Below, piece after piece: positions 1 through 64,000 of a DNA stretch of 64,000 bases. The notes under the pieces are model-generated. The model was not told the origin of the DNA. It did not search any database and saw nothing but the letters and a program-made list of their open reading frames with translations. This DNA comes from Candidatus Woesearchaeota archaeon (GTDB lineage: Archaea > Nanobdellota > Nanobdellia > Pacearchaeales > GW2011-AR1), in assembly GCA_964493885.1 (NCBI GenBank), contig CAZBPV010000001.1, positions 100,703 through 164,702 of the forward strand. Reading direction: 5' to 3'. The translations under genes were made by a program, and so were the position numbers. The first letter of the stretch is position 1. Every line of letters begins with the position of its first letter.

Positions 1-3000
1 ACTTCTGGTTATGATAATGCATCTTTTATTAATAACATTTTAGAAGATGAAGTTAATTTTTCAACATCTGAATTTAGTTTTGTGACTATAAAAGTGAATA
101 ATACCCCCCCTGCAATTCCAAGCGGAAAAAGAAGTATTAATAATTACTTAACAATCAACAGTCTTGGAGCTGGAAGTTATATTAACTTTAGCTTGGCATA
201 TAATGATACTGATGTTAATTTTGTAGAGGATACATTAAGGGTTTATAGATATAATGGAAGTTCATGGAGTGCTTGGAATGGAAGTTTTGTTGATACTGCA
301 AATAATATTGTTTATTCTGGAAATGTCACAAACTTTTCTGAATTTGGAGCATTTGGTGATGTTGCATTTGCCAATGATTTAGAGTGCGAGATTAATACAA
401 ATGGAAACTGGAGCAACTGCACTAACTTAACTTATTATATGAACTTGACAAGAATAAGAGTTAATTGCACTGGTTTAATAGATATGGTTAATGCTACATT
501 TAACTTAACAAACATTCCTGATGCAGATACTAAAATATTCTCCAATGCAACTTCTCAGGGGGGGGATTATTTTATCCTAGATAATTCTGATTTATTTATT
601 AGAGATGGTGGAGATTGGAATTTAACAGCTACTTGTATAAGCAATGAATCAGATGAAGTATTAACTTATAGTAATTGGACACTTGCTTGGGGTAATTTAA
701 TCCCTTATATTATAACTGAAAGTAGAGATGTAGGTTATTATAAATTCTTTACATTTGAATCAGGGGTAACTTGTGTTGGCGGAGAATGCGGAAATGTTTC
801 TGCTATACTTGACCCTGAACAAGGAACAAGAGAAATTCAGGCTTGTCCTTGGGATTGTGGGTATTATGATTATTGGTATGGATGTGGTACTGATACTAAT
901 AGTGACTGCGAGACAGAATGCTGTTCATGTCCTTATACAGAAAGTGATTATAGAACAAATTATGGATGCGGTTCTTACTATGATTCTTTATGTGAAACAG
1001 ATTTTTGCGGTTTAGGAAATTGTTGGATAACTTGTGCAGATTATAACATTACATATGGGTGTGACTCTTATCATGACAACAGTTGCGAGAACAATTGTTC
1101 ATTGTATTGTCATCCCCCTGATGAGGACGGAGATGGAATAATAGATACCGAGGATAATTTAACTGGAAATTCATCTACTGTAAATGTGTCTGGAATTACT
1201 GGATTAAATATTACAATTAATGGAACTTGGAATAATAGCCCTAATGAATCTCAAATAGTAGAATTATTCGAAGGAAATAATAAATTCTTTGAGTTTACAT
1301 TTAATTTTAGTCAGGGTAATTTGAATTTAACAAATTTAACTTTGATAAAGAAAACAACACAAGGAATTTATATTGAGGGATTAGAAGGAATTTCAAAAAC
1401 AATTTATATAAACATAACTACTGGAGCAAGAGGAATCTGTATTAGAAATGCTATTGGAGCAATCAGTAGTTTATTAGACTGCTCTGGAAGTGGGGAGATT
1501 TTAGTATTAAATGAAGATTGTGATGGAGGTTCAGTTAGTATTGGAGGGGATACAGTCACTTGTAATATTGTAAATAATCAGTATGTTTTAGATGGATTAA
1601 CCCATTCAGGAGGAGAACCACAAACTAAAGGAATTATCCCAATGAATTCTGGAACACCTTTTTACACAACTTCTGACAATCCAAATAATTCAACTTGTTC
1701 TGGAATGTATGAAGGAGATTCATGCAATGTTTCATGGAGTGTTAATGCTACTGGAAATTACACTGGAAATTCTACATGGATATTTTATACAATATATAAT
1801 GCTACCCAATATACAGATATAGGAAGCAATAACACTGGCACAGTTAATATTACAATTGTTGAATTTATTAATACTGCTCCTGTAATTAATCAGATATTTG
1901 TGAATTCTTCATCTGGAAACAATTTAACAACAGAGAATTTGACTTGCTATGCAAATGCAACTGATGATGATGGAGATAATTTAAGTTATTCTGGATACTG
2001 GTATTTGAATGGAACACAGAATTTAAGTTTCAATACTTCACCTACAAATTACACGCAAGGAACCTTAGAATTAGTTTCCACATTGCTTTCTGGAAACACA
2101 AGTGTTGGACAGAACTGGAGTTGCAATGTAACTGCGTATGATGGAGAAAATTATAGTAGTTATTTATCAAGTGAGAATTTGACAATATTAAATTCAGCTC
2201 CATACTTTAATCCTGATTTAGTTAACCAGAGTGTTGCAGAGAATTCAACATTATATTATGATATTAATTGTTCAGATGCAGATGATGATGTATTGACTTA
2301 TTATATAAATGATACTTCCTTGTTTATAATTAATTCAAGTAATGGGGTAATAAACTGGACTCCTGGATTTGATGATGCTGGAAATTACTCTTATAATGTA
2401 ACTTGTGGAGATGGAAATGTTAATGTTTCACAGGTGTTTAATCTTACTGTTACTGATGTTATTGTTAATACTGCTCCTGTAATTAATTCTGTAATTGTTA
2501 ATTCTTCATCTGGAACTAATCTAACAACAGAGAATTTGACTTGCTATGCAAATGCAACAGATGCTGATAATAATAATGTAAGTTATTCTGGATACTGGTA
2601 TTTGAATGGAGCTCAGAATTTAAGTTTTAATACATCTCCTACAAATTACACGCAAGGAACCTTAGAATTAGTTTCAACATTGTTAAGTGGAAATACAAGT
2701 GTTGGACAGAACTGGAGTTGCAATGTAACTGCTTACGATGGAGAAAATTATAGTAGTTATTTATCAAGTGAGAATTTGACAATACTCACAAGTATTGTCT
2801 GTGGAAATGGGATAGTTGAAACAGGAGAAGATTGTGATTTGACTAATTTGAGTGGGCAGACTTGTGTTACTCAAGGATATGATGCAGGGACTTTATCATG
2901 CACTATTTCATGCACATTTAATATAAGTGCATGTATTTCAGGAGGAGGCGGGGGGGGATGCAGTAATGATTGTTCTTCTGGATCTGAAGAAATAGAGTGT

Positions 3001-4374
3001 GTAAATAGCACTTACTTAAGAACAAGAGATTGTGGAAACTATGACTCTGATTCATGTTTGGAGTGGAGTGACTGGAGTTATGAATCTTGCAGTCCTGGAA
3101 CTTGTGAAAATAATGCTTGTGTTGAAGCATGTGTGGAAGACTGGAATTGTTCTGCGTGGACTCCTTGTTATGATGAAAGCCAGACAAGAACATGCACTGA
3201 CTTAAATAATTGTGGAACAGAAAATAATAAACCAGAAGAACAAAGAAGTTGTGATTGCACAGAAAATTGGGAGTGTTCTTGGAGTATTTGTTTAGTCCAT
3301 GACAGTGAAAGTTATGCTTATGATTGCATAGATTTGAATAATTGCGGAACAGAAGATAATATTCCTACAACAAGAGATTGTGCAGAAAAAAGTTATGGAT
3401 GTGATGTTAATTGGAATTGCACTGATTGGGGAGAGTGTGAATCATATTACACACTTAAGGATTTGCTTGAAAATAGAGAAATAACTGGAATACAAAGAAG
3501 AGAGTGCATTGATACTTTTGGATGTGCTGATAGAGTTATTGAGAAGAGAATTTGTAATTTAGGAATTGATATAAAGGCAAATAAGACTGAATGGTGTTCT
3601 GAGATTTATATTGAAGTTTATGATAAATCAACAAATAAATTAGTAAGTAGAGTTAAGGAATCTGAAGAGACAAGTATAACTGGATTTAACTTAGAGAGAA
3701 TTGATATTTCTTTCTTATTAACAAGTGAATTCACAGGGTATTGTGATTATTGTTATAATGGAGAGAAAGATTATGATGAAGAAGGAATAGATTGCGGAGG
3801 TCCAAATTGTCAGGAGTGTGTGAGAGATATTAGTTTCTTTGATTGGTTATTTTGGCTACTGATTCTTTTATGGGCAAGCGTGGTTATCTTTTCAACTACT
3901 GTTGTTTGGGAAGAGAGATTTGCAATTGTAAGCTTTATTAGAGAGTTAAGAAGAAGAGAATTAGAAGAAGGAATGAAGGGTGTTGAGGAAATGGCTTATT
4001 ATCAGAAGCCTAGGTTATATCCTCGTATAATAAATAAAGAAAAAGGATTAAAATATACTTTTTCAAGAATTTTCCAGCAACCTTCTAAGACAAGTCAATT
4101 TGGAAGCAAAAATACTGAAAAAGGAATTAATATTGCGAGGGCTGGAATTGAGAGTAAATCTAAACTAAAAGATGTTGGAAGCTATAAGGAACAACAGCAA
4201 GCTAAAAAACAATGGAGTGTTGTAAGAAAATTAAGAGAATTTTTTGGAGGGGAACCAAAAAAGACTTTTATTCCCAAAGAAAAATTCCAGCAAATAAAAA
4301 GAAAACCTTTTGGAACTGAAAAAGCAAAGGGGAATATTGGAAGAACACGAGGAGACTTACATAAAAAATTCTAA
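1..4374 (+). CDS. Giant surface protein, 5'-truncated by the window edge. It has Cys-rich modules, a cadherin-like domain, a duplicated 106-aa module, a C-terminal TM anchor and a Lys-rich tail.
   Basis: The frame is open from nt 1, with no stop upstream of the track start at 82. N-x-S/T sequons are very dense. Motifs seen: three YGCG..S.CE modules, DEDGDGIIDTEDN (Ca-binding-like), CGNGIVETGEDCD, repeated W.C..W..C...C.D.NNCGTE.N modules, and the hydrophobic FFDWLFWLLILLWASVVIFSTTVVW near the C-terminus. Confidence 0.85.
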   Translation, partial: TSGYDNASFINNILEDEVNFSTSEFSFVTIKVNNTPPAIPSGKRSINNYLTINSLGAGSYINFSLAYNDTDVNFVEDTLRVYRYNGSSWSAWNGSFVDTANNIVYSGNVTNFSEFGAFGDVAFANDLECEINTNGNWSNCTNLTYYMNLTRIRVNCTGLIDMVNATFNLTNIPDADTKIFSNATSQGGDYFILDNSDLFIRDGGDWNLTATCISNESDEVLTYSNWTLAWGNLIPYIITESRDVGYYKFFTFESGVTCVGGECGNVSAILDPEQGTREIQACPWDCGYYDYWYGCGTDTNSDCETECCSCPYTESDYRTNYGCGSYYDSLCETDFCGLGNCWITCADYNITYGCDSYHDNSCENNCSLYCHPPDEDGDGIIDTEDNLTGNSSTVNVSGITGLNITINGTWNNSPNESQIVELFEGNNKFFEFTFNFSQGNLNLTNLTLIKKTTQGIYIEGLEGISKTIYINITTGARGICIRNAIGAISSLLDCSGSGEILVLNEDCDGGSVSIGGDTVTCNIVNNQYVLDGLTHSGGEPQTKGIIPMNSGTPFYTTSDNPNNSTCSGMYEGDSCNVSWSVNATGNYTGNSTWIFYTIYNATQYTDIGSNNTGTVNITIVEFINTAPVINQIFVNSSSGNNLTTENLTCYANATDDDGDNLSYSGYWYLNGTQNLSFNTSPTNYTQGTLELVSTLLSGNTSVGQNWSCNVTAYDGENYSSYLSSENLTILNSAPYFNPDLVNQSVAENSTLYYDINCSDADDDVLTYYINDTSLFIINSSNGVINWTPGFDDAGNYSYNVTCGDGNVNVSQVFNLTVTDVIVNTAPVINSVIVNSSSGTNLTTENLTCYANATDADNNNVSYSGYWYLNGAQNLSFNTSPTNYTQGTLELVSTLLSGNTSVGQNWSCNVTAYDGENYSSYLSSENLTILTSIVCGNGIVETGEDCDLTNLSGQTCVTQGYDAGTLSCTISCTFNISACISGGGGGGCSNDCSSGSEEIECVNSTYLRTRDCGNYDSDSCLEWSDWSYESCSPGTCENNACVEACVEDWNCSAWTPCYDESQTRTCTDLNNCGTENNKPEEQRSCDCTENWECSWSICLVHDSESYAYDCIDLNNCGTEDNIPTTRDCAEKSYGCDVNWNCTDWGECESYYTLKDLLENREITGIQRRECIDTFGCADRVIEKRICNLGIDIKANKTEWCSEIYIEVYDKSTNKLVSRVKESEETSITGFNLERIDISFLLTSEFTGYCDYCYNGEKDYDEEGIDCGGPNCQECVRDISFFDWLFWLLILLWASVVIFSTTVVWEERFAIVSFIRELRRRELEEGMKGVEEMAYYQKPRLYPRIINKEKGLKYTFSRIFQQPSKTSQFGSKNTEKGINIARAGIESKSKLKDVGSYKEQQQAKKQWSVVRKLREFFGGEPKKTFIPKEKFQQIKRKPFGTEKAKGNIGRTRGDLHKKF
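1870..2187 (+). repeat. Copy 1 of an in-frame 318-nt intragenic repeat
   Basis: Starts AATACTGCTCCTGTAATTAAT and ends GAGAATTTGACAATA. It encodes NTAPVINQIFVNSSSG...SSENLTIL. Confidence 0.9.
2467..2784 (+). repeat. Copy 2 of the in-frame 318-nt intragenic repeat
   Basis: Same sequence 597 nt downstream of copy 1. The proteins differ at 9 of 106 residues by eye. Confidence 0.9.
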
Positions 4375-4503
4375 TTTTTTGAATTGTTAATAATATTTTA
4401 TGAATAATTATCACTTCTTTTATCCAGGGGTTAGATTATTGTTCTTAATAAGTTTATTATTAGAAAATCTTAGCGAAGCTTTATTTGGAGTATTAATTAG
4501 AAG

Positions 4504-5163
4504 TTAATAAGCTGGAACACCAAAAGCCCTTGTTGGTTTTAAATAACTTAATTGAGGGGGAGTTGGTTGATATAATAATTTTTTAATCATGAACTTTGTT
4601 CCAACTATATCTGAGATTATTGCAGTGAAGACAATTCTTCCTAAAGCAACTCTAAAAACTCCTTCTTCAGCAGGTATCTTTGTATGTTCAGAAAAAGTTT
4701 TTACTATATTATTAATCTCTTCTTTTGTTAAGGATATTTCTGTTTCTCTTTCACTTGGAGTCCTTACAATTATTTTTTTATCTGGCCCATGGCACTCTAT
4801 TGTCTGAACCATTGGGTCTTTTATCAAGGGATTTAATTTACCTAAATCCACTTGAATTGGTGTTGGAATTGGTTGTATGTAGGATAGTCTCTCTGGAAAT
4901 CTTTGAATAGGAATTACAAGTCTTTTAGCAAGAATAAATGGTTTTGGCAGAGCTTTGAATTTTGCAAAACTTTTAGAGGGTTTTAATTCTTCTTTTACAA
5001 TATCTTTTATTTTTTCTTTAGTTTCTTGTTTTTCTAGTTCTAATTCAGACTCAAGTTCTAGAACCTCTCCTCCACCTGCATGAATTATTAATTCTCTTGT
5101 GAATGCTAGTAGGAAAAGTTCTTTGAATTTTTCAGAAGTTTCTTGAAGTGACATTTTAATCAC
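4504..5163 (-). CDS. Hypothetical protein whose C-terminal half resembles the N-terminal domain of PilB/FlaI/VirB11-type secretion ATPases, with no ATPase domain
   Basis: LIKDPMVQTIECHGPDKKIIV...ISLTKEEINNIVKTFSEHTKIP...GRIVFTAIISDIVGTKFMIKKL matches the pattern that precedes Walker A in T2SS-E family ATPases. The ORF ends about 30 aa later. Confidence 0.45.
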   Translation of the reverse strand: MIKMSLQETSEKFKELFLLAFTRELIIHAGGGEVLELESELELEKQETKEKIKDIVKEELKPSKSFAKFKALPKPFILAKRLVIPIQRFPERLSYIQPIPTPIQVDLGKLNPLIKDPMVQTIECHGPDKKIIVRTPSERETEISLTKEEINNIVKTFSEHTKIPAEEGVFRVALGRIVFTAIISDIVGTKFMIKKLLYQPTPPQLSYLKPTRAFGVPAY

Positions 5164-5627
5164 ACTGAAGTTTCTTTTTTTACAATAGAACCAGATTTTT
5201 TATATTCTTCTTTCTCAGGAGTAAGTCTTGGTAATTGTTGCATTGGAGGTGGAATTCTTGCAGGAATTTGTTGTTGAGGAGCTGATTCATGAAGCATAGT
5301 AAGTCCCCTTGCTATTATTTTATTTTGTTCTGATAATTCTCCCAGTCTTTCTATTACTTCTTTATTTGATTCTTTAGGAGTTTCTGTTTCCAGTCTAAAT
5401 CCTCTTTTTGATAAGGATTTTGCTGAAAGTTCAAATAATTCAAGCATCTTTGCCATTTGAGTGCTTAAGTCGTCTAATTTAGAAGCTAGATTTGTCATTA
5501 CTTTTTGAAGAGCTACAAAATTATCAACGAGAATTGGTTGCATTTTTATCTCAACTTCTTGCGTAGATACACGGCTTTTTTTAGGCCTGCTCTTTTTATG
5601 GCTCACCTTCTTTTTCTTTTTACTCAT
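5160..5627 (-). CDS. Hypothetical Lys-rich/coiled-coil protein
   Basis: The ORF overlaps the downstream gene by 4 nt (ATGA), so the two are probably an operon. No motif recognised. Confidence 0.5.
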   Translation of the reverse strand: MSKKKKKVSHKKSRPKKSRVSTQEVEIKMQPILVDNFVALQKVMTNLASKLDDLSTQMAKMLELFELSAKSLSKRGFRLETETPKESNKEVIERLGELSEQNKIIARGLTMLHESAPQQQIPARIPPPMQQLPRLTPEKEEYKKSGSIVKKETSV

Positions 5628-5666
5628 ATGCTTTAAAAGCTTTTATTATTTAAAAACTCTTCTAAA

Positions 5667-8300
5667 TTAGAATATATTCAGTCCTGTATCTTCTGGATTT
5701 TCTTTTAAATATTCATCCTTTTCTTTTTCTATTTCTTCACATGCTTTTTCAACATCTTCAACAATTTCTTCTTTAGTATTTACAGCTCCGTTAATCTCTG
5801 GAATTCCGTCTTCTTCTGATTCTGGGTTAAAAGGAGGAATTTCATCTATTTTTTCCTCAGGATTTTCTTCTAGATACTCTTTTTTTTCTTTTTCAATTGC
5901 TTTAATGTCTTTTTGTAATTTTTCAGTATCTGGCTCATATTTTTCTTTTCCTGGGTTAAATTTCATTGGCATCTTAATTTCTTTTTTTGGCTGATACTCT
6001 CTTGGTTCTTTATCTGTTCCTTTAACCATCTCCATTTCTAATTCTGCAATGTAATCAGAGATTTCTTTTGCCATATCTGCATTAACACTTATGCTGTCTA
6101 TTCCTTTTTCAACAAGGAACTTTACCATTTCTTTTTTGCTTCCAGATTGTCCGCATATGCTTGTTTCTACTCCAGCTCTTTTGCAGACTCTAATTACAAA
6201 TTCAAGCTGATAGAGTATTGCAGGGTTCATTTCATTGTAAAGATACTGAACTTTTTCATTTCCTCTATCTATTGCGAGAATATACTGAGTCAAGTCATTT
6301 GTTCCAAATGAGATAAAATCAATTCCTTCTTCTGTTATTTCTCTAATCATCTGCACTGCAGCAGGAGTTTCAATCATTACCCCTACTTTTGCACTCATAA
6401 AATTTATTTGTTTTAGAATTTTTTTTATTTCTTTTATTTCTTCAACTAGAATTAATTGAGGAAGAAGCAGTCCAATTGTTTTTCCCTGCTCTGCAACTCT
6501 TTTCAAGGCATTTAATTCAGCTTTTAGTATATCTGGTTTTTTTAAACTATATCTTATTCCGTGAAGCCCAAGCATAGGATTTGCTTCAATTTCCTTAGGA
6601 GCTCCTTCAAGATTTTGGAATTCATCGCTTCTAATATCTGAGGTTCTAATCCATAACTCTTCAAAGTATTTTGCAATGCTACTTACTCCCTTAAAAATTA
6701 TTTCTTCATAATCTTTAATCTTTCCCTTATTTAAGAAGTATTCTGGGTGTTTTCCTGATTCAGCAATTATTCCTTCAATCCTTGTTAACCCTACTTTTTT
6801 AATTCCTGTTTTAGATGCACGTTCAGCAAAGCTTGGCAAATCCACAATAACTTTTATTTTGGTTTTTGTCTGGCTGGTTACTAGTTGAACTTCTTTTTTT
6901 TCTGTCTCTGCAACTTTTCCCTTATAAATTTTTCCAGTGTATCCATCTAGTGTAATAAATTCTCCTTCCTTTAGTCTTGTTGTTGCTTCTTGTGTTCCAA
7001 CAATGCAGGGAATTCCCATTTCTCGTGAGACTATTGCAGCATGAGCAGTTAATCCTCCTTCATTTGTGATTATTCCTGAAGATTTTTGCATTGTAACCAC
7101 CATGTCAGGATTTGTCATTTTTGTAACCAGAATATCTCCTGTTTGTATTTTTGAAAGGTCTTTTAAATCTTCAATAATCTTTACTTTTCCAGATGCTATT
7201 CCAGGAGAAGCTGCTAATCCAGATAAAATAACCTCTCCTTTAACCTCTTTTAATGATTCCCGTGATACTCTGCTTTCAATTGTTGTTATTGGACGAGTCT
7301 GGACAATAAAAATTTCTCCAGATTCAAGTGCAAATTCAATATCTTGAGGTTTTTTGTAGTGATTTTCTAGTTTTAATGCTATTTCCGAGAGTTTTTTGAT
7401 TTCTGGATTGCTAAGAACCTGTTGATTTGATTTTGATTCTGTTAATTTAACTATTGCTTTTTTTCCTGCAGAGTCACGTGTTATTGCAAGTTTTTTATTT
7501 GCAATTATTTTATTAATAATTTCCAAATCCTCTGAGATAACATATTTATCAGGAGTAATCATTCCAGAAACAATCCCTTCTCCTAATCCCCAGATTGCTT
7601 CAATTATAATTTCATTATTTTTAAATGTAGGGTCTTTTGAGAAAATAACTCCTGATTTGTTTGCATCAATCATTTTCTGAACTACTACTGCAAGGCTGGC
7701 ATCTTCGTGTTTAAATCCTTTCTTATGCCGATAATATGTTGCTCTTGATGTAAATAGTGAAGCAAAACATTTTTTTACACTCTTAAGAAGCTGGTCATTT
7801 CCCTTTATATTTATGTATGTTTCCTGCTGTCCTGCAAAACTAGCCTCTGCTAAATCTTCTGTTGTTGCAGAACTTCTAACAGCTACAAATACTGGTTCAC
7901 TAGAGTGATTAAGAATATCTATTGCTGCTTTTGAAGAGTCAAATCCCCCAATATCCAGGACTTCGTAAGCCTCAATGATTTCATTTTCCATTTCTTTAGG
8001 AATTTTTGAATCAACAATAAATTTTCTTATATTTTTTGTTATTTCATCTAACTGACTTGTGTCCTCATAATCAATTCTTGAAAGGAATTCTTTTATCTTT
8101 TCTTTTATCCCTGCTTTTTCAATAAAGTAATCATATGCCTGAGCTGTAACTACAAATCCTGGAGGCACTGAAATTTTAAGATTATACATCTCTGCAAGAT
8201 TAGCTCCTTTTCCCCCTGCAATCTTTCCAGAAGTTTTATCTAGTTCAGAAAACCATTTAATAAATTTCTCAGAATGTTTAACCTCTTTTGGAATTGCCAT
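5667..8300 (-). CDS. ppsA: Phosphoenolpyruvate synthase (pyruvate, water dikinase) with an acidic C-terminal extension
   Basis: Motifs seen: GGKGANLAEM (ATP-grasp N-domain), GGLTAHAAIVSREMGIPCIVG (phosphohistidine swivel domain), and FISFGTNDLTQY (PEP-utilising TIM barrel). Confidence 0.9.
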   Translation of the reverse strand: MAIPKEVKHSEKFIKWFSELDKTSGKIAGGKGANLAEMYNLKISVPPGFVVTAQAYDYFIEKAGIKEKIKEFLSRIDYEDTSQLDEITKNIRKFIVDSKIPKEMENEIIEAYEVLDIGGFDSSKAAIDILNHSSEPVFVAVRSSATTEDLAEASFAGQQETYINIKGNDQLLKSVKKCFASLFTSRATYYRHKKGFKHEDASLAVVVQKMIDANKSGVIFSKDPTFKNNEIIIEAIWGLGEGIVSGMITPDKYVISEDLEIINKIIANKKLAITRDSAGKKAIVKLTESKSNQQVLSNPEIKKLSEIALKLENHYKKPQDIEFALESGEIFIVQTRPITTIESRVSRESLKEVKGEVILSGLAASPGIASGKVKIIEDLKDLSKIQTGDILVTKMTNPDMVVTMQKSSGIITNEGGLTAHAAIVSREMGIPCIVGTQEATTRLKEGEFITLDGYTGKIYKGKVAETEKKEVQLVTSQTKTKIKVIVDLPSFAERASKTGIKKVGLTRIEGIIAESGKHPEYFLNKGKIKDYEEIIFKGVSSIAKYFEELWIRTSDIRSDEFQNLEGAPKEIEANPMLGLHGIRYSLKKPDILKAELNALKRVAEQGKTIGLLLPQLILVEEIKEIKKILKQINFMSAKVGVMIETPAAVQMIREITEEGIDFISFGTNDLTQYILAIDRGNEKVQYLYNEMNPAILYQLEFVIRVCKRAGVETSICGQSGSKKEMVKFLVEKGIDSISVNADMAKEISDYIAELEMEMVKGTDKEPREYQPKKEIKMPMKFNPGKEKYEPDTEKLQKDIKAIEKEKKEYLEENPEEKIDEIPPFNPESEEDGIPEINGAVNTKEEIVEDVEKACEEIEKEKDEYLKENPEDTGLNIF

Positions 8301-8425
8301 GTAATATAAAAAATAAGATACTTAATAAATATTTTGATAAAATATTTATTGGCAGTTTATTATCACCTCTTTTTGGAGGGGCAATAATTATTAAAAATAT
8401 AAAATAAATTTAATTTACGAGCAAT

Positions 8426-8593
8426 TTACTTGCTTATTGCACTAACAGGGCAGGTGTCAATTGCTTCATCCACGCAATTTGGAGTTTTCTGGCATTTTAC
8501 ATTTGCTTTTCCGTCTTTCATTTCAAAAATTTCAGAACAAATTGAGGCACATGCACCGCATCCAATGCATTTCTTTTTGTCAATTTTTATCAT
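8426..8593 (-). CDS. Small single-cluster [4Fe-4S]/[3Fe-4S]-type ferredoxin (55 aa), absent from the ORF track
   Basis: Hand translation gives MIKIDKKKCIGCGACASICSEIFEMKDGKANVKCQKTPNCVDEAIDTCPVSAISK. It has CxxCxxC and a distal C-P motif. Confidence 0.75.
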   Translation of the reverse strand: MIKIDKKKCIGCGACASICSEIFEMKDGKANVKCQKTPNCVDEAIDTCPVSAISK

Positions 8594-8626
8594 TTTAAAT
8601 AACCTAAAAATATATGCCTCGTTAAG

Positions 8627-8634
8627 TTTATAAA
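8627..8634 (+). promoter_or_regulatory. TATA box TTTATAAA, 29 nt upstream of the ATG at 8656
   Basis: Sequence and spacing read directly from the window. Confidence 0.6.
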
Positions 8635-8655
8635 TTTACTCCTTGTATATATTTA

Positions 8656-9489
8656 ATGGGATTAATTCGAGGAGGATTGTTTACATTGGTTTGTGTATTA
8701 CTTTTTGTATCTTTATTTGCAATGAGCACTCTCTTAACTATTTCAATGTCTTTAAGTCATGATAATGTTCAAGAAGAGCTTGTTTCTATTGTAGGTAATC
8801 AAATTAGAAATCAGACTAGTGTTGCTAGTGATATTAATACTGATTTAAGAGATATGCAGATTTATTGTGCAGATAATATTCAATTTGTTAAGGAGTATAA
8901 TAATTTTGTTTATACCTTTCCTTGTGAAGTTGTGTTTGAAGGTTCAGAATCAGTTGTCACATTTGCTATAAATCAATTTGTAGATGATGTTTATTATAAG
9001 GAGTATGACTGCAATTTTTGGGACTGTGATTTTACACCCCCTTATCATTTGATATCAGCAAAAGCACAGAGCTATTGGACTGGATGGTTTTATTGGAGTT
9101 TGTTTATTTCTCTTGTTTTAGTAGGATTAACTTTTGTTTTAATTGAAGACAGAAAGAACCTTCCTTTTGTAATAGGTGGATTATTAATGATTTCTGCTCT
9201 TCCTTTTATAAGAGTAAGCTGGCTTTTGTCTCTTCTTGGATACTGGGAATTTCTTCAATTTTTTGCTTTGTTTTTTTCTAAATCTTATTCAGTTTTCTTA
9301 ATTTCTTTTGTGATTGGAATATTACTTATTGGAATAGGGCTTGTTTTAAAATTTTTGGGAATTGGAAAGTTTATTGGAGAATTAGTTGGAAGCAATAAAA
9401 GTGGAAAAACAAGTATTGATAAAGAACAATTAAAAGAAGAAATTAAAGAAGAGATAAACATAGAAAACAAAAAAAAGAGTTCTAAGTGA
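8656..9489 (+). CDS. Hypothetical polytopic membrane protein
   Basis: N-terminal TM segment, a Cys-containing extracytoplasmic segment, several C-terminal hydrophobic helices and a Lys/Glu tail. Confidence 0.6.
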   Translation: MGLIRGGLFTLVCVLLFVSLFAMSTLLTISMSLSHDNVQEELVSIVGNQIRNQTSVASDINTDLRDMQIYCADNIQFVKEYNNFVYTFPCEVVFEGSESVVTFAINQFVDDVYYKEYDCNFWDCDFTPPYHLISAKAQSYWTGWFYWSLFISLVLVGLTFVLIEDRKNLPFVIGGLLMISALPFIRVSWLLSLLGYWEFLQFFALFFSKSYSVFLISFVIGILLIGIGLVLKFLGIGKFIGELVGSNKSGKTSIDKEQLKEEIKEEINIENKKKSSK

Positions 9490-9490
9490 G

Positions 9491-10027
9491 ATGATAAAAT
9501 ATGTTTATGAGTTTACAAATAAAAGAAAACTAACTAAAAAAGAATTTATTCATTGGTTTGAAAAGAAGTTTCTTTATACATTAAGGAAATTTAAGATGGT
9601 TAAGAAAGGGGATATTGTTTGCTATGAAAATAAAGGGGATTTTAGGGGAGCTGTTCTTGAGAGTTTGTTAATGATGTTTGCTGAGAGGGGTGTTATTGAG
9701 ATTATTAAGCTCCCTAGCAATAGAAAATACTCTAAGAAAGCAATTACATCCACAACAGATATGGAGGCTGATAAGGTGACTAATATCCTTGTAAAAGGCA
9801 AGATTACTAGATTAAGCGAGCTTAAACCAGTTAATGGAAAAGTGATTAAGCCTTTATTTTTGTTTTTAGATAAAGAGGTTATGCTTTACTGCAAATTAAT
9901 GAATCTTAAGTGCAAGGCACGAATTGAAAAAAAAGATAAGATTTCCAGGTTTGTTGATGATTTAGAGAAAAAACACCCTGAAATAAAACATTCTATTGTT
10001 AAAAGTTTCTTGGAGTTATATCCTTAA
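9491..10027 (+). CDS. Degenerate PP-loop ATPase-like protein (TtcA/Ncs6/TilS-like C-terminal features, no SGGxDS loop)
   Basis: DKEVMLYCKLMNLKC...ISRFVDDLEKKHPEIKHSIVKSF resembles the tail of tRNA thiolation ATP-PPases. The expected PP-loop position instead reads IVCYENKGDFRGAV. Confidence 0.35.
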   Translation: MIKYVYEFTNKRKLTKKEFIHWFEKKFLYTLRKFKMVKKGDIVCYENKGDFRGAVLESLLMMFAERGVIEIIKLPSNRKYSKKAITSTTDMEADKVTNILVKGKITRLSELKPVNGKVIKPLFLFLDKEVMLYCKLMNLKCKARIEKKDKISRFVDDLEKKHPEIKHSIVKSFLELYP

Positions 10028-10029
10028 AA

Positions 10030-10037
10030 TTTATAAA
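10030..10037 (+). promoter_or_regulatory. TATA box TTTATAAA, 29 nt upstream of the antitoxin ATG at 10059
   Basis: Read directly. Confidence 0.6.
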
Positions 10038-10056
10038 CTATAGATGTTCTATAGTT
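10036..10056. promoter_or_regulatory. Candidate TA operator: inverted repeat AACTATAG-N5-CTATAGTT between the TATA box and the start codon
   Basis: Perfect 8-bp arms. The same ACTATAG/CTATAGT palindrome occurs at the second TA locus (20890..20907). Confidence 0.55.
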
Positions 10057-10058
10057 GA

Positions 10059-10289
10059 ATGGTTACAACAATTCAAATTAGGGAAAATGTAAAAAATCAG
10101 CTGGATAAGATGAAGTCTGGAAAAGAGAGTTATGAAGATGTGATAGTTTATCTTATCAAATCTATAGAAGAGCAAAAAAGGAAGAATGAAGAGTTGCTTG
10201 CAGAAGGATGTATTGCCATGGCTGAAGAGAGTCTTAAAATAACTAAAGAATTTGAAGCTATAGAGGACCTTAGTAATTGGGAATGGTAA
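10059..10289 (+). CDS. Type II antitoxin with a CopG/RHH-like N-terminus and an acidic Trp-ending C-terminus (MazE-like role)
   Basis: MVTTIQIRENVKNQLDKMKSGKESYEDVIVYLIK fits a strand-helix-helix pattern. It overlaps the mazF start by 13 nt and ends in SNWEW. Confidence 0.7.
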   Translation: MVTTIQIRENVKNQLDKMKSGKESYEDVIVYLIKSIEEQKRKNEELLAEGCIAMAEESLKITKEFEAIEDLSNWEW

Positions 10290-10633
10290 GTGTCATTAAG
10301 AGAGGAGAAATTTTTCTTGTTAATTTTGAACCTATAAAAGGCAGGGAGCAAGGAGGAATTCGTCCAGCATTAATACTTCAAAATGATATTTCAAACACTT
10401 TTTCTCTGGTTACTATTGTAGCCGCAATAACTTCAAAAATACCTGAAAAAGAATATCCAACAAATGTTTTTGTTCCTAAAAAAGAATCCAGATTAGATAA
10501 AGATTCAACTATCTTATTAAATCAAATAAGAACAATTGATAAAACAAGGTTAATTAAAAGATTAAGCTCCCTTGATAATTTCAAAATGAATCAAGTTGAT
10601 TTAGCAATTAGAATTAGCTTAGGATTAAAGTAG
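10277..10633 (+). CDS. mazF: MazF/PemK-family endoribonuclease toxin
   Basis: RGEIFLVNFEPIKGREQGGIRPALILQND...STILLNQIRTIDKTRL is the typical MazF/PemK signature. Confidence 0.85.
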   Translation: MGMVSVIKRGEIFLVNFEPIKGREQGGIRPALILQNDISNTFSLVTIVAAITSKIPEKEYPTNVFVPKKESRLDKDSTILLNQIRTIDKTRLIKRLSSLDNFKMNQVDLAIRISLGLK

Positions 10634-10658
10634 GTTTAATTAGAACTTTAGTTTATGT

Positions 10659-12662
10659 TCACTTTTCTTTAGCTTTCTTATCACTTTCTAATCTTTTTAT
10701 GAAGTCACTTATGAATTTTTTAGTGTCTTCGCCTCTTTGCCTGACTTCTTTTATTGAATAAACTGGGATTTTGTCTTTTTCGTGCTTTTCTGTTTTTACT
10801 TCTACTACCACCTTGTCATTCATTTTTTCACTTAGAAGTATTTCCCCTTGAGATATTGAAGCAATTTTTTTTGCAGTTGTAATTAAAGTTCCCATGCTCA
10901 TAAACTTTAAAACATCTTTTTCTTTCTTAGCAACAATAGTTCCGTAATTAAGAGAGATTCCAAAATCAATTTTTTGCTTTGCTAATTTATTGTATTTGTC
11001 TAGGGATTCTTTTATTTTCTGAGAAACTTCTATAGCAGTGTTTTGATTCTTGAATGTCTTTGTATTTAATGGAACCCACATATAGAATATATTATTTTGA
11101 TTTTCATATACTGATGCTTTTGAGTCTTCTGCAATTCTTGTTATTTCATTTAATTTTTCCTTTACAGCATCATTTTTTACTAATTCAGTTTCATTTTTTA
11201 GTTTAATGCATGCAATGCTTATGTTTTGCTGTTCTCCTTTTATAGAGAGAGATAATTCTGCTTTATTTTTTGTGCTTATTAGTGATTTGTCTGTTGTTTT
11301 TGTTGCCTGCTGTCTCTCTTCTCTTTTTTTTGTGATATATCCAAAAAAAGCTTTTTTGTATCCTTTTTTATAAATTAAATATGCTACTAGTCCAAGAACT
11401 CCTATTATAAACATCCAAACAAGAGGGTATGCTATCCTTGATATTATCCCATCTGAAATCTTTTCAACTGCAACTGCATTTCCAGTAAGCATAACTCTTT
11501 CATTTAGCTTTTCATCTCCAGCCCGTATTTCCAAGTCATACTCTCCATCGGGAGCACTTAAATAATATTTTTGAACTCCATCAATTGGGAGGCAGATATC
11601 TAAGTTTATTGTATTATTTCCTATTTTTACTATGGTTGTTTTATTATATACAACATTTCCTATGTTTGTTATTATTACTGTGCTGTTTATTACATTAATT
11701 TTTACTGCTTCTTTTTGTGAAATATTGAACTTTTCTTCTGTACTCAATCCCTCAGATTTAATAATAATTATCCATTCATTTGGAGGCTGATTATATGCAA
11801 CTGGAATCTCAATTAGTTCATCTGTTTGCACATCTCTTTGTTCAATTATCTTACTCTTTTCATTTTTTATAGTGATTACTGCATCTGAAATTATTTTTTC
11901 TCCAGTTTGGTCATGAAGTATTGCTGTGACTTTTAAATTGTTTCCAGGTTCTACTGGTTTTTCAAGGTTTATCTCAAGACTGGTTGGAACTTGATTTATT
12001 AAAAGTGAAACACTTGCAGTTCCTTTATTTGAGATATTTCCATCTGATTCTTTTTCATAGATATTTAAGAGTGCAATGTACTCCCCTGCTTTTGCATCTT
12101 TTGGAGCAGAAACATTAAGGAAAATATACCCATTTTTTACTGTATCAGTTATTTTTAGTATTGATTCACCTTTTCTAATTAAGTCTAAATCTGCAAAGCC
12201 TTTTACATTTTCCCCATTTTCTTTTACTGCATTTCCTTTTATAATAATAGGTTCTTCTGGATTAAAGTCTTGTTTTTCTATCTCTGCATTTGCATTAATT
12301 CTGTCTGAGATAGTAAGTTCTTTTGTAAGAGTATATTGTTCTCCAAGAATTGCCTTAATTGAGCAGACTCCAGTTGACCTTCCTATAAAATTAGTGATAA
12401 GTGGGATTGCCGCATTTATTTCTTGTTCTTCTCCAAGTGATAAGAAAATATATTGTTTATGAACCTCAGTTTTAATTCCATTGCAAATAAGCTCCATTGA
12501 GAAAAAATTTGCCACCCCTTCAGTTGTTGCAATTTTTATTGGTATTCGTATTAATTCTCCAAGATTGTATAAGTCTTCTGGTTGTTGAGTAAAAATAAGT
12601 TCTGCAGATGCTAAAGAAGTCATTAATATAATAAATACTAATAGTATTGCTACTCTTTTCAT
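10659..12662 (-). CDS. Single-pass membrane protein with a large extracytoplasmic beta-rich region and a cytoplasmic degenerate class III cyclase-homology-like domain
   Basis: Signal peptide MKRVAILLVFIILMTSLASA and TM segment YPLVWMFIIGVLGLVAYLIY. The C-terminal pattern ISIACIKL...FGISLNYGTIV...MGTLITTAKKIASISQGEILLSEK...IPVYSI mirrors adenylyl/guanylyl cyclase catalytic-domain topology, but the metal-binding Asp residues are missing. Confidence 0.4.
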   Translation of the reverse strand: MKRVAILLVFIILMTSLASAELIFTQQPEDLYNLGELIRIPIKIATTEGVANFFSMELICNGIKTEVHKQYIFLSLGEEQEINAAIPLITNFIGRSTGVCSIKAILGEQYTLTKELTISDRINANAEIEKQDFNPEEPIIIKGNAVKENGENVKGFADLDLIRKGESILKITDTVKNGYIFLNVSAPKDAKAGEYIALLNIYEKESDGNISNKGTASVSLLINQVPTSLEINLEKPVEPGNNLKVTAILHDQTGEKIISDAVITIKNEKSKIIEQRDVQTDELIEIPVAYNQPPNEWIIIIKSEGLSTEEKFNISQKEAVKINVINSTVIITNIGNVVYNKTTIVKIGNNTINLDICLPIDGVQKYYLSAPDGEYDLEIRAGDEKLNERVMLTGNAVAVEKISDGIISRIAYPLVWMFIIGVLGLVAYLIYKKGYKKAFFGYITKKREERQQATKTTDKSLISTKNKAELSLSIKGEQQNISIACIKLKNETELVKNDAVKEKLNEITRIAEDSKASVYENQNNIFYMWVPLNTKTFKNQNTAIEVSQKIKESLDKYNKLAKQKIDFGISLNYGTIVAKKEKDVLKFMSMGTLITTAKKIASISQGEILLSEKMNDKVVVEVKTEKHEKDKIPVYSIKEVRQRGEDTKKFISDFIKRLESDKKAKEK

Positions 12663-12706
12663 ACTCTAAAAATAGAGAAAGTTTATTTATAAATATTTAT
12701 GTAAGT

Positions 12707-12714
12707 TTTAAAAA
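12707..12714 (+). promoter_or_regulatory. TATA box TTTAAAAA, 29 nt upstream of the trpS ATG
   Basis: Read directly. Confidence 0.55.
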
Positions 12715-12735
12715 TAGTAATTACTTATCTAGAAC

Positions 12736-13848
12736 ATGAAAAAAGCAGGTAGTGTTACCCCTTATGAAGTCTCTGGTGAGATTAATTATGATAAATTGAT
12801 TAGGGAATTTGGGGTTCGTAAGATAGATGATGAAATGCTAAATGAAATTAAGAAGTATACTGGGGATTTGCATTTTATGTTAAAAAGAAGAGTGTTTTTT
12901 GCTTCTAGAGACTTGAAATGGTTGCTGGATAAATACGGGAAAAAGGAGAAGTTTTTTCTTTATACTGGGTGCGGGCCTTCAGGACCAATTCATTTAGGGC
13001 ATTTGCAAACATGGATATTTACAAAATGGCTTCAAGATAAATTTGATGTGGAGTTGTGGTTTCAATTTACAGATGATGAGAAGTTTTTATTTAAAGATAA
13101 ATCTTATGAAGAAATCCAAAAATGGACTTATGAGAATATGCTTGATGTTATTGCCCTTGGTTTTAATCCTAAGAAGACACATTTTATTATTGATACTAAG
13201 CATGCTGGATTATTATATCCAGAAGCAATTAAATTTGCTAAGAAAATAAATTTTTCAACAATAAAAGCTGCTTTTGGTTTTAGTGATTCTAATAATATAG
13301 GAAGTATTTTTTATACTGCTATGCAAGCTGTTCCAGCAGTTATTCCAAGTGTATTGGCAAAGAAGAATATACCTTGCTTAATTCCTCTTGCAATTGATCA
13401 AGATCCTCATTTTAGAGTTGCTAGGGATATTTATCCTAAGTTAGGGTATTACAAGCCTGCGATTATTCACGGGATGTTTTTACCCCCATTACAAGGAGTT
13501 AAAGGAAAGATGAGTTCGACTGGAGAACAGATTGCAATTTATACTACTGATAAACCTAATGAAGTAAAAAATAAGATTAACAAGCATGCTTTTTCAGGGG
13601 GAAGAGATACACTGGAAGAACATAGAGAAAAAGGCGGGAATCCTGATATTGATGTTTGTTTTCAGTATCTTAGAATGCTTCTTGAAGAGGATGATGCAAA
13701 GCTTAAGCAAATTGAAGAGGATTATAGGAGTGGCAAGCTTTTGACAGGAGAATTAAAACAATATACTATTGACAAGATAAATAAATTCTTAGAAAAACAT
13801 CAGAAAGCTCGTGAAAGAGCTAAGTCACAGATTAGTAAGTTTCTATGA
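12736..13848 (+). CDS. trpS: Tryptophanyl-tRNA synthetase (archaeal/eukaryotic type)
   Basis: FLYTGCGPSGPIHLGHLQTWIFTKWLQDKFDVELWFQFTDDEKFLF (HIGH region) and KMSSTG (KMSKS-like). Confidence 0.9.
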   Translation: MKKAGSVTPYEVSGEINYDKLIREFGVRKIDDEMLNEIKKYTGDLHFMLKRRVFFASRDLKWLLDKYGKKEKFFLYTGCGPSGPIHLGHLQTWIFTKWLQDKFDVELWFQFTDDEKFLFKDKSYEEIQKWTYENMLDVIALGFNPKKTHFIIDTKHAGLLYPEAIKFAKKINFSTIKAAFGFSDSNNIGSIFYTAMQAVPAVIPSVLAKKNIPCLIPLAIDQDPHFRVARDIYPKLGYYKPAIIHGMFLPPLQGVKGKMSSTGEQIAIYTTDKPNEVKNKINKHAFSGGRDTLEEHREKGGNPDIDVCFQYLRMLLEEDDAKLKQIEEDYRSGKLLTGELKQYTIDKINKFLEKHQKARERAKSQISKFL

Positions 13849-14213
13849 GAACAAAAAAAGTCAGCAAATTTATCTATTGGACTCCAAGAATATTATCAAT
13901 AATCTTTATTCTTTTCTTGGCGATGTTTTCATTAGATATTTTTGACGGCAATTATGGATTTTGGGGAACAATCCTGGGTTTGTTCATGCATAATATTCCA
14001 GTGCTTATCTTGATAGGAGTTCTTATAGTTGCGTGGAAATACGAGGTTGTTGGAGGAATTGCATTTATCCTTGGGGGATTGCTGTATATTGCAATATTAT
14101 TAATCAGTGGATTTGAATGGTATATGCTTTTATGGATTCTGCAGATTTCAGGGATGGCATTTTTAATAGGAATTTTATTTTTAATTAATTGGTGCAAGAA
14201 GAAAAAGAGATAA
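13845..14213 (+). CDS. Small hypothetical membrane protein (about 4 TM)
   Basis: Hydrophobic throughout. Its start overlaps the trpS stop by 4 nt. Confidence 0.55.
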   Translation: MRTKKVSKFIYWTPRILSIIFILFLAMFSLDIFDGNYGFWGTILGLFMHNIPVLILIGVLIVAWKYEVVGGIAFILGGLLYIAILLISGFEWYMLLWILQISGMAFLIGILFLINWCKKKKR

Positions 14214-14219
14214 AAACTA

Positions 14220-14735
14220 TTAATCAGCCCTTTTAGTATAAGTTCTTAATTGTATATTTTTTGGAATTTCAAAATCTAAAAACACAAGTTCTGAACTTGG
14301 AACAACTAATGCTTCTATTCCTTCAATTGGAACTGGTTTTAGTGAAAGAATTTGATTCCATGTCGCATCAGCATATTTATGTCCTTGTCCTTCATATGAT
14401 TGCATCCTTAGTTTTCTTGTAAATTCAAAAAATTGTTCCTCAGAATTTTTTTCTCCGTGTTCTCTGAATTGTTCTATATTTTCTCTCACCCATTCAGGGT
14501 TTAAAACAAAATGATACTCTCCCCAACAACCATAGCTATCACATTCAATCCTCTTTTTTTCTAATGCAGTAAAACAAACAACTTGTGAGCTTGATGTATG
14601 AGCATATTCTGAGTTTTTAGTTTCTTTTGGAGATTTTAATCCTTGTTCAAGAATTTTTTTTACATCACGTAATTCATAAGTTGAATGGACAAGTTTCATT
14701 TTAATCTCCTGCTGCTGAACTTGTTGCTGTAGCAT
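14220..14735 (-). CDS. Hypothetical protein
   Basis: ORF in an operon with 14701..16180. No motif recognised. Confidence 0.45.
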   Translation of the reverse strand: MLQQQVQQQEIKMKLVHSTYELRDVKKILEQGLKSPKETKNSEYAHTSSSQVVCFTALEKKRIECDSYGCWGEYHFVLNPEWVRENIEQFREHGEKNSEEQFFEFTRKLRMQSYEGQGHKYADATWNQILSLKPVPIEGIEALVVPSSELVFLDFEIPKNIQLRTYTKRAD

Positions 14736-15033
14736 ATACTTGTTTTCTTACAAAATTTCTTGCTTCAAGAATCTTAGGGTATTCCAGACATTCAATATCT
14801 TTTCCTTTTTCTTTATCAAAGTAAAATCCAAATCCTGCACATTGTCTGCATTTTTCAAATAATATATCTGAGTTGTGAAAATTTCCAATTGAATCCCTAG
14901 TCACACTTGCTTCATACATTGTTCTGTATGGGCATTTTCCTTTTCCACAAGTTTCAATAAAATCAATATCATTAATTATTAATGGTTGTTCTTGTGTCAT
15001 TTTATTTTGCTCCTGCATTTTCATAATTATCAA
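14701..15033 (-). CDS. Hypothetical Cys-containing small protein; start uncertain
   Basis: CGKGKC and CRQC pairs suggest metal binding. The ORF overlaps both neighbours. Confidence 0.4.
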   Translation of the reverse strand: MIIMKMQEQNKMTQEQPLIINDIDFIETCGKGKCPYRTMYEASVTRDSIGNFHNSDILFEKCRQCAGFGFYFDKEKGKDIECLEYPKILEARNFVRKQVYATATSSAAGD

Positions 15034-16180
15034 CAGCTTTCTGGACTGCTATCCTTATTGAGTCCTCTTGAGTTTTTTGAAGATAATCCTGCATATCCTC
15101 TTCAGTTTTTTGTATTGGTTCAATAAGCTCCCTTGGGGAATATCCTTTTTTTAAAAGATCTTGATAACTTATTGCTCTTTGATAGACTCCAGCATTTTCA
15201 GCAAAAATAAATTTTCCATCCTTGTCTTTTCCAAGATAAAGTGCAACATGAGTTACTTTTCTGTCAGGAGCATTATATTTGCTTTTAGGGTAATAGAAGC
15301 TAACAATACTTACTCCAGGTTTTAATTTATCTTCATATCCTGCTAAATCACCATTAATTTCACTTACAAGCTGATTTCTTTCTGCAAATTCCCATGCATT
15401 AGCGCTATTATACTCTGAACCAGAAATCTGCTTAGCAGCTAGTCTTGCATATTTTGCACAGTCATTCTTTACCACTTCTTTAAATTTTGGTGCATTTGGA
15501 AGAGTTGGAACTTTAGCTTCAAGTCCTTTATTCTCCTTTCTTTTTAATTCATCATAAAAAGTTTTTACATTCCCAACCCAATTTTTATTAAGTCCATCAG
15601 GGTCATTTGGAGCATCAATAGGAGCATAAGTTGCACTAAGAAATTCAATGAAACTTTTGCCTTCATTTTCAGCAAATCTCTCCTTTGCTTTTTTAATAGT
15701 AGCAGCGCACCAAATAGCCTGCTTTTCAAATTCACTAGTATAAGGTATAACTTTGTCATTTTCAACAATCCCTGAATCTTTTCTATACCTGTCATTAGGG
15801 ATTATTCCAAAAGCATATTTCTTGCTATTTTCAGCTTTTCTTATTGCAGTTAAAAGTTCAGGTTCTACTCCAAATCTTTTTGCAGCATAATCAATTATTT
15901 CTTCTTCAGTTTTTTGCTTTTGAGGTTTGACAGATTCTTGACTTTTGCTTTGTTCAGGAGCAGTTACTGCTCTTTCAAGGCTTGGTTTTAAATTAGGTTT
16001 ATAATTTTCTATTGCTTTAGCAAGATATGCCCCTCCAGTAAAAGCTAGAATCATTCCAAGTCCAGTTGCTAGTCCTGTAAGTAAATAGTTCCCCTTTCTT
16101 TTTTGGGGTTTAAATAATTTCTTTAAATAATCTCTAGGTATATATTCCATTTTCCCTAAGTTATTTTCATCCTTTATCAT
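15002..16180 (-). CDS. Membrane-anchored putative cell-wall hydrolase with a lytic-transglycosylase-like segment and an NlpC/P60- or CHAP-like C-terminal domain
   Basis: N-terminal TM segment LLTGLATGLGMILAFTGGAYL. AAKRFGVEPELLTAIRKAENS is SLT-like. The C-terminal NDCAKYARL (candidate Cys nucleophile) followed by VTHVALYLGKDKDGKFIFAEN (His) fits a papain-like amidase pattern. Confidence 0.4.
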   Translation of the reverse strand: MIKDENNLGKMEYIPRDYLKKLFKPQKRKGNYLLTGLATGLGMILAFTGGAYLAKAIENYKPNLKPSLERAVTAPEQSKSQESVKPQKQKTEEEIIDYAAKRFGVEPELLTAIRKAENSKKYAFGIIPNDRYRKDSGIVENDKVIPYTSEFEKQAIWCAATIKKAKERFAENEGKSFIEFLSATYAPIDAPNDPDGLNKNWVGNVKTFYDELKRKENKGLEAKVPTLPNAPKFKEVVKNDCAKYARLAAKQISGSEYNSANAWEFAERNQLVSEINGDLAGYEDKLKPGVSIVSFYYPKSKYNAPDRKVTHVALYLGKDKDGKFIFAENAGVYQRAISYQDLLKKGYSPRELIEPIQKTEEDMQDYLQKTQEDSIRIAVQKAVDNYENAGAK

Positions 16181-16201
16181 ATTTTACATACATCTGAGAT
16201 G

Positions 16202-16209
16202 TTTATAAA
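16202..16209 (-). promoter_or_regulatory. TATA box TTTATAAA (palindromic), 29 nt upstream of the minus-strand ATG at 16180
   Basis: Read directly. Confidence 0.55.
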
Positions 16210-16251
16210 TCTTATGTTTGTGTTACCTAGATAGTAGTAACATTAGGAAGG

Positions 16252-16259
16252 TTTATATA
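16252..16259 (+). promoter_or_regulatory. TATA box TTTATATA, 29 nt upstream of the ATG at 16281
   Basis: Read directly. It supports the internal Met as the true start. Confidence 0.55.
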
Positions 16260-16280
16260 TATTGGAATGCGAATAAATAC

Positions 16281-16904
16281 ATGGAAAAAACACCTTTATA
16301 TGTAAACAGCGAAGGGACTGATGATTTAAGCATTCAGGTAGTTGGTGGTATACAGGATTTTGGAAAACAGGTTTTAAACAGGGATTTTCAACCAACTGGC
16401 TGGCCTAATAATTTACCTAATTTAAGGGATTTTGAAAAAAATGGAGTAATCTGGGTTGATTCTTATAAGCAGGCATTGTGGAATTTATATGATAGAAATA
16501 AGGATGCAACTTTGTTTACTGCAGATATTACAGATGGAATTTTAGTCCCTGATAGATTTCATAGCAGAGTATATGCATCTAGTATTCAGCATCTTAATCC
16601 GGAAAAAGATACAGCAGAATTAATCACTCCAAATAAATCTGGAATTGTTGTCTCAAGAGCTGGCTTTAATCCAAGAGATGGTGAGGCATATAATCAGGCA
16701 ATGGCATATGCATTAGCACTTCATGAAATGGGGCATTTGGCTTTAGGGAGCAAAGTATGTAATTCTGACAATTGTGTATTCTCACATAATTATGATGCAT
16801 TAGAGGGGATAATTCAAAGATTTTCTAGTGATGGCAAGATGCCCATATGTGATGTAGATAAGAAAAGGCTTGAAGAATTCAAAGAAAGATGGGAGATAAA
16901 ATGA
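16281..16904 (+). CDS. amzA: Archaemetzincin-like zinc metallopeptidase
   Basis: HEMGHLALGSKVCNSDNCVF...ICDVD fits the archaemetzincin pattern HExxHxxGxxxCxxxxC plus a distal Cys. Confidence 0.6.
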   Translation: MEKTPLYVNSEGTDDLSIQVVGGIQDFGKQVLNRDFQPTGWPNNLPNLRDFEKNGVIWVDSYKQALWNLYDRNKDATLFTADITDGILVPDRFHSRVYASSIQHLNPEKDTAELITPNKSGIVVSRAGFNPRDGEAYNQAMAYALALHEMGHLALGSKVCNSDNCVFSHNYDALEGIIQRFSSDGKMPICDVDKKRLEEFKERWEIK

Positions 16905-17230
16905 CAAAACCAGAAACATACCAAAAAGTAGCAGATAGATATACTCAGAAATTCAATGAACTTATGGAGATTAACCCAGATAGTAATTTTGGGGATATTT
17001 CTAGAAATATTCTTTCAGGGGTGTATGGTTATTTATATTTTATAATTAAATCTAATAAAGTTACTCCACGAAACAGAAAAGCATTTCTTAGAAGCTTAAG
17101 TAAGATTAGAACTTATTATAAATTAATAGATAAATTTCCAGAATTTAGGCAAGGTGAACTTACTAAAGAAGGAGCTTTTCCTGACTTAAAAGAATTTATG
17201 AATTCAGAAGAAGGAATAAGACAGGCATAG
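16889..17230 (+). CDS. Hypothetical protein
   Basis: The ORF overlaps the upstream gene end. No motif recognised. Confidence 0.45.
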   Translation: MGDKMTKPETYQKVADRYTQKFNELMEINPDSNFGDISRNILSGVYGYLYFIIKSNKVTPRNRKAFLRSLSKIRTYYKLIDKFPEFRQGELTKEGAFPDLKEFMNSEEGIRQA

Positions 17231-17313
17231 AAAGTAGGAATTGAAGGATTTCAGAGTTATTACATTGAATTCTCTAAGCAAAAATTAGAAGGAAAATTAG
17301 CAACTTCATAATC

Positions 17314-17321
17314 TTTAAATA
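17314..17321 (+). promoter_or_regulatory. TATA box TTTAAATA, 29 nt upstream of the thrS ATG
   Basis: Read directly. Confidence 0.6.
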
Positions 17322-17342
17322 CGTGTTTCTGTTATTTCTTTT

Positions 17343-19046
17343 ATGAAAATACTTACCTTGCATGTTGATTACATTAAGTTTAAGCCATTGAAAAAGGCTC
17401 TAAAAAGCATTGCTGATCTAAGTGAAAAAGACAAAAAAGAGCAGGAAGTTAAAGAGGCACTAGTTGTCTTGACTGCTGTTGAAAAAACAGACGCAGATGT
17501 TAAAAAGGCAGTTGAAAGCTATGTTCATGAAATCAAGGATATTGCTTCTCAAGTAAAAGCAAAGACAATTGTTCTTTATCCTTATGCTCATTTATCTAGT
17601 AATTTGTCAAGTCCAGAGACTGCTATGGCTGTTCTTGATAGTGCTGAAAAAGCACTCAAGGATTTCAAAGTTGTAAGAGCTCCTTTTGGATATTATAAAG
17701 AATTTGAATTAAAAGTTAAGGGGCATCCATTAAGTGAATTGTCAAGAGACATCAAGTTAGAACCTGGGAAAATAAATGTTGAAGAAGTTTATGATTATAA
17801 GAGGCTTCTTAATGAGATTTCAAAAACCAAGCTTGATACTTCCAAAATCAAGGAAAATGACCATAGAATTATAGGAAAGCAAATGGATTTGTTTTCATTT
17901 AGCGAGACTGCTCCTGGCATGGTGTTTTGGCATAATAATGGATGGATTATTTACAAACAACTTGTTGAATTCTGGAGAGAGCTGCATAAAAAATATGGAT
18001 ATCAGGAAATTTCAACTCCACAAATACTTGATAAAAGATTATGGCAGATTTCAGGGCACTGGGAAAAATATAGAGATAATATATTCCTAACAGATTATGA
18101 AAAAAGACAGTTTGCTATAAAACCAATGAATTGCCCTGGAGGAATGCTTATTTATAGGAATTCTCCTAAGAGTTACAGGGATTTTCCATTGAGAACAGCA
18201 GAGCTTGGAACAGTTCATAGGCAGGAGCTTTCAGGAGTTTTAGCTGGATTGTTCAGGGTTATCAAGTTTACACAAGATGATGCTCATATTTTTTGTTTGA
18301 ATGAAAAAATGCTTGAAAATGAAATTATTGGAGTTCTTGAATTAGTTGATGAAATATATTCTAAATTTGGATTTAAGTATAAGATGGAACTTTCAACACG
18401 TCCTGAAAAAAGAATCGGAAGCGATGAAATGTGGGATAGAGCTGAGAATGTTCTTGAAATAGTATTAAAGAAAAAGAAGATTAAATATAAGGTAAATAAA
18501 GGAGATGGCGCATTTTATGGGCCTAAGATTGATTTTCATTTAGAAGATTCTCTTGGAAGAACTTGGCAGTGTGGAACTATACAAGTTGATTTTGCAATGC
18601 CTGAAAGATTTGATTTGGAATACACTGATAAGGACAATTCAAGGAAGCGTCCGATTATGATTCATAGAGCAATTTATGGAAGCTTGGAAAGATTTATTGG
18701 AGTTTTAATTGAACACTATAGTGGATGGTTTCCAATATGGCTTGCTCCTGTTCAAGTTAGAGTCTTAAATTTTACAGATAGGAATGATAAGGGAGCTCAA
18801 AAAGTCTTTGATAAATTAAAAGAAATTCCAGGAATAAGAATAGATAATGATTTTTCACAGACAAGCATTCCTTCTAAGGTTAAGGAAGCATCATTGATGA
18901 GAATACCATATATTATTGTTATAGGAGACAAAGAAGAAAAAGAGAAAACTCTTGCTGTTAGAGTAAGAGGAGATAGTAAAATACAATCTTTTAAATTAGA
19001 AGAGTTTGTTAAGAAACTTGAAAAAGAGATTTGTAACAGGGAATAA
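17343..19046 (+). CDS. thrS: Threonyl-tRNA synthetase, archaeal type with an N-terminal editing domain
   Basis: [20 protein letters not shown] is the archaeal ThrRS editing-domain start. Class II motifs [14 protein letters not shown] and [10 protein letters not shown] are present, as is a C-terminal anticodon-binding region. Confidence 0.9.
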
Positions 19047-19047
19047 A

Positions 19048-19551
19048 ATGAATTTTCAATTCTATTTAGAGAAACTAATGGCCTCTGAAAGTTTTAAGAA
19101 TTTTATCACAGAGAATAAAGATGCTTTTCCTGTTTCTGGGTTTTTTGTTATTGACTTAGAAGGAAAAGATAACAAACAACATTTTGATTATTTTATTCCA
19201 TCGACAAATAAGATGTTTAGTTTTCAATTAGAAAGCAAATGTGATTTAGTGCCTATTGAAATAATAGGAGATAAGCCAGAAAAGATTTCAATGAATTATA
19301 ATTTTGATTTTAGTGATGTTAAAAAATTAATCCAGAAAGAAATGGCAACACGAGGCATAACTAACAAGATACAGAAAATGCTTTTTTCATTGCAGCATAA
19401 GGATTTAAAAGATTATCTTATCGGGACTATATTTATTTCTAATTTTGGGATGATTAAAGTTAATATTGACATAACTGACATGAAAGTCATACTTTTTGAA
19501 AAGAAAAGTTTTTTTGACATGCTTAAGATAGTGAAGAAAGGAGAAAAGTAA
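19048..19551 (+). CDS. Hypothetical protein; start moved to the ATG just after the thrS stop
   Basis: MNFQFYLEKLMASE... The track start at 19006 would overlap the thrS 3' end. Confidence 0.5.
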   Translation: MNFQFYLEKLMASESFKNFITENKDAFPVSGFFVIDLEGKDNKQHFDYFIPSTNKMFSFQLESKCDLVPIEIIGDKPEKISMNYNFDFSDVKKLIQKEMATRGITNKIQKMLFSLQHKDLKDYLIGTIFISNFGMIKVNIDITDMKVILFEKKSFFDMLKIVKKGEK

Positions 19552-19552
19552 A

Positions 19553-19744
19553 ATGGAAGATGAAAAAATAGACCCAACAATTGCAGAGACAATTGCACAG
19601 CTTGCAACAAACTACAAGCTTAGCCAGAAACCATCTGAGAAAGCAAAAATAGAGAAACAAGCAAGGGAATTTATTAAAGATATTTCAGTTGATGAGGCAG
19701 ATAAAGAAAAATGGACTGCAATGTATAATGAAATGAAGAGTTAA
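19553..19744 (+). CDS. Small hypothetical protein
   Basis: 63-aa ORF tightly following the previous gene. Weak pattern similarity to 20144..20362. Confidence 0.4.
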   Translation: MEDEKIDPTIAETIAQLATNYKLSQKPSEKAKIEKQAREFIKDISVDEADKEKWTAMYNEMKS

Positions 19745-19783
19745 TTATAATTATTCTTATAAACTTCGCATTTTTCTTTTTTT

Positions 19784-20107
19784 ATGGTTTTAAGATTAGA
19801 TTCTCAAACTTGGAAAGAACTCCAGAATCCTTATATTCTTCTTAGGCCTTTTAATTTTAAAAATGAAGATGGGGATATAACTTTGAATTCTGAAACTTTT
19901 GGAAGTGTAAGAGATTTTATTTATAATCCTATGAAACAGACAATTATTTTTAATGAAGGAGAAGAATCATGTTCTTATCAAGTTTATAGTGTTTCCAGAA
20001 ATGGGGAACAGATAATTAATTCAGATTTTTTAGGGTATGTTGGTGAGGATGTAGTAAGAAGCTTTTTCCCGCGGGCATATAAAGAAGCTCGAAGCCATGT
20101 TTCTTAG
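19784..20107 (+). CDS. Hypothetical protein
   Basis: ORF only. Confidence 0.4.
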   Translation: MVLRLDSQTWKELQNPYILLRPFNFKNEDGDITLNSETFGSVRDFIYNPMKQTIIFNEGEESCSYQVYSVSRNGEQIINSDFLGYVGEDVVRSFFPRAYKEARSHVS

Positions 20108-20143
20108 AGCAAGCTTTTTAAAATATCTAATATTTTAATTAGC

Positions 20144-20362
20144 ATGAACTTAACAGAACGAAGCGCGGTTTTAAATGCACTTGAAAGATTTGCAGGCAAT
20201 TATAGAATTGCTAATGGTGAACAAGAAATAGAGAAGGTTAATTATTGGGCTTATGGTTTTATAGATTCTATGACTTTAGACGAGACTGAAAGACAAGATT
20301 TTAGAGAAATTTATAAGGATAAGACAGGAATAAGAGATAGAGCTATTGCTTCTGTGCAATAA
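20144..20362 (+). CDS. Small hypothetical protein
   Basis: ORF only. Confidence 0.4.
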   Translation: MNLTERSAVLNALERFAGNYRIANGEQEIEKVNYWAYGFIDSMTLDETERQDFREIYKDKTGIRDRAIASVQ

Positions 20363-20364
20363 AA

Positions 20365-20616
20365 TTAATCATAAATATTTTTTCTATGTCCTATTTTAAG
20401 AATAAGGATTATTAATTCTTCATTAATTATTTTATAGATTATTCTGTAATCTCCTATTCTCAATTTCCACTGCCCTGCAAGATTTCCTATGAGAGGAATT
20501 CCTTCTTTTGGATTTTGTTTTAATTTTTCAATCTTTTTTCCGATTCTTTCCTGAAGATTTTTATCCAGTTTGTTAAAGAAATCTATTGGTTGTTTTTCAA
20601 AAATAATCTTATACAT
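20365..20616 (-). CDS. relE: RelE/ParE-superfamily toxin
   Basis: MYKIIFEKQPIDFFNKLDKNLQERIGKKIEKLKQNPKEG..L.G.L.G.WKLRIGDYRIIYKI..E.LIILILKIGHRKNIY is a typical RelE/StbE pattern. Confidence 0.85.
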   Translation of the reverse strand: MYKIIFEKQPIDFFNKLDKNLQERIGKKIEKLKQNPKEGIPLIGNLAGQWKLRIGDYRIIYKIINEELIILILKIGHRKNIYD

Positions 20617-20884
20617 TTAATTTGAGTTTCCTTTTTATCTCTTCAAAATCTGTGCCTTCGCCTCTGTTATATGCTTCTAACCCTTCTGCAATATCCCTCA
20701 TGGTTTCTGGGTCAGATAAAACTTCAATTGTTGCAATTAAACTTTCTCTGCTTGCAGTTTCCAGAGTGTTAATATTCCCATTAATTAATCTGGAGATTAT
20801 TTCATTATATGTTTCTCTTTGATGAACTTTTAGAGAATCCAGCTTTGCTTTTATGCCATTATCTAATTGTATTGTTGTTACCAT
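20609..20884 (-). CDS. Type II antitoxin with the same RHH-like N-terminus as 10059..10289 and a RelB/Phd-like C-terminus
   Basis: MVTTIQLDNGIKAKLDSLKVHQRETYNEIISRLI. It overlaps the relE start by 8 nt. Confidence 0.75.
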   Translation of the reverse strand: MVTTIQLDNGIKAKLDSLKVHQRETYNEIISRLINGNINTLETASRESLIATIEVLSDPETMRDIAEGLEAYNRGEGTDFEEIKRKLKLNV

Positions 20885-20889
20885 AGTAG

Positions 20890-20907
20890 ACTATAGTGTG
20901 CTATAGT
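20890..20907. promoter_or_regulatory. Candidate TA operator: ACTATAG-N4-CTATAGT immediately upstream of the antitoxin start
   Basis: Perfect 7-bp arms. It lies between a TATA-like box (plus 20907..20914, TTTAAATA on the minus strand) and the ATG at 20884. Confidence 0.55.
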
Positions 20908-20909
20908 AT

Positions 20910-21512
20910 TTAAACTTTTGTTTTTTCAACTATAAAATTAATCATCATCTCTGTATTATGGCCGGAGAGGATTTTGAATCCTGCTTTTTTAAATAAATCA
21001 TGAATTTCTTTTTCATCAAATAGATAATAGTATCTTTTTCCTTTAGTTGTCCAGGCAATTAATTTTTCTTTTGGAGAATTCTTAAATCTCTTGGATTTTA
21101 TATTCCAGACTCCTATTTCAGCTTTTGCTCCTGGCTTAAGAACCCGAAATAATTCTTTTACTACCTTTAATTGGTTTTTTTTAGAAATACAGTGAAGAGA
21201 GGAGATTGCAATAGCAGAGTTGAAGAAATTATTTTCATAAGGAAGTTTTGTTAAATCAGCAACTGCAAACTCTGCTGGAATTTTTAACTTTTTTGCTTTT
21301 TTCTTTGCTAGTGAAATCATTTCTTTTGAAAAATCAACTAAATACATTCTCCCGCTTTTGATTTTTGCAAGATGTCTCCCACTTCCACTTCCTAAGTCAA
21401 GAACATTTCCTTTTTGTTTTTTTAGGAATTTTATTGTATGCTCTGCTGGAATTTGTTTGTACTCGTGCCATTCAGGGGCTATTTTATCCCAGATTTCCTG
21501 CTGGTTTTCCAT
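20910..21512 (-). CDS. Class I SAM-dependent methyltransferase
   Basis: VLDLGSGSGRH (motif I) with a Rossmann-like layout. Confidence 0.75.
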   Translation of the reverse strand: MENQQEIWDKIAPEWHEYKQIPAEHTIKFLKKQKGNVLDLGSGSGRHLAKIKSGRMYLVDFSKEMISLAKKKAKKLKIPAEFAVADLTKLPYENNFFNSAIAISSLHCISKKNQLKVVKELFRVLKPGAKAEIGVWNIKSKRFKNSPKEKLIAWTTKGKRYYYLFDEKEIHDLFKKAGFKILSGHNTEMMINFIVEKTKV

Positions 21513-21554
21513 ACTATAGAAAGAATTATTAAGCTTAAAAAAACTGCTATTTAT

Positions 21555-22499
21555 ATGAAGAAGGTTGTTACAATTGGCGGAGGGACTGGACAGTATACTC
21601 TTCTTAGAGGGCTTAAAAAATATGATATTAAATTAAGTGCTATTGTTTCTATGATTGACAATGGGGGGAATACAGGGCAATTAAGAGTTGAATTTGGAAC
21701 TCTTCCTCCAGGAGATTTAAGAAATTGTCTTTTGGCACTAAGTGATGAAGCTGAATTAAAGGAGATAATGAGATTATTTGAGTATAGATTTTCAGGAAAA
21801 AATAATGGAAATCTTTTTAATTACAGCCTTGGAAATATGATTCTTACTGCTCTTACTGATATTGAGGGGGATATTGCAAAAGGTGTAAGGGCTTGTTCTA
21901 AAATACTTAGATTAAAGGGAGATATTTTTCCTGTATCTTTAGATAATTCTCATGTTTACGGAGAGACTCTTGATGGAAGGGATTTATTTGGGCAGGTAAA
22001 TGTAAGTTATCCTCAAAAAAATGAGAAGATAAAAAAAGTCTGGCTTGAACCTGATGCATTTATTTATAGTGATACAGCAAAAGCAATTAGAGAGGCAGAT
22101 TTAATTGTCTTATGCCCAGGAGATTTATATGGAAGTTTGATTCCTAATTTTTTAGTAAAAGGATTTAAAGAAGCATTGCAAGAATCTCATGCAAAAATTG
22201 TTTATGTATGCAATCTTGTAACAAAGCAAGGAAGTTACGAGTTTAAAGCAAGTGATTTTCTTGCAGAGGTTCAGAAATACTTAGGAAAAAATGTAGATTA
22301 TGTTATTTGCAACACAAAAAAACCAACTCAAAATATTGTTGATAAGTATCTTGAAGAAGATAGTTTTTTTGTTGACCCTGATTTAGAAGGAGATTCTATT
22401 ATTAAAGAAGATTTATTGCTTGAGCTTGAGATCAATAATAAAATAACTGCAAGGCATGATTCTGAGAAGATTACAAGAATTATAATGGGGCTGTTGTAA
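21555..22499 (+). CDS. YvcK/CofD-family protein (UPF0052; gluconeogenesis factor / 2-phospho-L-lactate transferase-like)
   Basis: VVTIGGGTGQYTLLRGLKKY and DNGGNTGQLR. The start is set at the internal ATG to avoid overlapping the divergent gene. Confidence 0.75.
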   Translation: MKKVVTIGGGTGQYTLLRGLKKYDIKLSAIVSMIDNGGNTGQLRVEFGTLPPGDLRNCLLALSDEAELKEIMRLFEYRFSGKNNGNLFNYSLGNMILTALTDIEGDIAKGVRACSKILRLKGDIFPVSLDNSHVYGETLDGRDLFGQVNVSYPQKNEKIKKVWLEPDAFIYSDTAKAIREADLIVLCPGDLYGSLIPNFLVKGFKEALQESHAKIVYVCNLVTKQGSYEFKASDFLAEVQKYLGKNVDYVICNTKKPTQNIVDKYLEEDSFFVDPDLEGDSIIKEDLLLELEINNKITARHDSEKITRIIMGLL

Positions 22500-22500
22500 A

Positions 22501-23871
22501 ATGCTTAAACCTAGCAAAGGGGAGATTAGAAAACCTACAAAGACTATTTCTGGGATTACTCCTGTAGCAGTTATGCTGCCTCCGAGAAAATGTGAGCATG
22601 GAGCGTGTGTGTATTGTCCTAATCTTAATGTACCTCAATCATACACTCCAAGAAGTCCGGTTGTTATGAGAGCAATGAGAGTAAATTACAATGCTTTTAA
22701 GCAGGTTAAGGCAAGGTTGGAGGCATTTAGTGTAATGAATCATCCTACTGACAAGATTGAATTAATAATAATGGGAGGAACTTTTTTGCAGTATTCTAAG
22801 GAATTTCAGTATAATTTTATTAAAGAGTGTTACGATGCTCTTAATAATAAAATTTCTAAAAATCTTGAAGATGCTAAAAAATTAAATGAAACTGCAAAAC
22901 ATAGATGTGTAGCATTATGCATTGAAACACGTCCAGATGCTTGCATAGAATTTATACCAAGATTACTTGAATTTGGATGCACAAGGATTGAATTAGGAGT
23001 TCAAATCATTGATGATAAGATTTATAAAATAATCAAAAGAGGACATAGTATTAAAGAGGTTGTTGAAACTACTAAGGCGCTGAAAGATGCTGGGTTTAAA
23101 ATAGGGTATCATATTATGCCTGGTTTGCCTGGAAGCAATCCTAAAAAAGATTTAAAATTATTTAAGAAATTATTCTCTGATTCTAGGTTTAAACCAGATC
23201 AATTAAAATTATATCCGTGCCAAGTAATGCCAGGAAGTGAGCTTGAAAATTGGTATTGGGGGAAGAAGTATCTTCCGTATTCAAAAGAACAAATTGAAAA
23301 AATACTTATTGAAATGCTTAAGGTAATTCCAAGATACTGTAGAGTTATGAGAGTTATGAGGGAGATTCCTCCAGAGTATATTGTTGCAGGAACAACAAGA
23401 ATTGATTTAAGAGCTGATATTGAAGCAGAATTAAGAAAAAAAGATTCTAAAATACATGAAATAAGATTTCGTGAAATAGGATTTGCATTGCGTGATAAAA
23501 GAGAAGTTAATTTAGATTTAAAATTAAAGATTACTCAGTATAAAGCATCAAAAGGAACAGAGTACTTTTTTGAGATTATTAATAAAGATGATGTGCTTTT
23601 TGGATTATTAAGATTAAGAATTAACAGAAATAATGCCATTATTCGTGAGCTTCATGTTTATGGACAGGCTCTTAAAATAGGACAGAGATTAAAGATTGCT
23701 TCTCAACATCAGGGATTAGGAAAATGGCTGATGCAAGAAGCTGAAAAAATTATAAAAAAGAAAAAGATTAAAAAATTAAGAATTATTTCTGGAGTTGGTG
23801 TTAGAGGGTATTATAAAAGATTAGGTTATAAATTTGAAGATAATTATATGGTGAAACAATGGAAAAAATAA
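22501..23871 (+). CDS. elp3: Elp3-family radical SAM/GNAT tRNA-modification enzyme
   Basis: Radical-SAM Cys cluster CEHGACVYCP, Elp3-type TIM-barrel region, and a C-terminal acetyltransferase motif HQGLGKWLMQEAEKI. Confidence 0.85.
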   Translation: MLKPSKGEIRKPTKTISGITPVAVMLPPRKCEHGACVYCPNLNVPQSYTPRSPVVMRAMRVNYNAFKQVKARLEAFSVMNHPTDKIELIIMGGTFLQYSKEFQYNFIKECYDALNNKISKNLEDAKKLNETAKHRCVALCIETRPDACIEFIPRLLEFGCTRIELGVQIIDDKIYKIIKRGHSIKEVVETTKALKDAGFKIGYHIMPGLPGSNPKKDLKLFKKLFSDSRFKPDQLKLYPCQVMPGSELENWYWGKKYLPYSKEQIEKILIEMLKVIPRYCRVMRVMREIPPEYIVAGTTRIDLRADIEAELRKKDSKIHEIRFREIGFALRDKREVNLDLKLKITQYKASKGTEYFFEIINKDDVLFGLLRLRINRNNAIIRELHVYGQALKIGQRLKIASQHQGLGKWLMQEAEKIIKKKKIKKLRIISGVGVRGYYKRLGYKFEDNYMVKQWKK

Positions 23872-24710
23872 TTATTAAAAATTCTCAAGAATTTGAAGAA
23901 AAGAAAAAAAGGATTGCTGAAGCTGGAGCAGGAAAATTGCATGTTATTTCTGATTTTGATAGAACAATCACTTATGGAACCACTCCTCAAGGGAAAAGAA
24001 CAGAAACAGTTATTTCTCAATTAAGAAGCAGTCCAAAATATCTTGGAGAGGCTTATTTTAAGAAAGCTCATGAACTTTGGAGTATTTATTATCCAATTGA
24101 AATTGATTCCAAAATTCCATTAGAAGAAAAAAAGCAAAAAATGTATGAATGGTGGAAAAAACACTTTGAATTGCTTATTCAATGCGGGCTTAGCAAAAAG
24201 ATAATAGAACAGGTAGTCAAGGAAAAAGATTTGAGATTTAGACAAGGAGCTTTGGATTTTATTAAAACTCTAGATAAATATGAAATACCTTTAATTTTTA
24301 TGTCTGCTGCTCCTGGTGATATGCTTGTTGAATACTTAAAAAAAGACAAACTTTTTACAGAAAATGTGCATGTTATATCAAATAGATATGAATTTGACAA
24401 GAATGGAAAAGCAATTAGAATTTTAGAGCCAATTATTCATGTTCTAAATAAAACTGAAACTTCTCTTAAGGATTTTCCTTTATATGAACAAATAAAAGAC
24501 AGAAAAAATATAATTTTATTAGGTGATGAAATAGGTGATATTGGAATGGCTGAAAGAAGTGATTATAATAATATTATTAAGATAGGATTTTTAAATGAAA
24601 ATGTTGAAGAAAGATTGGAATTATACAAAGATAATTTTGATGTTGTGGTTTTAGGAGATGGGGATATGAGTTTTGTGAATGATTTTGTAAAAGAGATAAA
24701 ATCAATTTAA
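23859..24710 (+). CDS. HAD-superfamily pyrimidine 5'-nucleotidase, eukaryotic cN-III/UMPH-1-like
   Basis: GAGKLHVISDFDRTIT (DxDxT), FMSAAPGDML and IILLGDEIGDIGMA are colinear with the NT5C3 family as I recall it. Confidence 0.65.
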   Translation: MEKIIIKNSQEFEEKKKRIAEAGAGKLHVISDFDRTITYGTTPQGKRTETVISQLRSSPKYLGEAYFKKAHELWSIYYPIEIDSKIPLEEKKQKMYEWWKKHFELLIQCGLSKKIIEQVVKEKDLRFRQGALDFIKTLDKYEIPLIFMSAAPGDMLVEYLKKDKLFTENVHVISNRYEFDKNGKAIRILEPIIHVLNKTETSLKDFPLYEQIKDRKNIILLGDEIGDIGMAERSDYNNIIKIGFLNENVEERLELYKDNFDVVVLGDGDMSFVNDFVKEIKSI

Positions 24711-25546
24711 ACCTTAATCTTGCCTTGTTGCCAGTCTTTTATTATTAACCTGGCTGTAGTGTCTTCATTTACTTTCCCGCCTCTTTTTAAGAATCCTTTT
24801 TTTCTTCCTAGCTCTTCTAATAATATTTCTGAGTCACCTTTTGCATCTATACCATAGTATTTTTCAAGAACTCCTTTAAAGTCATTCATTATTGTTGCAA
24901 TTATCATATCTGGCTCTTTGATTTGGCTATATGAACGCCCCCCGACTTTTGCGTGTTTTGCTATTTTTTCAGTTAAGGTTTGAGAGTATTCTTCTTCAGG
25001 AATAACTCCTGGAGAATCAACTAATTGTATATCAGAAGTTAAATTTATCTTTTGAATTCCTCTTGTAAACCCTGCATCTGCTCCTGTTCCTGCAGAGTGT
25101 TTTCCAACAAGCATATTAATCAAAGAACTTTTTCCTGTATTAGGATATCCAATAACTCCTATGCTTACTTTTCCCAGGTCCCTTATTGGCTTTTCTATTT
25201 TCTTAGCTTCTATTTTCATTCTGCTTCTAAGTTCTTTATTTCCTCTTTTTGTAGTAGCAGAAATAAGAACATAAGGATAAATTTCACTTAATTCTTCTTT
25301 TTTTATTTTTTTTATTAAATCTATTTTATTTAAAACATAAATTATTCTTTTTCCTGTTTTTTTTATATGCTCTTCAAGCTTTTTATTTCGTGTTTCTTCT
25401 ATGAATCTTGCGTCTAGAACTTCAAGTATTATGTCAGCATTGTCAATAACTTCTTTTGCAATTACTGGGTATGTCTTTCTTTGTTTACGAATGTTCTCAA
25501 GATGTCCTGTTCTTCTTGATGAAAAACTATACCTTACTCTTACCAT
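24707..25546 (-). CDS. Circularly permuted ribosome-biogenesis GTPase (YlqF/RbgA/Nug-like)
   Basis: Motif order is G4 (LNKIDL), then G1 (GYPNTGKSSLIN), then G3 (DSPGV). Confidence 0.8.
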   Translation of the reverse strand: MVRVRYSFSSRRTGHLENIRKQRKTYPVIAKEVIDNADIILEVLDARFIEETRNKKLEEHIKKTGKRIIYVLNKIDLIKKIKKEELSEIYPYVLISATTKRGNKELRSRMKIEAKKIEKPIRDLGKVSIGVIGYPNTGKSSLINMLVGKHSAGTGADAGFTRGIQKINLTSDIQLVDSPGVIPEEEYSQTLTEKIAKHAKVGGRSYSQIKEPDMIIATIMNDFKGVLEKYYGIDAKGDSEILLEELGRKKGFLKRGGKVNEDTTARLIIKDWQQGKIKV

Positions 25547-25586
25547 GATGCCCTTAAGAAATAGTAGTTAATAAGCTTATTCCAGA

Positions 25587-25829
25587 TTACTTAATTATCT
25601 TAACTTCCCCTAAAAGATGAAGGTTTTTTTTAACACTTTTAGAAAGTTCTTCAAACTCTTTGACATTAAGTTCTATTATTCCTGAAGTATTTTTTCCTCT
25701 GAAACATAATGCAATAGATTCATCACTATGATGCAAGAAATCTTCATTTATCCTAACTTCTTTTATTTCCCCAGAAGTTTCAAGTTTAACAACTCCATCA
25801 GAATTCATCTTTTTTATCCTAACTTTCAT
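25587..25829 (-). CDS. Hypothetical small protein
   Basis: ORF only. Confidence 0.4.
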   Translation of the reverse strand: MKVRIKKMNSDGVVKLETSGEIKEVRINEDFLHHSDESIALCFRGKNTSGIIELNVKEFEELSKSVKKNLHLLGEVKIIK

Positions 25830-25902
25830 GAGTAATTAAGTTGCTTTTATTATATAAGTATTTGTTCAATTTGAAATATACTTAGAAGTCTATTTTTAAT
25901 CT

Positions 25903-26553
25903 TCATTTTGCAATGCTTTCTCCTATATCCACTTTATCTCCTTCTTTAACTAAAAATTTTTGATGATGAGGAAAACAAAGAATCATGCTTGAGCCCAGAC
26001 TAAAATATCCGCATGGAACCCCTTTTTTGTAATTTTTTTGTTCTTCATAATCCATGCAAATTTTATTAACATTTAAAGAACCTATGGCTATCATTGCTAT
26101 TGGAAAACTTTTTGTTTGAAGTATTGAGCCTATTGATGCATTTATCTTTACTGCTTTATCTAAAAGTTCTATACCTAATAAATCTTCTAATCTAACACAT
26201 ATTGGTATCCAGGATTTACCTTCATTTTTTTGTGTATAAACAAATTTGCCATCACAAGGCATAACCCAAAAATGTTTATTTAATGGAGCTAAATAAAAAG
26301 TGATATAAGTTCCTCCAAAAAATTTGGCAGCAAAATGTCCAATAAGGGAATTAAGATTTATCTTTTTATTATTTTTTGAGATAATTGTCCCTTTTTCGTC
26401 TATTCTTCCGATATGAGCAACTTTAGCTTCAACAGGACTTATTATACTGGTTCCATCATCAATCTTAATTCTTTTATATTTATGAAAGTATTTATTTAAA
26501 CCAATTAAATCTAGCAGTTTTCCCATTAAAGAATCCTTAGTTGAGATTGTCAT
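25903..26553 (-). CDS. psd: Phosphatidylserine (archaetidylserine) decarboxylase-related proenzyme
   Basis: FSLGSSMILCFP matches the LGS(T/S) self-cleavage site region. The C-terminal GDKVDIGESIA is also typical. Confidence 0.65.
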   Translation of the reverse strand: MTISTKDSLMGKLLDLIGLNKYFHKYKRIKIDDGTSIISPVEAKVAHIGRIDEKGTIISKNNKKINLNSLIGHFAAKFFGGTYITFYLAPLNKHFWVMPCDGKFVYTQKNEGKSWIPICVRLEDLLGIELLDKAVKINASIGSILQTKSFPIAMIAIGSLNVNKICMDYEEQKNYKKGVPCGYFSLGSSMILCFPHHQKFLVKEGDKVDIGESIAK

Positions 26554-26559
26554 CTTAAT

Positions 26560-26859
26560 CTAAATTGCTTTAGATATATCCCCAGACATTTCCTTGAACT
26601 TAATCTTTTTTTCTTTTAAGGCAAACTCCATATTTGGGCCTAATCTTCCTGCATATACCAAGTCCACTTTTTTATCTGCAAGCATGTAAGCCACACTCCA
26701 TCCAGCTCCTCCGCTTCCAAGTGCAAAAGGATTTTTTATTGTTTCTATAAGCTTTTTATTTTCAAAAATCAAGTAATATGGAGCTCTTGCTCCTCTTAAG
26801 CTGATTTCTGAGTTCATATCTTTTCCTTCTGATGCTATTGCAATTCTTTGTTTTTTCAT
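26560..26859 (-). CDS. NifB/NifX-type (dinitrogenase FeMo-cofactor-binding-like) domain protein
   Basis: RIAIASEGKDMNSEISLRGARAPYYLIFE is a typical N-terminus for this small domain family. Confidence 0.6.
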   Translation of the reverse strand: MKKQRIAIASEGKDMNSEISLRGARAPYYLIFENKKLIETIKNPFALGSGGAGWSVAYMLADKKVDLVYAGRLGPNMEFALKEKKIKFKEMSGDISKAI

Positions 26860-27353
26860 TTTATTTCCATTACCTTATTAATTAAGATTCCTTGAATAAC
26901 AGACATTAGAATCATCACAAAACTTAAGACAATAACATATTTCCAGCTGAAATATAAAATGATAAGTGGAAGCAAGGGAATTTTTATTGCCCTGTTATAT
27001 AAAAAACATGCAATTAATCCATTGCTTAATCCTTTGTGTTTTAATTCAGCTAAAAGAGGATACCACATATAAATTGGGCCTGAAGACAAGATTCCTCCAA
27101 TTACTGCAAAAAACCATTTTTTAATTCCTCTTCCTTTTGTGTATTTTATAATTAATTCAGTTGTGATAAAATAATTAGACAAAATCATTAGTATAATAAC
27201 CATGATGAAAACAGGGATAATGCTCTGAAGGACATTTCCAAAAAAAGACATAGAAGAATCAAATATTTCTTCATTAAAATAAAACAGTAGAGCATAAATA
27301 AATAACATAATAATAAGAAAATATGTTGATGGAGTAATTTGAATTTTTCTCAT
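26856..27353 (-). CDS. Putative permease, C-terminal half of a split two-gene permease
   Basis: Polytopic membrane protein. It abuts 27354..27833 with no gap. Confidence 0.5.
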   Translation of the reverse strand: MRKIQITPSTYFLIIMLFIYALLFYFNEEIFDSSMSFFGNVLQSIIPVFIMVIILMILSNYFITTELIIKYTKGRGIKKWFFAVIGGILSSGPIYMWYPLLAELKHKGLSNGLIACFLYNRAIKIPLLPLIILYFSWKYVIVLSFVMILMSVIQGILINKVMEIK

Positions 27354-27833
27354 TTAAATCACCTCAAAAATAGCAACTGTTATTATTGCTACAATAATTG
27401 CAAATATAAAAGACAGAATATTCCTATAAAGAGCAAATCTTTTTCCAAGAATCATTGATTCAGCAGGCAGTTGTATAAATCCAACAGTTACCCAAGCAAC
27501 AATAAAAGCAGTAACAGCAATTAAATTAACTCCTTGTTTTAATAACTCCCCCCCAATAATGTAGCTTACAACTGGATTTCCTGCAGATATACTTCCAATA
27601 AAACTCCCAATAAATGGGTCAATAACTACATTGCCTTGGAATATTTTTAAATAAAAACTTTGAGGAATCCATGTTACAAGTAAACTTATAAGAAGAATTG
27701 TTCCGAATATTAATGGAAGTGCATTTCCAAATGTTTTTAATGCTTTTATTATTGCTTCTTTAAATGTTCTTTCTTGCATTTTAAATTTTATAAATTCTTT
27801 AGGATTTATGCTCTTGTCATTAGGGTGCTGCAT
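27354..27833 (-). CDS. Putative permease, N-terminal half of a split two-gene permease
   Basis: Polytopic membrane protein in an operon with the DUF134 gene. Confidence 0.5.
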   Translation of the reverse strand: MQHPNDKSINPKEFIKFKMQERTFKEAIIKALKTFGNALPLIFGTILLISLLVTWIPQSFYLKIFQGNVVIDPFIGSFIGSISAGNPVVSYIIGGELLKQGVNLIAVTAFIVAWVTVGFIQLPAESMILGKRFALYRNILSFIFAIIVAIITVAIFEVI

Positions 27834-28315
27834 TTAGGGCATTTCTTACTCATGCATGGTTGTCCTCTTACTTGCTGTTCTTCATAACCACATGTTGGGC
27901 ATTTGCAATTTCCTCCTGGACCTGCTGCAAAACCTCCCATTCTTCCTCCAGGGCCGATTCCTAATCCTCTTCCTTGTCCTTGTCCTAAGCCCCTTCCCAT
28001 TCCTAACCCTCTTCCTCTTGGTTGTGCCATTTTATATGTACCTCCTTGAATCTTTATTGCCTTTCCATTGATTATTGCGTCTGACAGCTTTTTTCTTGCG
28101 CTTTTCAATAATCTTGAAAGTGTTGGCTGGCTGATTTTCATTTGCTTTCCTGCTTTGCTCTGCTCTGTTTCTTCTAAGTCAACTAGTCTTATTGCTTCAA
28201 ATTCTTCAAGAGTTAGGATAGTTTCAGTTAAGTCTATCATTCTTACTCCAGCTGGCTTGAAGTAAGTGACTCCTGGCTGAAATCTGATTCTTCTGCAAAG
28301 TCTAGGGCGTGGCAT
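27806..28315 (-). CDS. DUF134/UPF0251-family DNA-binding protein with a Gly-rich linker and a C-terminal zinc ribbon
   Basis: MPRPRLCRRIRFQPGVTYFKPAGV...LTLEEFEAIRLVDLE...ISQPTLSRLLKSARKKL, then GRGLG repeats, then CKCPTCG...CPKC. Confidence 0.75.
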   Translation of the reverse strand: MPRPRLCRRIRFQPGVTYFKPAGVRMIDLTETILTLEEFEAIRLVDLEETEQSKAGKQMKISQPTLSRLLKSARKKLSDAIINGKAIKIQGGTYKMAQPRGRGLGMGRGLGQGQGRGLGIGPGGRMGGFAAGPGGNCKCPTCGYEEQQVRGQPCMSKKCPKCSTLMTRA

Positions 28316-28320
28316 GTTGA

Positions 28321-28767
28321 TTAAATCCATCTCCTTACATCATCTTTGTATTTTGAATAATCTTTTTTAAATCTCTTTTCCATTATTTTTTCTTCAATTG
28401 GAACATACCATTTGTTTATTATTACCCAAAATAATAGAGGTATGCTGAAAGTTATTAATTTTCCAGATAAGACTGACATTCCAATAAGAATCAATAACAT
28501 TCCTAGATACATTGGGTTTCTGCTGAACTTATATACACCTATTTTAATGAATTTGTTTGGTTGCTTAAATGGGTTTTGGGTTGTTTTATTTTTTATAAAT
28601 AATAGCCATGCCCATGTGTTTAGTAAAACTCCAATTATAACAAACCCTATTCCTATTAAATTATAAGGATAGGTAATTATTCTAAAAAAAGGAAAAATAA
28701 AATGTAACAAAATAATAAAAAATATTCCAAAATAGAAAAAAGTTGGAGGTATAATTTCTCTTTTCAT
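28321..28767 (-). CDS. Isoprenylcysteine carboxyl / phospholipid methyltransferase-family membrane protein
   Basis: FSRNPMYLGMLLILIG motif with about 4 TM helices. Confidence 0.65.
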   Translation of the reverse strand: MKREIIPPTFFYFGIFFIILLHFIFPFFRIITYPYNLIGIGFVIIGVLLNTWAWLLFIKNKTTQNPFKQPNKFIKIGVYKFSRNPMYLGMLLILIGMSVLSGKLITFSIPLLFWVIINKWYVPIEEKIMEKRFKKDYSKYKDDVRRWI

Positions 28768-28774
28768 ATTATCT

Positions 28775-29056
28775 TTATGCTTTTAGTTCTTTTAACCTTT
28801 TCTCTATTTCCTTTCTATCTAAGTCAAGTTCCTTTAACTCTTGTTCAAGGATTTTCTTTTCATCTGCTTCGCTAAAAGCAACTTGCTGAACTGGTTGCCC
28901 AGCTAAAGCAAATCCTCTTCCGAATCCAAATCCTCTGCCGAGTCCTCTACCCCTGCCTCTGTTGAATCCTGTTCTGAATCCAGCTCCGCAAGGTCCAAGT
29001 CCTCTGCCTGTTAAAGGGCCTTGTCCTAAAGGTCCTGTTTGGTCCATTCCTGGCAT
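28775..29056 (-). CDS. DUF5320-family protein with a Gly-rich N-terminus and a coiled-coil C-terminus
   Basis: MPGMDQTGPLGQGPLTGRGLGPCGAG... followed by EKKILEQELKELDLDRKEIEKRLKELK. Confidence 0.65.
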   Translation of the reverse strand: MPGMDQTGPLGQGPLTGRGLGPCGAGFRTGFNRGRGRGLGRGFGFGRGFALAGQPVQQVAFSEADEKKILEQELKELDLDRKEIEKRLKELKA

Positions 29057-29070
29057 TTTATTTTCTCCTA

Positions 29071-29089
29071 GTCGTTTAGAATAAACGAC
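29071..29089. promoter_or_regulatory. Inverted repeat GTCGTTTA-GAA-TAAACGAC enclosing the TATA-like box of the DUF5320/DUF134 operon
   Basis: Perfect 8-bp arms. The minus-strand TTTATTCT begins 29 nt upstream of the ATG at 29056. Confidence 0.5.
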
Positions 29090-29101
29090 TTATGTTTAGT
29101 T

Positions 29102-29117
29102 ATGAATACGTATTCAT
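29102..29117. promoter_or_regulatory. Perfect 16-bp palindrome ATGAATACGTATTCAT (candidate operator)
   Basis: Read directly. It lies upstream of the operon promoter. Confidence 0.5.
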
Positions 29118-29140
29118 TAAACTATTTAAATGTTTCGTTT

Positions 29141-29154
29141 TGAATGAGTATTCA
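29141..29154. promoter_or_regulatory. Second copy of the operator-like 14-mer (TGAATGAGTATTCA versus TGAATACGTATTCA)
   Basis: Two mismatches. It starts 38 nt from the first copy. Confidence 0.4.
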
Positions 29155-29198
29155 TAATATTTATTAAAAACGATTAAATAAGAACTAAAAAGATTAAT

Positions 29199-29690
29199 TT
29201 ACCCTTCACTTGGCTCTTCTTCAACTTCTGCTTCCTCTTCTTCAGAATCTTCTTCTTCATCTTCTGATGTTAAATCTTCATCTTCCTCTTCACCTTCACT
29301 ATCATCATCTTCCCCCTCTTCTTCAATTAATTCTACCTTTTCCATAGCATTAAGTATTTTATCTAATTTAGCATTAAGTTGTTTAAATTGTTCTGAAGAT
29401 ATTCCTGATTGAGAACTTGAACCTCTTTCTTGTCTTGAACTGCTACCCCCACTTTGTCTGAAACAATCACTGCAAAGAACAGGTTTATCTCCACTTGGTT
29501 TAAATGGAACTTGACACTCTTTTTTACATTTATCACAAATAACATCATACATTTCAACTGGTCTTCTATCTCTATTTCTATTGAATCCTCCTCTGTCACT
29601 AAATCCACCTCTACTTCCTCCAAATCCGCTAGATCTGCTTCTAAAGCTATCTCTTCTTCCTCCTCTATCGTTTGATCTGAAGTTTCCCAT
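29199..29690 (-). CDS. RGG-rich CxxC-x17-CxxC zinc-ribbon protein with an acidic C-terminal tail
   Basis: CDKCKKECQVPFKPSGDKPVLCSDC has exactly 17 residues between the Cys pairs. It is a paralog of 63031..63222. Confidence 0.7.
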   Translation of the reverse strand: MGNFRSNDRGGRRDSFRSRSSGFGGSRGGFSDRGGFNRNRDRRPVEMYDVICDKCKKECQVPFKPSGDKPVLCSDCFRQSGGSSSRQERGSSSQSGISSEQFKQLNAKLDKILNAMEKVELIEEEGEDDDSEGEEEDEDLTSEDEEEDSEEEEAEVEEEPSEG

Positions 29691-29711
29691 GTGTATTTAT
29701 TTAAATTAACG

Positions 29712-29719
29712 TTTATAAA
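29712..29719 (-). promoter_or_regulatory. TATA box TTTATAAA, 29 nt upstream of the minus-strand ATG at 29690
   Basis: Read directly. Confidence 0.55.
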
Positions 29720-29953
29720 AGTATGTTATTGTGTTCCCACACTGAAAATCAGAAATTTTCGTAAGGTTCATTTTGCAAATCAAAACGCCCTCATTTGGAT
29801 TTATACGAATGAGTAGGGATTTTGAAAAAACACGCCCCGACCGAGCTTTATAGTAAAATGTTATCCTCAAGGGATTTCTTTATTTTTATTATAATTTGTG
29901 TAGATGTAAGGGATTTTTAAGGGTTATCGACTACCTATGCGTAGTCAATCAAT

Positions 29954-31375
29954 TTAAATTTTTGAAGCATGTTCTTCACAAACATCACAATCATTACAAT
30001 AAAAGTTATAACATTCGGGCAACTCTTTAAATTTGCTAGGATCTTTACTTTTAAAAATTCTAAGAATGTATTCCACTTTCTTTTTAATTTCATTAATATC
30101 TTTAAAAGAAACCTCTAAAACTCGGAATTTTTTTGTTAGGTTAGGCAAATATTCAAAAATATATCCTTTAGAGACATTATGTAATGCACAAATCAGACCT
30201 AATTCTGCCATCGGATAAGAGGGTTTGAATGCAAGATATCCTTCTTTTTTACTCAAACAGACAGAAACAACATAGGGCATAATCTTCCCATCAGGTTTTT
30301 GATGTGTCTTTAAGAAAATCCATTTATTATGATCCCTTATTTTTTTATTTATAATTGAGGGTTTTTGAGTTATATCTGTACCATTATTAACTCTTAAATT
30401 ATATGCTAACTTGTCAATATAGCCCTTAGATAAATTTTTCTCGATATCTATTTCATATTTATCTGACAATCCCCATTCTAATATATTTGTGTAAAAATAT
30501 TTCCTAGAATTCAGTAAATTATTAATGCTATACAAATTGTCCTCACCATTCCATTTATTTTTTGCATCTTGGAGTTTAGTATTAAATTCTAAATCTTCTT
30601 CAATGTTAACTAAATTGCCTATCTCTAACGCATTATTTTTATCTAGCCACTTACAAATTCCTTCCTTATAATAACCACATTCTTTTCCTAAGCAATAATT
30701 ACATTTAGGCAATTCGGATAAATCTAAATCTCCTTTTAGCACATTATCTAACAGGTTTATACGATTAAACATCAAATCTCTAATTTTATCCGGATCTTTT
30801 AGAGTTATTTTAAAAGATTTTAACTTTTGCTCTGAACCTTGAGATATAAACACCAAGTAATTAATAATGGGGTGTGTCGGATCTAAAGCAGAATAAAACA
30901 TTAATTGTTCGATATCATGAGGATATTTCTCAATTATTTCCTTAGGAGTTTCTGGGATTTTTTCCTTTGATTTGAAATCGACTATATTTTCATTTATCTT
31001 ACAGTCAATTTTTCCAGTAACTGGAATATCCAATAGGAATCCATCTAATTTGGATTCAGAAGAAACACAACCTTCAACGTTTTTGATCCATATTTCAGCG
31101 AATCCGTGTATTTTGTCTCCTTTTATGAATTTTTTTTGAATTTCAATATCTGTAGGGATTGTTGGAAACTTAGTTACTAAATATTTCTTAGTAGGATTAA
31201 CTAAATCTGTTACAAAATAATACCCTCTTGGAGAATTAATTTTTATCTTAAGTTCATTTTTATCCAAGTTAATTAGAAATCCTCTTAATGATTCACTTTC
31301 ACTTGTATCTGCTAAATTATTAACAAAAGTAATAAAATCTCCTACATCTAATTGTTCATTTTTAATATCTTCCAT
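29954..31375 (-). CDS. Cas4/RecB-like PD-(D/E)XK nuclease-domain protein with two Cys clusters
   Basis: GKIDCKINENIVDFKSKEK (D...D-x-K), then QLMFY (QxxxY), then CNYCLGKECGYYKEGIC. The C-terminus has CYNFYCNDCDVC. Confidence 0.45.
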   Translation of the reverse strand: MEDIKNEQLDVGDFITFVNNLADTSESESLRGFLINLDKNELKIKINSPRGYYFVTDLVNPTKKYLVTKFPTIPTDIEIQKKFIKGDKIHGFAEIWIKNVEGCVSSESKLDGFLLDIPVTGKIDCKINENIVDFKSKEKIPETPKEIIEKYPHDIEQLMFYSALDPTHPIINYLVFISQGSEQKLKSFKITLKDPDKIRDLMFNRINLLDNVLKGDLDLSELPKCNYCLGKECGYYKEGICKWLDKNNALEIGNLVNIEEDLEFNTKLQDAKNKWNGEDNLYSINNLLNSRKYFYTNILEWGLSDKYEIDIEKNLSKGYIDKLAYNLRVNNGTDITQKPSIINKKIRDHNKWIFLKTHQKPDGKIMPYVVSVCLSKKEGYLAFKPSYPMAELGLICALHNVSKGYIFEYLPNLTKKFRVLEVSFKDINEIKKKVEYILRIFKSKDPSKFKELPECYNFYCNDCDVCEEHASKI

Positions 31376-31414
31376 AAATTTACATAAAACTCTAAATTTA
31401 TAATATCTTCTATA

Positions 31415-31693
31415 TTATTCTTCCTTATACAAAAACATCAAAATAGGCATTAATTTCTTATCTCTCATAATCCCCTTCAGGGCTTCTACCATTTCTTCTT
31501 CATTTCTCCCAAAAATCATCTCATAAGAGAATTTAGATCTTTTCTCTTTTAATTGCTTAAATTCATTAAGAAATTCTGTCTTAAGTTTAATGGTATTCCA
31601 TGCTTGATTGCTCTCGCTATAATGGACTTTTCCCTCTACGCTAATTACTTTCCTTGGAGCAAGAGGCATTTTCTCTTTGGAAGTCATTTGCAT
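31415..31693 (-). CDS. Hypothetical small protein
   Basis: ORF only. Confidence 0.4.
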   Translation of the reverse strand: MQMTSKEKMPLAPRKVISVEGKVHYSESNQAWNTIKLKTEFLNEFKQLKEKRSKFSYEMIFGRNEEEMVEALKGIMRDKKLMPILMFLYKEE

Positions 31694-31782
31694 GGTAAAT
31701 CATCTTATCACCTCTTAACCTTAAGCTAATATTCTAAAGTTTCCATTTATGTTAAATGTATTGATTAGGTTTTTTTTACTAT

Positions 31783-32814
31783 ATGGGAAAAGTTTATAAA
31801 ATATCCCCATTCTGGGATTATATGACTAAATTAGATAAACCATCTTTATCATGGAAAGAAAAGAAAATTTTAAGAGAATTGGATTTGAATGCTAGACAGA
31901 GTGCTTCTTCTATCGGAAATAAGATTCACATGTCAAAACAAGTTGTAAAATATAACCTTGAAAATATGATTAAGAAAGGAGTAATCAAGGAGTTTATTAC
32001 CTATATTGATACGGAAAAATTAGGTTACACTTTTTATAATGTCTTCATTAAAATGAAATACACTTCTAATGAGGAAAGGAGAGGGATTACTAATAGACTT
32101 AAATCTATTCCGAATATTGTCTGGCTTGTATCATTAAGAGGAGAATGGCAGATGATTATCTCAACTCTTGCTAAAGACATTGCTGAATTTAGCCTCCTTC
32201 TTGAGGAAATATTGAATGTGCTTAAGGGAAAATTATTAGATTATAGCTTTTTTATTGTAATTAATGCTTCCCAGTTAGGGTATAAAAGTATTTACGCTAG
32301 CACCGGAAAAGGGTATAATTATCAAGCTAAGGTAGGACGTAAGGATATTGCAAATCTTTCAGAAAATGATCTTAAAGTTCTGAAACTTGTCTCAAATCAT
32401 GCTAGGTTATCTAATGTAGAAATTGCGAGAAAAACTAAAATGACTCTAGAAAAAGTGAGATATTCCTTAAAAAAACTAGAAAGAGATAAAGTAATACAAG
32501 GATTTAAGCCATTATTGGACATGTTCAAACTAGGTTATCTATGGCATCTTATGTTTTTAAGATTAAAATCATCTACTGAAAAACAAAAAGAAGAATTAAT
32601 TGATTATCTAAAGAGTCTTCCTCAGGTTTTTTATGTAATTAGAGGGGTGGGAAATTGTAATCTAACTATCGAGTTCCAAACTAAGAATTTAGATGAATTG
32701 GAGAAGATAAAGGATATCATTGCCACAAAGTTTAGTAATTTAATCGCAGATGAGAAGACAGTTCAGTTAATTGAGGAGCATAAATGCACTTATTTTCCCG
32801 GAAGTTTAATTTAA
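31783..32814 (+). CDS. Tandem-duplicated Lrp/AsnC-like winged-helix transcription regulator
   Basis: There are two HTH units: KILRELDLNARQSASSIGNKIHMSKQVVKYNLENMIKKGVI and LKVLKLVSNHARLSNVEIARKTKMTLEKVRYSLKKLERDKVI. Each is followed by an alpha/beta region. Confidence 0.6.
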   Translation: MGKVYKISPFWDYMTKLDKPSLSWKEKKILRELDLNARQSASSIGNKIHMSKQVVKYNLENMIKKGVIKEFITYIDTEKLGYTFYNVFIKMKYTSNEERRGITNRLKSIPNIVWLVSLRGEWQMIISTLAKDIAEFSLLLEEILNVLKGKLLDYSFFIVINASQLGYKSIYASTGKGYNYQAKVGRKDIANLSENDLKVLKLVSNHARLSNVEIARKTKMTLEKVRYSLKKLERDKVIQGFKPLLDMFKLGYLWHLMFLRLKSSTEKQKEELIDYLKSLPQVFYVIRGVGNCNLTIEFQTKNLDELEKIKDIIATKFSNLIADEKTVQLIEEHKCTYFPGSLI

Positions 32815-33155
32815 TCCACTATCCTATATTGGTCTGGAGTCCATTTAGGAGAATTCATAACTGCTAAAACCAATTTGCTTCCATCCACCCAATATCTTTC
32901 CCCTCTTTCAAAATGATAAGAATCTCCTTGATTAAGATTAAAATCGCCTCTGTCTGAATGAATACTCCCTGATCCAGATAGAGCATAATATATCTGTTCA
33001 CAACTGAGATTTGTAGCTCTCTTTTCTTGAGGGTATCTCCCATCAATTAATGCTGTTGCGAAACTTAGGCTTTCTGTAGGATGGTTGTGTTCCCACACAC
33101 TGCAAGTATTATCGGAGTTATCATACCTTTTTGCACCCTCTTTTTTAACTAGCAT
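32811..33155 (-). CDS. Cupin-domain protein
   Basis: YALSGSGSIHSDRGDFNLNQGDSYHFERGERYWV fits a cupin beta-barrel pattern. Confidence 0.5.
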   Translation of the reverse strand: MLVKKEGAKRYDNSDNTCSVWEHNHPTESLSFATALIDGRYPQEKRATNLSCEQIYYALSGSGSIHSDRGDFNLNQGDSYHFERGERYWVDGSKLVLAVMNSPKWTPDQYRIVD

Positions 33156-33257
33156 CTTAGGATGAATATAGAACTATTTTTAATCTTTTAGGCGATATAT
33201 TACTATTAATCCTTAATAATCAATAAAGTCTATAAACAATATCTTCCTCATTTTTTA

Positions 33258-34625
33258 ATGTCAAAAAATATGTGGATTTTAACTGAAGAAAGACCTAAAA
33301 AAGAAGTTTTAAAAAAAATTATAGAAAAATTTTGTTTAGATAGAGGAATTAAAGCTAATTTTTCCACTCTCAGAATAAACCCTCTTATGGATGGTAATAA
33401 GTTTACATTCACTTATGAATTGGAGGGCATTAGTTCAAAAGATATAAATAAATTCTATATAAAGACAGTAAGTGGAAATAGTAGTTTTGTAGATTTTCTT
33501 ATATTCTTTCAAGAAAAAGAACCAATTGAAGGTGAAGAGCCACTTTATGCCATTGAGGAAACAAAAACCGATGATAGTGAATCAAGAAATACTGGGGTTT
33601 ATCAAAGATGTTCTAAATTTGTCTATCTTAACTTTTATTATCCTAATTGTAAGAAGATAATGCTTTATAATTTGAGGGTTATTCAAAAAGATAAACCAAC
33701 ACAAACAAATATATTCGGGACAAGAATGTTATTAACTTTGGGGGTAGAGATATTGGGTAAAAGATTAGATCCAGAAGTTTTCAAAAGATTTGATAATCTT
33801 GAGGATTTAATTAGTTTCAAAGAAGCGATGAGAAAAGCTCCTAAAGGAAATACTCCTATATTCATAACTAAAGATACAAATAGCATTTCTGTATCTGGTA
33901 GGTTATTTAAGGCAGGAGGTTTGAGCCACGATCCTAATATGGGGGCATTATCCTTAATCTGTCAAACTATCCGAAAATTGGGTTGGGATAAAGAAATAAA
34001 AATCATATTACATGGATTATCTCAAAAGAATCTAACTGGAAGAAATAAATTTATTAAAATTGCAAATAAATTGAACATTAAATTAGATGGATTAAATTTA
34101 CCAACAAGTGATTTATCTGAAAAATATTGGCATTACGAAAGAAATTCAGAAAAAATAGGAACTATTTTTGTTCATTTGATTTTAGAAGAATTAAATGGAA
34201 TAAAATCAATATATGAAAATCATGCCGGTTGTGAAAGAGGATATTTATATTGCCCGAGTGGAATTTGTATAGCGATTCATAAGTACATTGAGAATAAAAA
34301 AGAAAATGGAGCAATACCCAAATTGCCTGATTTGATTATCCTTAATGAACCAGAAAGTAGATTATATGAATTTGAGGGAAAAACTTCTGTAAATGTTAAT
34401 GAAGGAATATCGGAGATAAACCTTTTTGGAATTATAGAAAAAGAATATTTAAAGAAATATTACCCCAAATATGCGGTTGAAAGGGGAGTAATTCTATTTG
34501 GAGGTAATGAAGATAGAATCAAGGAAAAAGAAGTAATTTTCTTGATGACTTCTAATGGAAAGATAGTGTTATCTAAAAATACCCCAAAAATTATCTTAGA
34601 CGCTTTGAATAATCTTAATTCTTAA
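33258..34625 (+). CDS. Candidate type II restriction endonuclease (PD-(D/E)XK motifs)
   Basis: SFVDFLIFF...PLYAIEETK (D...ExK) and PDLIILNE...LYEFEGK. The gene is convergent with the Dam-like MTase gene and overlaps it by 11 nt. Confidence 0.45.
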   Translation: MSKNMWILTEERPKKEVLKKIIEKFCLDRGIKANFSTLRINPLMDGNKFTFTYELEGISSKDINKFYIKTVSGNSSFVDFLIFFQEKEPIEGEEPLYAIEETKTDDSESRNTGVYQRCSKFVYLNFYYPNCKKIMLYNLRVIQKDKPTQTNIFGTRMLLTLGVEILGKRLDPEVFKRFDNLEDLISFKEAMRKAPKGNTPIFITKDTNSISVSGRLFKAGGLSHDPNMGALSLICQTIRKLGWDKEIKIILHGLSQKNLTGRNKFIKIANKLNIKLDGLNLPTSDLSEKYWHYERNSEKIGTIFVHLILEELNGIKSIYENHAGCERGYLYCPSGICIAIHKYIENKKENGAIPKLPDLIILNEPESRLYEFEGKTSVNVNEGISEINLFGIIEKEYLKKYYPKYAVERGVILFGGNEDRIKEKEVIFLMTSNGKIVLSKNTPKIILDALNNLNS

Positions 34626-35655
34626 CCTCTACCAAAAACAAAAGTTCTTTAAGATCTTCTTTAAGCCCGCTTCCATTAGAATTACTTTTGTACCTTCTAT
34701 ATTCTTTATGGTAGACTTTAACCTTCCCCTTCTCAGATAATATCCTCTTTATTTCCTCACATGGAATTATCCCTTCACTATTATAACTTAAAAGAATAAA
34801 TTTGCATTTTGCATTTTTTATCAAATCTTCAAAAACCCGTATGCATTTAGAGGAATAACAATAATTTGATTTTTGCTTTTCATAATATCTTAACCCTGTT
34901 TTATTATTTATTATCTCTTTATCCCAAACAGCAATCGTTTCTAATAAATGGTAATTTGTAGCATATTGCCTATTATTATAGGGAGGATCAATATAAAGAA
35001 TATCACAGGATATCTCTTTAATTAATTTATTAGAATCTTCTTTATGGCATTCATGTTTTAATTCACTTTCGATTAATGTTGGGATTTCTAATAACAATGG
35101 TTTAAATTTTCTTGGATCATCGATTTTCATAAATGCCCCATAAGTTCCAGCGATATTTGAGACGGAAGGAACAACCTCTAAAAGAGAACATAATAAGATA
35201 TAAAACTCCTCATCAGTTATCTTTTTACTATCTTTCCATTCTTGAAGTTTATCTCGGATAGCATCTATTTTTTTAGCATTTTCGGAGGAGAAATAATTTC
35301 TAGTATGTTCTTTATCTTCTGTCCCCTCTGGACAATAATTATTATAAATAAAACCTTTCTTTCCATTTAACTCATTAAGAAAAGAGATTACTTTGAAGAT
35401 ATCTGGATTCTTAATATCCTCCGATAACCCTTCAAAAGAAGGAACCTTATTATTACAAATATAAGCTCTTTCAAAAACATAGGAATAAGTCATAAAATCA
35501 TTTGAGATTATTCTAAAACCCTTTTTCTTAAAAAACTTAGAAACGCTTGTAGTTCCGGAAAAAATATCACAGAATATTCCCTTGGGAAGATTATTCTCAG
35601 TAACAACTGAATAAATAAATTCTAAGAGTTTTGATTTATTCCCAATATATCTCAT
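34615..35655 (-). CDS. D12-class (Dam-like) N6-adenine DNA methyltransferase
   Basis: MRYIGNKSKLL start, FCDIFSGTTSV (motif I) and YIDPPYNNRQY (motif IV). Confidence 0.85.
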   Translation of the reverse strand: MRYIGNKSKLLEFIYSVVTENNLPKGIFCDIFSGTTSVSKFFKKKGFRIISNDFMTYSYVFERAYICNNKVPSFEGLSEDIKNPDIFKVISFLNELNGKKGFIYNNYCPEGTEDKEHTRNYFSSENAKKIDAIRDKLQEWKDSKKITDEEFYILLCSLLEVVPSVSNIAGTYGAFMKIDDPRKFKPLLLEIPTLIESELKHECHKEDSNKLIKEISCDILYIDPPYNNRQYATNYHLLETIAVWDKEIINNKTGLRYYEKQKSNYCYSSKCIRVFEDLIKNAKCKFILLSYNSEGIIPCEEIKRILSEKGKVKVYHKEYRRYKSNSNGSGLKEDLKELLFLVEVKN

Positions 35656-36194
35656 TTTTCTTTTTTGAATATTTTAATCTTATCAAACAATTCCTGTATG
35701 CTCTTTAGTTCTTCATCATATAATACATAATTGTCTAAATATCCATTATTCTCTATTCGATTGATTATTAATAAATCTTTTTTGGAAAACCAGCCAAGCA
35801 ATACTCCCTCTTTCCTATCGGGATACAATCTTACAGAAATATAAATATCTTTAGGTTTCTTCCTAAATTGCTCTACCATCTCCAGAGTTCTTGTATGAAA
35901 CTCCTGTGTTCTAGTCTTAATATCTATTGTTGATTTGTCAGGTAAGATGAAATCATATGAATCGGGATCTTTATGACTTGTTTTATCTTCTTCAAAGTTA
36001 ATATTATTCTCTATCAGAAACATTTTGAATATTTTTTCACCAAGTTTTCCTTCGAACATCTTTCTCTGTTTAGCATCCAAACCTCCCTCATGAAAATCAT
36101 GTCGATTAGAAGTAAATTTTTTTGAAATAATGGCGTAAATCCACGCTTCTTTAATTAGTTCATCTGAAATTTTATATATTTTTCTTAGAATCAT
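35652..36194 (-). CDS. Small PD-(D/E)XK-like nuclease candidate, the R subunit between two MTase genes
   Basis: DPDSYDFILPDKSTIDIKTRT (D...D-x-K). Coding overlaps with both flanking MTase genes. Confidence 0.4.
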   Translation of the reverse strand: MILRKIYKISDELIKEAWIYAIISKKFTSNRHDFHEGGLDAKQRKMFEGKLGEKIFKMFLIENNINFEEDKTSHKDPDSYDFILPDKSTIDIKTRTQEFHTRTLEMVEQFRKKPKDIYISVRLYPDRKEGVLLGWFSKKDLLIINRIENNGYLDNYVLYDEELKSIQELFDKIKIFKKEK

Positions 36195-37161
36195 CTTCTT
36201 CTTTCCTAAATATCAGAATATATTGGTGAAGTTGATTAGCAACAAAAGAGAAAGGATATCCATAAGGATAGAGATTTAATGTTTTATCATACCAGATTTT
36301 ATATCCTTTAAATTGAAGTCCATCAATTTTTGAAAGACTTGAGACTATATCTGCATGTAAAAGGTTATGATGGTTCTTACTTGGTTGCATATCTTTACAA
36401 AATACTACAAGATAACCTCTATTCTTTAAAAATTTTAATGATTTTTTTATAATTATTTCAAACTCCCCAAAAAATTCTTCATAACCGATATTCCCTAAAT
36501 CTCTTTCGTCCTCTGTAAAGTTGCCTTTATCTTTTCTATCCCCCCCCGTTCTCTTTTTAGAAAGCATATTAGCATAGGGAGGATCTGTTAAGATTAAATC
36601 AAATTCATGAGAGATAACCTCCGGGATTTTATCAAGATTCCTCGCATCTTGTTTTATTGTGATCTGTTGTTTTAATCCTTCTTGATTAGCTACTTTTTTA
36701 TAAACTTCTAAATAATTTTGTTCTAAATCTATGCCGACAGCATGTCTTATGGGATCACATAAAGAAGCTCCTAATAATGTTCCTCCTACACCTACAAATG
36801 GGTCTAAAACCCATCCATCTGCTTTTGTAAAAAATCTAATTAGATCCCTCATTAGAGTAGGGGGTTTTGGAGATGGATGAATCTTCCTAAGTTTATGTCC
36901 TACCGAATCCTTTCCATTAGTAGTATAATGGGTAGGGATTATAGAATCCTGCAAGAATTTCCAAAGTTCAAGTTCATCTTCATTTGAGGCAAAATCTGTT
37001 TCCATAATAGAGTTTATAAAATGAGTCCATTCTTTACCAGTTAAATCATTTAATTTATTTCGAATATCATATGTTCCCCTTTGTCCCAAATCTCTTCCAT
37101 ATTTCTTAACTTTAGGAGCACCTTCAATTAATCTCTTTAATTCCTCTTTTATCATAAACAA
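36172..37161 (-). CDS. N6/N4 DNA methyltransferase (motif I before DPPY), containing a G8 homopolymer
   Basis: VLDPFVGVGGT (motif I) and LILTDPPYANM (motif IV). The C8/G8 run at 36540..36547 encodes TGGD. Confidence 0.8.
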   Translation of the reverse strand: MFMIKEELKRLIEGAPKVKKYGRDLGQRGTYDIRNKLNDLTGKEWTHFINSIMETDFASNEDELELWKFLQDSIIPTHYTTNGKDSVGHKLRKIHPSPKPPTLMRDLIRFFTKADGWVLDPFVGVGGTLLGASLCDPIRHAVGIDLEQNYLEVYKKVANQEGLKQQITIKQDARNLDKIPEVISHEFDLILTDPPYANMLSKKRTGGDRKDKGNFTEDERDLGNIGYEEFFGEFEIIIKKSLKFLKNRGYLVVFCKDMQPSKNHHNLLHADIVSSLSKIDGLQFKGYKIWYDKTLNLYPYGYPFSFVANQLHQYILIFRKEEDDSKKNI

Positions 37162-37303
37162 AAATAACCCCGAATATATATAAATCTTGTCTAATCAAAT
37201 TAGTCACTAACCAGTTTATGGTTCTATATGCCGAGTGACTCTTTAACCTTTTCCTAATACTTTAGCCTCGATAAAGAGATAAAATAGCATGAAAAAAGCC
37301 TGC

Positions 37304-40300
37304 CTAGTTTTTAGCGGTTTTTATAATCTTATCTAAATTAGTCTTTAGGTATCTTAAATCGATGGTTTTTCCAAATCTAGAATAATTTTTTACCTTATTT
37401 CTATTGGTTACAACAAAAAACCATTCATCATAGCCTTGATTTAATAATTCTATTTTAGTTTTCAAGTGATTTACATTAGAAAGTACTGCTCCGGTTTCTA
37501 CTTCTATGGCTTGTCTTTTATTATTCAAGATAAATATTACATCTGCAGTTTTAGTTAAAGAAATTTGTGCATTAATCTTATTTTTATTTAGATAGTTCGC
37601 AATATCATGCATCACGAAGAAATGTTTTTCAGATTCCTTAAATCTAGGTTTTAGCAAATAGTATTCTTCTTTTTCAGAATTAATGCTTTTCTGTTTAGAG
37701 ATTACATAGTTCTTAGCTAGAAGATATTTCACCTCATTTTCATTCAAATCCTTTTTTCTAAAGAATCTTTGACTTTCATCAACCTTAATATCTATTCTTT
37801 TAGCAAGTTCTTTCTTCTTTTTTTGGGCTTTCTTTTTTTGCTTTAATTCGGGTTTTTTTACTTCGATTTTAGATTCTGTCTCAAGTATCTTAATCTCCTT
37901 TACTTCTTCAACCGGATTTTTATCTTCTTTCACTATTTTTTCTGTATCTATTACCCTTTCAATCGGCTTTTTTCCATTAGCCAAAATCTCATCAGCATTA
38001 GTTGTGATTAAATCATGTTCTTTTTTAGAGGCAATTATCTTTAAGTTAGAATGCTCATCTTCAATAATCAAAATTCCCTCCCCCAACAATGCAGTCAAAA
38101 GAGCTATCCTTTCTGAGCTACTCAAATGGAATACTTTTTGAATGTCATCTATAACCGCAGGTTTTTGCTTTAATAAGATAGTATAGGAGCTATTTGCTAA
38201 AACAGATCTCCCTGCTTTAGAATTTAGCATATCTTCTACTTCTTGATTAATTAAGAATAAACCTAGATTAAACTTCCTGCAGGTTTTAACTATTTCAAAG
38301 ATATAAGACGCTTCATGGGTTTTGCTTAATAAGGACCAAGCCTCATCTATTACTAACAATTTCCTCTCTAAATCTCCCTTCATCTTAGTATAAACATAAT
38401 CTAAAACAAGGAACATCATAATCGGTTTTACTTGTTTTGGGAGATTTCCGATATCCACACATACAAATTTATTATTAAAATCTATTTTTGTATGCTTATT
38501 TAGGAAAGAGAATACTCCCGTAACATAGAGATTTAATCTATTCATTAAACTCCTTATTGTAGTCTTTTCTAGGCTAGTTGCTTTTTTTTCGATATTTTCT
38601 AGGATCTTCAGGAGATCGCTTAAAATCGGGGGCTCGTTGCCCCAAGAATCCCTATCATTCATATATATCCCTTTTCTTTCATAAGTTTCTGTTAAAGCCT
38701 TATCCAAGATAGCTTTTTGAGGCTCAGATATATCTCCTAACATAACAGGCATTAAATCCATTAAAGTAAGCCTTTTCTCGGGATAATCATGTCCCATTAA
38801 ATCTAAAGGATTAATTATAGTATTTGAGGTTCTGCTTAAATCTATTAATTGCCCATTAAATTTCTTTACTAGGTTTTTGTATTCTCCCTGAGGATCTATC
38901 ACAATAACTTTATTCCCATTAAGGAGATACCTCGAAATGAATAATTTAGCCATATAGCTCTTTCCTGCTCCAGAACTAGCTAAACAAATGCCATTTGCAT
39001 TAGAAAGTTTGAATATATCCCGAATTATTGGAATCTTATTTTTATTTAATCCAAACCATATTCCAGTATCATCAATCTTAAGGAAAGAAGATGTAAAAGG
39101 AAAAAACGCAGACAATCCTGTCGTAGTGATATTTCTCCTCATATTTATAGAATCTTGATTAAGAGGCAGGCAAGATTTAAACCCTTGAATCATTCTAAAA
39201 TCTGCTTGCTTAGGAATTATTAATAGAGAATTAAGCTCCGACTCTACTTTTTTAGTAAGCAAATCTAACTCTTTTTCTGTATCTGCCTTGCAATTAATAT
39301 ATAAACTAACATTAAACAACTTCTCATTTCCTTTTTGGAGATTCTCTAATGTCTTTAAAGTATCTTTATATTGAATTTGAAGGCTTGGGTTTAACTGGTT
39401 TTTAATCTTAGCTGAATACAAATCTGCCCTTTGTTTTTGTAGTTCTTTATTTAATATAATCATAGTTTGCTCTAGAAGTAATGGTTCGATATGCAATGAA
39501 AGATTAAAGTCTCCTAAGGAACTCACAATTTTATCCAAAAAACCAGATTCAACGATTCTAGGATAACCATGAGCATAGATTGTCCTACTGAACTTATCAT
39601 TTATTTTAACATGAGAGGGTTTATTCTCAATCTTTTCTGGCAGATAAGTATCTTTATTGCTAATATTAAACAATTGCGTTAAAAGAGCAGTTAATTGTTT
39701 ATTATGCAATCTCTGTGTTCTTAGGTTTAAACCATTCAGTCTTTCCTCGCAAATCTTTATTTGTATATCAATATCTGTTTTTTCAGGAATTACAACATAA
39801 AAATTCCTATTTGAAACGCTATTTTCACTTATTATCTCTTGCATATGCGTTTTATATTCTTCAAATATCTCTTTAGAGTGTTCATTATTTATCCTAGATT
39901 CCAAACTCTTGAAATAATCTTTTATGCTTAGATTCTCCGTAGTCATTAAAATTTGAATAGGAAAATCCAAGGAATTAAGAAATTTCTGAAATGCTAATGT
40001 TATAGTTTCCTGTTCTTTTTCTGGTTTAATTTGAAAGTTAATAGAATCTATTTTTAACACCGCTAATTTTTCTTTTTGAGTAAAGATTAGATTATCATCT
40101 ATCTTCTTAATTGCAAAAAATTGCTCTATCTTTTCTTTAAGGTTCATTTCTCTTAATCTATACCATGTAATCCACTTTTTGAGTTTAGATCCTAAATCAA
40201 AGAATATGAATCCAATTCCTAAAAGACAAGGGAATAAGGCAAAGATAAATCTTACATAAATATTTACCCCCCATTTAAAGAAGATTAAAAAGGAGATTGG

Positions 40301-40390
40301 AAAGAATACAAAAGCATAAGCTAGTTGGCTAAATGTTAAGCCAAACACTATTTTCTCTTTATATTCTAGTTGTTGAGGTATTTCGTACAT
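37304..40390 (-). CDS. Fusion protein: PrgI/VirB3-like N-terminus, VirB4/TrbE-type ATPase, and a C-terminal PD-(D/E)XK-like domain
   Basis: MYEIPQQLEYKEKIVFGLTFSQL plus 2 TM helices. Walker A is GICLASSGAGKSY and Walker B is LLVIDEAW. The C-terminus reads SEKHFFVMHD...ADVIFILNNKRQAIEVETG. Confidence 0.7.
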   Translation of the reverse strand: MYEIPQQLEYKEKIVFGLTFSQLAYAFVFFPISFLIFFKWGVNIYVRFIFALFPCLLGIGFIFFDLGSKLKKWITWYRLREMNLKEKIEQFFAIKKIDDNLIFTQKEKLAVLKIDSINFQIKPEKEQETITLAFQKFLNSLDFPIQILMTTENLSIKDYFKSLESRINNEHSKEIFEEYKTHMQEIISENSVSNRNFYVVIPEKTDIDIQIKICEERLNGLNLRTQRLHNKQLTALLTQLFNISNKDTYLPEKIENKPSHVKINDKFSRTIYAHGYPRIVESGFLDKIVSSLGDFNLSLHIEPLLLEQTMIILNKELQKQRADLYSAKIKNQLNPSLQIQYKDTLKTLENLQKGNEKLFNVSLYINCKADTEKELDLLTKKVESELNSLLIIPKQADFRMIQGFKSCLPLNQDSINMRRNITTTGLSAFFPFTSSFLKIDDTGIWFGLNKNKIPIIRDIFKLSNANGICLASSGAGKSYMAKLFISRYLLNGNKVIVIDPQGEYKNLVKKFNGQLIDLSRTSNTIINPLDLMGHDYPEKRLTLMDLMPVMLGDISEPQKAILDKALTETYERKGIYMNDRDSWGNEPPILSDLLKILENIEKKATSLEKTTIRSLMNRLNLYVTGVFSFLNKHTKIDFNNKFVCVDIGNLPKQVKPIMMFLVLDYVYTKMKGDLERKLLVIDEAWSLLSKTHEASYIFEIVKTCRKFNLGLFLINQEVEDMLNSKAGRSVLANSSYTILLKQKPAVIDDIQKVFHLSSSERIALLTALLGEGILIIEDEHSNLKIIASKKEHDLITTNADEILANGKKPIERVIDTEKIVKEDKNPVEEVKEIKILETESKIEVKKPELKQKKKAQKKKKELAKRIDIKVDESQRFFRKKDLNENEVKYLLAKNYVISKQKSINSEKEEYYLLKPRFKESEKHFFVMHDIANYLNKNKINAQISLTKTADVIFILNNKRQAIEVETGAVLSNVNHLKTKIELLNQGYDEWFFVVTNRNKVKNYSRFGKTIDLRYLKTNLDKIIKTAKN

Positions 40391-40391
40391 C

Positions 40392-41204
40392 TTATTTCAT
40401 TAAATTAACCATTTGTTTTAATTTATTGACTTTAAGTGCAGCTTTTACAATTACAAAAAGCAGTAGAAGTGCTGTTGAGATAATTATCATATCTAAAGTT
40501 CCGACCATTATCATTGTCTTAAAATCCCTAAAAGCAGACAACTCAGATATTTTAGAGCCTATGAGAAACATAATTGAATAAAAGAAAGGTAGAAAAATCA
40601 AGGTGCATAATCCATTGATGATTAATCTTCCATATTGGTTTAAGGGAGAGAAAAAATAAAAGAAAATTCCTATTGCAAAAAATATAACCCCCGAACTAAC
40701 AGAGATATATCTTAATAAGAGAAGAACTAAAACAACGATTAAGTGAATTAAATAAAGAATCCCAAAGACTAAATCAAATCCAAAATTGTAATAATGACTT
40801 AGTGTTAATTGAAAGAAATTGTTTCCGACTAAATTTAATATTGTCTTTGTTAGTGCAGAGGAGATTGCAATAATTAAGTCATAAAGGTGGTAGCTTCCTT
40901 GAACAAGAATCATCATGATGATTATACTCTTTAAATCTCCTTTTGCCTCTGTTCTTTTTTCAGGAGATTCTGCAGAAACTATAAATTTCAATCCGATCCA
41001 TACTAAAAGCAATCCATAAAACATTGAGAGAATATAAACAATAATTCCCCAAATGCTTGCAAATACTGAAATATTGACTGGTTCTGATAAAAACTTATGA
41101 ACAAGATTAAGAAAAGGAGTGCATGCTAAATTGATTGCATCAAGAATAAACTCAAAGAGAGTCTCAACTATGCATGCCCCTAAATTTGTCAAACTGCATT
41201 CCAT
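40392..41204 (-). CDS. Polytopic membrane protein in the VirB6/TrbL (CedA/TedA-like) position
   Basis: At least 6 hydrophobic helices. There is a 1-nt gap to the ATPase gene. The assignment rests on context only. Confidence 0.4.
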   Translation of the reverse strand: MECSLTNLGACIVETLFEFILDAINLACTPFLNLVHKFLSEPVNISVFASIWGIIVYILSMFYGLLLVWIGLKFIVSAESPEKRTEAKGDLKSIIIMMILVQGSYHLYDLIIAISSALTKTILNLVGNNFFQLTLSHYYNFGFDLVFGILYLIHLIVVLVLLLLRYISVSSGVIFFAIGIFFYFFSPLNQYGRLIINGLCTLIFLPFFYSIMFLIGSKISELSAFRDFKTMIMVGTLDMIIISTALLLLFVIVKAALKVNKLKQMVNLMK

Positions 41205-41205
41205 T

Positions 41206-41529
41206 TTAACCCAGTATTAGATTAACTACAAAAGGAGCTGCCCAAATAACCATCAATCCAATAATCACATACATAATCATATTCTTTGCGTTCTCTCTTT
41301 TCATTGGATCTGCCCCACTTGTGATGTAGGTTATTCCTGCAAAAAGCATCACTATTCCTGCGATGATAGTAGCAGAATACTTAACTAAGTTATAGACAGT
41401 AGTCAATGGTTGCAAAATCTCTGAAAAATTGTCTGAAGCACTAACCAAGACAAGCTGAACTATCAGCAAAGCCAAAAATCCCAAAATAACTACTATTCTC
41501 TTATCTCCTCTGCATTCTTTATATGACAT
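41206..41529 (-). CDS. VirB2/TrbC-pilin-like small protein
   Basis: Signal-like N-terminus VVILGFLALLIVQLVLVSA followed by two hydrophobic helices separated by SGADPMKRENAKN. A GGAGG sits 6 nt upstream of the ATG. Confidence 0.45.
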   Translation of the reverse strand: MSYKECRGDKRIVVILGFLALLIVQLVLVSASDNFSEILQPLTTVYNLVKYSATIIAGIVMLFAGITYITSGADPMKRENAKNMIMYVIIGLMVIWAAPFVVNLILG

Positions 41530-41648
41530 TTTAACCTCCTTTCAAGTTCTTTAAAATCTGGGTATTTTCTTCTCAAAACTTCCAAACAACTATAACAAAA
41601 ATATTTTTCATATATTCTCAATATAGCATTACATAAAAGGCATTTCAT
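41493..41648 (-). CDS. Small zinc-finger ORF (51 aa), not in the track; candidate first gene of the transfer operon
   Basis: Hand translation gives MKCLLCNAILRIYEKYFCYSCLEVLRRKYPDFKELERRLKCHIKNAEEIRE, with CxxC...CxxC. A TATA-like TTTAATTTATAAT lies about 29-32 nt upstream. Confidence 0.3.
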   Translation of the reverse strand: MKCLLCNAILRIYEKYFCYSCLEVLRRKYPDFKELERRLKCHIKNAEEIRE

Positions 41649-41768
41649 AAAATCCGGAGACTGCAGGATTATAAATTAAATCGGAGAAGGATTGGGAGCT
41701 AAAAAGTAGTGTGAGAAATAGCTATTTTTTCTCCTATTTGTTATAAAGTTTTCAAGATTATTTTTCTC

Positions 41769-41891
41769 ATGATAGAAAAAGATATTGGGGAGGAAATTAT
41801 TCTGAAACTGAAACAATTGATTAGAGAATTGGAAAAATTAAGGGATATTCATGAAAAAAAACTCGCATATTCACATAGTGATAGAAACTGA
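41769..41891 (+). CDS. Possible 40-aa helical ORF
   Basis: MIEKDIGEEIILKLKQLIRELEKLRDIHEKKLAYSHSDRN. A TATA-like TTATAAAG lies about 28 nt upstream. It overlaps the next ORF out of frame. Confidence 0.2.
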   Translation: MIEKDIGEEIILKLKQLIRELEKLRDIHEKKLAYSHSDRN

Positions 41892-42054
41892 ATATATAGA
41901 TAAGTTAAGGAAAGAGGCAGAAGAAAAAGGGGTGACTCTTTCCGAGTTATGCAGACAGAAATTAAGATGTTTTACCCAATTGGATAAGATAGAAACAATG
42001 CTTGAAAAATTTTGCAAAGATGGAAAAGAATATTCCCTTAAACCAAATAATTAA
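41851..42054 (+). CDS. Ribbon-helix-helix (CopG/Arc-like) protein, a possible controller for the downstream methyltransferase
   Basis: SHIHIVIETEYIDKLRKEAEEKGVTLSELCRQKL fits a strand-helix-helix pattern. Confidence 0.5.
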   Translation: MKKNSHIHIVIETEYIDKLRKEAEEKGVTLSELCRQKLRCFTQLDKIETMLEKFCKDGKEYSLKPNN

Positions 42055-42673
42055 AGGAGATTGTATAGAATTTTTGAAAACTCTCCCCAATAATTGTATT
42101 AACCTGATTATTACGGATCCTCCTTATGGTGACAATGTGGCTTATGGTTGGAACAATAAAACAATAAAAAATAATGAGAATCCTTTAATTTGCTGTCAGG
42201 CTTTAGCAGAATGCTATCGGGTTCTGAAACAAAACTCCTCTCTTTATACTTTTACTAACTGGAAACACTACCCTTTCCTAGTGGAATTCATAACAAGATA
42301 CACTAAATTCAGAATAAGGCATTTAATTGTCTGGAAAAAACATAACTTTGGACTAGGATGGGCATTTAGGCATCAATATGAGCTAATTCTCGTTTTAGAA
42401 AAAGGTAAGCCCAAGTATAATTTAACTAATTTCTCCGATGTTCAAACTTGCAGTCATATTAATCATAACAAGGAAAATCACCCTCATGAAAAGCCGATTG
42501 ATTTAATCCATAAGATGATAGAACATAGCTCAAAGAAGGGAGATTTAATTCTAGATCCTTTTTGTGGAAGTGGGGCTGTTTGTTTAGCTTGCCAGCAGGC
42601 AAATAGGGATTTTATTGGAGTTGAGTTAGATAAGAGATATGTTGAGATGGCTCGAGAGAGGGTTAAGTTTTAA
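42020..42673 (+). CDS. Beta-class N6/N4 DNA methyltransferase (DPPY before FxGxG)
   Basis: LIITDPPYG (motif IV) is N-terminal and ILDPFCGSGAV (motif I) is C-terminal. The start is set at the ATG at 42020. Confidence 0.85.
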   Translation: MEKNIPLNQIIKGDCIEFLKTLPNNCINLIITDPPYGDNVAYGWNNKTIKNNENPLICCQALAECYRVLKQNSSLYTFTNWKHYPFLVEFITRYTKFRIRHLIVWKKHNFGLGWAFRHQYELILVLEKGKPKYNLTNFSDVQTCSHINHNKENHPHEKPIDLIHKMIEHSSKKGDLILDPFCGSGAVCLACQQANRDFIGVELDKRYVEMARERVKF

Positions 42674-44669
42674 GAGGATTACTTCCTTTTTCTTTAGCTA
42701 ATCGAATAACCACAGAACGTTCAGTCAATTTTTTCGCAGTATTTAAGTCTTCAACTAATTTCTCCTTTTCTAGTCTTAATTTAGAATCTAAGAATTCATA
42801 AGCCATATCAAATTCATCAAAAATATCACACCACCTTTTAACATATATCTTAAAACTACCTACAGAATAAGCTAAGTTAGGTTCACCATGATTCTTGTTA
42901 CTTTCTATTTGTCCTCCAATAAATCCTTCATCATCAAAATTATTCCCTATTAAAATAAAATCCCATTTAGCATGATTAGATTTAAACTCGGGTTGTTGGA
43001 GTATCATCATCCTATATTTATCTACTTGAAGGTATTCTTTTGAACCTAATTTGACTTTGGGACTTTTTAATTCGACTAAGACATTTTTAATAACATCTCT
43101 TTCTTTTCTTCGCTTACATAGAAAAAGATCTAATCTTTTTTTTCGATATTCTTCTATTTTTATCTCTGGTTTTTTGGACTCCCCATCTAATATCCAAAGA
43201 TAATTTTCTAAGGATTTTTGAAATCCTTCATCTTCAGAAACAAGATTATATTGCTCACCAAAAATCCAATAATTATTAGCTATAATTTTTTGAAGATGAT
43301 CTCTTTCATTGGCATTCAATTCTTTTTCAAAAACCAATTTCTTTAAACATTCAATAACCCTAAATCTTTCAGTTAGAAGATTTATTGTTTTTATAATCCT
43401 CCCCATCTTAGTATATTGCAAAACTCCTTGTAACTCAGTTCTTTCTTGTGGGGTTAATTTAACAATTTGATCGATTATATCTAATACTCTCTCTCTTTCA
43501 TCAGAATCTAAGACTAAATCTAAAAAACCCATAAAAATTTTTCTCTGATCAGGTTTTAAATCCTTAAATACAATTGGATGAATCTCATAAATCTCCTTTA
43601 TCACTTCTTTTAAATCCTCATTTTTTATTTTCTCAAAACTATCTTCAACATCTTTTTTTATTATTCCTTCATCCTCTAATTGAATTATTAATTTGTCAGA
43701 ATTTTCTTTTAATAAAGGCTTTCTTTTTTGTAAAAGATAATTATAAATCTCGCTATGTATTTCCTTAAAAATCTTATCATTCCTTGTTAGTCCCATCAAC
43801 GCTTTCTGAGAATCTTCTTTGGAATGAAAATTAAAATCTTTAAAATATTTATTGGCTATATAGATGCTTGGATAGAAAAAATCCCCTTGTCTATTAAATG
43901 AGCTGTATTCTTTATAGATTTCATTTAATTCAGAATCTAAATAATATATTTTAGATCCTTCTTCATTTATTGAATCCTTCCATCGTATATATTTAACCTT
44001 AAATGATTCTTTTTCTCCAGTGGGATTGATTTTAAACTCATCTTTTTCGGCAATTATACTGGAATAATCTAGTTCTTTATTATTTAAAGTTATTTTATAA
44101 TTTTTATTTTTATTCAATTCTAAGAACCATCCAAATTCTTTTTTTAGATATTCCTGCAATTCCTTAATTAAATTATCTTTGTTTACCTCTTTTAAAAAAC
44201 CTTCAAAAATTACATTTGTACCTAAAGGATTCTTACTTTCTTTGGGAGAATCATTTTCATAATTTTGTATATCATTCGATCCTATCTTTATTACATATTT
44301 CATATTCTTATCCTTATCTAAGTAAATTGTTTCCCATCTAACTCTACAAGCAAATTTAAAGAAAGTAAGTCTACCATACCCATTTCTACCATGTAATCTT
44401 GAATGATGAAAATCATCTTCATCTTCTTTGTGAGAATCATAAAAAGGCTTGAATTTTTTTGTAAGCTGAGTATAATCTATGCCAGATCCGTTATCCTTAA
44501 TTTCTAATTTCTGGAGGATTCCACCATTAAAGCCACAGACAATTTCTACATTATCTGCTCCAGCATCAAAACCATTCCAGATATATTCAGAAACAGCCCT
44601 ACAAAAATTATATTTATTTAAAACCTTTCTAATTCCTTTAGAACTAATCTCAACTTTTTCTTTCATCAT
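42663..44669 (-). CDS. GHKL/MORC-like ATPase fused to a Shedu (DUF4263)-like PD-(D/E)XK nuclease domain
   Basis: The N-terminus has AVSEYIWNGFDAGADNVEI (N box) and IKDNGSGID (G1 box). The C-terminus has NNYWIFGEQY...KKRLDLFLCKRR...NVLVELKSPKVKL...LQVDKY. Confidence 0.55.
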   Translation of the reverse strand: MMKEKVEISSKGIRKVLNKYNFCRAVSEYIWNGFDAGADNVEIVCGFNGGILQKLEIKDNGSGIDYTQLTKKFKPFYDSHKEDEDDFHHSRLHGRNGYGRLTFFKFACRVRWETIYLDKDKNMKYVIKIGSNDIQNYENDSPKESKNPLGTNVIFEGFLKEVNKDNLIKELQEYLKKEFGWFLELNKNKNYKITLNNKELDYSSIIAEKDEFKINPTGEKESFKVKYIRWKDSINEEGSKIYYLDSELNEIYKEYSSFNRQGDFFYPSIYIANKYFKDFNFHSKEDSQKALMGLTRNDKIFKEIHSEIYNYLLQKRKPLLKENSDKLIIQLEDEGIIKKDVEDSFEKIKNEDLKEVIKEIYEIHPIVFKDLKPDQRKIFMGFLDLVLDSDERERVLDIIDQIVKLTPQERTELQGVLQYTKMGRIIKTINLLTERFRVIECLKKLVFEKELNANERDHLQKIIANNYWIFGEQYNLVSEDEGFQKSLENYLWILDGESKKPEIKIEEYRKKRLDLFLCKRRKERDVIKNVLVELKSPKVKLGSKEYLQVDKYRMMILQQPEFKSNHAKWDFILIGNNFDDEGFIGGQIESNKNHGEPNLAYSVGSFKIYVKRWCDIFDEFDMAYEFLDSKLRLEKEKLVEDLNTAKKLTERSVVIRLAKEKGSNPLKT

Positions 44670-44717
44670 CTGAGAACTTAATCAAATTATATAAATTTAC
44701 CTAAATCAAGAATATTT

Positions 44718-45863
44718 TTAATTCTCCACCACAATCAACCCTTTATCCACCAACTGCAATATCCTCTGCATTTGACTCTCCATATTCCCCATTTTATCCT
44801 TTAAAATTTCATTCTCTCTTTTGAGTCTTACTTGCTCTTGTTCTAATTCAGTCTTTGTTGTATCTATCAGAATATCTTCTTCACTAATTGTGTCTCTCAT
44901 TCCTAACATCTCACTATAATAATAAATCTTATCCGACTTCTTCCAACCAAATCTGAATTTTAAAGCAGATTCTGATTTATACCTAGGAAGCCAATAACAA
45001 CAAGAGCAATGTCTGAAATCATACATCGTTAATTCAGAATACTTTTTTCCTGCGGGGCTTTTGCAGTCTCCAAATAATCTCCCTGCGATTCTCTTGAGAT
45101 ATTGATTTACTGCAGGAGGGCTGATTTTAAACAAATAATCTTCAGGAGAGAGTCTATTGGACTGAACGAACTCCTTAACTAGCTCGGAACAGAGCATAAG
45201 TTTAATCCTTCTCCCAAAAGTCTTACTTATTTCCTCTCTGATGCAAACCTCTTTATAGTCTTTATAGAAATCTGAAACCTTAATATTCATTAATTCTGTT
45301 GGAGATCTTATGCCCGAATCAAATAAAAACATAATCAAAACTCTGTAATTAGGTTTAACATTCTCAGCAAGTTTCTTTATCTGATTCTCATCTAAATATA
45401 CCCATTCAGGTTTTTCTTGACTCATATCCAGATCAATAGTTATATCCTCTACTTCCTCCCCTCTTTTCCGGCTAGATTTTTGATGCCAATGCCAAAAAGC
45501 TTTGAAAACTTTAATGTAATCTGATACGGATTTGTAGATACCGCCATCTAATCTTGTAATTATCCCATTTCTCATGTCTGAAAAATAATTATGCAGTTGC
45601 TGTTCATTTATCTTCCTTAAATCGCTTATCCCAAACCTCTTTTCAAATTGCTTAGACATGAATATCATTCTCTGCTTTAAATTATTGAGTCGAATAAAAC
45701 TTCTAGAGCCTTTTGAAGATCCTATATTTAGCCCCTTTTCCATATCTGCTAGATAAGATAATATAAACTCAGAGTTGCTTTTAGAAATGTCCGGAATGAT
45801 TAATGAGTTGTTTTCTTTCCATTTAAGGTATCTTTCTTTGTGTTTATAGGGATCTATTTTCAT
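44718..45863 (-). CDS. Tyrosine recombinase/integrase
   Basis: FDSGIRSPTEL (catalytic Arg region), MYDFRHCSCCYW (HxxR-type box) and a C-terminal Tyr-rich KIYYYSE. The gene is adjacent to the tRNA 3' end. Confidence 0.8.
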   Translation of the reverse strand: MKIDPYKHKERYLKWKENNSLIIPDISKSNSEFILSYLADMEKGLNIGSSKGSRSFIRLNNLKQRMIFMSKQFEKRFGISDLRKINEQQLHNYFSDMRNGIITRLDGGIYKSVSDYIKVFKAFWHWHQKSSRKRGEEVEDITIDLDMSQEKPEWVYLDENQIKKLAENVKPNYRVLIMFLFDSGIRSPTELMNIKVSDFYKDYKEVCIREEISKTFGRRIKLMLCSELVKEFVQSNRLSPEDYLFKISPPAVNQYLKRIAGRLFGDCKSPAGKKYSELTMYDFRHCSCCYWLPRYKSESALKFRFGWKKSDKIYYYSEMLGMRDTISEEDILIDTTKTELEQEQVRLKRENEILKDKMGNMESQMQRILQLVDKGLIVVEN

Positions 45864-45946
45864 ATTCTTTTTTAAGCCTATGTTTTTTATAACATATATG
45901 GCTCGAAGTTGTCATAAAATCCCATCAAAATAACAAAATACTAAAA

Positions 45947-46059
45947 CGCCCCAACCGGGAGTCGAACCCGGATCGCATCCGTTCTGCGAATCTGAAACCA
46001 TATTTGAAGGGTTTCATTCTCGCGACAGGGATGAGTCATAGCCGCTAGACCATTGAGGC
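45947..46059 (-). tRNA. tRNA-Asp (GUC) with a 41-nt intron at or next to the canonical position in the anticodon loop
   Basis: Hand fold: acceptor GCCTCAA/TTGGGGC with discriminator G, anticodon stem CATCC/GGATG, loop CTGTC(G/A)C, T-arm CCGGG-TTCGACT-CCCGG. The intron contains a TGAAACC/GGTTTCA hairpin. Total is 113 nt, made of 72 plus 41. Confidence 0.75.
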
Positions 46060-46109
46060 ACAATTAAATTAGATGTAAAATAATTTTTAAATCTTTGCTA
46101 TTACCAAAT

Positions 46110-46117
46110 TTTAAATA
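46110..46117 (+). promoter_or_regulatory. TATA box TTTAAATA, 29 nt upstream of the ATG at 46139
   Basis: Read directly. Confidence 0.6.
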
Positions 46118-46138
46118 CTGCAATTATCTTATTCAAAT

Positions 46139-46960
46139 ATGGCTGATGCAAAAAAGGGGTATGTAAAATGGCTTGTTACAGCAATAACATTATCTTTTCT
46201 TCTATTTATTATATTTATTGGAATATACTTTTATCTTTCATTTAATAAGGAATTTAATGCAATAACTTCCACTCTAAATGTTTTAAGAAATGGAGGAGCA
46301 AACCTTGAATTAATAAATAACATAAAAACTAATCTTGCTGATGCAACTTTTTTATTCACCTCTCAGGCAGCTACTTTTATTGCAGCAATAATCTGCCTTA
46401 TAATAGGATTATGGTATAGCCTTCAATTATACCTGGTTGAAAAAAGAAATGCCTTGATTGACCCTTTAACTCAATTATATAATAGAAAGGCAGTTTTCTT
46501 TGAACTAAAAAGGGAATTAAGAAAATCAGAAAGATACGGACACCCAACAAGTGTTGCAATGCTTGATTTAGATTTTTTCAAGAAATACAATGATAATCTC
46601 GGGCATATTGCTGGTGATAGATTATTAAAAAGATTCGCAATGATTCTAAAAGAAAATGTAAGAGAGTATGATATTTATGGAAGATATGGCGGGGAAGAAT
46701 TTATTATTGTCTTTCCAGAAACAGGTGTTAGTGATGCAGGAAAAGTATGCCACAGAATACGTGAATCTCTTGAAAGAACTAAGTTTTATGGACAGGATAA
46801 AATGCCTTTTAAGAAAATAACAGTAAGTGTTGGTGTTGCAGAGGTGAAAGGAAGAAGAAAAATAAAAAAAGAGACACTAATTCATAATGCAGATGTTTGC
46901 CTGTACAAGGCAAAAGAATCAGGCAGAAATCAAGTCCAAGAGTGCCCTTTTGGTGCGTGA
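46139..46960 (+). CDS. Membrane-anchored diguanylate cyclase (GGDEF domain with an RxxD I-site)
   Basis: Two N-terminal TM helices. Motifs seen: DPLTQLYNR, LDLDFFKKYND, REYDIYGRYGGEEF and LYKAKESGRNQV. Confidence 0.85.
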   Translation: MADAKKGYVKWLVTAITLSFLLFIIFIGIYFYLSFNKEFNAITSTLNVLRNGGANLELINNIKTNLADATFLFTSQAATFIAAIICLIIGLWYSLQLYLVEKRNALIDPLTQLYNRKAVFFELKRELRKSERYGHPTSVAMLDLDFFKKYNDNLGHIAGDRLLKRFAMILKENVREYDIYGRYGGEEFIIVFPETGVSDAGKVCHRIRESLERTKFYGQDKMPFKKITVSVGVAEVKGRRKIKKETLIHNADVCLYKAKESGRNQVQECPFGA

Positions 46961-47083
46961 TTGATAACTCCTAATTGGATTTAATCACAATTATTCTATT
47001 AATTCAAAAAACCTTATATTTATGAGAAACTACTTGCAATAATATTTTAATCTATAAAGTTAAAAAGAGGGGATAACTTCTTC

Positions 47084-48349
47084 TCATTTTTTCTTTTCAA
47101 TCTTTTTCATTCCATTCATATAAGGCTGTAAAATTTTAGGAATATTTATACTTCCGTCTTTATTTTGATTGTTTTCAATTAATGATATAAGTAATCTCGG
47201 AGTTGCCAACCCGCTTCCATTTAGAGTATGAACAAACTTTAATCCATCTTTTCCCTGATATCTTGTATTCATTCTTCTTGCCTGGAAATCAGTACAGTTG
47301 CTGCATGATGAAGTCTCAAGATATTTCTTCATTGCAGGGCTCCAGACTTCTAAATCATAAGTCTTGGCAGAAGCAAATGAAGCATCAGCTGTTGCAAGAA
47401 CAATTACTCTGTAAGGAAGTTCTAAAAGTTGCAATAATTTTTCAGCCCTCTTTGTCATTTCCTCATGCAATTGCCATGAATCTTCTTGTCTACAAATATA
47501 AACCATCTCAACTTTTTCAAATTCATGAAGCCTAAATATCCCAGGAGTCTCGCTTCCATGTTTCCCAGCTTCTGTCCTATAACACTGAGTAAAAGCAACA
47601 AACTTTTTAGGAAGCTCTTTTTCAACAAGAGTCTCATCAGCATAAATATTTGTTACAGGAACCTCTGCAGTGGGAATTGGATAAAGCCCTTCTCTTGTCT
47701 TGTATAAGTCACATTCAAATTTAGGAAGATTTCCAGTTCCAAACATTATTTTTTCATTAACTAATTGAGGAGGATTTATCTCAATAAACCCATCTTTAAC
47801 ATGAAAATCAAGCATAAAATTAATCAAAGCTCTCTCTAATCTTGCTAAATCTCCTTTAAATAAATAAAAACCACTTCCAGATATCTTTGCTCCTCTTTCC
47901 ATATCCAGCAATCCAAGATTCTTAAGAAGCTCGTCATGACTCTTTACTGGAAAATCAAACTTAGGAAGTTTTCCGCCTTTTCTAATCTCTTTATTTTTAT
48001 CTTCTCCTCCAACAGGCACACTCTTGTCTTGAAAATTAGGTATTACAGCAAGTAAATTAAATATCTCTAACTCTAATTTTTTTCTCTTTTCTCCTTGCTT
48101 TTCAATCTCAATAGGAATCTTTTTTGCTTCAGCAATCTCTTTTTTAGCTGTTTTGCCTTGTTTTTTTAATTCATTTATTTTCTGAGAAATCTCATTTCTT
48201 TGTTTTCTTAATCCATCTTCTTTGTATTTTATTTTTCTCCACTCTGTATCAAGTTTGATAATCTTTCCAACATCAACTTCATACCCTCTTTCTTTAACAC
48301 TCTTTTTTACAAGCTCAGGATTTTCCCTGATATGCTTTATATCTATCAT
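47084..48349 (-). CDS. serS: Seryl-tRNA synthetase
   Basis: MIDIKHIRENPELVKKSVKERG with a coiled-coil arm and class II motifs (FRLHEFEKVE, GSGLATPR). Confidence 0.9.
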   Translation of the reverse strand: MIDIKHIRENPELVKKSVKERGYEVDVGKIIKLDTEWRKIKYKEDGLRKQRNEISQKINELKKQGKTAKKEIAEAKKIPIEIEKQGEKRKKLELEIFNLLAVIPNFQDKSVPVGGEDKNKEIRKGGKLPKFDFPVKSHDELLKNLGLLDMERGAKISGSGFYLFKGDLARLERALINFMLDFHVKDGFIEINPPQLVNEKIMFGTGNLPKFECDLYKTREGLYPIPTAEVPVTNIYADETLVEKELPKKFVAFTQCYRTEAGKHGSETPGIFRLHEFEKVEMVYICRQEDSWQLHEEMTKRAEKLLQLLELPYRVIVLATADASFASAKTYDLEVWSPAMKKYLETSSCSNCTDFQARRMNTRYQGKDGLKFVHTLNGSGLATPRLLISLIENNQNKDGSINIPKILQPYMNGMKKIEKKK

Positions 48350-48370
48350 CTATCAAAGAGTAAAATATTG

Positions 48371-48378
48371 TATTTAAA
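48371..48378 (-). promoter_or_regulatory. TATA box TTTAAATA (minus strand), 29 nt upstream of the serS ATG
   Basis: Read directly. Confidence 0.6.
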
Positions 48379-48435
48379 TCTTGTGTGGAAAAATATTGGT
48401 TTTGCTAATCTTTTTTAAAAAGATTAATTGAAAGA

Positions 48436-48443
48436 TTTAAAAA
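48436..48443 (+). promoter_or_regulatory. TATA box TTTAAAAA, 29 nt upstream of the ATG at 48465
   Basis: Read directly. Confidence 0.55.
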
Positions 48444-48464
48444 TAGTATCAACTTCAAGTAGTT

Positions 48465-49100
48465 ATGGCAGTATTTCAAGGAATAGGTGAAGTTTTATTA
48501 GCAGCATACGAGTCTCTTATCTCTGCAGTTCCTATAACTGTTCAGTTATTTATAAAATTCTTTGTACTTGCTTTATTAATTGTTCTTTATGCTCTCTTTG
48601 TCTGGAAATTTTATCAATCAATTGGGAAAAAGAATCTTATTGAGCTTAATCTCAGCAAATATAATAAATCAAAACATCCTTTTTTTGAGAAACTTCTTGC
48701 TGGAGCACTTTTTCTCTTAGAGTATATAATTATTATCCCTATTGCAATCTTTTTGTGGTTTGCGTCCTTCACAATCTTTTTAATCCTTCTTACTGAAAAT
48801 GTTTCTATAAATTTAGTCCTTATACTTTCTGCAACAACAATAGCAGCAATAAGAATGATTTCTTATCATAATGAAGATTTAGCAAAAGATGTTGCTAAAC
48901 TAATTCCATTTACACTTCTTGCAACTTCATTGCTAGCTCCTGGATTTTTTTCAGTTGAAAGAATTTTAGGACAGATAAAGAATATTCCCTCAGGATTTGG
49001 GAGCATACTCATTTATTTAATGTTTATTATATTCCTTGAAGTAGTATTAAGGGCTCTTGATTTTATAATTTCAATATTTGAATTTGGCGAAGAAGAATAA
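48465..49100 (+). CDS. Hypothetical polytopic membrane protein
   Basis: Multiple hydrophobic helices. Confidence 0.55.
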   Translation: MAVFQGIGEVLLAAYESLISAVPITVQLFIKFFVLALLIVLYALFVWKFYQSIGKKNLIELNLSKYNKSKHPFFEKLLAGALFLLEYIIIIPIAIFLWFASFTIFLILLTENVSINLVLILSATTIAAIRMISYHNEDLAKDVAKLIPFTLLATSLLAPGFFSVERILGQIKNIPSGFGSILIYLMFIIFLEVVLRALDFIISIFEFGEEE

Positions 49101-49113
49101 AAGATTAAATTCT

Positions 49114-49311
49114 TCATCCCAATCTTCTTTGGAGATTTTTTTCAATCCAGCTCATAGCTCTATCTGCCTCTCTATGGGTTGCTTCAATCTCTTCATCAGT
49201 TAAATAAGATGTATCATCTGTTAAAGGATCTTCTAAAAATCCAACATCTGTTACAGGAGGTCTTATATTTAAGACATACCAATCATAAATTCTTTGAAAT
49301 AGTTTATTCAT
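49114..49311 (-). CDS. Small hypothetical protein
   Basis: 65-aa ORF with a TATA-like box about 30 nt upstream. Confidence 0.4.
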   Translation of the reverse strand: MNKLFQRIYDWYVLNIRPPVTDVGFLEDPLTDDTSYLTDEEIEATHREADRAMSWIEKNLQRRLG

Positions 49312-49363
49312 TTTAATTAATTCAATTTACTACTTTTTAAATATAATTATGAAGCAGAATAAA

Positions 49364-51070
49364 TTAATCTTTTTCTACTTCAGGATGATCCTGCTTTTTT
49401 AAGAATCTTTCTTTAAGTATTTTTAATTCCTTTATCTTTTCTTTTTCATATACTGATTTGTCGTCTTTAGCACCCCTAATTAACTTTGCAGTATACTCTC
49501 CTCCAAGGAAATGCGGAAGAATAACATAATCTGCTCCTGAATTATACAGCTCAACAGCATCGGAGATTTGCCTTGCAGTTAAAATCTTTATTGCAGAAGA
49601 TTTGTTTCTTTTCAATACATCAAGTATTAAGTGATTTGTTTCTATATCAGGCACAGTAGAAACAATTAATGATGCCTTTGAAATTCCAATATCTTCTAAA
49701 AATTCTGAATCATCAACATCTCCATATACTGCCCTTATCCTCATTTTTCTCAAATCTCTTACTATCTCAGGATTATAATCCACTACTAAGAAATTATTTG
49801 TTATTCTTGAAAATGCTTTAATTATTGAAAATCCAATACGATTATGCCCAAGTAAAATATATTTGTAATTCTTTTTTGCAATCTTCTTCTCTTGGATATC
49901 TTTTCTCTCAAATATAGACAAAGACTTAGAAATCTTATTATAAATTGAGTCTGAATAAATTATCATATATGTAGAACCTGCAATTGTAATCAAACCAATT
50001 AAAGTAACAAAAGATAGTATTTCATTAGAAAGATGTCCCACTCTTACTCCTAATGCAATTAATATTAATGAAAACTCAGATATTTGAGCAACAGTAAGCC
50101 CTGCCATAAATCCTGTTTTTTTACTGTATCCTAATAATCCCATCAATACCATTACAATTAATGGATTTCCTATAAGGATAAACAATGAAAATATTATCGC
50201 AGGAACAATCAAATTAGAAATATCTCCAAATACCATCTGGCTTCCAAGAATTATGAAAAAGAAGATTATGAAAAAGTCCCTTAATGGTTTTAATTTTGAA
50301 CTAATCTCATAACTATATGGAGACATTGAGAGCATAATTCCTGCAATTAATGCTCCTACTTCAATTGAAAACCCAGCATAAAGGAATAACATTGCTAATG
50401 CAAATCCCCATGATAATGAAAATAAAAATAAAAATTCTTGAGATTTAGCAAAAAAATCCTCCATCTTAGGCAAAAAATAATATGCAATTGGGATAAGCAG
50501 AGCAACAATAGCAAGCCCTTTTAATATTGTTGAGAAAAATAAATTACTTACATTTGTTCCATTTGATAAAGAAGAAACTACAATCAAGATTAATATAGCT
50601 GCTAAATCCTGCACTAGCAAAAACCCAATAGAAATCTTTCCGTAAAGTTTTTCCAATGCATCTTTGTCTGACAAGAGTTTCATTATTATAATTGTAGAAG
50701 AAAAAGTAAGAGCAATTGCGATGTATATAGAAGTTATAACAGAAAAACCAAGCATAACTCCTATAAAATACCCAATTATCGAAGTAAATATTATCTGCCC
50801 TAACCCAGTAACTAATGACACCTTACCAACTTCTTTTATAACTTTGGGAGATAGATGCAAACCAACAATAAACAACAAAAAAGCTATCCCCATCTCTGAG
50901 AAAACAGATATTGTTTCACTTCCATTTATAAGATTAAAAAAAAGCGGACCAACAAGAATACCAGAAATTATATATCCTATAATCAATGGTTGTTTTAAAA
51001 GCCGGATTACAAGCGAGACTCCAAAGACAACTAACAAGATGAGTCCAAATTGTATAAATTGATTAATCAT
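49364..51070 (-). CDS. CPA2-family cation/proton antiporter (Kef-like) with a C-terminal RCK/TrkA-N domain
   Basis: About 12 TM helices with Na_H-exchanger-like composition, followed by a Rossmann-like segment YILLGHNRIGFSIIKAF...VVDYNPE. Confidence 0.75.
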   Translation of the reverse strand: MINQFIQFGLILLVVFGVSLVIRLLKQPLIIGYIISGILVGPLFFNLINGSETISVFSEMGIAFLLFIVGLHLSPKVIKEVGKVSLVTGLGQIIFTSIIGYFIGVMLGFSVITSIYIAIALTFSSTIIIMKLLSDKDALEKLYGKISIGFLLVQDLAAILILIVVSSLSNGTNVSNLFFSTILKGLAIVALLIPIAYYFLPKMEDFFAKSQEFLFLFSLSWGFALAMLFLYAGFSIEVGALIAGIMLSMSPYSYEISSKLKPLRDFFIIFFFIILGSQMVFGDISNLIVPAIIFSLFILIGNPLIVMVLMGLLGYSKKTGFMAGLTVAQISEFSLILIALGVRVGHLSNEILSFVTLIGLITIAGSTYMIIYSDSIYNKISKSLSIFERKDIQEKKIAKKNYKYILLGHNRIGFSIIKAFSRITNNFLVVDYNPEIVRDLRKMRIRAVYGDVDDSEFLEDIGISKASLIVSTVPDIETNHLILDVLKRNKSSAIKILTARQISDAVELYNSGADYVILPHFLGGEYTAKLIRGAKDDKSVYEKEKIKELKILKERFLKKQDHPEVEKD

Positions 51071-51207
51071 TTTCCTCTTTATTCTTTATATTCATTAGTA
51101 AAAAGCATATAAAAAGGTTTTTAAACTATTCTTGAAATTTAATCTAAGGTAAATCAATGGTTATGTATACTAATGAAGAGTTAGTATAAGAAAACCAGGA
51201 TTATAAG

Positions 51208-51516
51208 ATGCCAAAAGTAAGAATAAAACTAAACAGCACAAACATTGACATGCTTAATGAAATTTGTAATTCTATTAAGGAAATAGCAATAAGTTCAGGC
51301 ATCGCAATCTCAGGCCCTATTCCTCTTCCTACAAGAAAACTAAAAGTCACTACAAGAAAATCACCTTGTGGGAATGGAACAGCTACTTTTGATAGATTTG
51401 AGATGAGAATTCATAAAAGACTTATAGACTTGCCAGCAAATGAAAAGGTTCTTCATCATATAATGAGAATGAGAATCCCTAAAAATGTTAATATCAAGAT
51501 TGAGATGAAAGATTAA
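51208..51516 (+). CDS. rps10: 30S ribosomal protein uS10
   Basis: KVRIKL.S...D.L..IC..IKEIA...G..ISGPIPLPTRKLKVTTRKSPCG.GT.TFDRFEMRIHKRLIDL. Confidence 0.9.
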   Translation: MPKVRIKLNSTNIDMLNEICNSIKEIAISSGIAISGPIPLPTRKLKVTTRKSPCGNGTATFDRFEMRIHKRLIDLPANEKVLHHIMRMRIPKNVNIKIEMKD

Positions 51517-51541
51517 AAGTATATTTCTAATTACATAATTG

Positions 51542-51549
51542 TTTATAAA
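51542..51549 (+). promoter_or_regulatory. TATA box TTTATAAA, 29 nt upstream of the ATG at 51571
   Basis: Read directly. It supports the 51571 start over the track start at 51556. Confidence 0.6.
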
Positions 51550-51570
51550 TCATGATTGTATTTTTTGATT

Positions 51571-52614
51571 ATGGCAGAAGAGGGAAGAACCGAAAGAGAG
51601 TGGTTTGAGGAATGTACAAGATTAAATGATAATCCTATTATAAATAGAGAGTATGAAAGACTTCAGCAAGAAGGAAAAGTAGGAGTCCAATATTCTGGGG
51701 GGAGAGGAGATATCCCAATAATTTTTGCAAATGGAACTAATCTTGCAGAAGCTTGGGAAAATTCTATGATTTGTCTATGGAAAAATGGAACATTTGTTAG
51801 GACTCAATATGATGCTAAAGATAAGAAAACTGGATTATATACTGAAGCACCTGCAAAAGATGCTACAATGATTACTACAATAGTAGAACCTTTATCAGAT
51901 CCTAGAATTCATCGAGGATTCCCTGGAGGACTGGAAGATTTAGAAGAATATAGGCAAGAAGTTTGTGATGGAATCAAAGACCATTGGGTTAGAGATCAAA
52001 AAAACCCAGATGATGAAAGATGGGAATATACTTATCATGGAAGACTTTTCAAATATGATGTTCCAGGATTAGATGGGGTAATTAATCAGTTTGAAGAAAT
52101 GGCTAAAGCATTAGCAAAAAGTCCAATAACAAGAAGAGCAGAAATGATAACTTGGAAACCTTGGGAAGATTTAAACATTCACGATCCTGCATGCTTGCAA
52201 TCTTTTTGGGGTAGAGCACTTAGAGATAATCCAGAATGTCCTATAACCCTTTACTCAGATGAAGAAAACGGAGAATTAAACTTAAATATGAACATGAGGT
52301 TTAGAAGCAGAGATGCTTATGACGCTGCGTTCATGAATGACTTTGCATTTGTTCACTTAATCCAAAAAATGGCTCAGAGAATATCTGAACTAAGGAACGA
52401 ACCAGTTAGAGTAGGAAGATTCATGGACATGTCAGATTCATATCACATTTATGGAAGAAGATTAAATCATTTTTTGGGGAACTTTGTTGCACAAGTTAGT
52501 TCAAGAAGTTTTGAAGACAGAACATGGAATTTGGAATTTGCACAGCCTATTTTTGACGAAGCAAAGCCCATAATCAAAGCTAAAATAGAGAATGTAGATA
52601 ATCAAAGGAAATAA
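51571..52614 (+). CDS. thyA: Divergent, enlarged ThyA-family thymidylate synthase-like enzyme
   Basis: YTYHGRLF, INQFEEMAKALAKSPITRRAEMITW, DPACLQSFW (catalytic Cys region), RFRSRDAYDAAFMNDFAF and DSYHIYG are colinear with ThyA motifs. Confidence 0.65.
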   Translation: MAEEGRTEREWFEECTRLNDNPIINREYERLQQEGKVGVQYSGGRGDIPIIFANGTNLAEAWENSMICLWKNGTFVRTQYDAKDKKTGLYTEAPAKDATMITTIVEPLSDPRIHRGFPGGLEDLEEYRQEVCDGIKDHWVRDQKNPDDERWEYTYHGRLFKYDVPGLDGVINQFEEMAKALAKSPITRRAEMITWKPWEDLNIHDPACLQSFWGRALRDNPECPITLYSDEENGELNLNMNMRFRSRDAYDAAFMNDFAFVHLIQKMAQRISELRNEPVRVGRFMDMSDSYHIYGRRLNHFLGNFVAQVSSRSFEDRTWNLEFAQPIFDEAKPIIKAKIENVDNQRK

Positions 52615-52619
52615 TTCTT

Positions 52620-53300
52620 ATGCCACGTGGAAAAACATTTGTTCTTGAAGGCACAGACAAATCAGGCAAAAATACCCAGAGCGATTATCTTCTAGCCTCA
52701 ATAAGAGCGCTTGGTTTAAATTGTCAAAAAATGAGCTTTCCTCGTTATCATACTCCAACAGGAAGAATTGTCGGACAATGTTATCTTGGAAAAATTCTAG
52801 GCCCAGGAGATAGAGCCTGGTTTGGAGATGCAAATTTAGTTCCTCCAGAAGTTGCAAGCATATATTATGCAGCAGATAGATTAGCAGCTGTTCCAGAAAT
52901 TGAAGAAATTTTATCCTCTAGAAGTCATCTTATCTTAGATAGGTGGGTTGAATCTAATATGGGGCATCAAGGAGGAAAAGCAAAAACTCCAGAGCAAAGA
53001 GCAGGTATAATTGAATTTATAAGCCACCTTGAGTATGGAGTATTGGATCTACCAAAACCAGATGCAGTTATATTTCTTTATATGCCATATGAAGTTGCAA
53101 GAACTCTTCCAAGGGCAGAAGCTGCTGATGGCCATGAATCTAATGAAGAGCATCTAAGAAATGCAGAAGAAACTTATCTTTATCTTGCAAAAAGATTTAA
53201 TTGGAAACAAATTAACTGTGCTCCTAATGGAAAAATTAGAAGCATAGATGATATTCATCAAGAAGTTTTTGAGATTGTCAAACCTTATTTATCTCTCTGA
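52620..53300 (+). CDS. tmk: Thymidylate kinase
   Basis: FVLEGTDKSGKNTQ (P-loop) and LILDRW (DRY/DRW-like). Confidence 0.8.
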   Translation: MPRGKTFVLEGTDKSGKNTQSDYLLASIRALGLNCQKMSFPRYHTPTGRIVGQCYLGKILGPGDRAWFGDANLVPPEVASIYYAADRLAAVPEIEEILSSRSHLILDRWVESNMGHQGGKAKTPEQRAGIIEFISHLEYGVLDLPKPDAVIFLYMPYEVARTLPRAEAADGHESNEEHLRNAEETYLYLAKRFNWKQINCAPNGKIRSIDDIHQEVFEIVKPYLSL

Positions 53301-53317
53301 TTTCTCATCATAAAAGA

Positions 53318-53515
53318 TTAATGATTTGATTCTTCAAAATCCATTTTATAAGTACAAATATCATTCATATAAATCGGAACATGTGTTTTATAATGACACT
53401 CTCCTTTAAATGTGCAATTTCTTATCCCTAATTTCTCTTGTTCTTCATTAAAATCTTCTGGATTTCCACATGAAGGAAGAATTAATATCTGGGCTGCATC
53501 TTTTTCTAATCCCAT
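53318..53515 (-). CDS. Small hypothetical Cys-containing protein, start trimmed to avoid tRNA-Ser
   Basis: The internal Met MGLEKD... has a TATA-like TATATAAG about 28 nt upstream. The track start at 53581 overlaps the tRNA. Confidence 0.35.
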   Translation of the reverse strand: MGLEKDAAQILILPSCGNPEDFNEEQEKLGIRNCTFKGECHYKTHVPIYMNDICTYKMDFEESNH

Positions 53516-53552
53516 GATAAACTTAATAAGCCACTTCTTATATACTTTTTCA

Positions 53553-53632
53553 TGCCTGCATCGCATAATGGTATTGCACATGCTTGGAAAGCATGACCCT
53601 TTGGGCCCCCAGGTTCGATTCCTGGTGCAGGC
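53553..53632 (+). tRNA. tRNA-Ser (GGA) with a long variable arm
   Basis: Hand fold: acceptor GCCTGCA/TGCAGGC with discriminator G, anticodon stem CATGC/GCATG, loop TTGGAAA, 13-nt variable arm ACCCTTTGGGCCC, and T-arm CCAGG-TTCGATT-CCTGG. Confidence 0.8.
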
Positions 53633-53694
53633 GTCACAAAATAAAAATTCAATTATATCATCAAATTTTTAAATAACAATTTCCTTATTTTATT

Positions 53695-54921
53695 ATGAAA
53701 AAGAGGAAACCAAATCTGCTTATACTTGGAGCATCTGGAGGAGTTGCAAATGCACTGCTTCATTATCTTGTGCATCACAGGGATTTCTTTGATAAATTAA
53801 TTCTCCTTGACAAGAGAAAAAAAGTCTTGTCTGACCATTACATAGACCACAAGTCATTAAATTACAAGTTCATTCACAAGGAATTAATTCTTCCTGAAAA
53901 AGAAAAAGAATACATTGATATATTAAAAAAAGAAAAAGTAGATATTGTTTTGGATATTACTGACTATAAGTCAGTGCCAATAATAGAAGCAACAGACAAA
54001 GCAGGAATAAGCTGCATAAATACAGGCATGAATCAAGATGGCAAGACAGTCACTGAATTAATGCTTAATACTTACAAAAACAGAAACAAATACAAAAATG
54101 CAGCTCATCTTCTTTGCACTGGCATGAATCCTGGAGTTGTAAATATGTGGACAGTTTATGGAATGAAAAAATTTGGAAAACCAAAAGAAATAATAGAATT
54201 TGAATATGACAGCTCTCAAATAGCAAGAAAATGGCATATCATGATGACCTGGTCTCCTCATGAGTTTCTTGAAGAAGTTGTAAATGACCCTGCTGGATTA
54301 ATGAAGGGAAAAGATAAAGCATTTGAATTTAATCACAATGCTCTTGTGGGAAAAACAGACATGACTCCAATCTTAAAGCCAATAATGAAACTCCACAAAT
54401 ATCCCAAAGGTTTTCTCGTTGTTCATGAAGAAATGATTTCAATGTCAGAGAAATATGACATTCCCTCAAGATATATTTATGCAATTAATATGAAGACAAC
54501 TGAAGCTTTAATGAAACTCTATAATAAAAAAAAGAAAATTACTATTCATGATTTGCCTCTTGCAGACAACACGCATGATACACTCGACGGCTGCGATAAT
54601 ATTGGGGTGCTTTTAAAATATCCAGACAAGGATGTTTATTATTTTAATAAAATGCCTAATGTTTCAAGCATAGGAACAAATGCAACCTATATTCAGGTAA
54701 TAACTGGAATCTGCGCAGGATTATTCACACTAATGTTTGATAATCTAAAAAAAGGATTGTATTTTGTAGAGGATTTGTATGACACTCATTATAAGGATTT
54801 TTTATTTGACAATATGAGAGTAGAAGAATTTGTATTTAAAGGAAAAAGAAATAACAAAAAACTAACTCACTTTAATCCATGGGTTAGAATAAAGCACAAG
54901 CATCAATTTATTTACCTATAG
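53695..54921 (+). CDS. Saccharopine dehydrogenase / homospermidine synthase-like NAD(P)-binding enzyme
   Basis: LLILGASGGVANALLHYL (Rossmann) and LCTGMNPGVVNMW. Confidence 0.5.
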   Translation: MKKRKPNLLILGASGGVANALLHYLVHHRDFFDKLILLDKRKKVLSDHYIDHKSLNYKFIHKELILPEKEKEYIDILKKEKVDIVLDITDYKSVPIIEATDKAGISCINTGMNQDGKTVTELMLNTYKNRNKYKNAAHLLCTGMNPGVVNMWTVYGMKKFGKPKEIIEFEYDSSQIARKWHIMMTWSPHEFLEEVVNDPAGLMKGKDKAFEFNHNALVGKTDMTPILKPIMKLHKYPKGFLVVHEEMISMSEKYDIPSRYIYAINMKTTEALMKLYNKKKKITIHDLPLADNTHDTLDGCDNIGVLLKYPDKDVYYFNKMPNVSSIGTNATYIQVITGICAGLFTLMFDNLKKGLYFVEDLYDTHYKDFLFDNMRVEEFVFKGKRNNKKLTHFNPWVRIKHKHQFIYL

Positions 54922-54951
54922 TTTTTTAAACCAAAATTTCTTTTCCAAAAT

Positions 54952-55491
54952 ATGAACAAGAAAATACTAACATTTATAATAATTCTTTTTTTAGTTTTAA
55001 CATCAATAGGAATTTACTATAAGATGAAATCAAATTCAACACGAATTTTGCTTGAAACAAATATGGGGGATATTACAATTGAACTATATTCTGATATGCC
55101 AATCACAGCTGGAAATTTTAAAAAATTAGTTGAACAAGGATTTTATGATGGGATTATTTTTCACAGAGTTATTAACGGGTTTATGATTCAGGGTGGAGAC
55201 CCAACAGGAACAGGAAGTGGAGGCCCGGGATATAAAATAAAAGATGAATTTGCAAGTCCAATTCATCCTAATTCAAGAGGAACAATTTCAATGGCAAATG
55301 CAGGCCCTAATACAGGCGGAAGCCAGTTTTTCATAAATCTTGTTGATAATAATTACTTAGATTCAAAGCATCCTGTATTCGGAGAAGTAATTGAAGGAAT
55401 GGATATAGTGGATAGCATTGCAGAAGTTGAAACAGATTCTCAAAATAGACCTATTAAAGAAATTAAAATCATTAAAGCAAGTTTAATTTAA
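54952..55491 (+). CDS. Cyclophilin-type peptidyl-prolyl isomerase with an N-terminal membrane anchor or signal
   Basis: FHRVINGFMIQGGDPTGTGSGGPGY and GTISMANAGPNTGGSQFFI. The N-terminus is ILTFIIILFLVLTSIGIYY. Confidence 0.9.
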   Translation: MNKKILTFIIILFLVLTSIGIYYKMKSNSTRILLETNMGDITIELYSDMPITAGNFKKLVEQGFYDGIIFHRVINGFMIQGGDPTGTGSGGPGYKIKDEFASPIHPNSRGTISMANAGPNTGGSQFFINLVDNNYLDSKHPVFGEVIEGMDIVDSIAEVETDSQNRPIKEIKIIKASLI

Positions 55492-55637
55492 GTTCAATTG
55501 ATAAATCATAATCAGATTTTATCATGATTATTCTCCTCGGAATTTTATTAAGATAAAAATTTTCTAAGCATTGTTTAACTTAATTGCAAGTAAACTACTA
55601 ATTCTCATCAAAAGAGGTGATAACAAATATCACAAAC

Positions 55638-55645
55638 TTTAAATA
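55638..55645 (+). promoter_or_regulatory. TATA box TTTAAATA, 29 nt upstream of the ATG at 55667
   Basis: Read directly. Confidence 0.6.
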
Positions 55646-55666
55646 ATCCTTATCTAATTATCAATC

Positions 55667-55939
55667 ATGGAAAAAGATTTAGGAAAGATAACAAAAAACC
55701 CTACTGCGGATATTGTAGTAAGAATTGATGACTTTGGAGGAAAGCGAGGATTAACAATTCGTGAGTTTGTGACTTCTGAGAGATATACAGGATTCACAAA
55801 AGCAGGAGTTAGAATCCCAGCATCTGAATTCCCAAAGTTTAAGCAAATGATTGATTCAATATCAGATAGTGACATGAAAGAAGAAGTTAAAGCAGAAGAG
55901 CCTGAAAAAGCAGGACAAGAAGAGCTTCCAGACTACTGA
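55667..55939 (+). CDS. PC4/YdbC-like single-stranded DNA-binding protein with an acidic tail
   Basis: DIVVRIDDFGGKRGLTIREFVTSERYTGFTKAGVRIPASEFPKFKQMI is colinear with the PC4 C-terminal domain ([20 protein letters not shown]...KGISL...W..L) as I recall it. Confidence 0.55.
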   Translation: MEKDLGKITKNPTADIVVRIDDFGGKRGLTIREFVTSERYTGFTKAGVRIPASEFPKFKQMIDSISDSDMKEEVKAEEPEKAGQEELPDY

Positions 55940-55987
55940 AACCAGTTGCTTCAAAACATTTAAAAAAAGATTTTACTATTCTTATAA

Positions 55988-56326
55988 ATGAAAAAAAGCA
56001 GTCTGATTACTTTTGCAGTAATTCTAGCAGTAATACTCCTTGCAGTAATTGTCTTAACTCGTTCTCATCCAGAAACCTCAGAGGAGATAGCTCAATGCAT
56101 AGGTGAAAATTCTGTTTTGTATACTCAATTAGGCTGTCATGCCTGCAAATATCAAGAAGATTTATTTGGAGAAAATTACAAATATCTTAATGTTGTTGAC
56201 TGCTTTTTTGAGCAGGACAAATGTATCCAAGAAGAAATCAGAGCAACTCCAACTTGGATAATAAAAGGAGAAAAGTATGTTGGTGCTCGTTCAGTAGAAC
56301 AATTAAAAGAGCTTGCAGGTTGCTAA
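55988..56326 (+). CDS. Membrane-anchored extracytoplasmic thioredoxin-fold protein (CxxC)
   Basis: N-terminal TM helix. LGCHACKYQEDLFG...VDC...C...ATPTWII.G..Y.G resembles the VKOR-associated Trx domain. Confidence 0.6.
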   Translation: MKKSSLITFAVILAVILLAVIVLTRSHPETSEEIAQCIGENSVLYTQLGCHACKYQEDLFGENYKYLNVVDCFFEQDKCIQEEIRATPTWIIKGEKYVGARSVEQLKELAGC

Positions 56327-56335
56327 GAAAATAAA

Positions 56336-57049
56336 ATGACTCCAATTTTTGACGGTGTAAATTTTCTAAGGATAACTGCTTTGGCACTGGCAGATTCAGT
56401 TAATCCATGTGCTATTGCAGTTCTTACAATGGTTTTGGTTTCTATATTAATTCATAATCCAGAGAAAAAAAGAAGAGTTTTATATGCTGGCTTAGCATTT
56501 ATTGTAGCTGTTTATATTGGATATTTGTTTTATGGAGCAGTAATAATTCAGTTCTTTACTGCTTTTGCTCAGTTTATGAGAGAAAACTCTGGATTTGTTT
56601 ACAAAGGATTGGCAATCTTTGCCATGATTCTCGGAGCATTAAATGTTAAGGATTATTTTTATTATGAACCAGGAGGAGTTGCAACTGAGATGCCAATGCA
56701 AATGCGTCCTTATGCAAAATTAACAGCAAATAAAATTACTTCTCCATTAGGAGCCTTTTTCATAGGATTTTTAGTCACTGTCTTTTTATTACCTTGCACA
56801 ATCGGCCCATATATCATTGCTTCTGGACTTTTATCTGAACTTGGTTTTTTAAAAGCTCTCCCATGGTTATTATATTATAATTTCTTGTTTATCCTTCCAA
56901 TGGCAGCAATTGTTGGATTAGTCTACTGGGGATTTTCCAAGGTTCAGGATGTCTCTGGATGGAAGGAAAGAAACATCAGAAGACTGCATTTAATTGCTGG
57001 AATATTATTATTCTTAGTTGGATTATTCCTTCTTTTAGGATGGTTGTAA
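56336..57049 (+). CDS. ccdA: CcdA/DsbD-family transmembrane thiol-disulfide electron transporter
   Basis: ALADSVNPCAIAVL and LPCTIGPY motifs in a polytopic membrane protein. Confidence 0.7.
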   Translation: MTPIFDGVNFLRITALALADSVNPCAIAVLTMVLVSILIHNPEKKRRVLYAGLAFIVAVYIGYLFYGAVIIQFFTAFAQFMRENSGFVYKGLAIFAMILGALNVKDYFYYEPGGVATEMPMQMRPYAKLTANKITSPLGAFFIGFLVTVFLLPCTIGPYIIASGLLSELGFLKALPWLLYYNFLFILPMAAIVGLVYWGFSKVQDVSGWKERNIRRLHLIAGILLFLVGLFLLLGWL

Positions 57050-57101
57050 GTATATTTCTCTAAACATAAATCCTTAAAAAAGAATTCTTGCTTTATTTTT
57101 T

Positions 57102-58178
57102 ATGATTATTGGACTAACAGGAACTAAAGCTTCTGGAAAACAAAAAATTGCAGATTTGTTAAAGGAAAGAGGATTTTTTTATTCCTCTACATCAGATAGA
57201 GTAAGAGAAGAAGCTGAAAAAAGAAGAGGCGATGATAAATACACAACAAAAGAATTGCAAGATATTGGCAATGACTTGAGAGATAAGTATGGATTAGACA
57301 TACTTGCAAGAAGAACTCTTGAAAGGATTAGAACTGATGATTGTGCAGTTATTGATGGCATTAGAAACCTGGGAGAAATTGCATTTTTAAGAAAAAATGC
57401 TCCTGACTTTTATCTTGTTTCAGTTGATGCTCCAAGGGAAATTAGATTCCAAAGACTAAAGGGAAGAGGAAGACCAAGTGACCCTAAAACTTGGGAAGAA
57501 TTTCTTGCAATGGATGAAAGAGATTTGGGAAAAGGAGAAGAAAAATCAGGACAGCAAACTTACCAATGCATGCAAGAAGCAGATTATTTTGTGCAAAATA
57601 CTAGAACACTTGAAGATTTGCAAAATAGTTTTTCTTTTGCTCCAGATTCTTTTCTAACCCTATTTCCTGCTGATAAAAGGAGGCGTCCAAGCTTTAATGA
57701 AATGTTCATGAGGCAGGCATGGGAGTGGAGCTATCGTTCCAAATGTCTAAGAAGAAAAGTTGGAGCAGTAATAAGCACAGTCAATGATGACAAGCGTCTT
57801 AATAATATTCCTATTTCTTCAGGTTATAATGGCCCAGCAAGAGGAGCACCTCATTGCGATGAAGTTGGATGCTTGAGAACTCAACTGAATATTCCTTCAG
57901 GGCAAAGGCAGGAAATTTGCAGAGCAGTTCATGCAGAAGAAAACGCAATTTTAAATGCAGGCATGATTGGAGCAAGAGTTCTTGGAGCAAAAATGCATGC
58001 AACAGCACATCCATGCTCCTATTGTGCAAAAACAATAAGCCAGTCAGGAATAGCAAAAGTAATTTATCTGGGAGATTATCCAGACCCAATAGCTAATGGG
58101 ATATTCAAAGACGGAGAAGTAGAGGTAGTTCCTTATCAGGGTGTCTCTCCTCAAGCTTTCTCTAGAATTTGGGGTTAA
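57102..58178 (+). CDS. Fusion of a UPF0200-like nucleotide kinase (P-loop) domain and dCMP deaminase
   Basis: The N-terminus has MIIGLTGTKASGKQKIADLL...VIDGIRNLGEIAFL...RFQRLKGRGRPSDP. The C-terminus has HAEENAI and PCSYCAKTI (zinc-binding CDA motifs). Confidence 0.75.
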   Translation: MIIGLTGTKASGKQKIADLLKERGFFYSSTSDRVREEAEKRRGDDKYTTKELQDIGNDLRDKYGLDILARRTLERIRTDDCAVIDGIRNLGEIAFLRKNAPDFYLVSVDAPREIRFQRLKGRGRPSDPKTWEEFLAMDERDLGKGEEKSGQQTYQCMQEADYFVQNTRTLEDLQNSFSFAPDSFLTLFPADKRRRPSFNEMFMRQAWEWSYRSKCLRRKVGAVISTVNDDKRLNNIPISSGYNGPARGAPHCDEVGCLRTQLNIPSGQRQEICRAVHAEENAILNAGMIGARVLGAKMHATAHPCSYCAKTISQSGIAKVIYLGDYPDPIANGIFKDGEVEVVPYQGVSPQAFSRIWG

Positions 58179-58471
58179 TAAGAAGGTAAAAGTTCATTAT
58201 GCCCGAATTGAATGATTAAGTCAATCTTTTTCTCCAGCTCTTTTCCTAAAATAGGTGTATCGCAAGCACCAAAACAAGATTCCATCCATATAATAAACTC
58301 AACCTTGCCTTTAGTCTGTTCTCTTAAATAATCAACAACAGCAGTTGCATATAATTTTAATCCATCTGGAAACTGCAATAAAACAAGCTTGGCGTTGTTT
58401 TTCTTTATATTTGCAATTACTTTGTCTAATTCTAAGTCATAGAATTCATTTAATTCATTAAGTGTTTTCAT
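58175..58471 (-). CDS. dph2: Dph2 (diphthamide synthesis) N-terminal fragment only, 98 aa; truncated gene or mini-protein
   Basis: YDLELDKVIANIKKNNAKLVLLQFPDGLKLYA...CFGACD...DLIIQFGHN matches only the first third of archaeal Dph2. The stop overlaps the convergent deaminase gene. Confidence 0.6.
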   Translation of the reverse strand: MKTLNELNEFYDLELDKVIANIKKNNAKLVLLQFPDGLKLYATAVVDYLREQTKGKVEFIIWMESCFGACDTPILGKELEKKIDLIIQFGHNELLPSY

Positions 58472-58492
58472 AAAAATTTAATTAATTGTTTA

Positions 58493-58500
58493 TTTTTAAA
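58493..58500 (-). promoter_or_regulatory. TATA box TTTAAAAA (minus strand), 29 nt upstream of the ATG at 58471
   Basis: Read directly. Confidence 0.5.
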
Positions 58501-58569
58501 TGCTTTGAACAGCCTGGCAATTATCTTTCATTTGTATTAATTTAAACATAGTAAGAAACACTTAAAAAA

Positions 58570-58668
58570 GCTGAATTCTTATGGAAATTGTCTAACTTCG
58601 GTTAGATATGCTTGACTTCGGTCAAGTATTGGAGGTTCGGACTTCGGTTTTAACCTCCTATTTTTTTA
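58570..58668 (+). ncRNA. Candidate structured small RNA: three consecutive UUCG-capped hairpins followed by an oligo-T tract
   Basis: Hairpins are TCTAAC-TTCG-GTTAGA (58591..58606), ATGCTTGAC-TTCG-GTCAAGTAT (58608..58629) and GGAGGTT..GGAC-TTCG-GTTT..AACCTCC (58631..58658), followed by TATTTTTTTA. The TATA-like TTTAAACA at 58541..58548 predicts a start near 58570. There is no ORF. Confidence 0.45.
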
Positions 58669-58711
58669 TGCCTTTAGAAATCTTTTTAACCTACTTTAAT
58701 CATTCTTAATC

Positions 58712-60451
58712 ATGGCAAATATTCGTCAACCAATAGTGACTGTCTGCGGGCACGTAGACCATGGAAAAACATCTATCCTTGATGCTATTAGGGGTAGCTG
58801 TGTCCAGGAAGCTGAAGCAGGAGGAATAACTCAAAAGATTTCCTTTACAATGTATCCTATAAACAAACTAAAAACAGCTTTCCCATTAATAGAAAAATCA
58901 GGGATTAAATTAAATATCCCAGGTTTCTTATTTATAGACACTCCCGGACATGCAGCATTTACTAATCTTAGAAAAAGAGGGGGAGCTCTTGCTGACCTAG
59001 CAGTTTTAGTTATTGATATAAATGAAGGAATCAAGCCTCAGACAGCAGAAGTAATACAGATTCTAAAATTAAATAAAACTCCTTTTGTAATTGCAATGAA
59101 TAAAATAGATAATATCTCTGGGTGGAGAACTAAAAAAGATTCGGGAATAAGAGAAAGCATTGAATCTCAGCCTCCGCATGTTAATCAAGTCTTTCAAGAA
59201 AGATACATGACACTAATAGGTTCTTTAAACAGCTACGGGTTTGATGCAGATTTATTTTATAATATAGAAGATTTCACAAAAAAAATAGCACTAGTTCCAG
59301 TATCTGCTCGTACAAAAGAAGGAATACAAGAACTAATAACAATGCTTTGTGGTTTAAGCCAGAAATATCTTGCAAATAGATTAGAATTAGGAAAAGATGC
59401 AAAAGGAGTAATGCTTGAAGTAAAGACAATTAAAACAATTCACTATAATGAAGCAATTCTTTATGACGGAGAACTCTCAAAAGAACAGGAAATTGCAATC
59501 TCAAATCTAGAAGGAGAACCAATTATAACTAAGATAAGAATTCTTGAAGAAATAGAGCCATTATGCGCTAAATTTAAGCCAAAAGAAAAAGTAAAAGCTT
59601 CAACTGGATTAAGAATGCAGTTAATTGAAAAGGCAGGAATTCTTCCAGGAATGCCTTTTGAAGTATTCAAAGGAAATCTAGATAAAATAAAAAAGAAATT
59701 CAAAAAAGAGATTTCAGAAAACATAAAAACTCAAAAGCAAGGAATAATTGCCAAGGCAGATTCACTAGGAAGCCTTGAAGCACTGCTTGTATTACTAAAA
59801 GAAAATCATGTGCCTGTTGTAAAAGCAGGAATAGGAAGCATAAATAAAATAGATTTAACTTCGGCAAAAGCAAATCTTGATATAAATGAGCTTGATGCAG
59901 TAATTATTGGATTTAATGTTAATATGGATGAAGAAGCAAAAGAAATTCAAAAAAATGTAAAAGTAATAACTAATGATGTTATCTACAAATTAATTGACGA
60001 TTTAGTTTTATACAGAAAGGAAAAATCAAAAGAAATTGAAAAAAGAAGATTAATGGAATTAGCAACTATTGGGAAAGCAGAGATTCTTCATCAGTATGTG
60101 TTTAGAAATACAAAGCCAGCAATCTTTGGAGTAAGAATTAATGCTGGAAAAATCAGGCCAGAACTTACTTTAATTGATGAAACAGGAGAAAAAGTAGGGC
60201 GATTAAAAAATATTCAGTTAGACAAAGCCTCAGTTAAAGAAGCTACAGAAGGAATGGAAGTAGCAGTATCTCTTCCAGGGGTTAATTTTGAAAGGCAAGT
60301 AAAAGATAGAAAATTCTTATTCTCTGAACTTTCTGAAAGCCAGTTCAGGACATTTAAGAAAAATAAAGATTTACTAACTCAGTCAGAAATCAAGGCTCTT
60401 CAGGAAATTGCTGACATAAAACGAAAAATCAAGCCTGAATGGGGAATTTAA
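58712..60451 (+). CDS. infB: Translation initiation factor aIF5B
   Basis: RQPIVTVCGHVDHGKTSILDAIRG, DTPGH and NKID, with aIF5B domain order. Confidence 0.9.
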   Translation: MANIRQPIVTVCGHVDHGKTSILDAIRGSCVQEAEAGGITQKISFTMYPINKLKTAFPLIEKSGIKLNIPGFLFIDTPGHAAFTNLRKRGGALADLAVLVIDINEGIKPQTAEVIQILKLNKTPFVIAMNKIDNISGWRTKKDSGIRESIESQPPHVNQVFQERYMTLIGSLNSYGFDADLFYNIEDFTKKIALVPVSARTKEGIQELITMLCGLSQKYLANRLELGKDAKGVMLEVKTIKTIHYNEAILYDGELSKEQEIAISNLEGEPIITKIRILEEIEPLCAKFKPKEKVKASTGLRMQLIEKAGILPGMPFEVFKGNLDKIKKKFKKEISENIKTQKQGIIAKADSLGSLEALLVLLKENHVPVVKAGIGSINKIDLTSAKANLDINELDAVIIGFNVNMDEEAKEIQKNVKVITNDVIYKLIDDLVLYRKEKSKEIEKRRLMELATIGKAEILHQYVFRNTKPAIFGVRINAGKIRPELTLIDETGEKVGRLKNIQLDKASVKEATEGMEVAVSLPGVNFERQVKDRKFLFSELSESQFRTFKKNKDLLTQSEIKALQEIADIKRKIKPEWGI

Positions 60452-60771
60452 TCAGCCAACATTATATCTAGATTTTCATCTTCAACAAGTATTTCCACGC
60501 CTTTTTTTCTAATCATCTTATCAAACATATCTCTGTCTTGAGGGGGCATGTTACTAACAATATCCATATAATTCCTCATTATTTGAGATGTGTAAGCATA
60601 AAACAAAGGATTATAATCTGAATCAGGACTATATGCTTCTTGAGCATTTTTTATTAAATCTCTTGATTTTTTATCCCAGTCTTCAAATGCCTCTTGCGCA
60701 CTTTTATACTTAAATTTGTCTCTTCCAATTAATATATCATACCACTTTCCTAGTGTTTGTGTGAGTCCCAT
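60448..60771 (-). CDS. Hypothetical protein
   Basis: 107-aa ORF. TATA TTTAAAAA (plus 60793..60800) lies 29 nt upstream. Confidence 0.5.
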   Translation of the reverse strand: MGLTQTLGKWYDILIGRDKFKYKSAQEAFEDWDKKSRDLIKNAQEAYSPDSDYNPLFYAYTSQIMRNYMDIVSNMPPQDRDMFDKMIRKKGVEILVEDENLDIMLAD

Positions 60772-60854
60772 TATCTTTCTTAAAACTATTTGTTTTTAAA
60801 TATATAGACAAAAAATAAAAGAAGACTTTTAGCTATAAACTTCCCAAGAGAAAC

Positions 60855-60862
60855 TTTATAAA
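60855..60862 (+). promoter_or_regulatory. TATA box TTTATAAA, 29 nt upstream of the ATG at 60884
   Basis: Read directly. Confidence 0.6.
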
Positions 60863-60883
60863 CCAAAATTTCAATACATAACT

Positions 60884-61432
60884 ATGTTCAAGTTTAATAT
60901 CTCAACAAAAGACGGAAAAACCTACAAGCTAGAAGCAGAAGCTTTAGGATTAATTCAGAAACAGCTTGGAGATGTTATTAAAGGAGAAGAAATCTCTCCA
61001 GATTTAGCAGGATATGAATTAAAAATTACTGGTACAAGTGATTTATCAGGATTTGCTTCTATGGAAGAAGTAGAAGGAATTGGATTAAAAAAAGTTCTTT
61101 TAACTTATGGAAAAGGTTTGCACAAGCGTCCAAAAGGACTTACAAAAAAAGGAAAGGCTCCAATAAAAGGATTAAGAATGAGAAAAACAGTGAGAGGAAA
61201 AATTATATCTGAGGCAATTTCTCAAATTAATACTGCTGTAATTAAACAAGGAAGCAAGAAACTGTCAGAAATTTTCCCAGAACAAAACAAAATAGAAGCT
61301 CCGCCTGCTCAAGAACAAGCAGAATCAGTAGTTGAAAGCCCGCAGCAAAAAGAACAAAAAGCTGAATTAGCTAATCCTGAACAAGAACCAAAAGAAAAGC
61401 TTCCTCCTAAAGCAGAAGAGCAAGTAGAATAA
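60884..61432 (+). CDS. rps6e: 30S ribosomal protein eS6 with a Glu/Pro/Gln-rich C-terminal extension
   Basis: MFKFNISTKDGKTYKLEAE...GYELKITGTSDLSGF...GLRMRKTVRG. Confidence 0.85.
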   Translation: MFKFNISTKDGKTYKLEAEALGLIQKQLGDVIKGEEISPDLAGYELKITGTSDLSGFASMEEVEGIGLKKVLLTYGKGLHKRPKGLTKKGKAPIKGLRMRKTVRGKIISEAISQINTAVIKQGSKKLSEIFPEQNKIEAPPAQEQAESVVESPQQKEQKAELANPEQEPKEKLPPKAEEQVE

Positions 61433-61444
61433 GGAATAAAAACC

Positions 61445-61452
61445 TTTAATAA
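61445..61452 (+). promoter_or_regulatory. TATA box TTTAATAA, 29 nt upstream of the ATG at 61474
   Basis: Read directly. Confidence 0.55.
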
Positions 61453-61473
61453 TAAACTTTTTCTTGAAAATAC

Positions 61474-62688
61474 ATGACTAAAGAAAATAAAGAAGATAAA
61501 ACTTCGAAAGAACTTCCTGAAATGAATGTTGGTGTTGTGGGGCATATTGACCATGGAAAAACAACTCTTCTTAGCAAGCTCACTGGAAAATTTGCAGATA
61601 CTCACTCAGAAGAATTAAAGAGAGGAATTACAATAAAATTAGGTTATGCAGAAGCTACAATTTCTAAAGACAAAAAAGGTTATAATATAGAGGGAAAAGG
61701 CACTCCTATCAGATATGTCAGTTTTATTGACGCTCCTGGGCACGAGATGCTTATGGCAACAATGCTTTCTGGTGCTGCAATAATTGATGCTGCAATACTG
61801 GTAGTAGCTGCAAATGAAGGAATCAAACCTCAGACAATGGAGCATTTCTTAGCTCTTCAGGCAAAGAATATCAAAAATATTATAATTGTGCAAAATAAAA
61901 TTGACTTAGTCAGCCAAGAACAAGCCTTAAAAAATTACCAAGATATTAAAAAATTTGTAAAAGGAACAATTGCAGAAAATTCTCTGATAATCCCAGTCTC
62001 TGCTCAGCAAGGAATTAATATAGATAAAATATTAGAAGAATTAACAAAAATAGAAATTCCTAAAAGAGACAAAGAATCTGTTCCAATCTTCCTAGTTGCA
62101 AGAAGTTTTGATATAAACTATCCAGGAGAAAAAGTTAAGGATTTGCATGGAGGGATTTTAGGAGGACTCTTAAAAAAAGGAACTCTTAAAATTGGAGATG
62201 AAATTGAAATAAAACCAGGTTTAACAACTAAAAAACACAATGAACAGATTTACCAGACTCTTACTACAAAAATTATTTCTCTTCACAAAGGAAATAATTC
62301 TGTAAAGGAAATTAAACCAGGAACAAGTATTTCAATTGAAACAGAACTTGACCCAATCCTCACAAAAACAGATTCATTAACAGGATGCCTAGTATCAAAA
62401 AGAGGAGAGCTTCCGGAGATAACTTACAAGATAAAGTTAAAATACAGTTTATTTGAGAAGGTATTTGGGACTACAGAGCATCAAAAAGTTGAACCATTAA
62501 AAACCGGAGAAATCCTCATGCTTAGTGTTAATACAACAACAACTGTTGGAAAAGTAGAGAAAATAAAGAATAATGAAATTGAGATTTTATTAAAAATTCC
62601 TATAATTGCAATTACAGGAGATAATGTTGGAATGGCAAGAAATATCAACAACCACTGGAGACTAATTGGTTGGGGGAACTTAATTTAG
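61474..62688 (+). CDS. Translation initiation factor aIF2 gamma subunit, lacking the Cys4 knuckle
   Basis: NVGVVGHIDHGKTTL, SEELKRGITIKLGYA, FIDAPGHE and QNKIDL, with domains II/III following. Confidence 0.9.
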   Translation: MTKENKEDKTSKELPEMNVGVVGHIDHGKTTLLSKLTGKFADTHSEELKRGITIKLGYAEATISKDKKGYNIEGKGTPIRYVSFIDAPGHEMLMATMLSGAAIIDAAILVVAANEGIKPQTMEHFLALQAKNIKNIIIVQNKIDLVSQEQALKNYQDIKKFVKGTIAENSLIIPVSAQQGINIDKILEELTKIEIPKRDKESVPIFLVARSFDINYPGEKVKDLHGGILGGLLKKGTLKIGDEIEIKPGLTTKKHNEQIYQTLTTKIISLHKGNNSVKEIKPGTSISIETELDPILTKTDSLTGCLVSKRGELPEITYKIKLKYSLFEKVFGTTEHQKVEPLKTGEILMLSVNTTTTVGKVEKIKNNEIEILLKIPIIAITGDNVGMARNINNHWRLIGWGNLI

Positions 62689-62872
62689 AAAGAATATTTT
62701 TTAATTTACCCTTTTTAACCATTTCAAATATTCCATCTTGACATAGCATTTCCAAAATACTTTTTCTTCTTAATATATTAGCAGATATCTGAGGGATCCT
62801 CCCCCCTAATCTAGCCTTAATCCTTCCTAAAAAAGATGTCTTAAACTCCCTGTAATAGTTTCTTTCATCCAT
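62645..62872 (-). CDS. Small hypothetical protein, possibly winged-helix
   Basis: 75-aa ORF with a TATA-like TTATAAAA about 28 nt upstream. Its 3' end overlaps aIF2-gamma convergently by 44 nt. Confidence 0.35.
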   Translation of the reverse strand: MDERNYYREFKTSFLGRIKARLGGRIPQISANILRRKSILEMLCQDGIFEMVKKGKLKNILSKLSSPNQLVSSGC

Positions 62873-63030
62873 AATTTCAGCATGAGATGCGATTTTATAA
62901 GAATTTCTATGATAATAATTTTAACAAAAAAGCAATGCCAAGCTTTATAAAACCTCAATTTCTCAGTAAATGATAGAATAATATAAAGCAACTCGCTGTT
63001 TCTTTATGTTATAATACGGAGGATTAACTA

Positions 63031-63222
63031 ATGGGAGATTTCAATAGAGGACCTAGAAGAGATTTTGGTTCAAGAGGACCAAGAAGAGATTTTGATGGTC
63101 CAAGAACAATGCATAAGGCAACTTGTACAAAGTGTGGAAAAGAATGCGAAGTTCCTTTCAAACCAACTGAAGGAAAACCAGTATTTTGCCAAGAATGCTA
63201 TAGAAAAGAAAAGAGATTCTAA
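63031..63222 (+). CDS. RGG-rich CxxC-x17-CxxC zinc-ribbon protein, the short paralog
   Basis: CTKCGKECEVPFKPTEGKPVFCQEC. A GGAGGA lies 8 nt upstream of the ATG. Confidence 0.7.
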   Translation: MGDFNRGPRRDFGSRGPRRDFDGPRTMHKATCTKCGKECEVPFKPTEGKPVFCQECYRKEKRF

Positions 63223-63325
63223 ATCATCTTTTCAAAGATAATTTTTATTTTTTTATTTATAATTTATATATTTCTGTGTATTTTTATTCAATAAAATTTA
63301 TATAATCTGATTCTTTTTTGAAATA

Positions 63326-64000
63326 ATGGTAAAAACATATTCCAACTCTAGATTAAGCACTTTTGAGCAATGTCCATTAAAGTTCAAGTATCGTTATATA
63401 GATAAGATTTTTCCTGAAGTTGAAAAAACAATAGAAACTCATCTTGGAAGTTGTGTTCATAATATTTTAGAATGGGTTTACAATCAAGTAAAAGAAGGAA
63501 ATATTCCAACTCTTGATGATACAATTGTTTATTATTCTGACATATGGAAAAAAGACTATAAATCAAGCATGATAATTGTAAATCAGTCCTTAACCCAAAA
63601 AGATTACTTTGACAAAGGAATTCAGTTTCTTATTGATTATTATACAAAACATCAACCATTTCAAGATGGAACAATTGAGCTTGAAAAAGAAATACGAATT
63701 GCTCTTGATGAATCAGGAGAGTATGAAATAGTAGGATTTATCGATAGGTTAGTCAAAAATCTTCAAACAGGGGAATATGAAATCCATGATTATAAAACAG
63801 CAAATTCTCTTCCAACCCAGGAAAAAGTAGATTCAGACAGGCAATTAGCACTCTATGCAATTGCAATAAAAGAAATGTTTAACACTGAAGAAGTCTGTCT
63901 TATCTGGCACTATCTAGCGCATAATAAAAAAATCTGTTCTAAAAGAACAAATGAACAATTACAAAAATTAAAGCAAGAAACACTTGAATTAATAAAAAAA
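63326..64000 (+). CDS. PD-(D/E)XK (RecB/Cas4/AddB-type) nuclease-family protein, 3'-truncated by the window edge
   Basis: Hand translation is open to nt 64000. It reads MVKTYSNSRLSTFEQCPLKFKYRYI...VGFIDRLVKN..TGEYEIHDYKT...DRQLALYAIA (D, ExK-like DYK, QxxxY). Confidence 0.65.
   Translation, partial: MVKTYSNSRLSTFEQCPLKFKYRYIDKIFPEVEKTIETHLGSCVHNILEWVYNQVKEGNIPTLDDTIVYYSDIWKKDYKSSMIIVNQSLTQKDYFDKGIQFLIDYYTKHQPFQDGTIELEKEIRIALDESGEYEIVGFIDRLVKNLQTGEYEIHDYKTANSLPTQEKVDSDRQLALYAIAIKEMFNTEEVCLIWHYLAHNKKICSKRTNEQLQKLKQETLELIKK

Follow-up and report, generated by a model that had tools for sequence, protein, structure and literature searches.

In the tiny genomes of DPANN archaea nearly all non-coding bases are under pressure. 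Beyond rRNA, tRNA, SRP RNA and RNase P RNA, very few non-coding RNAs of these archaea have, to our knowledge, been described. The classes of small RNA with which an archaeal hairpin element can be compared are recognized by a few features. Box C/D sRNAs carry a C box (RUGAUGA) near the 5' end and a D box (CUGA) near the 3' end, which form a k-turn. In H/ACA sRNAs the hairpin contains a large pseudouridylation pocket and is topped by a k-turn or k-loop, and an ACA box follows the stem on its 3' side. tRNA-like minihelices (t-elements) have an acceptor/T stem of 12 bp closed by a 7-nucleotide T-loop, together with a discriminator base and either CCA or a site for RNase Z. Among hairpin caps, C(UUCG)G is a very stable tetraloop. 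Archaeal transcription termination requires only oligo-T.

Here we describe an intergenic element made of UUCG-capped hairpins in the window, a 64,000-nucleotide stretch of a DPANN genome. From sequence comparison we put at roughly 0.8 the probability that a stand-alone gene at positions 58590 to ~58667 (plus strand) specifies a non-coding RNA some 75 nucleotides long, which belongs to an undescribed family restricted to one GTDB family. The most likely role of this RNA, at less than even odds, would be that of a trans-acting structural or protein-binding RNA. No description of such an RNA was found in the literature.

Three UUCG-capped hairpins in an intergenic gap

The 240-nucleotide gap between the divergent ORFs at 58175–58471 (minus strand) and 58712–60451 (plus strand) contains three consecutive hairpins, each capped by C(UUCG)G, and the sequence is as a preliminary description of the window had claimed it. 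Hairpin 1 (GUCUAAC-UUCG-GUUAGAU; 58590–58607, plus strand) is the constant core hairpin of the RNA family described below. The 6 bp proposed earlier for it (58591–58606) are present, and one outer G·U pair extends the stem to 7 bp. Hairpin 2 (AUGCUUGAC-UUCG-GUCAAGUAU; 58608–58629, plus strand) is an optional middle hairpin and has the 9 bp previously assigned to it, one of them G·U. Hairpin 3 (GGAGGUU-C-GGAC-UUCG-GUUU-U-AACCUCC; 58631–58658, plus strand) is the terminal long hairpin, and its composite stem of about 11 bp consists of 7 + 4 bp flanking a C/U mismatch. The 5' strand of this hairpin is purine-rich, and G·U pairs lie beside its loop. The linkers between the three hairpins are only 0–1 nucleotide long. 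The oligo-T reported to follow the hairpins directly is found in a U-rich tail, UAUUUUUUUA (58659–58668, plus strand), whose U7 run at 58661–58667 is the presumed archaeal terminator. The ATG at 58582, already noted for its early stop, encodes only M-E-I-V-stop.

The clustering of these loops had been judged very improbable by chance, and the counts agree. The hexamer CTTCGG occurs four times in the window, with three of these occurrences inside 52 nucleotides at the element. On both strands of the whole genome (0.70 Mb, 31% G+C) it occurs 41 times, and the element is the sole cluster. UUCG hairpins with a stem of at least 5 bp number only 12 genome-wide. When the predicted 77-nucleotide transcript 58590–58666 was folded, it reached -31.2 kcal/mol (z = -6.75), and the structure of minimum free energy (MFE) makes up 52% of the ensemble. 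A longer stretch of 108 nucleotides (58565–58672) folds at -32.8 kcal/mol on the plus strand (z = -4.0), compared with -22.2 kcal/mol on the minus strand. A BLAST search found no second copy in the same genome, and a repeat or MITE is thereby ruled out.

Comparison with annotated RNA classes

A scan of the window with Rfam at the gathering threshold reported only a tRNA-Ser at 53554–53633. Neither the gathering threshold nor a permissive one gave a family match at the element itself, where the best Rfam 15 hit, snoR31 on the minus strand, scores 18.7 bits and would need 44 (E = 1.8). The corresponding positions of 26 other member loci were likewise without an Rfam match, so that the earlier reading of the element as belonging to no known RNA family extends beyond this copy.

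Neither ARAGORN nor the Rfam tRNA model detected a tRNA at the element. A reduced 5S, SRP or RNase P RNA can be dismissed, since each of the three was located at another place in the genome, and in relatives too: 5S rRNA (RF00001) lies at C3:76623–76738, archaeal SRP RNA (RF01857) at C6:39693–39953 and archaeal RNase P RNA (RF00373) at C13:4524–4793, where C numbers denote contigs. That the element is not a tRNA, SRP RNA or RNase P RNA had been stated from the letters of the window, and these searches reach the same answer. As a separate observation, the SRP RNA of this genome (~261 nucleotides) scores 86.9 bits, within a range of 55–89 in the genus, against the Rfam gathering cut-off of 96.5, so standard annotation would miss it.

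The absence of box C/D and H/ACA signatures, also proposed for the window copy, holds across the family. The C box is absent from all 66 members compared. There is no pseudouridylation pocket: stems are continuous or interrupted by 1x1 to 3x3 internal loops only, with no GA/AG tandem. The tail begins with U or AC(U/C) and never contains a conserved ACA.

Homologues and their distribution

BLASTN searches against relatives revealed the same arrangement with different stem sequences, both in the genus and in another genus. A covariance model (R1) was built from a seven-member alignment with 26 consensus pairs. With this model, exactly one copy was found in 9 of the 10 genomes of the genus sample, which are 64–88% complete. 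In the GTDB family, sampled by 151 genomes at about one per genus, 38 genomes gave matches; copies are thus present in about a quarter of its genera. The order sample of 301 genomes yielded 77 positive genomes, all from the same GTDB family. The phylum sample (401 genomes, 281 genera) yielded five matches, again all from this family, and one weak match (L116), which is a false positive and not a UUCG-hairpin array.

Presence varies even inside genera (for instance g101, g37 and g166). Laxer filters left 33 of 35 high-quality, previously negative genomes of the family negative, and this absence indicates that the role of the RNA is dispensable. The weak matches L117 and L118 score 19–22 bits. 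An exact-pattern scan of one genome per species, for 185,579 species in all, picked up 40 loci. DPANN metagenome-assembled genomes labelled Pacearchaeota, Woesearchaeota, Nanoarchaeota or simply "archaeon" account for 37, and the other three (two in Marinobacter, one in Myxococcales) are taken as chance matches. Viral contigs scanned with the family signature gave no match. The covariance-model searches of the order and phylum samples found nothing convincing outside the GTDB family.

As judged from these genome scans, the RNA family does not extend beyond a single GTDB family of DPANN archaea labelled Pacearchaeota or Woesearchaeota. It is real, lineage-restricted and patchy, near-universal in the genus and dispensable across the GTDB family. 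Lack of conservation in relatives had been named as grounds for abandoning the element as an RNA; homologues were instead found in many genera of the GTDB family.

Covariation and strand specificity

Among the seven close relatives, 10 of the 26 pairs show compensatory changes, and in hairpin 2 the proportion is 6 of 9 pairs. For a wider comparison, 68 non-redundant members were anchored on two loops, taking hairpin 1 with ±9 nucleotides and the last hairpin with ±13 nucleotides, so that the alignment is ungapped and not fitted to the model. It was used instead of a MAFFT core alignment, which was set aside because the 3' strand of the last hairpin was out of register. An alignment fitted to model R1 was left out of the pair counts because it misplaced the two-hairpin members.

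In the loop-anchored alignment, 91.2% of the 1360 cells are standard pairs, compared with 75.4% in shuffles (none of 500 reaches the observed value). Controls in which the 3' partner was slid by 1–3 columns are 33–56% paired. Changes on both sides occur at 18 of the 20 stem pairs and involve 267 cells, so covariation in relatives, another point on which the RNA reading had been made to depend, is found. The seven pairs of hairpin 1 are 98.1% paired and six of them change on both sides, as do 12 of the 13 pairs of the last hairpin. The members were gathered with a UUCG-containing model or pattern, and the invariance of the loop is therefore partly circular; loop variants (UUUA, UUCU, CUCG and UUAG) do occur.

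G·U pairs make up 220 of the 1360 cells (16%), and pairing of the opposite strand would drop to 76.8%. The G·U pairs, the promoter orientation and the U-run together place the RNA on the plus strand and exclude a purely DNA-level palindrome. The element thus shows the conserved secondary structure, backed by covariation on one strand, that is expected of a stand-alone archaeal sRNA gene.

Promoter geometry and predicted transcript ends

The spacing of promoter elements was taken from the genome itself. TATA-like hexamers counted upstream of its 404 long ORFs form a sharp maximum at -29 and -28 from the A of the ATG, with 84 and 71 occurrences where the background is ~6. From this peak, most genes of the genome appear to be leaderless, with a TATA box that starts 29 nucleotides before the first transcribed base. 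In the leaderless genes A is also enriched just upstream of the TATA box, most strongly at -33/-32.

For the RNA family, the region upstream of hairpin 1 lies outside the search model. An ungapped profile of 71 members, with the first paired base of hairpin 1 as position 0, has A in 92–96% of members at BRE positions -34 to -32. A TATA element with the consensus YTTAWAAA follows at -29 to -22, where T reaches 94% at -27 and A 96% at -24. In the start region, T is found in 80% of members at -1 and a purine in 97% at position 0. This geometry is identical to that of the leaderless protein genes, and it provides the element with its own BRE/TATA at the canonical distance, as expected of a stand-alone archaeal sRNA gene.

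In the window, the family profile and the leaderless genes locate a BRE-like AAA at 58556–58558 (plus strand) within GTAAGAAAC, and the family profile together with the TATA geometry of the genome identifies CTTAAAAA at 58561–58568 (plus strand) as the TATA box of the RNA gene. When the leaderless-gene geometry is applied to this TATA box, the start is predicted at G58590, where the pairing of hairpin 1 begins. From promoter geometry and fold, the predicted transcript would run from G58590 into the U7 run (58590–58667, plus strand) and be about 75 nucleotides long (72–78), and we infer that its 3' end lies within U7, at 58661–58667. The preliminary description was right to give the element its own TATA box and oligo-T terminator, since a promoter is found in fixed register and U7 follows hairpin 3, but it misplaced the TATA box. 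The sequence chosen, TTTAAACA at 58541–58548, is present but is not the conserved element, which lies ~20 nucleotides downstream. The start proposed near 58570 is off by the same ~20 nucleotides, the promoter geometry giving ~58590 instead. The same leaderless promoter-to-start geometry also offers a means of predicting where RNAs have their 5' ends in these genomes.

Modular architecture of the RNA family

The number of hairpins differs among the members. Among 66 non-redundant members whose TATA motif is in place, two hairpins are found in 36, three in 24, four in four and six in two. Hairpin 2 is missing from all 36 two-hairpin members. The constant core consists of the first and the last hairpin, and the middle hairpins are optional modules. 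The description of the element as a three-hairpin RNA is therefore correct for the form in the window and does not hold as the general form, since members span from two to more than six hairpins. Tandem gene copies also exist in the RNA family.

Larger assemblies were observed at individual loci. At L066 (G280:C29, ~36.0–36.3 kb), a promoter-driven array of ~300 nucleotides contains ~12 mostly UUCG-capped hairpins. At L110 (CAYQDG010000015.1), a seven-hairpin array lies beside a three-hairpin copy. Neither array has an Rfam match. At L035 (G098:C1:26520–26710), there is a tandem amplification of a unit consisting of a short hairpin, a long hairpin and ACUUAUAUUC, and the same YUAUAUUC motif is also found before the first hairpin; this tail motif could be a terminator or a binding site.

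The first hairpin has the consensus GUCURAC-UUCG-GUYAGAC, and its two loop-adjacent pairs are near-invariant (A-U in 67 and C-G in 65 of 68 members). The last hairpin is 10–17 levels long, usually 12–13. Its 5' strand is purine-rich, with GGAAGG or GGGAGG in the family and GGAGG in the window copy. Its 3' strand after the loop is an invariant GUUUU, so that the loop-adjacent pairs toggle between A-U and G·U, and the fourth pair from the loop is G·U in 46 of 68 members. In all members the last hairpin is followed by U-rich sequence, which often reads (AC)YUUAUAUUC or UUAUUUUC. Linkers across the members are 0–3 nucleotides long, short enough for the helices to stack end to end.

Many members (for example L024, L039 and L041) have a run of U5–U6 inside the last hairpin, directly after its loop (UUCGGUUUUUU). 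This internal run could serve as an earlier archaeal termination site, which would leave the purine-rich 5' strand unpaired. In the window copy, the run after the loop of the last hairpin is only U4.

Genomic neighbours and alternative explanations

The element lies 44 nucleotides upstream of the ATG of aIF5B, on the same strand, and might therefore be a cis-acting 5' leader or attenuator of that gene, at which transcription stops in U7 or reads into aIF5B. A hairpin followed by a U-run looks attenuator-like, and the order RNA then aIF5B recurs in several genera (G000, G004, G008, G009, G087, G098 and G351). However, aIF5B has a BRE/TATA of its own, AGAAA-TC-TTTTTAA at 58676–58690 (plus strand), which lies outside the RNA and downstream of the U-run. 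Its TATA box starts 29 nucleotides before the ATG at 58712, in keeping with the leaderless spacing seen across the genome. Seven further relatives have the motif AGAAA/CAAAA-NN-TTTTTAAY equally far from the ATG of aIF5B. In one of them, G004, it is still in place, even though the RNA is 233 nucleotides upstream of aIF5B. The conservation of this BRE/TATA downstream of the U-run indicates that aIF5B is transcribed from its own promoter and that the element is not its 5' UTR. By the same sequence evidence, aIF5B is probably leaderless.

Surveyed loci lead in the same direction. A cis-acting leader would always be upstream of aIF5B with no promoter between, yet aIF5B is the downstream gene at only 6 of 35 loci. 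At the 34 of these 35 loci where a downstream gene was found, it is co-oriented at 21 and opposed at 13, and most members are not near aIF5B. Nor is any alternative (anti-terminator) pairing visible in an RNA whose MFE structure takes up 52% of the ensemble. We therefore consider a leader very unlikely and infer that the RNA gene is independent of aIF5B. Besides aIF5B, the recurrent neighbours at the 35 loci are a divergent 98-residue Dph2 piece upstream (six loci) and a PC4-like protein (three loci), and the remaining neighbours are unrelated genes. The order of Dph2 piece, RNA and aIF5B looks like inherited synteny that has been broken in many lineages. At a single locus, L032 (G157:C1:31328–31405), the RNA gene lies between ftsY, which encodes the SRP receptor, and srp54.

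The divergent ORF at 58175–58471 (minus strand, 98 residues) had been noted as a dph2 fragment. Residues 4–88 of the full-length Dph2 (328 residues) of two relatives match it, and residues 85–296 of the same proteins match C3:11974–12555 of its own genome. Since Dph2 matches two separate loci, the 98-residue ORF is probably the N-terminal part of a split Dph2. An ORF of ~100 residues corresponding to this piece (48–77% identity) is found in ~94 of the 151 family genomes, and ~18 have a full-length Dph2. The piece is present in 28 of 38 RNA-positive genomes compared with ~66 of 113 RNA-negative ones. A mini-Dph2 as the partner of the RNA was rejected, as the co-occurrence is not tight and the protein looks like one half of an enzyme that has been split.

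A second alternative is that the last hairpin mimics the acceptor/T-arm minihelix of tRNA, in the manner of a t-element, and is a substrate or decoy for RNase Z or the CCA-adding enzyme. Its stem, mostly 12–13 levels, is near the 12 bp of such a minihelix, and in 13 of 48 members A-C follows the last stem. Against this, stem length spans 10–17, a tetraloop takes the place of the 7-nucleotide T-loop, and U directly follows the stem in 27 of the 48 members, with no conserved discriminator-CCA; in the window copy the stem is followed by UAUUUU. The 5' end would coincide with the transcription start, so an RNase P step would be unnecessary. Together with the negative ARAGORN and Rfam tRNA results at the element, these differences make tRNA mimicry highly improbable.

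The hairpins might also be a mere terminator or insulator without an RNA product of their own, and the preliminary description had considered that they could act only as a bidirectional terminator. The last hairpin with its U-run does resemble an intrinsic terminator, and at 19 of 35 loci the element comes shortly after the end of a co-oriented gene. In the window, however, both flanking genes point away from the element, which leaves nothing for the hairpins to terminate. A terminator would also leave the BRE/TATA in fixed register before hairpin 1 across the RNA family and the conserved hairpin-1 sequence unaccounted for. A bidirectional terminator should fold on both strands, whereas the G·U pairs make the fold strand-specific, and termination in archaea needs oligo-T alone. 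The chance that the element is only a terminator is remote.

The weakest alternative, a DNA-level function as palindromic binding sites (operator or origin repeats) or as a mobile repeat, can be practically discounted: every hairpin is an inverted repeat in the DNA and the element lies between two divergent promoters, but the 16% of stem cells that are G·U are mismatches in duplex palindromes and on the other strand, the half-sites covary freely rather than staying conserved, and the element is unique in the genome, has no terminal repeats and was not found in the viral contigs scanned.

Discussion

Homologues with compensatory changes and a promoter in fixed register support the reading of the element as an independent intergenic RNA gene, which the preliminary description had put forward. 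For such a gene, the conserved geometry suggests that archaeal RNA polymerase would initiate from the BRE/TATA at 58556–58568, start transcription at G58590, the first paired base of hairpin 1, and end it in the U7 run after hairpin 3. The resulting RNA would be almost wholly helical, and its three abutting hairpins could stack into a rod.

How such an RNA would work can be suggested largely by analogy. It may be a stable structural RNA whose helices bind or titrate a protein in trans, and we tentatively regard a stable structural or protein-binding role of this kind, comparable to that of sponge RNAs with several hairpins, as the most likely one, at somewhat less than even odds. Candidate recognition features would be the conserved hairpin-1 sequence, the A-C(UUCG)G-U tips, and the conserved G·U pairs of the last hairpin with its invariant GUUUU strand. 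Antisense targeting is unlikely, as the RNA is nearly all helix and has no single-stranded guide segment. The patchy distribution and the variable number of copies and modules argue for an accessory rather than a core housekeeping role.

A more specific and rather doubtful proposal is that the family is an archaeal counterpart of the bacterial sponge RNAs, in which a promoter-driven and very stable array of two to more than ten near-identical UUCG-capped helices would titrate an RNA- or dsRNA-binding protein of DPANN symbionts. UUCG loops are normally inert caps and not protein-recognition sites, and in the large array at L066 the pairs below the loop vary; both points weaken the idea that identical tips are the binding sites. 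If the sponge proposal were true, the number of modules and of gene copies would set the titration capacity, and a distribution this patchy, with copy number varying, would suggest an accessory role that is either regulatory or related to conflict, for example against a virus or in dealings with the host.

For annotators, the RNA family supplies a model with which a gene left unannotated in many Pacearchaeota-type genomes can be recognized. Its promoter is clean, its 5' end is predicted precisely, its covariation is strong, and its modules expand from two to more than ten hairpins. The RNA is short and easily synthesized, and it could be used as bait for its partner.

Compared with known systems, the element shares features with several RNAs of different origin. 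Like 5S rRNA, SRP RNA and RNase P RNA, it is a structured, GC-enriched RNA gene in an AT-rich genome and has UUCG-capped helices, and it differs from them in having neither a closing helix nor a junction. The archaeal C/D and H/ACA guide sRNAs are likewise small non-coding RNAs of similar size with their own promoters, whereas the element lacks the C box, pocket, k-turn and ACA box and has almost no single-stranded guide segments. With the archaeal t-elements and tRNA-like minihelices it has in common a stable stem of ~12 bp, A-C in some members and a U-rich trailer; it is set apart by its tetraloop, a stem of 10–17, the lack of a conserved discriminator-CCA and a 5' end predicted at the transcription start. 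The bacterial sponge sRNAs CsrB, RsmZ and RsmY differ in that their loops are GGA motifs bound by CsrA/RsmA, with no such motif known in the element, whose host is archaeal and which has no sequence or Rfam similarity to them. In their organization they nevertheless provide a working analogy, and only that: each is a stand-alone small RNA gene that consists almost only of hairpins with one loop motif, the number of hairpins varies among relatives, and the gene ends in a hairpin and a U-run.
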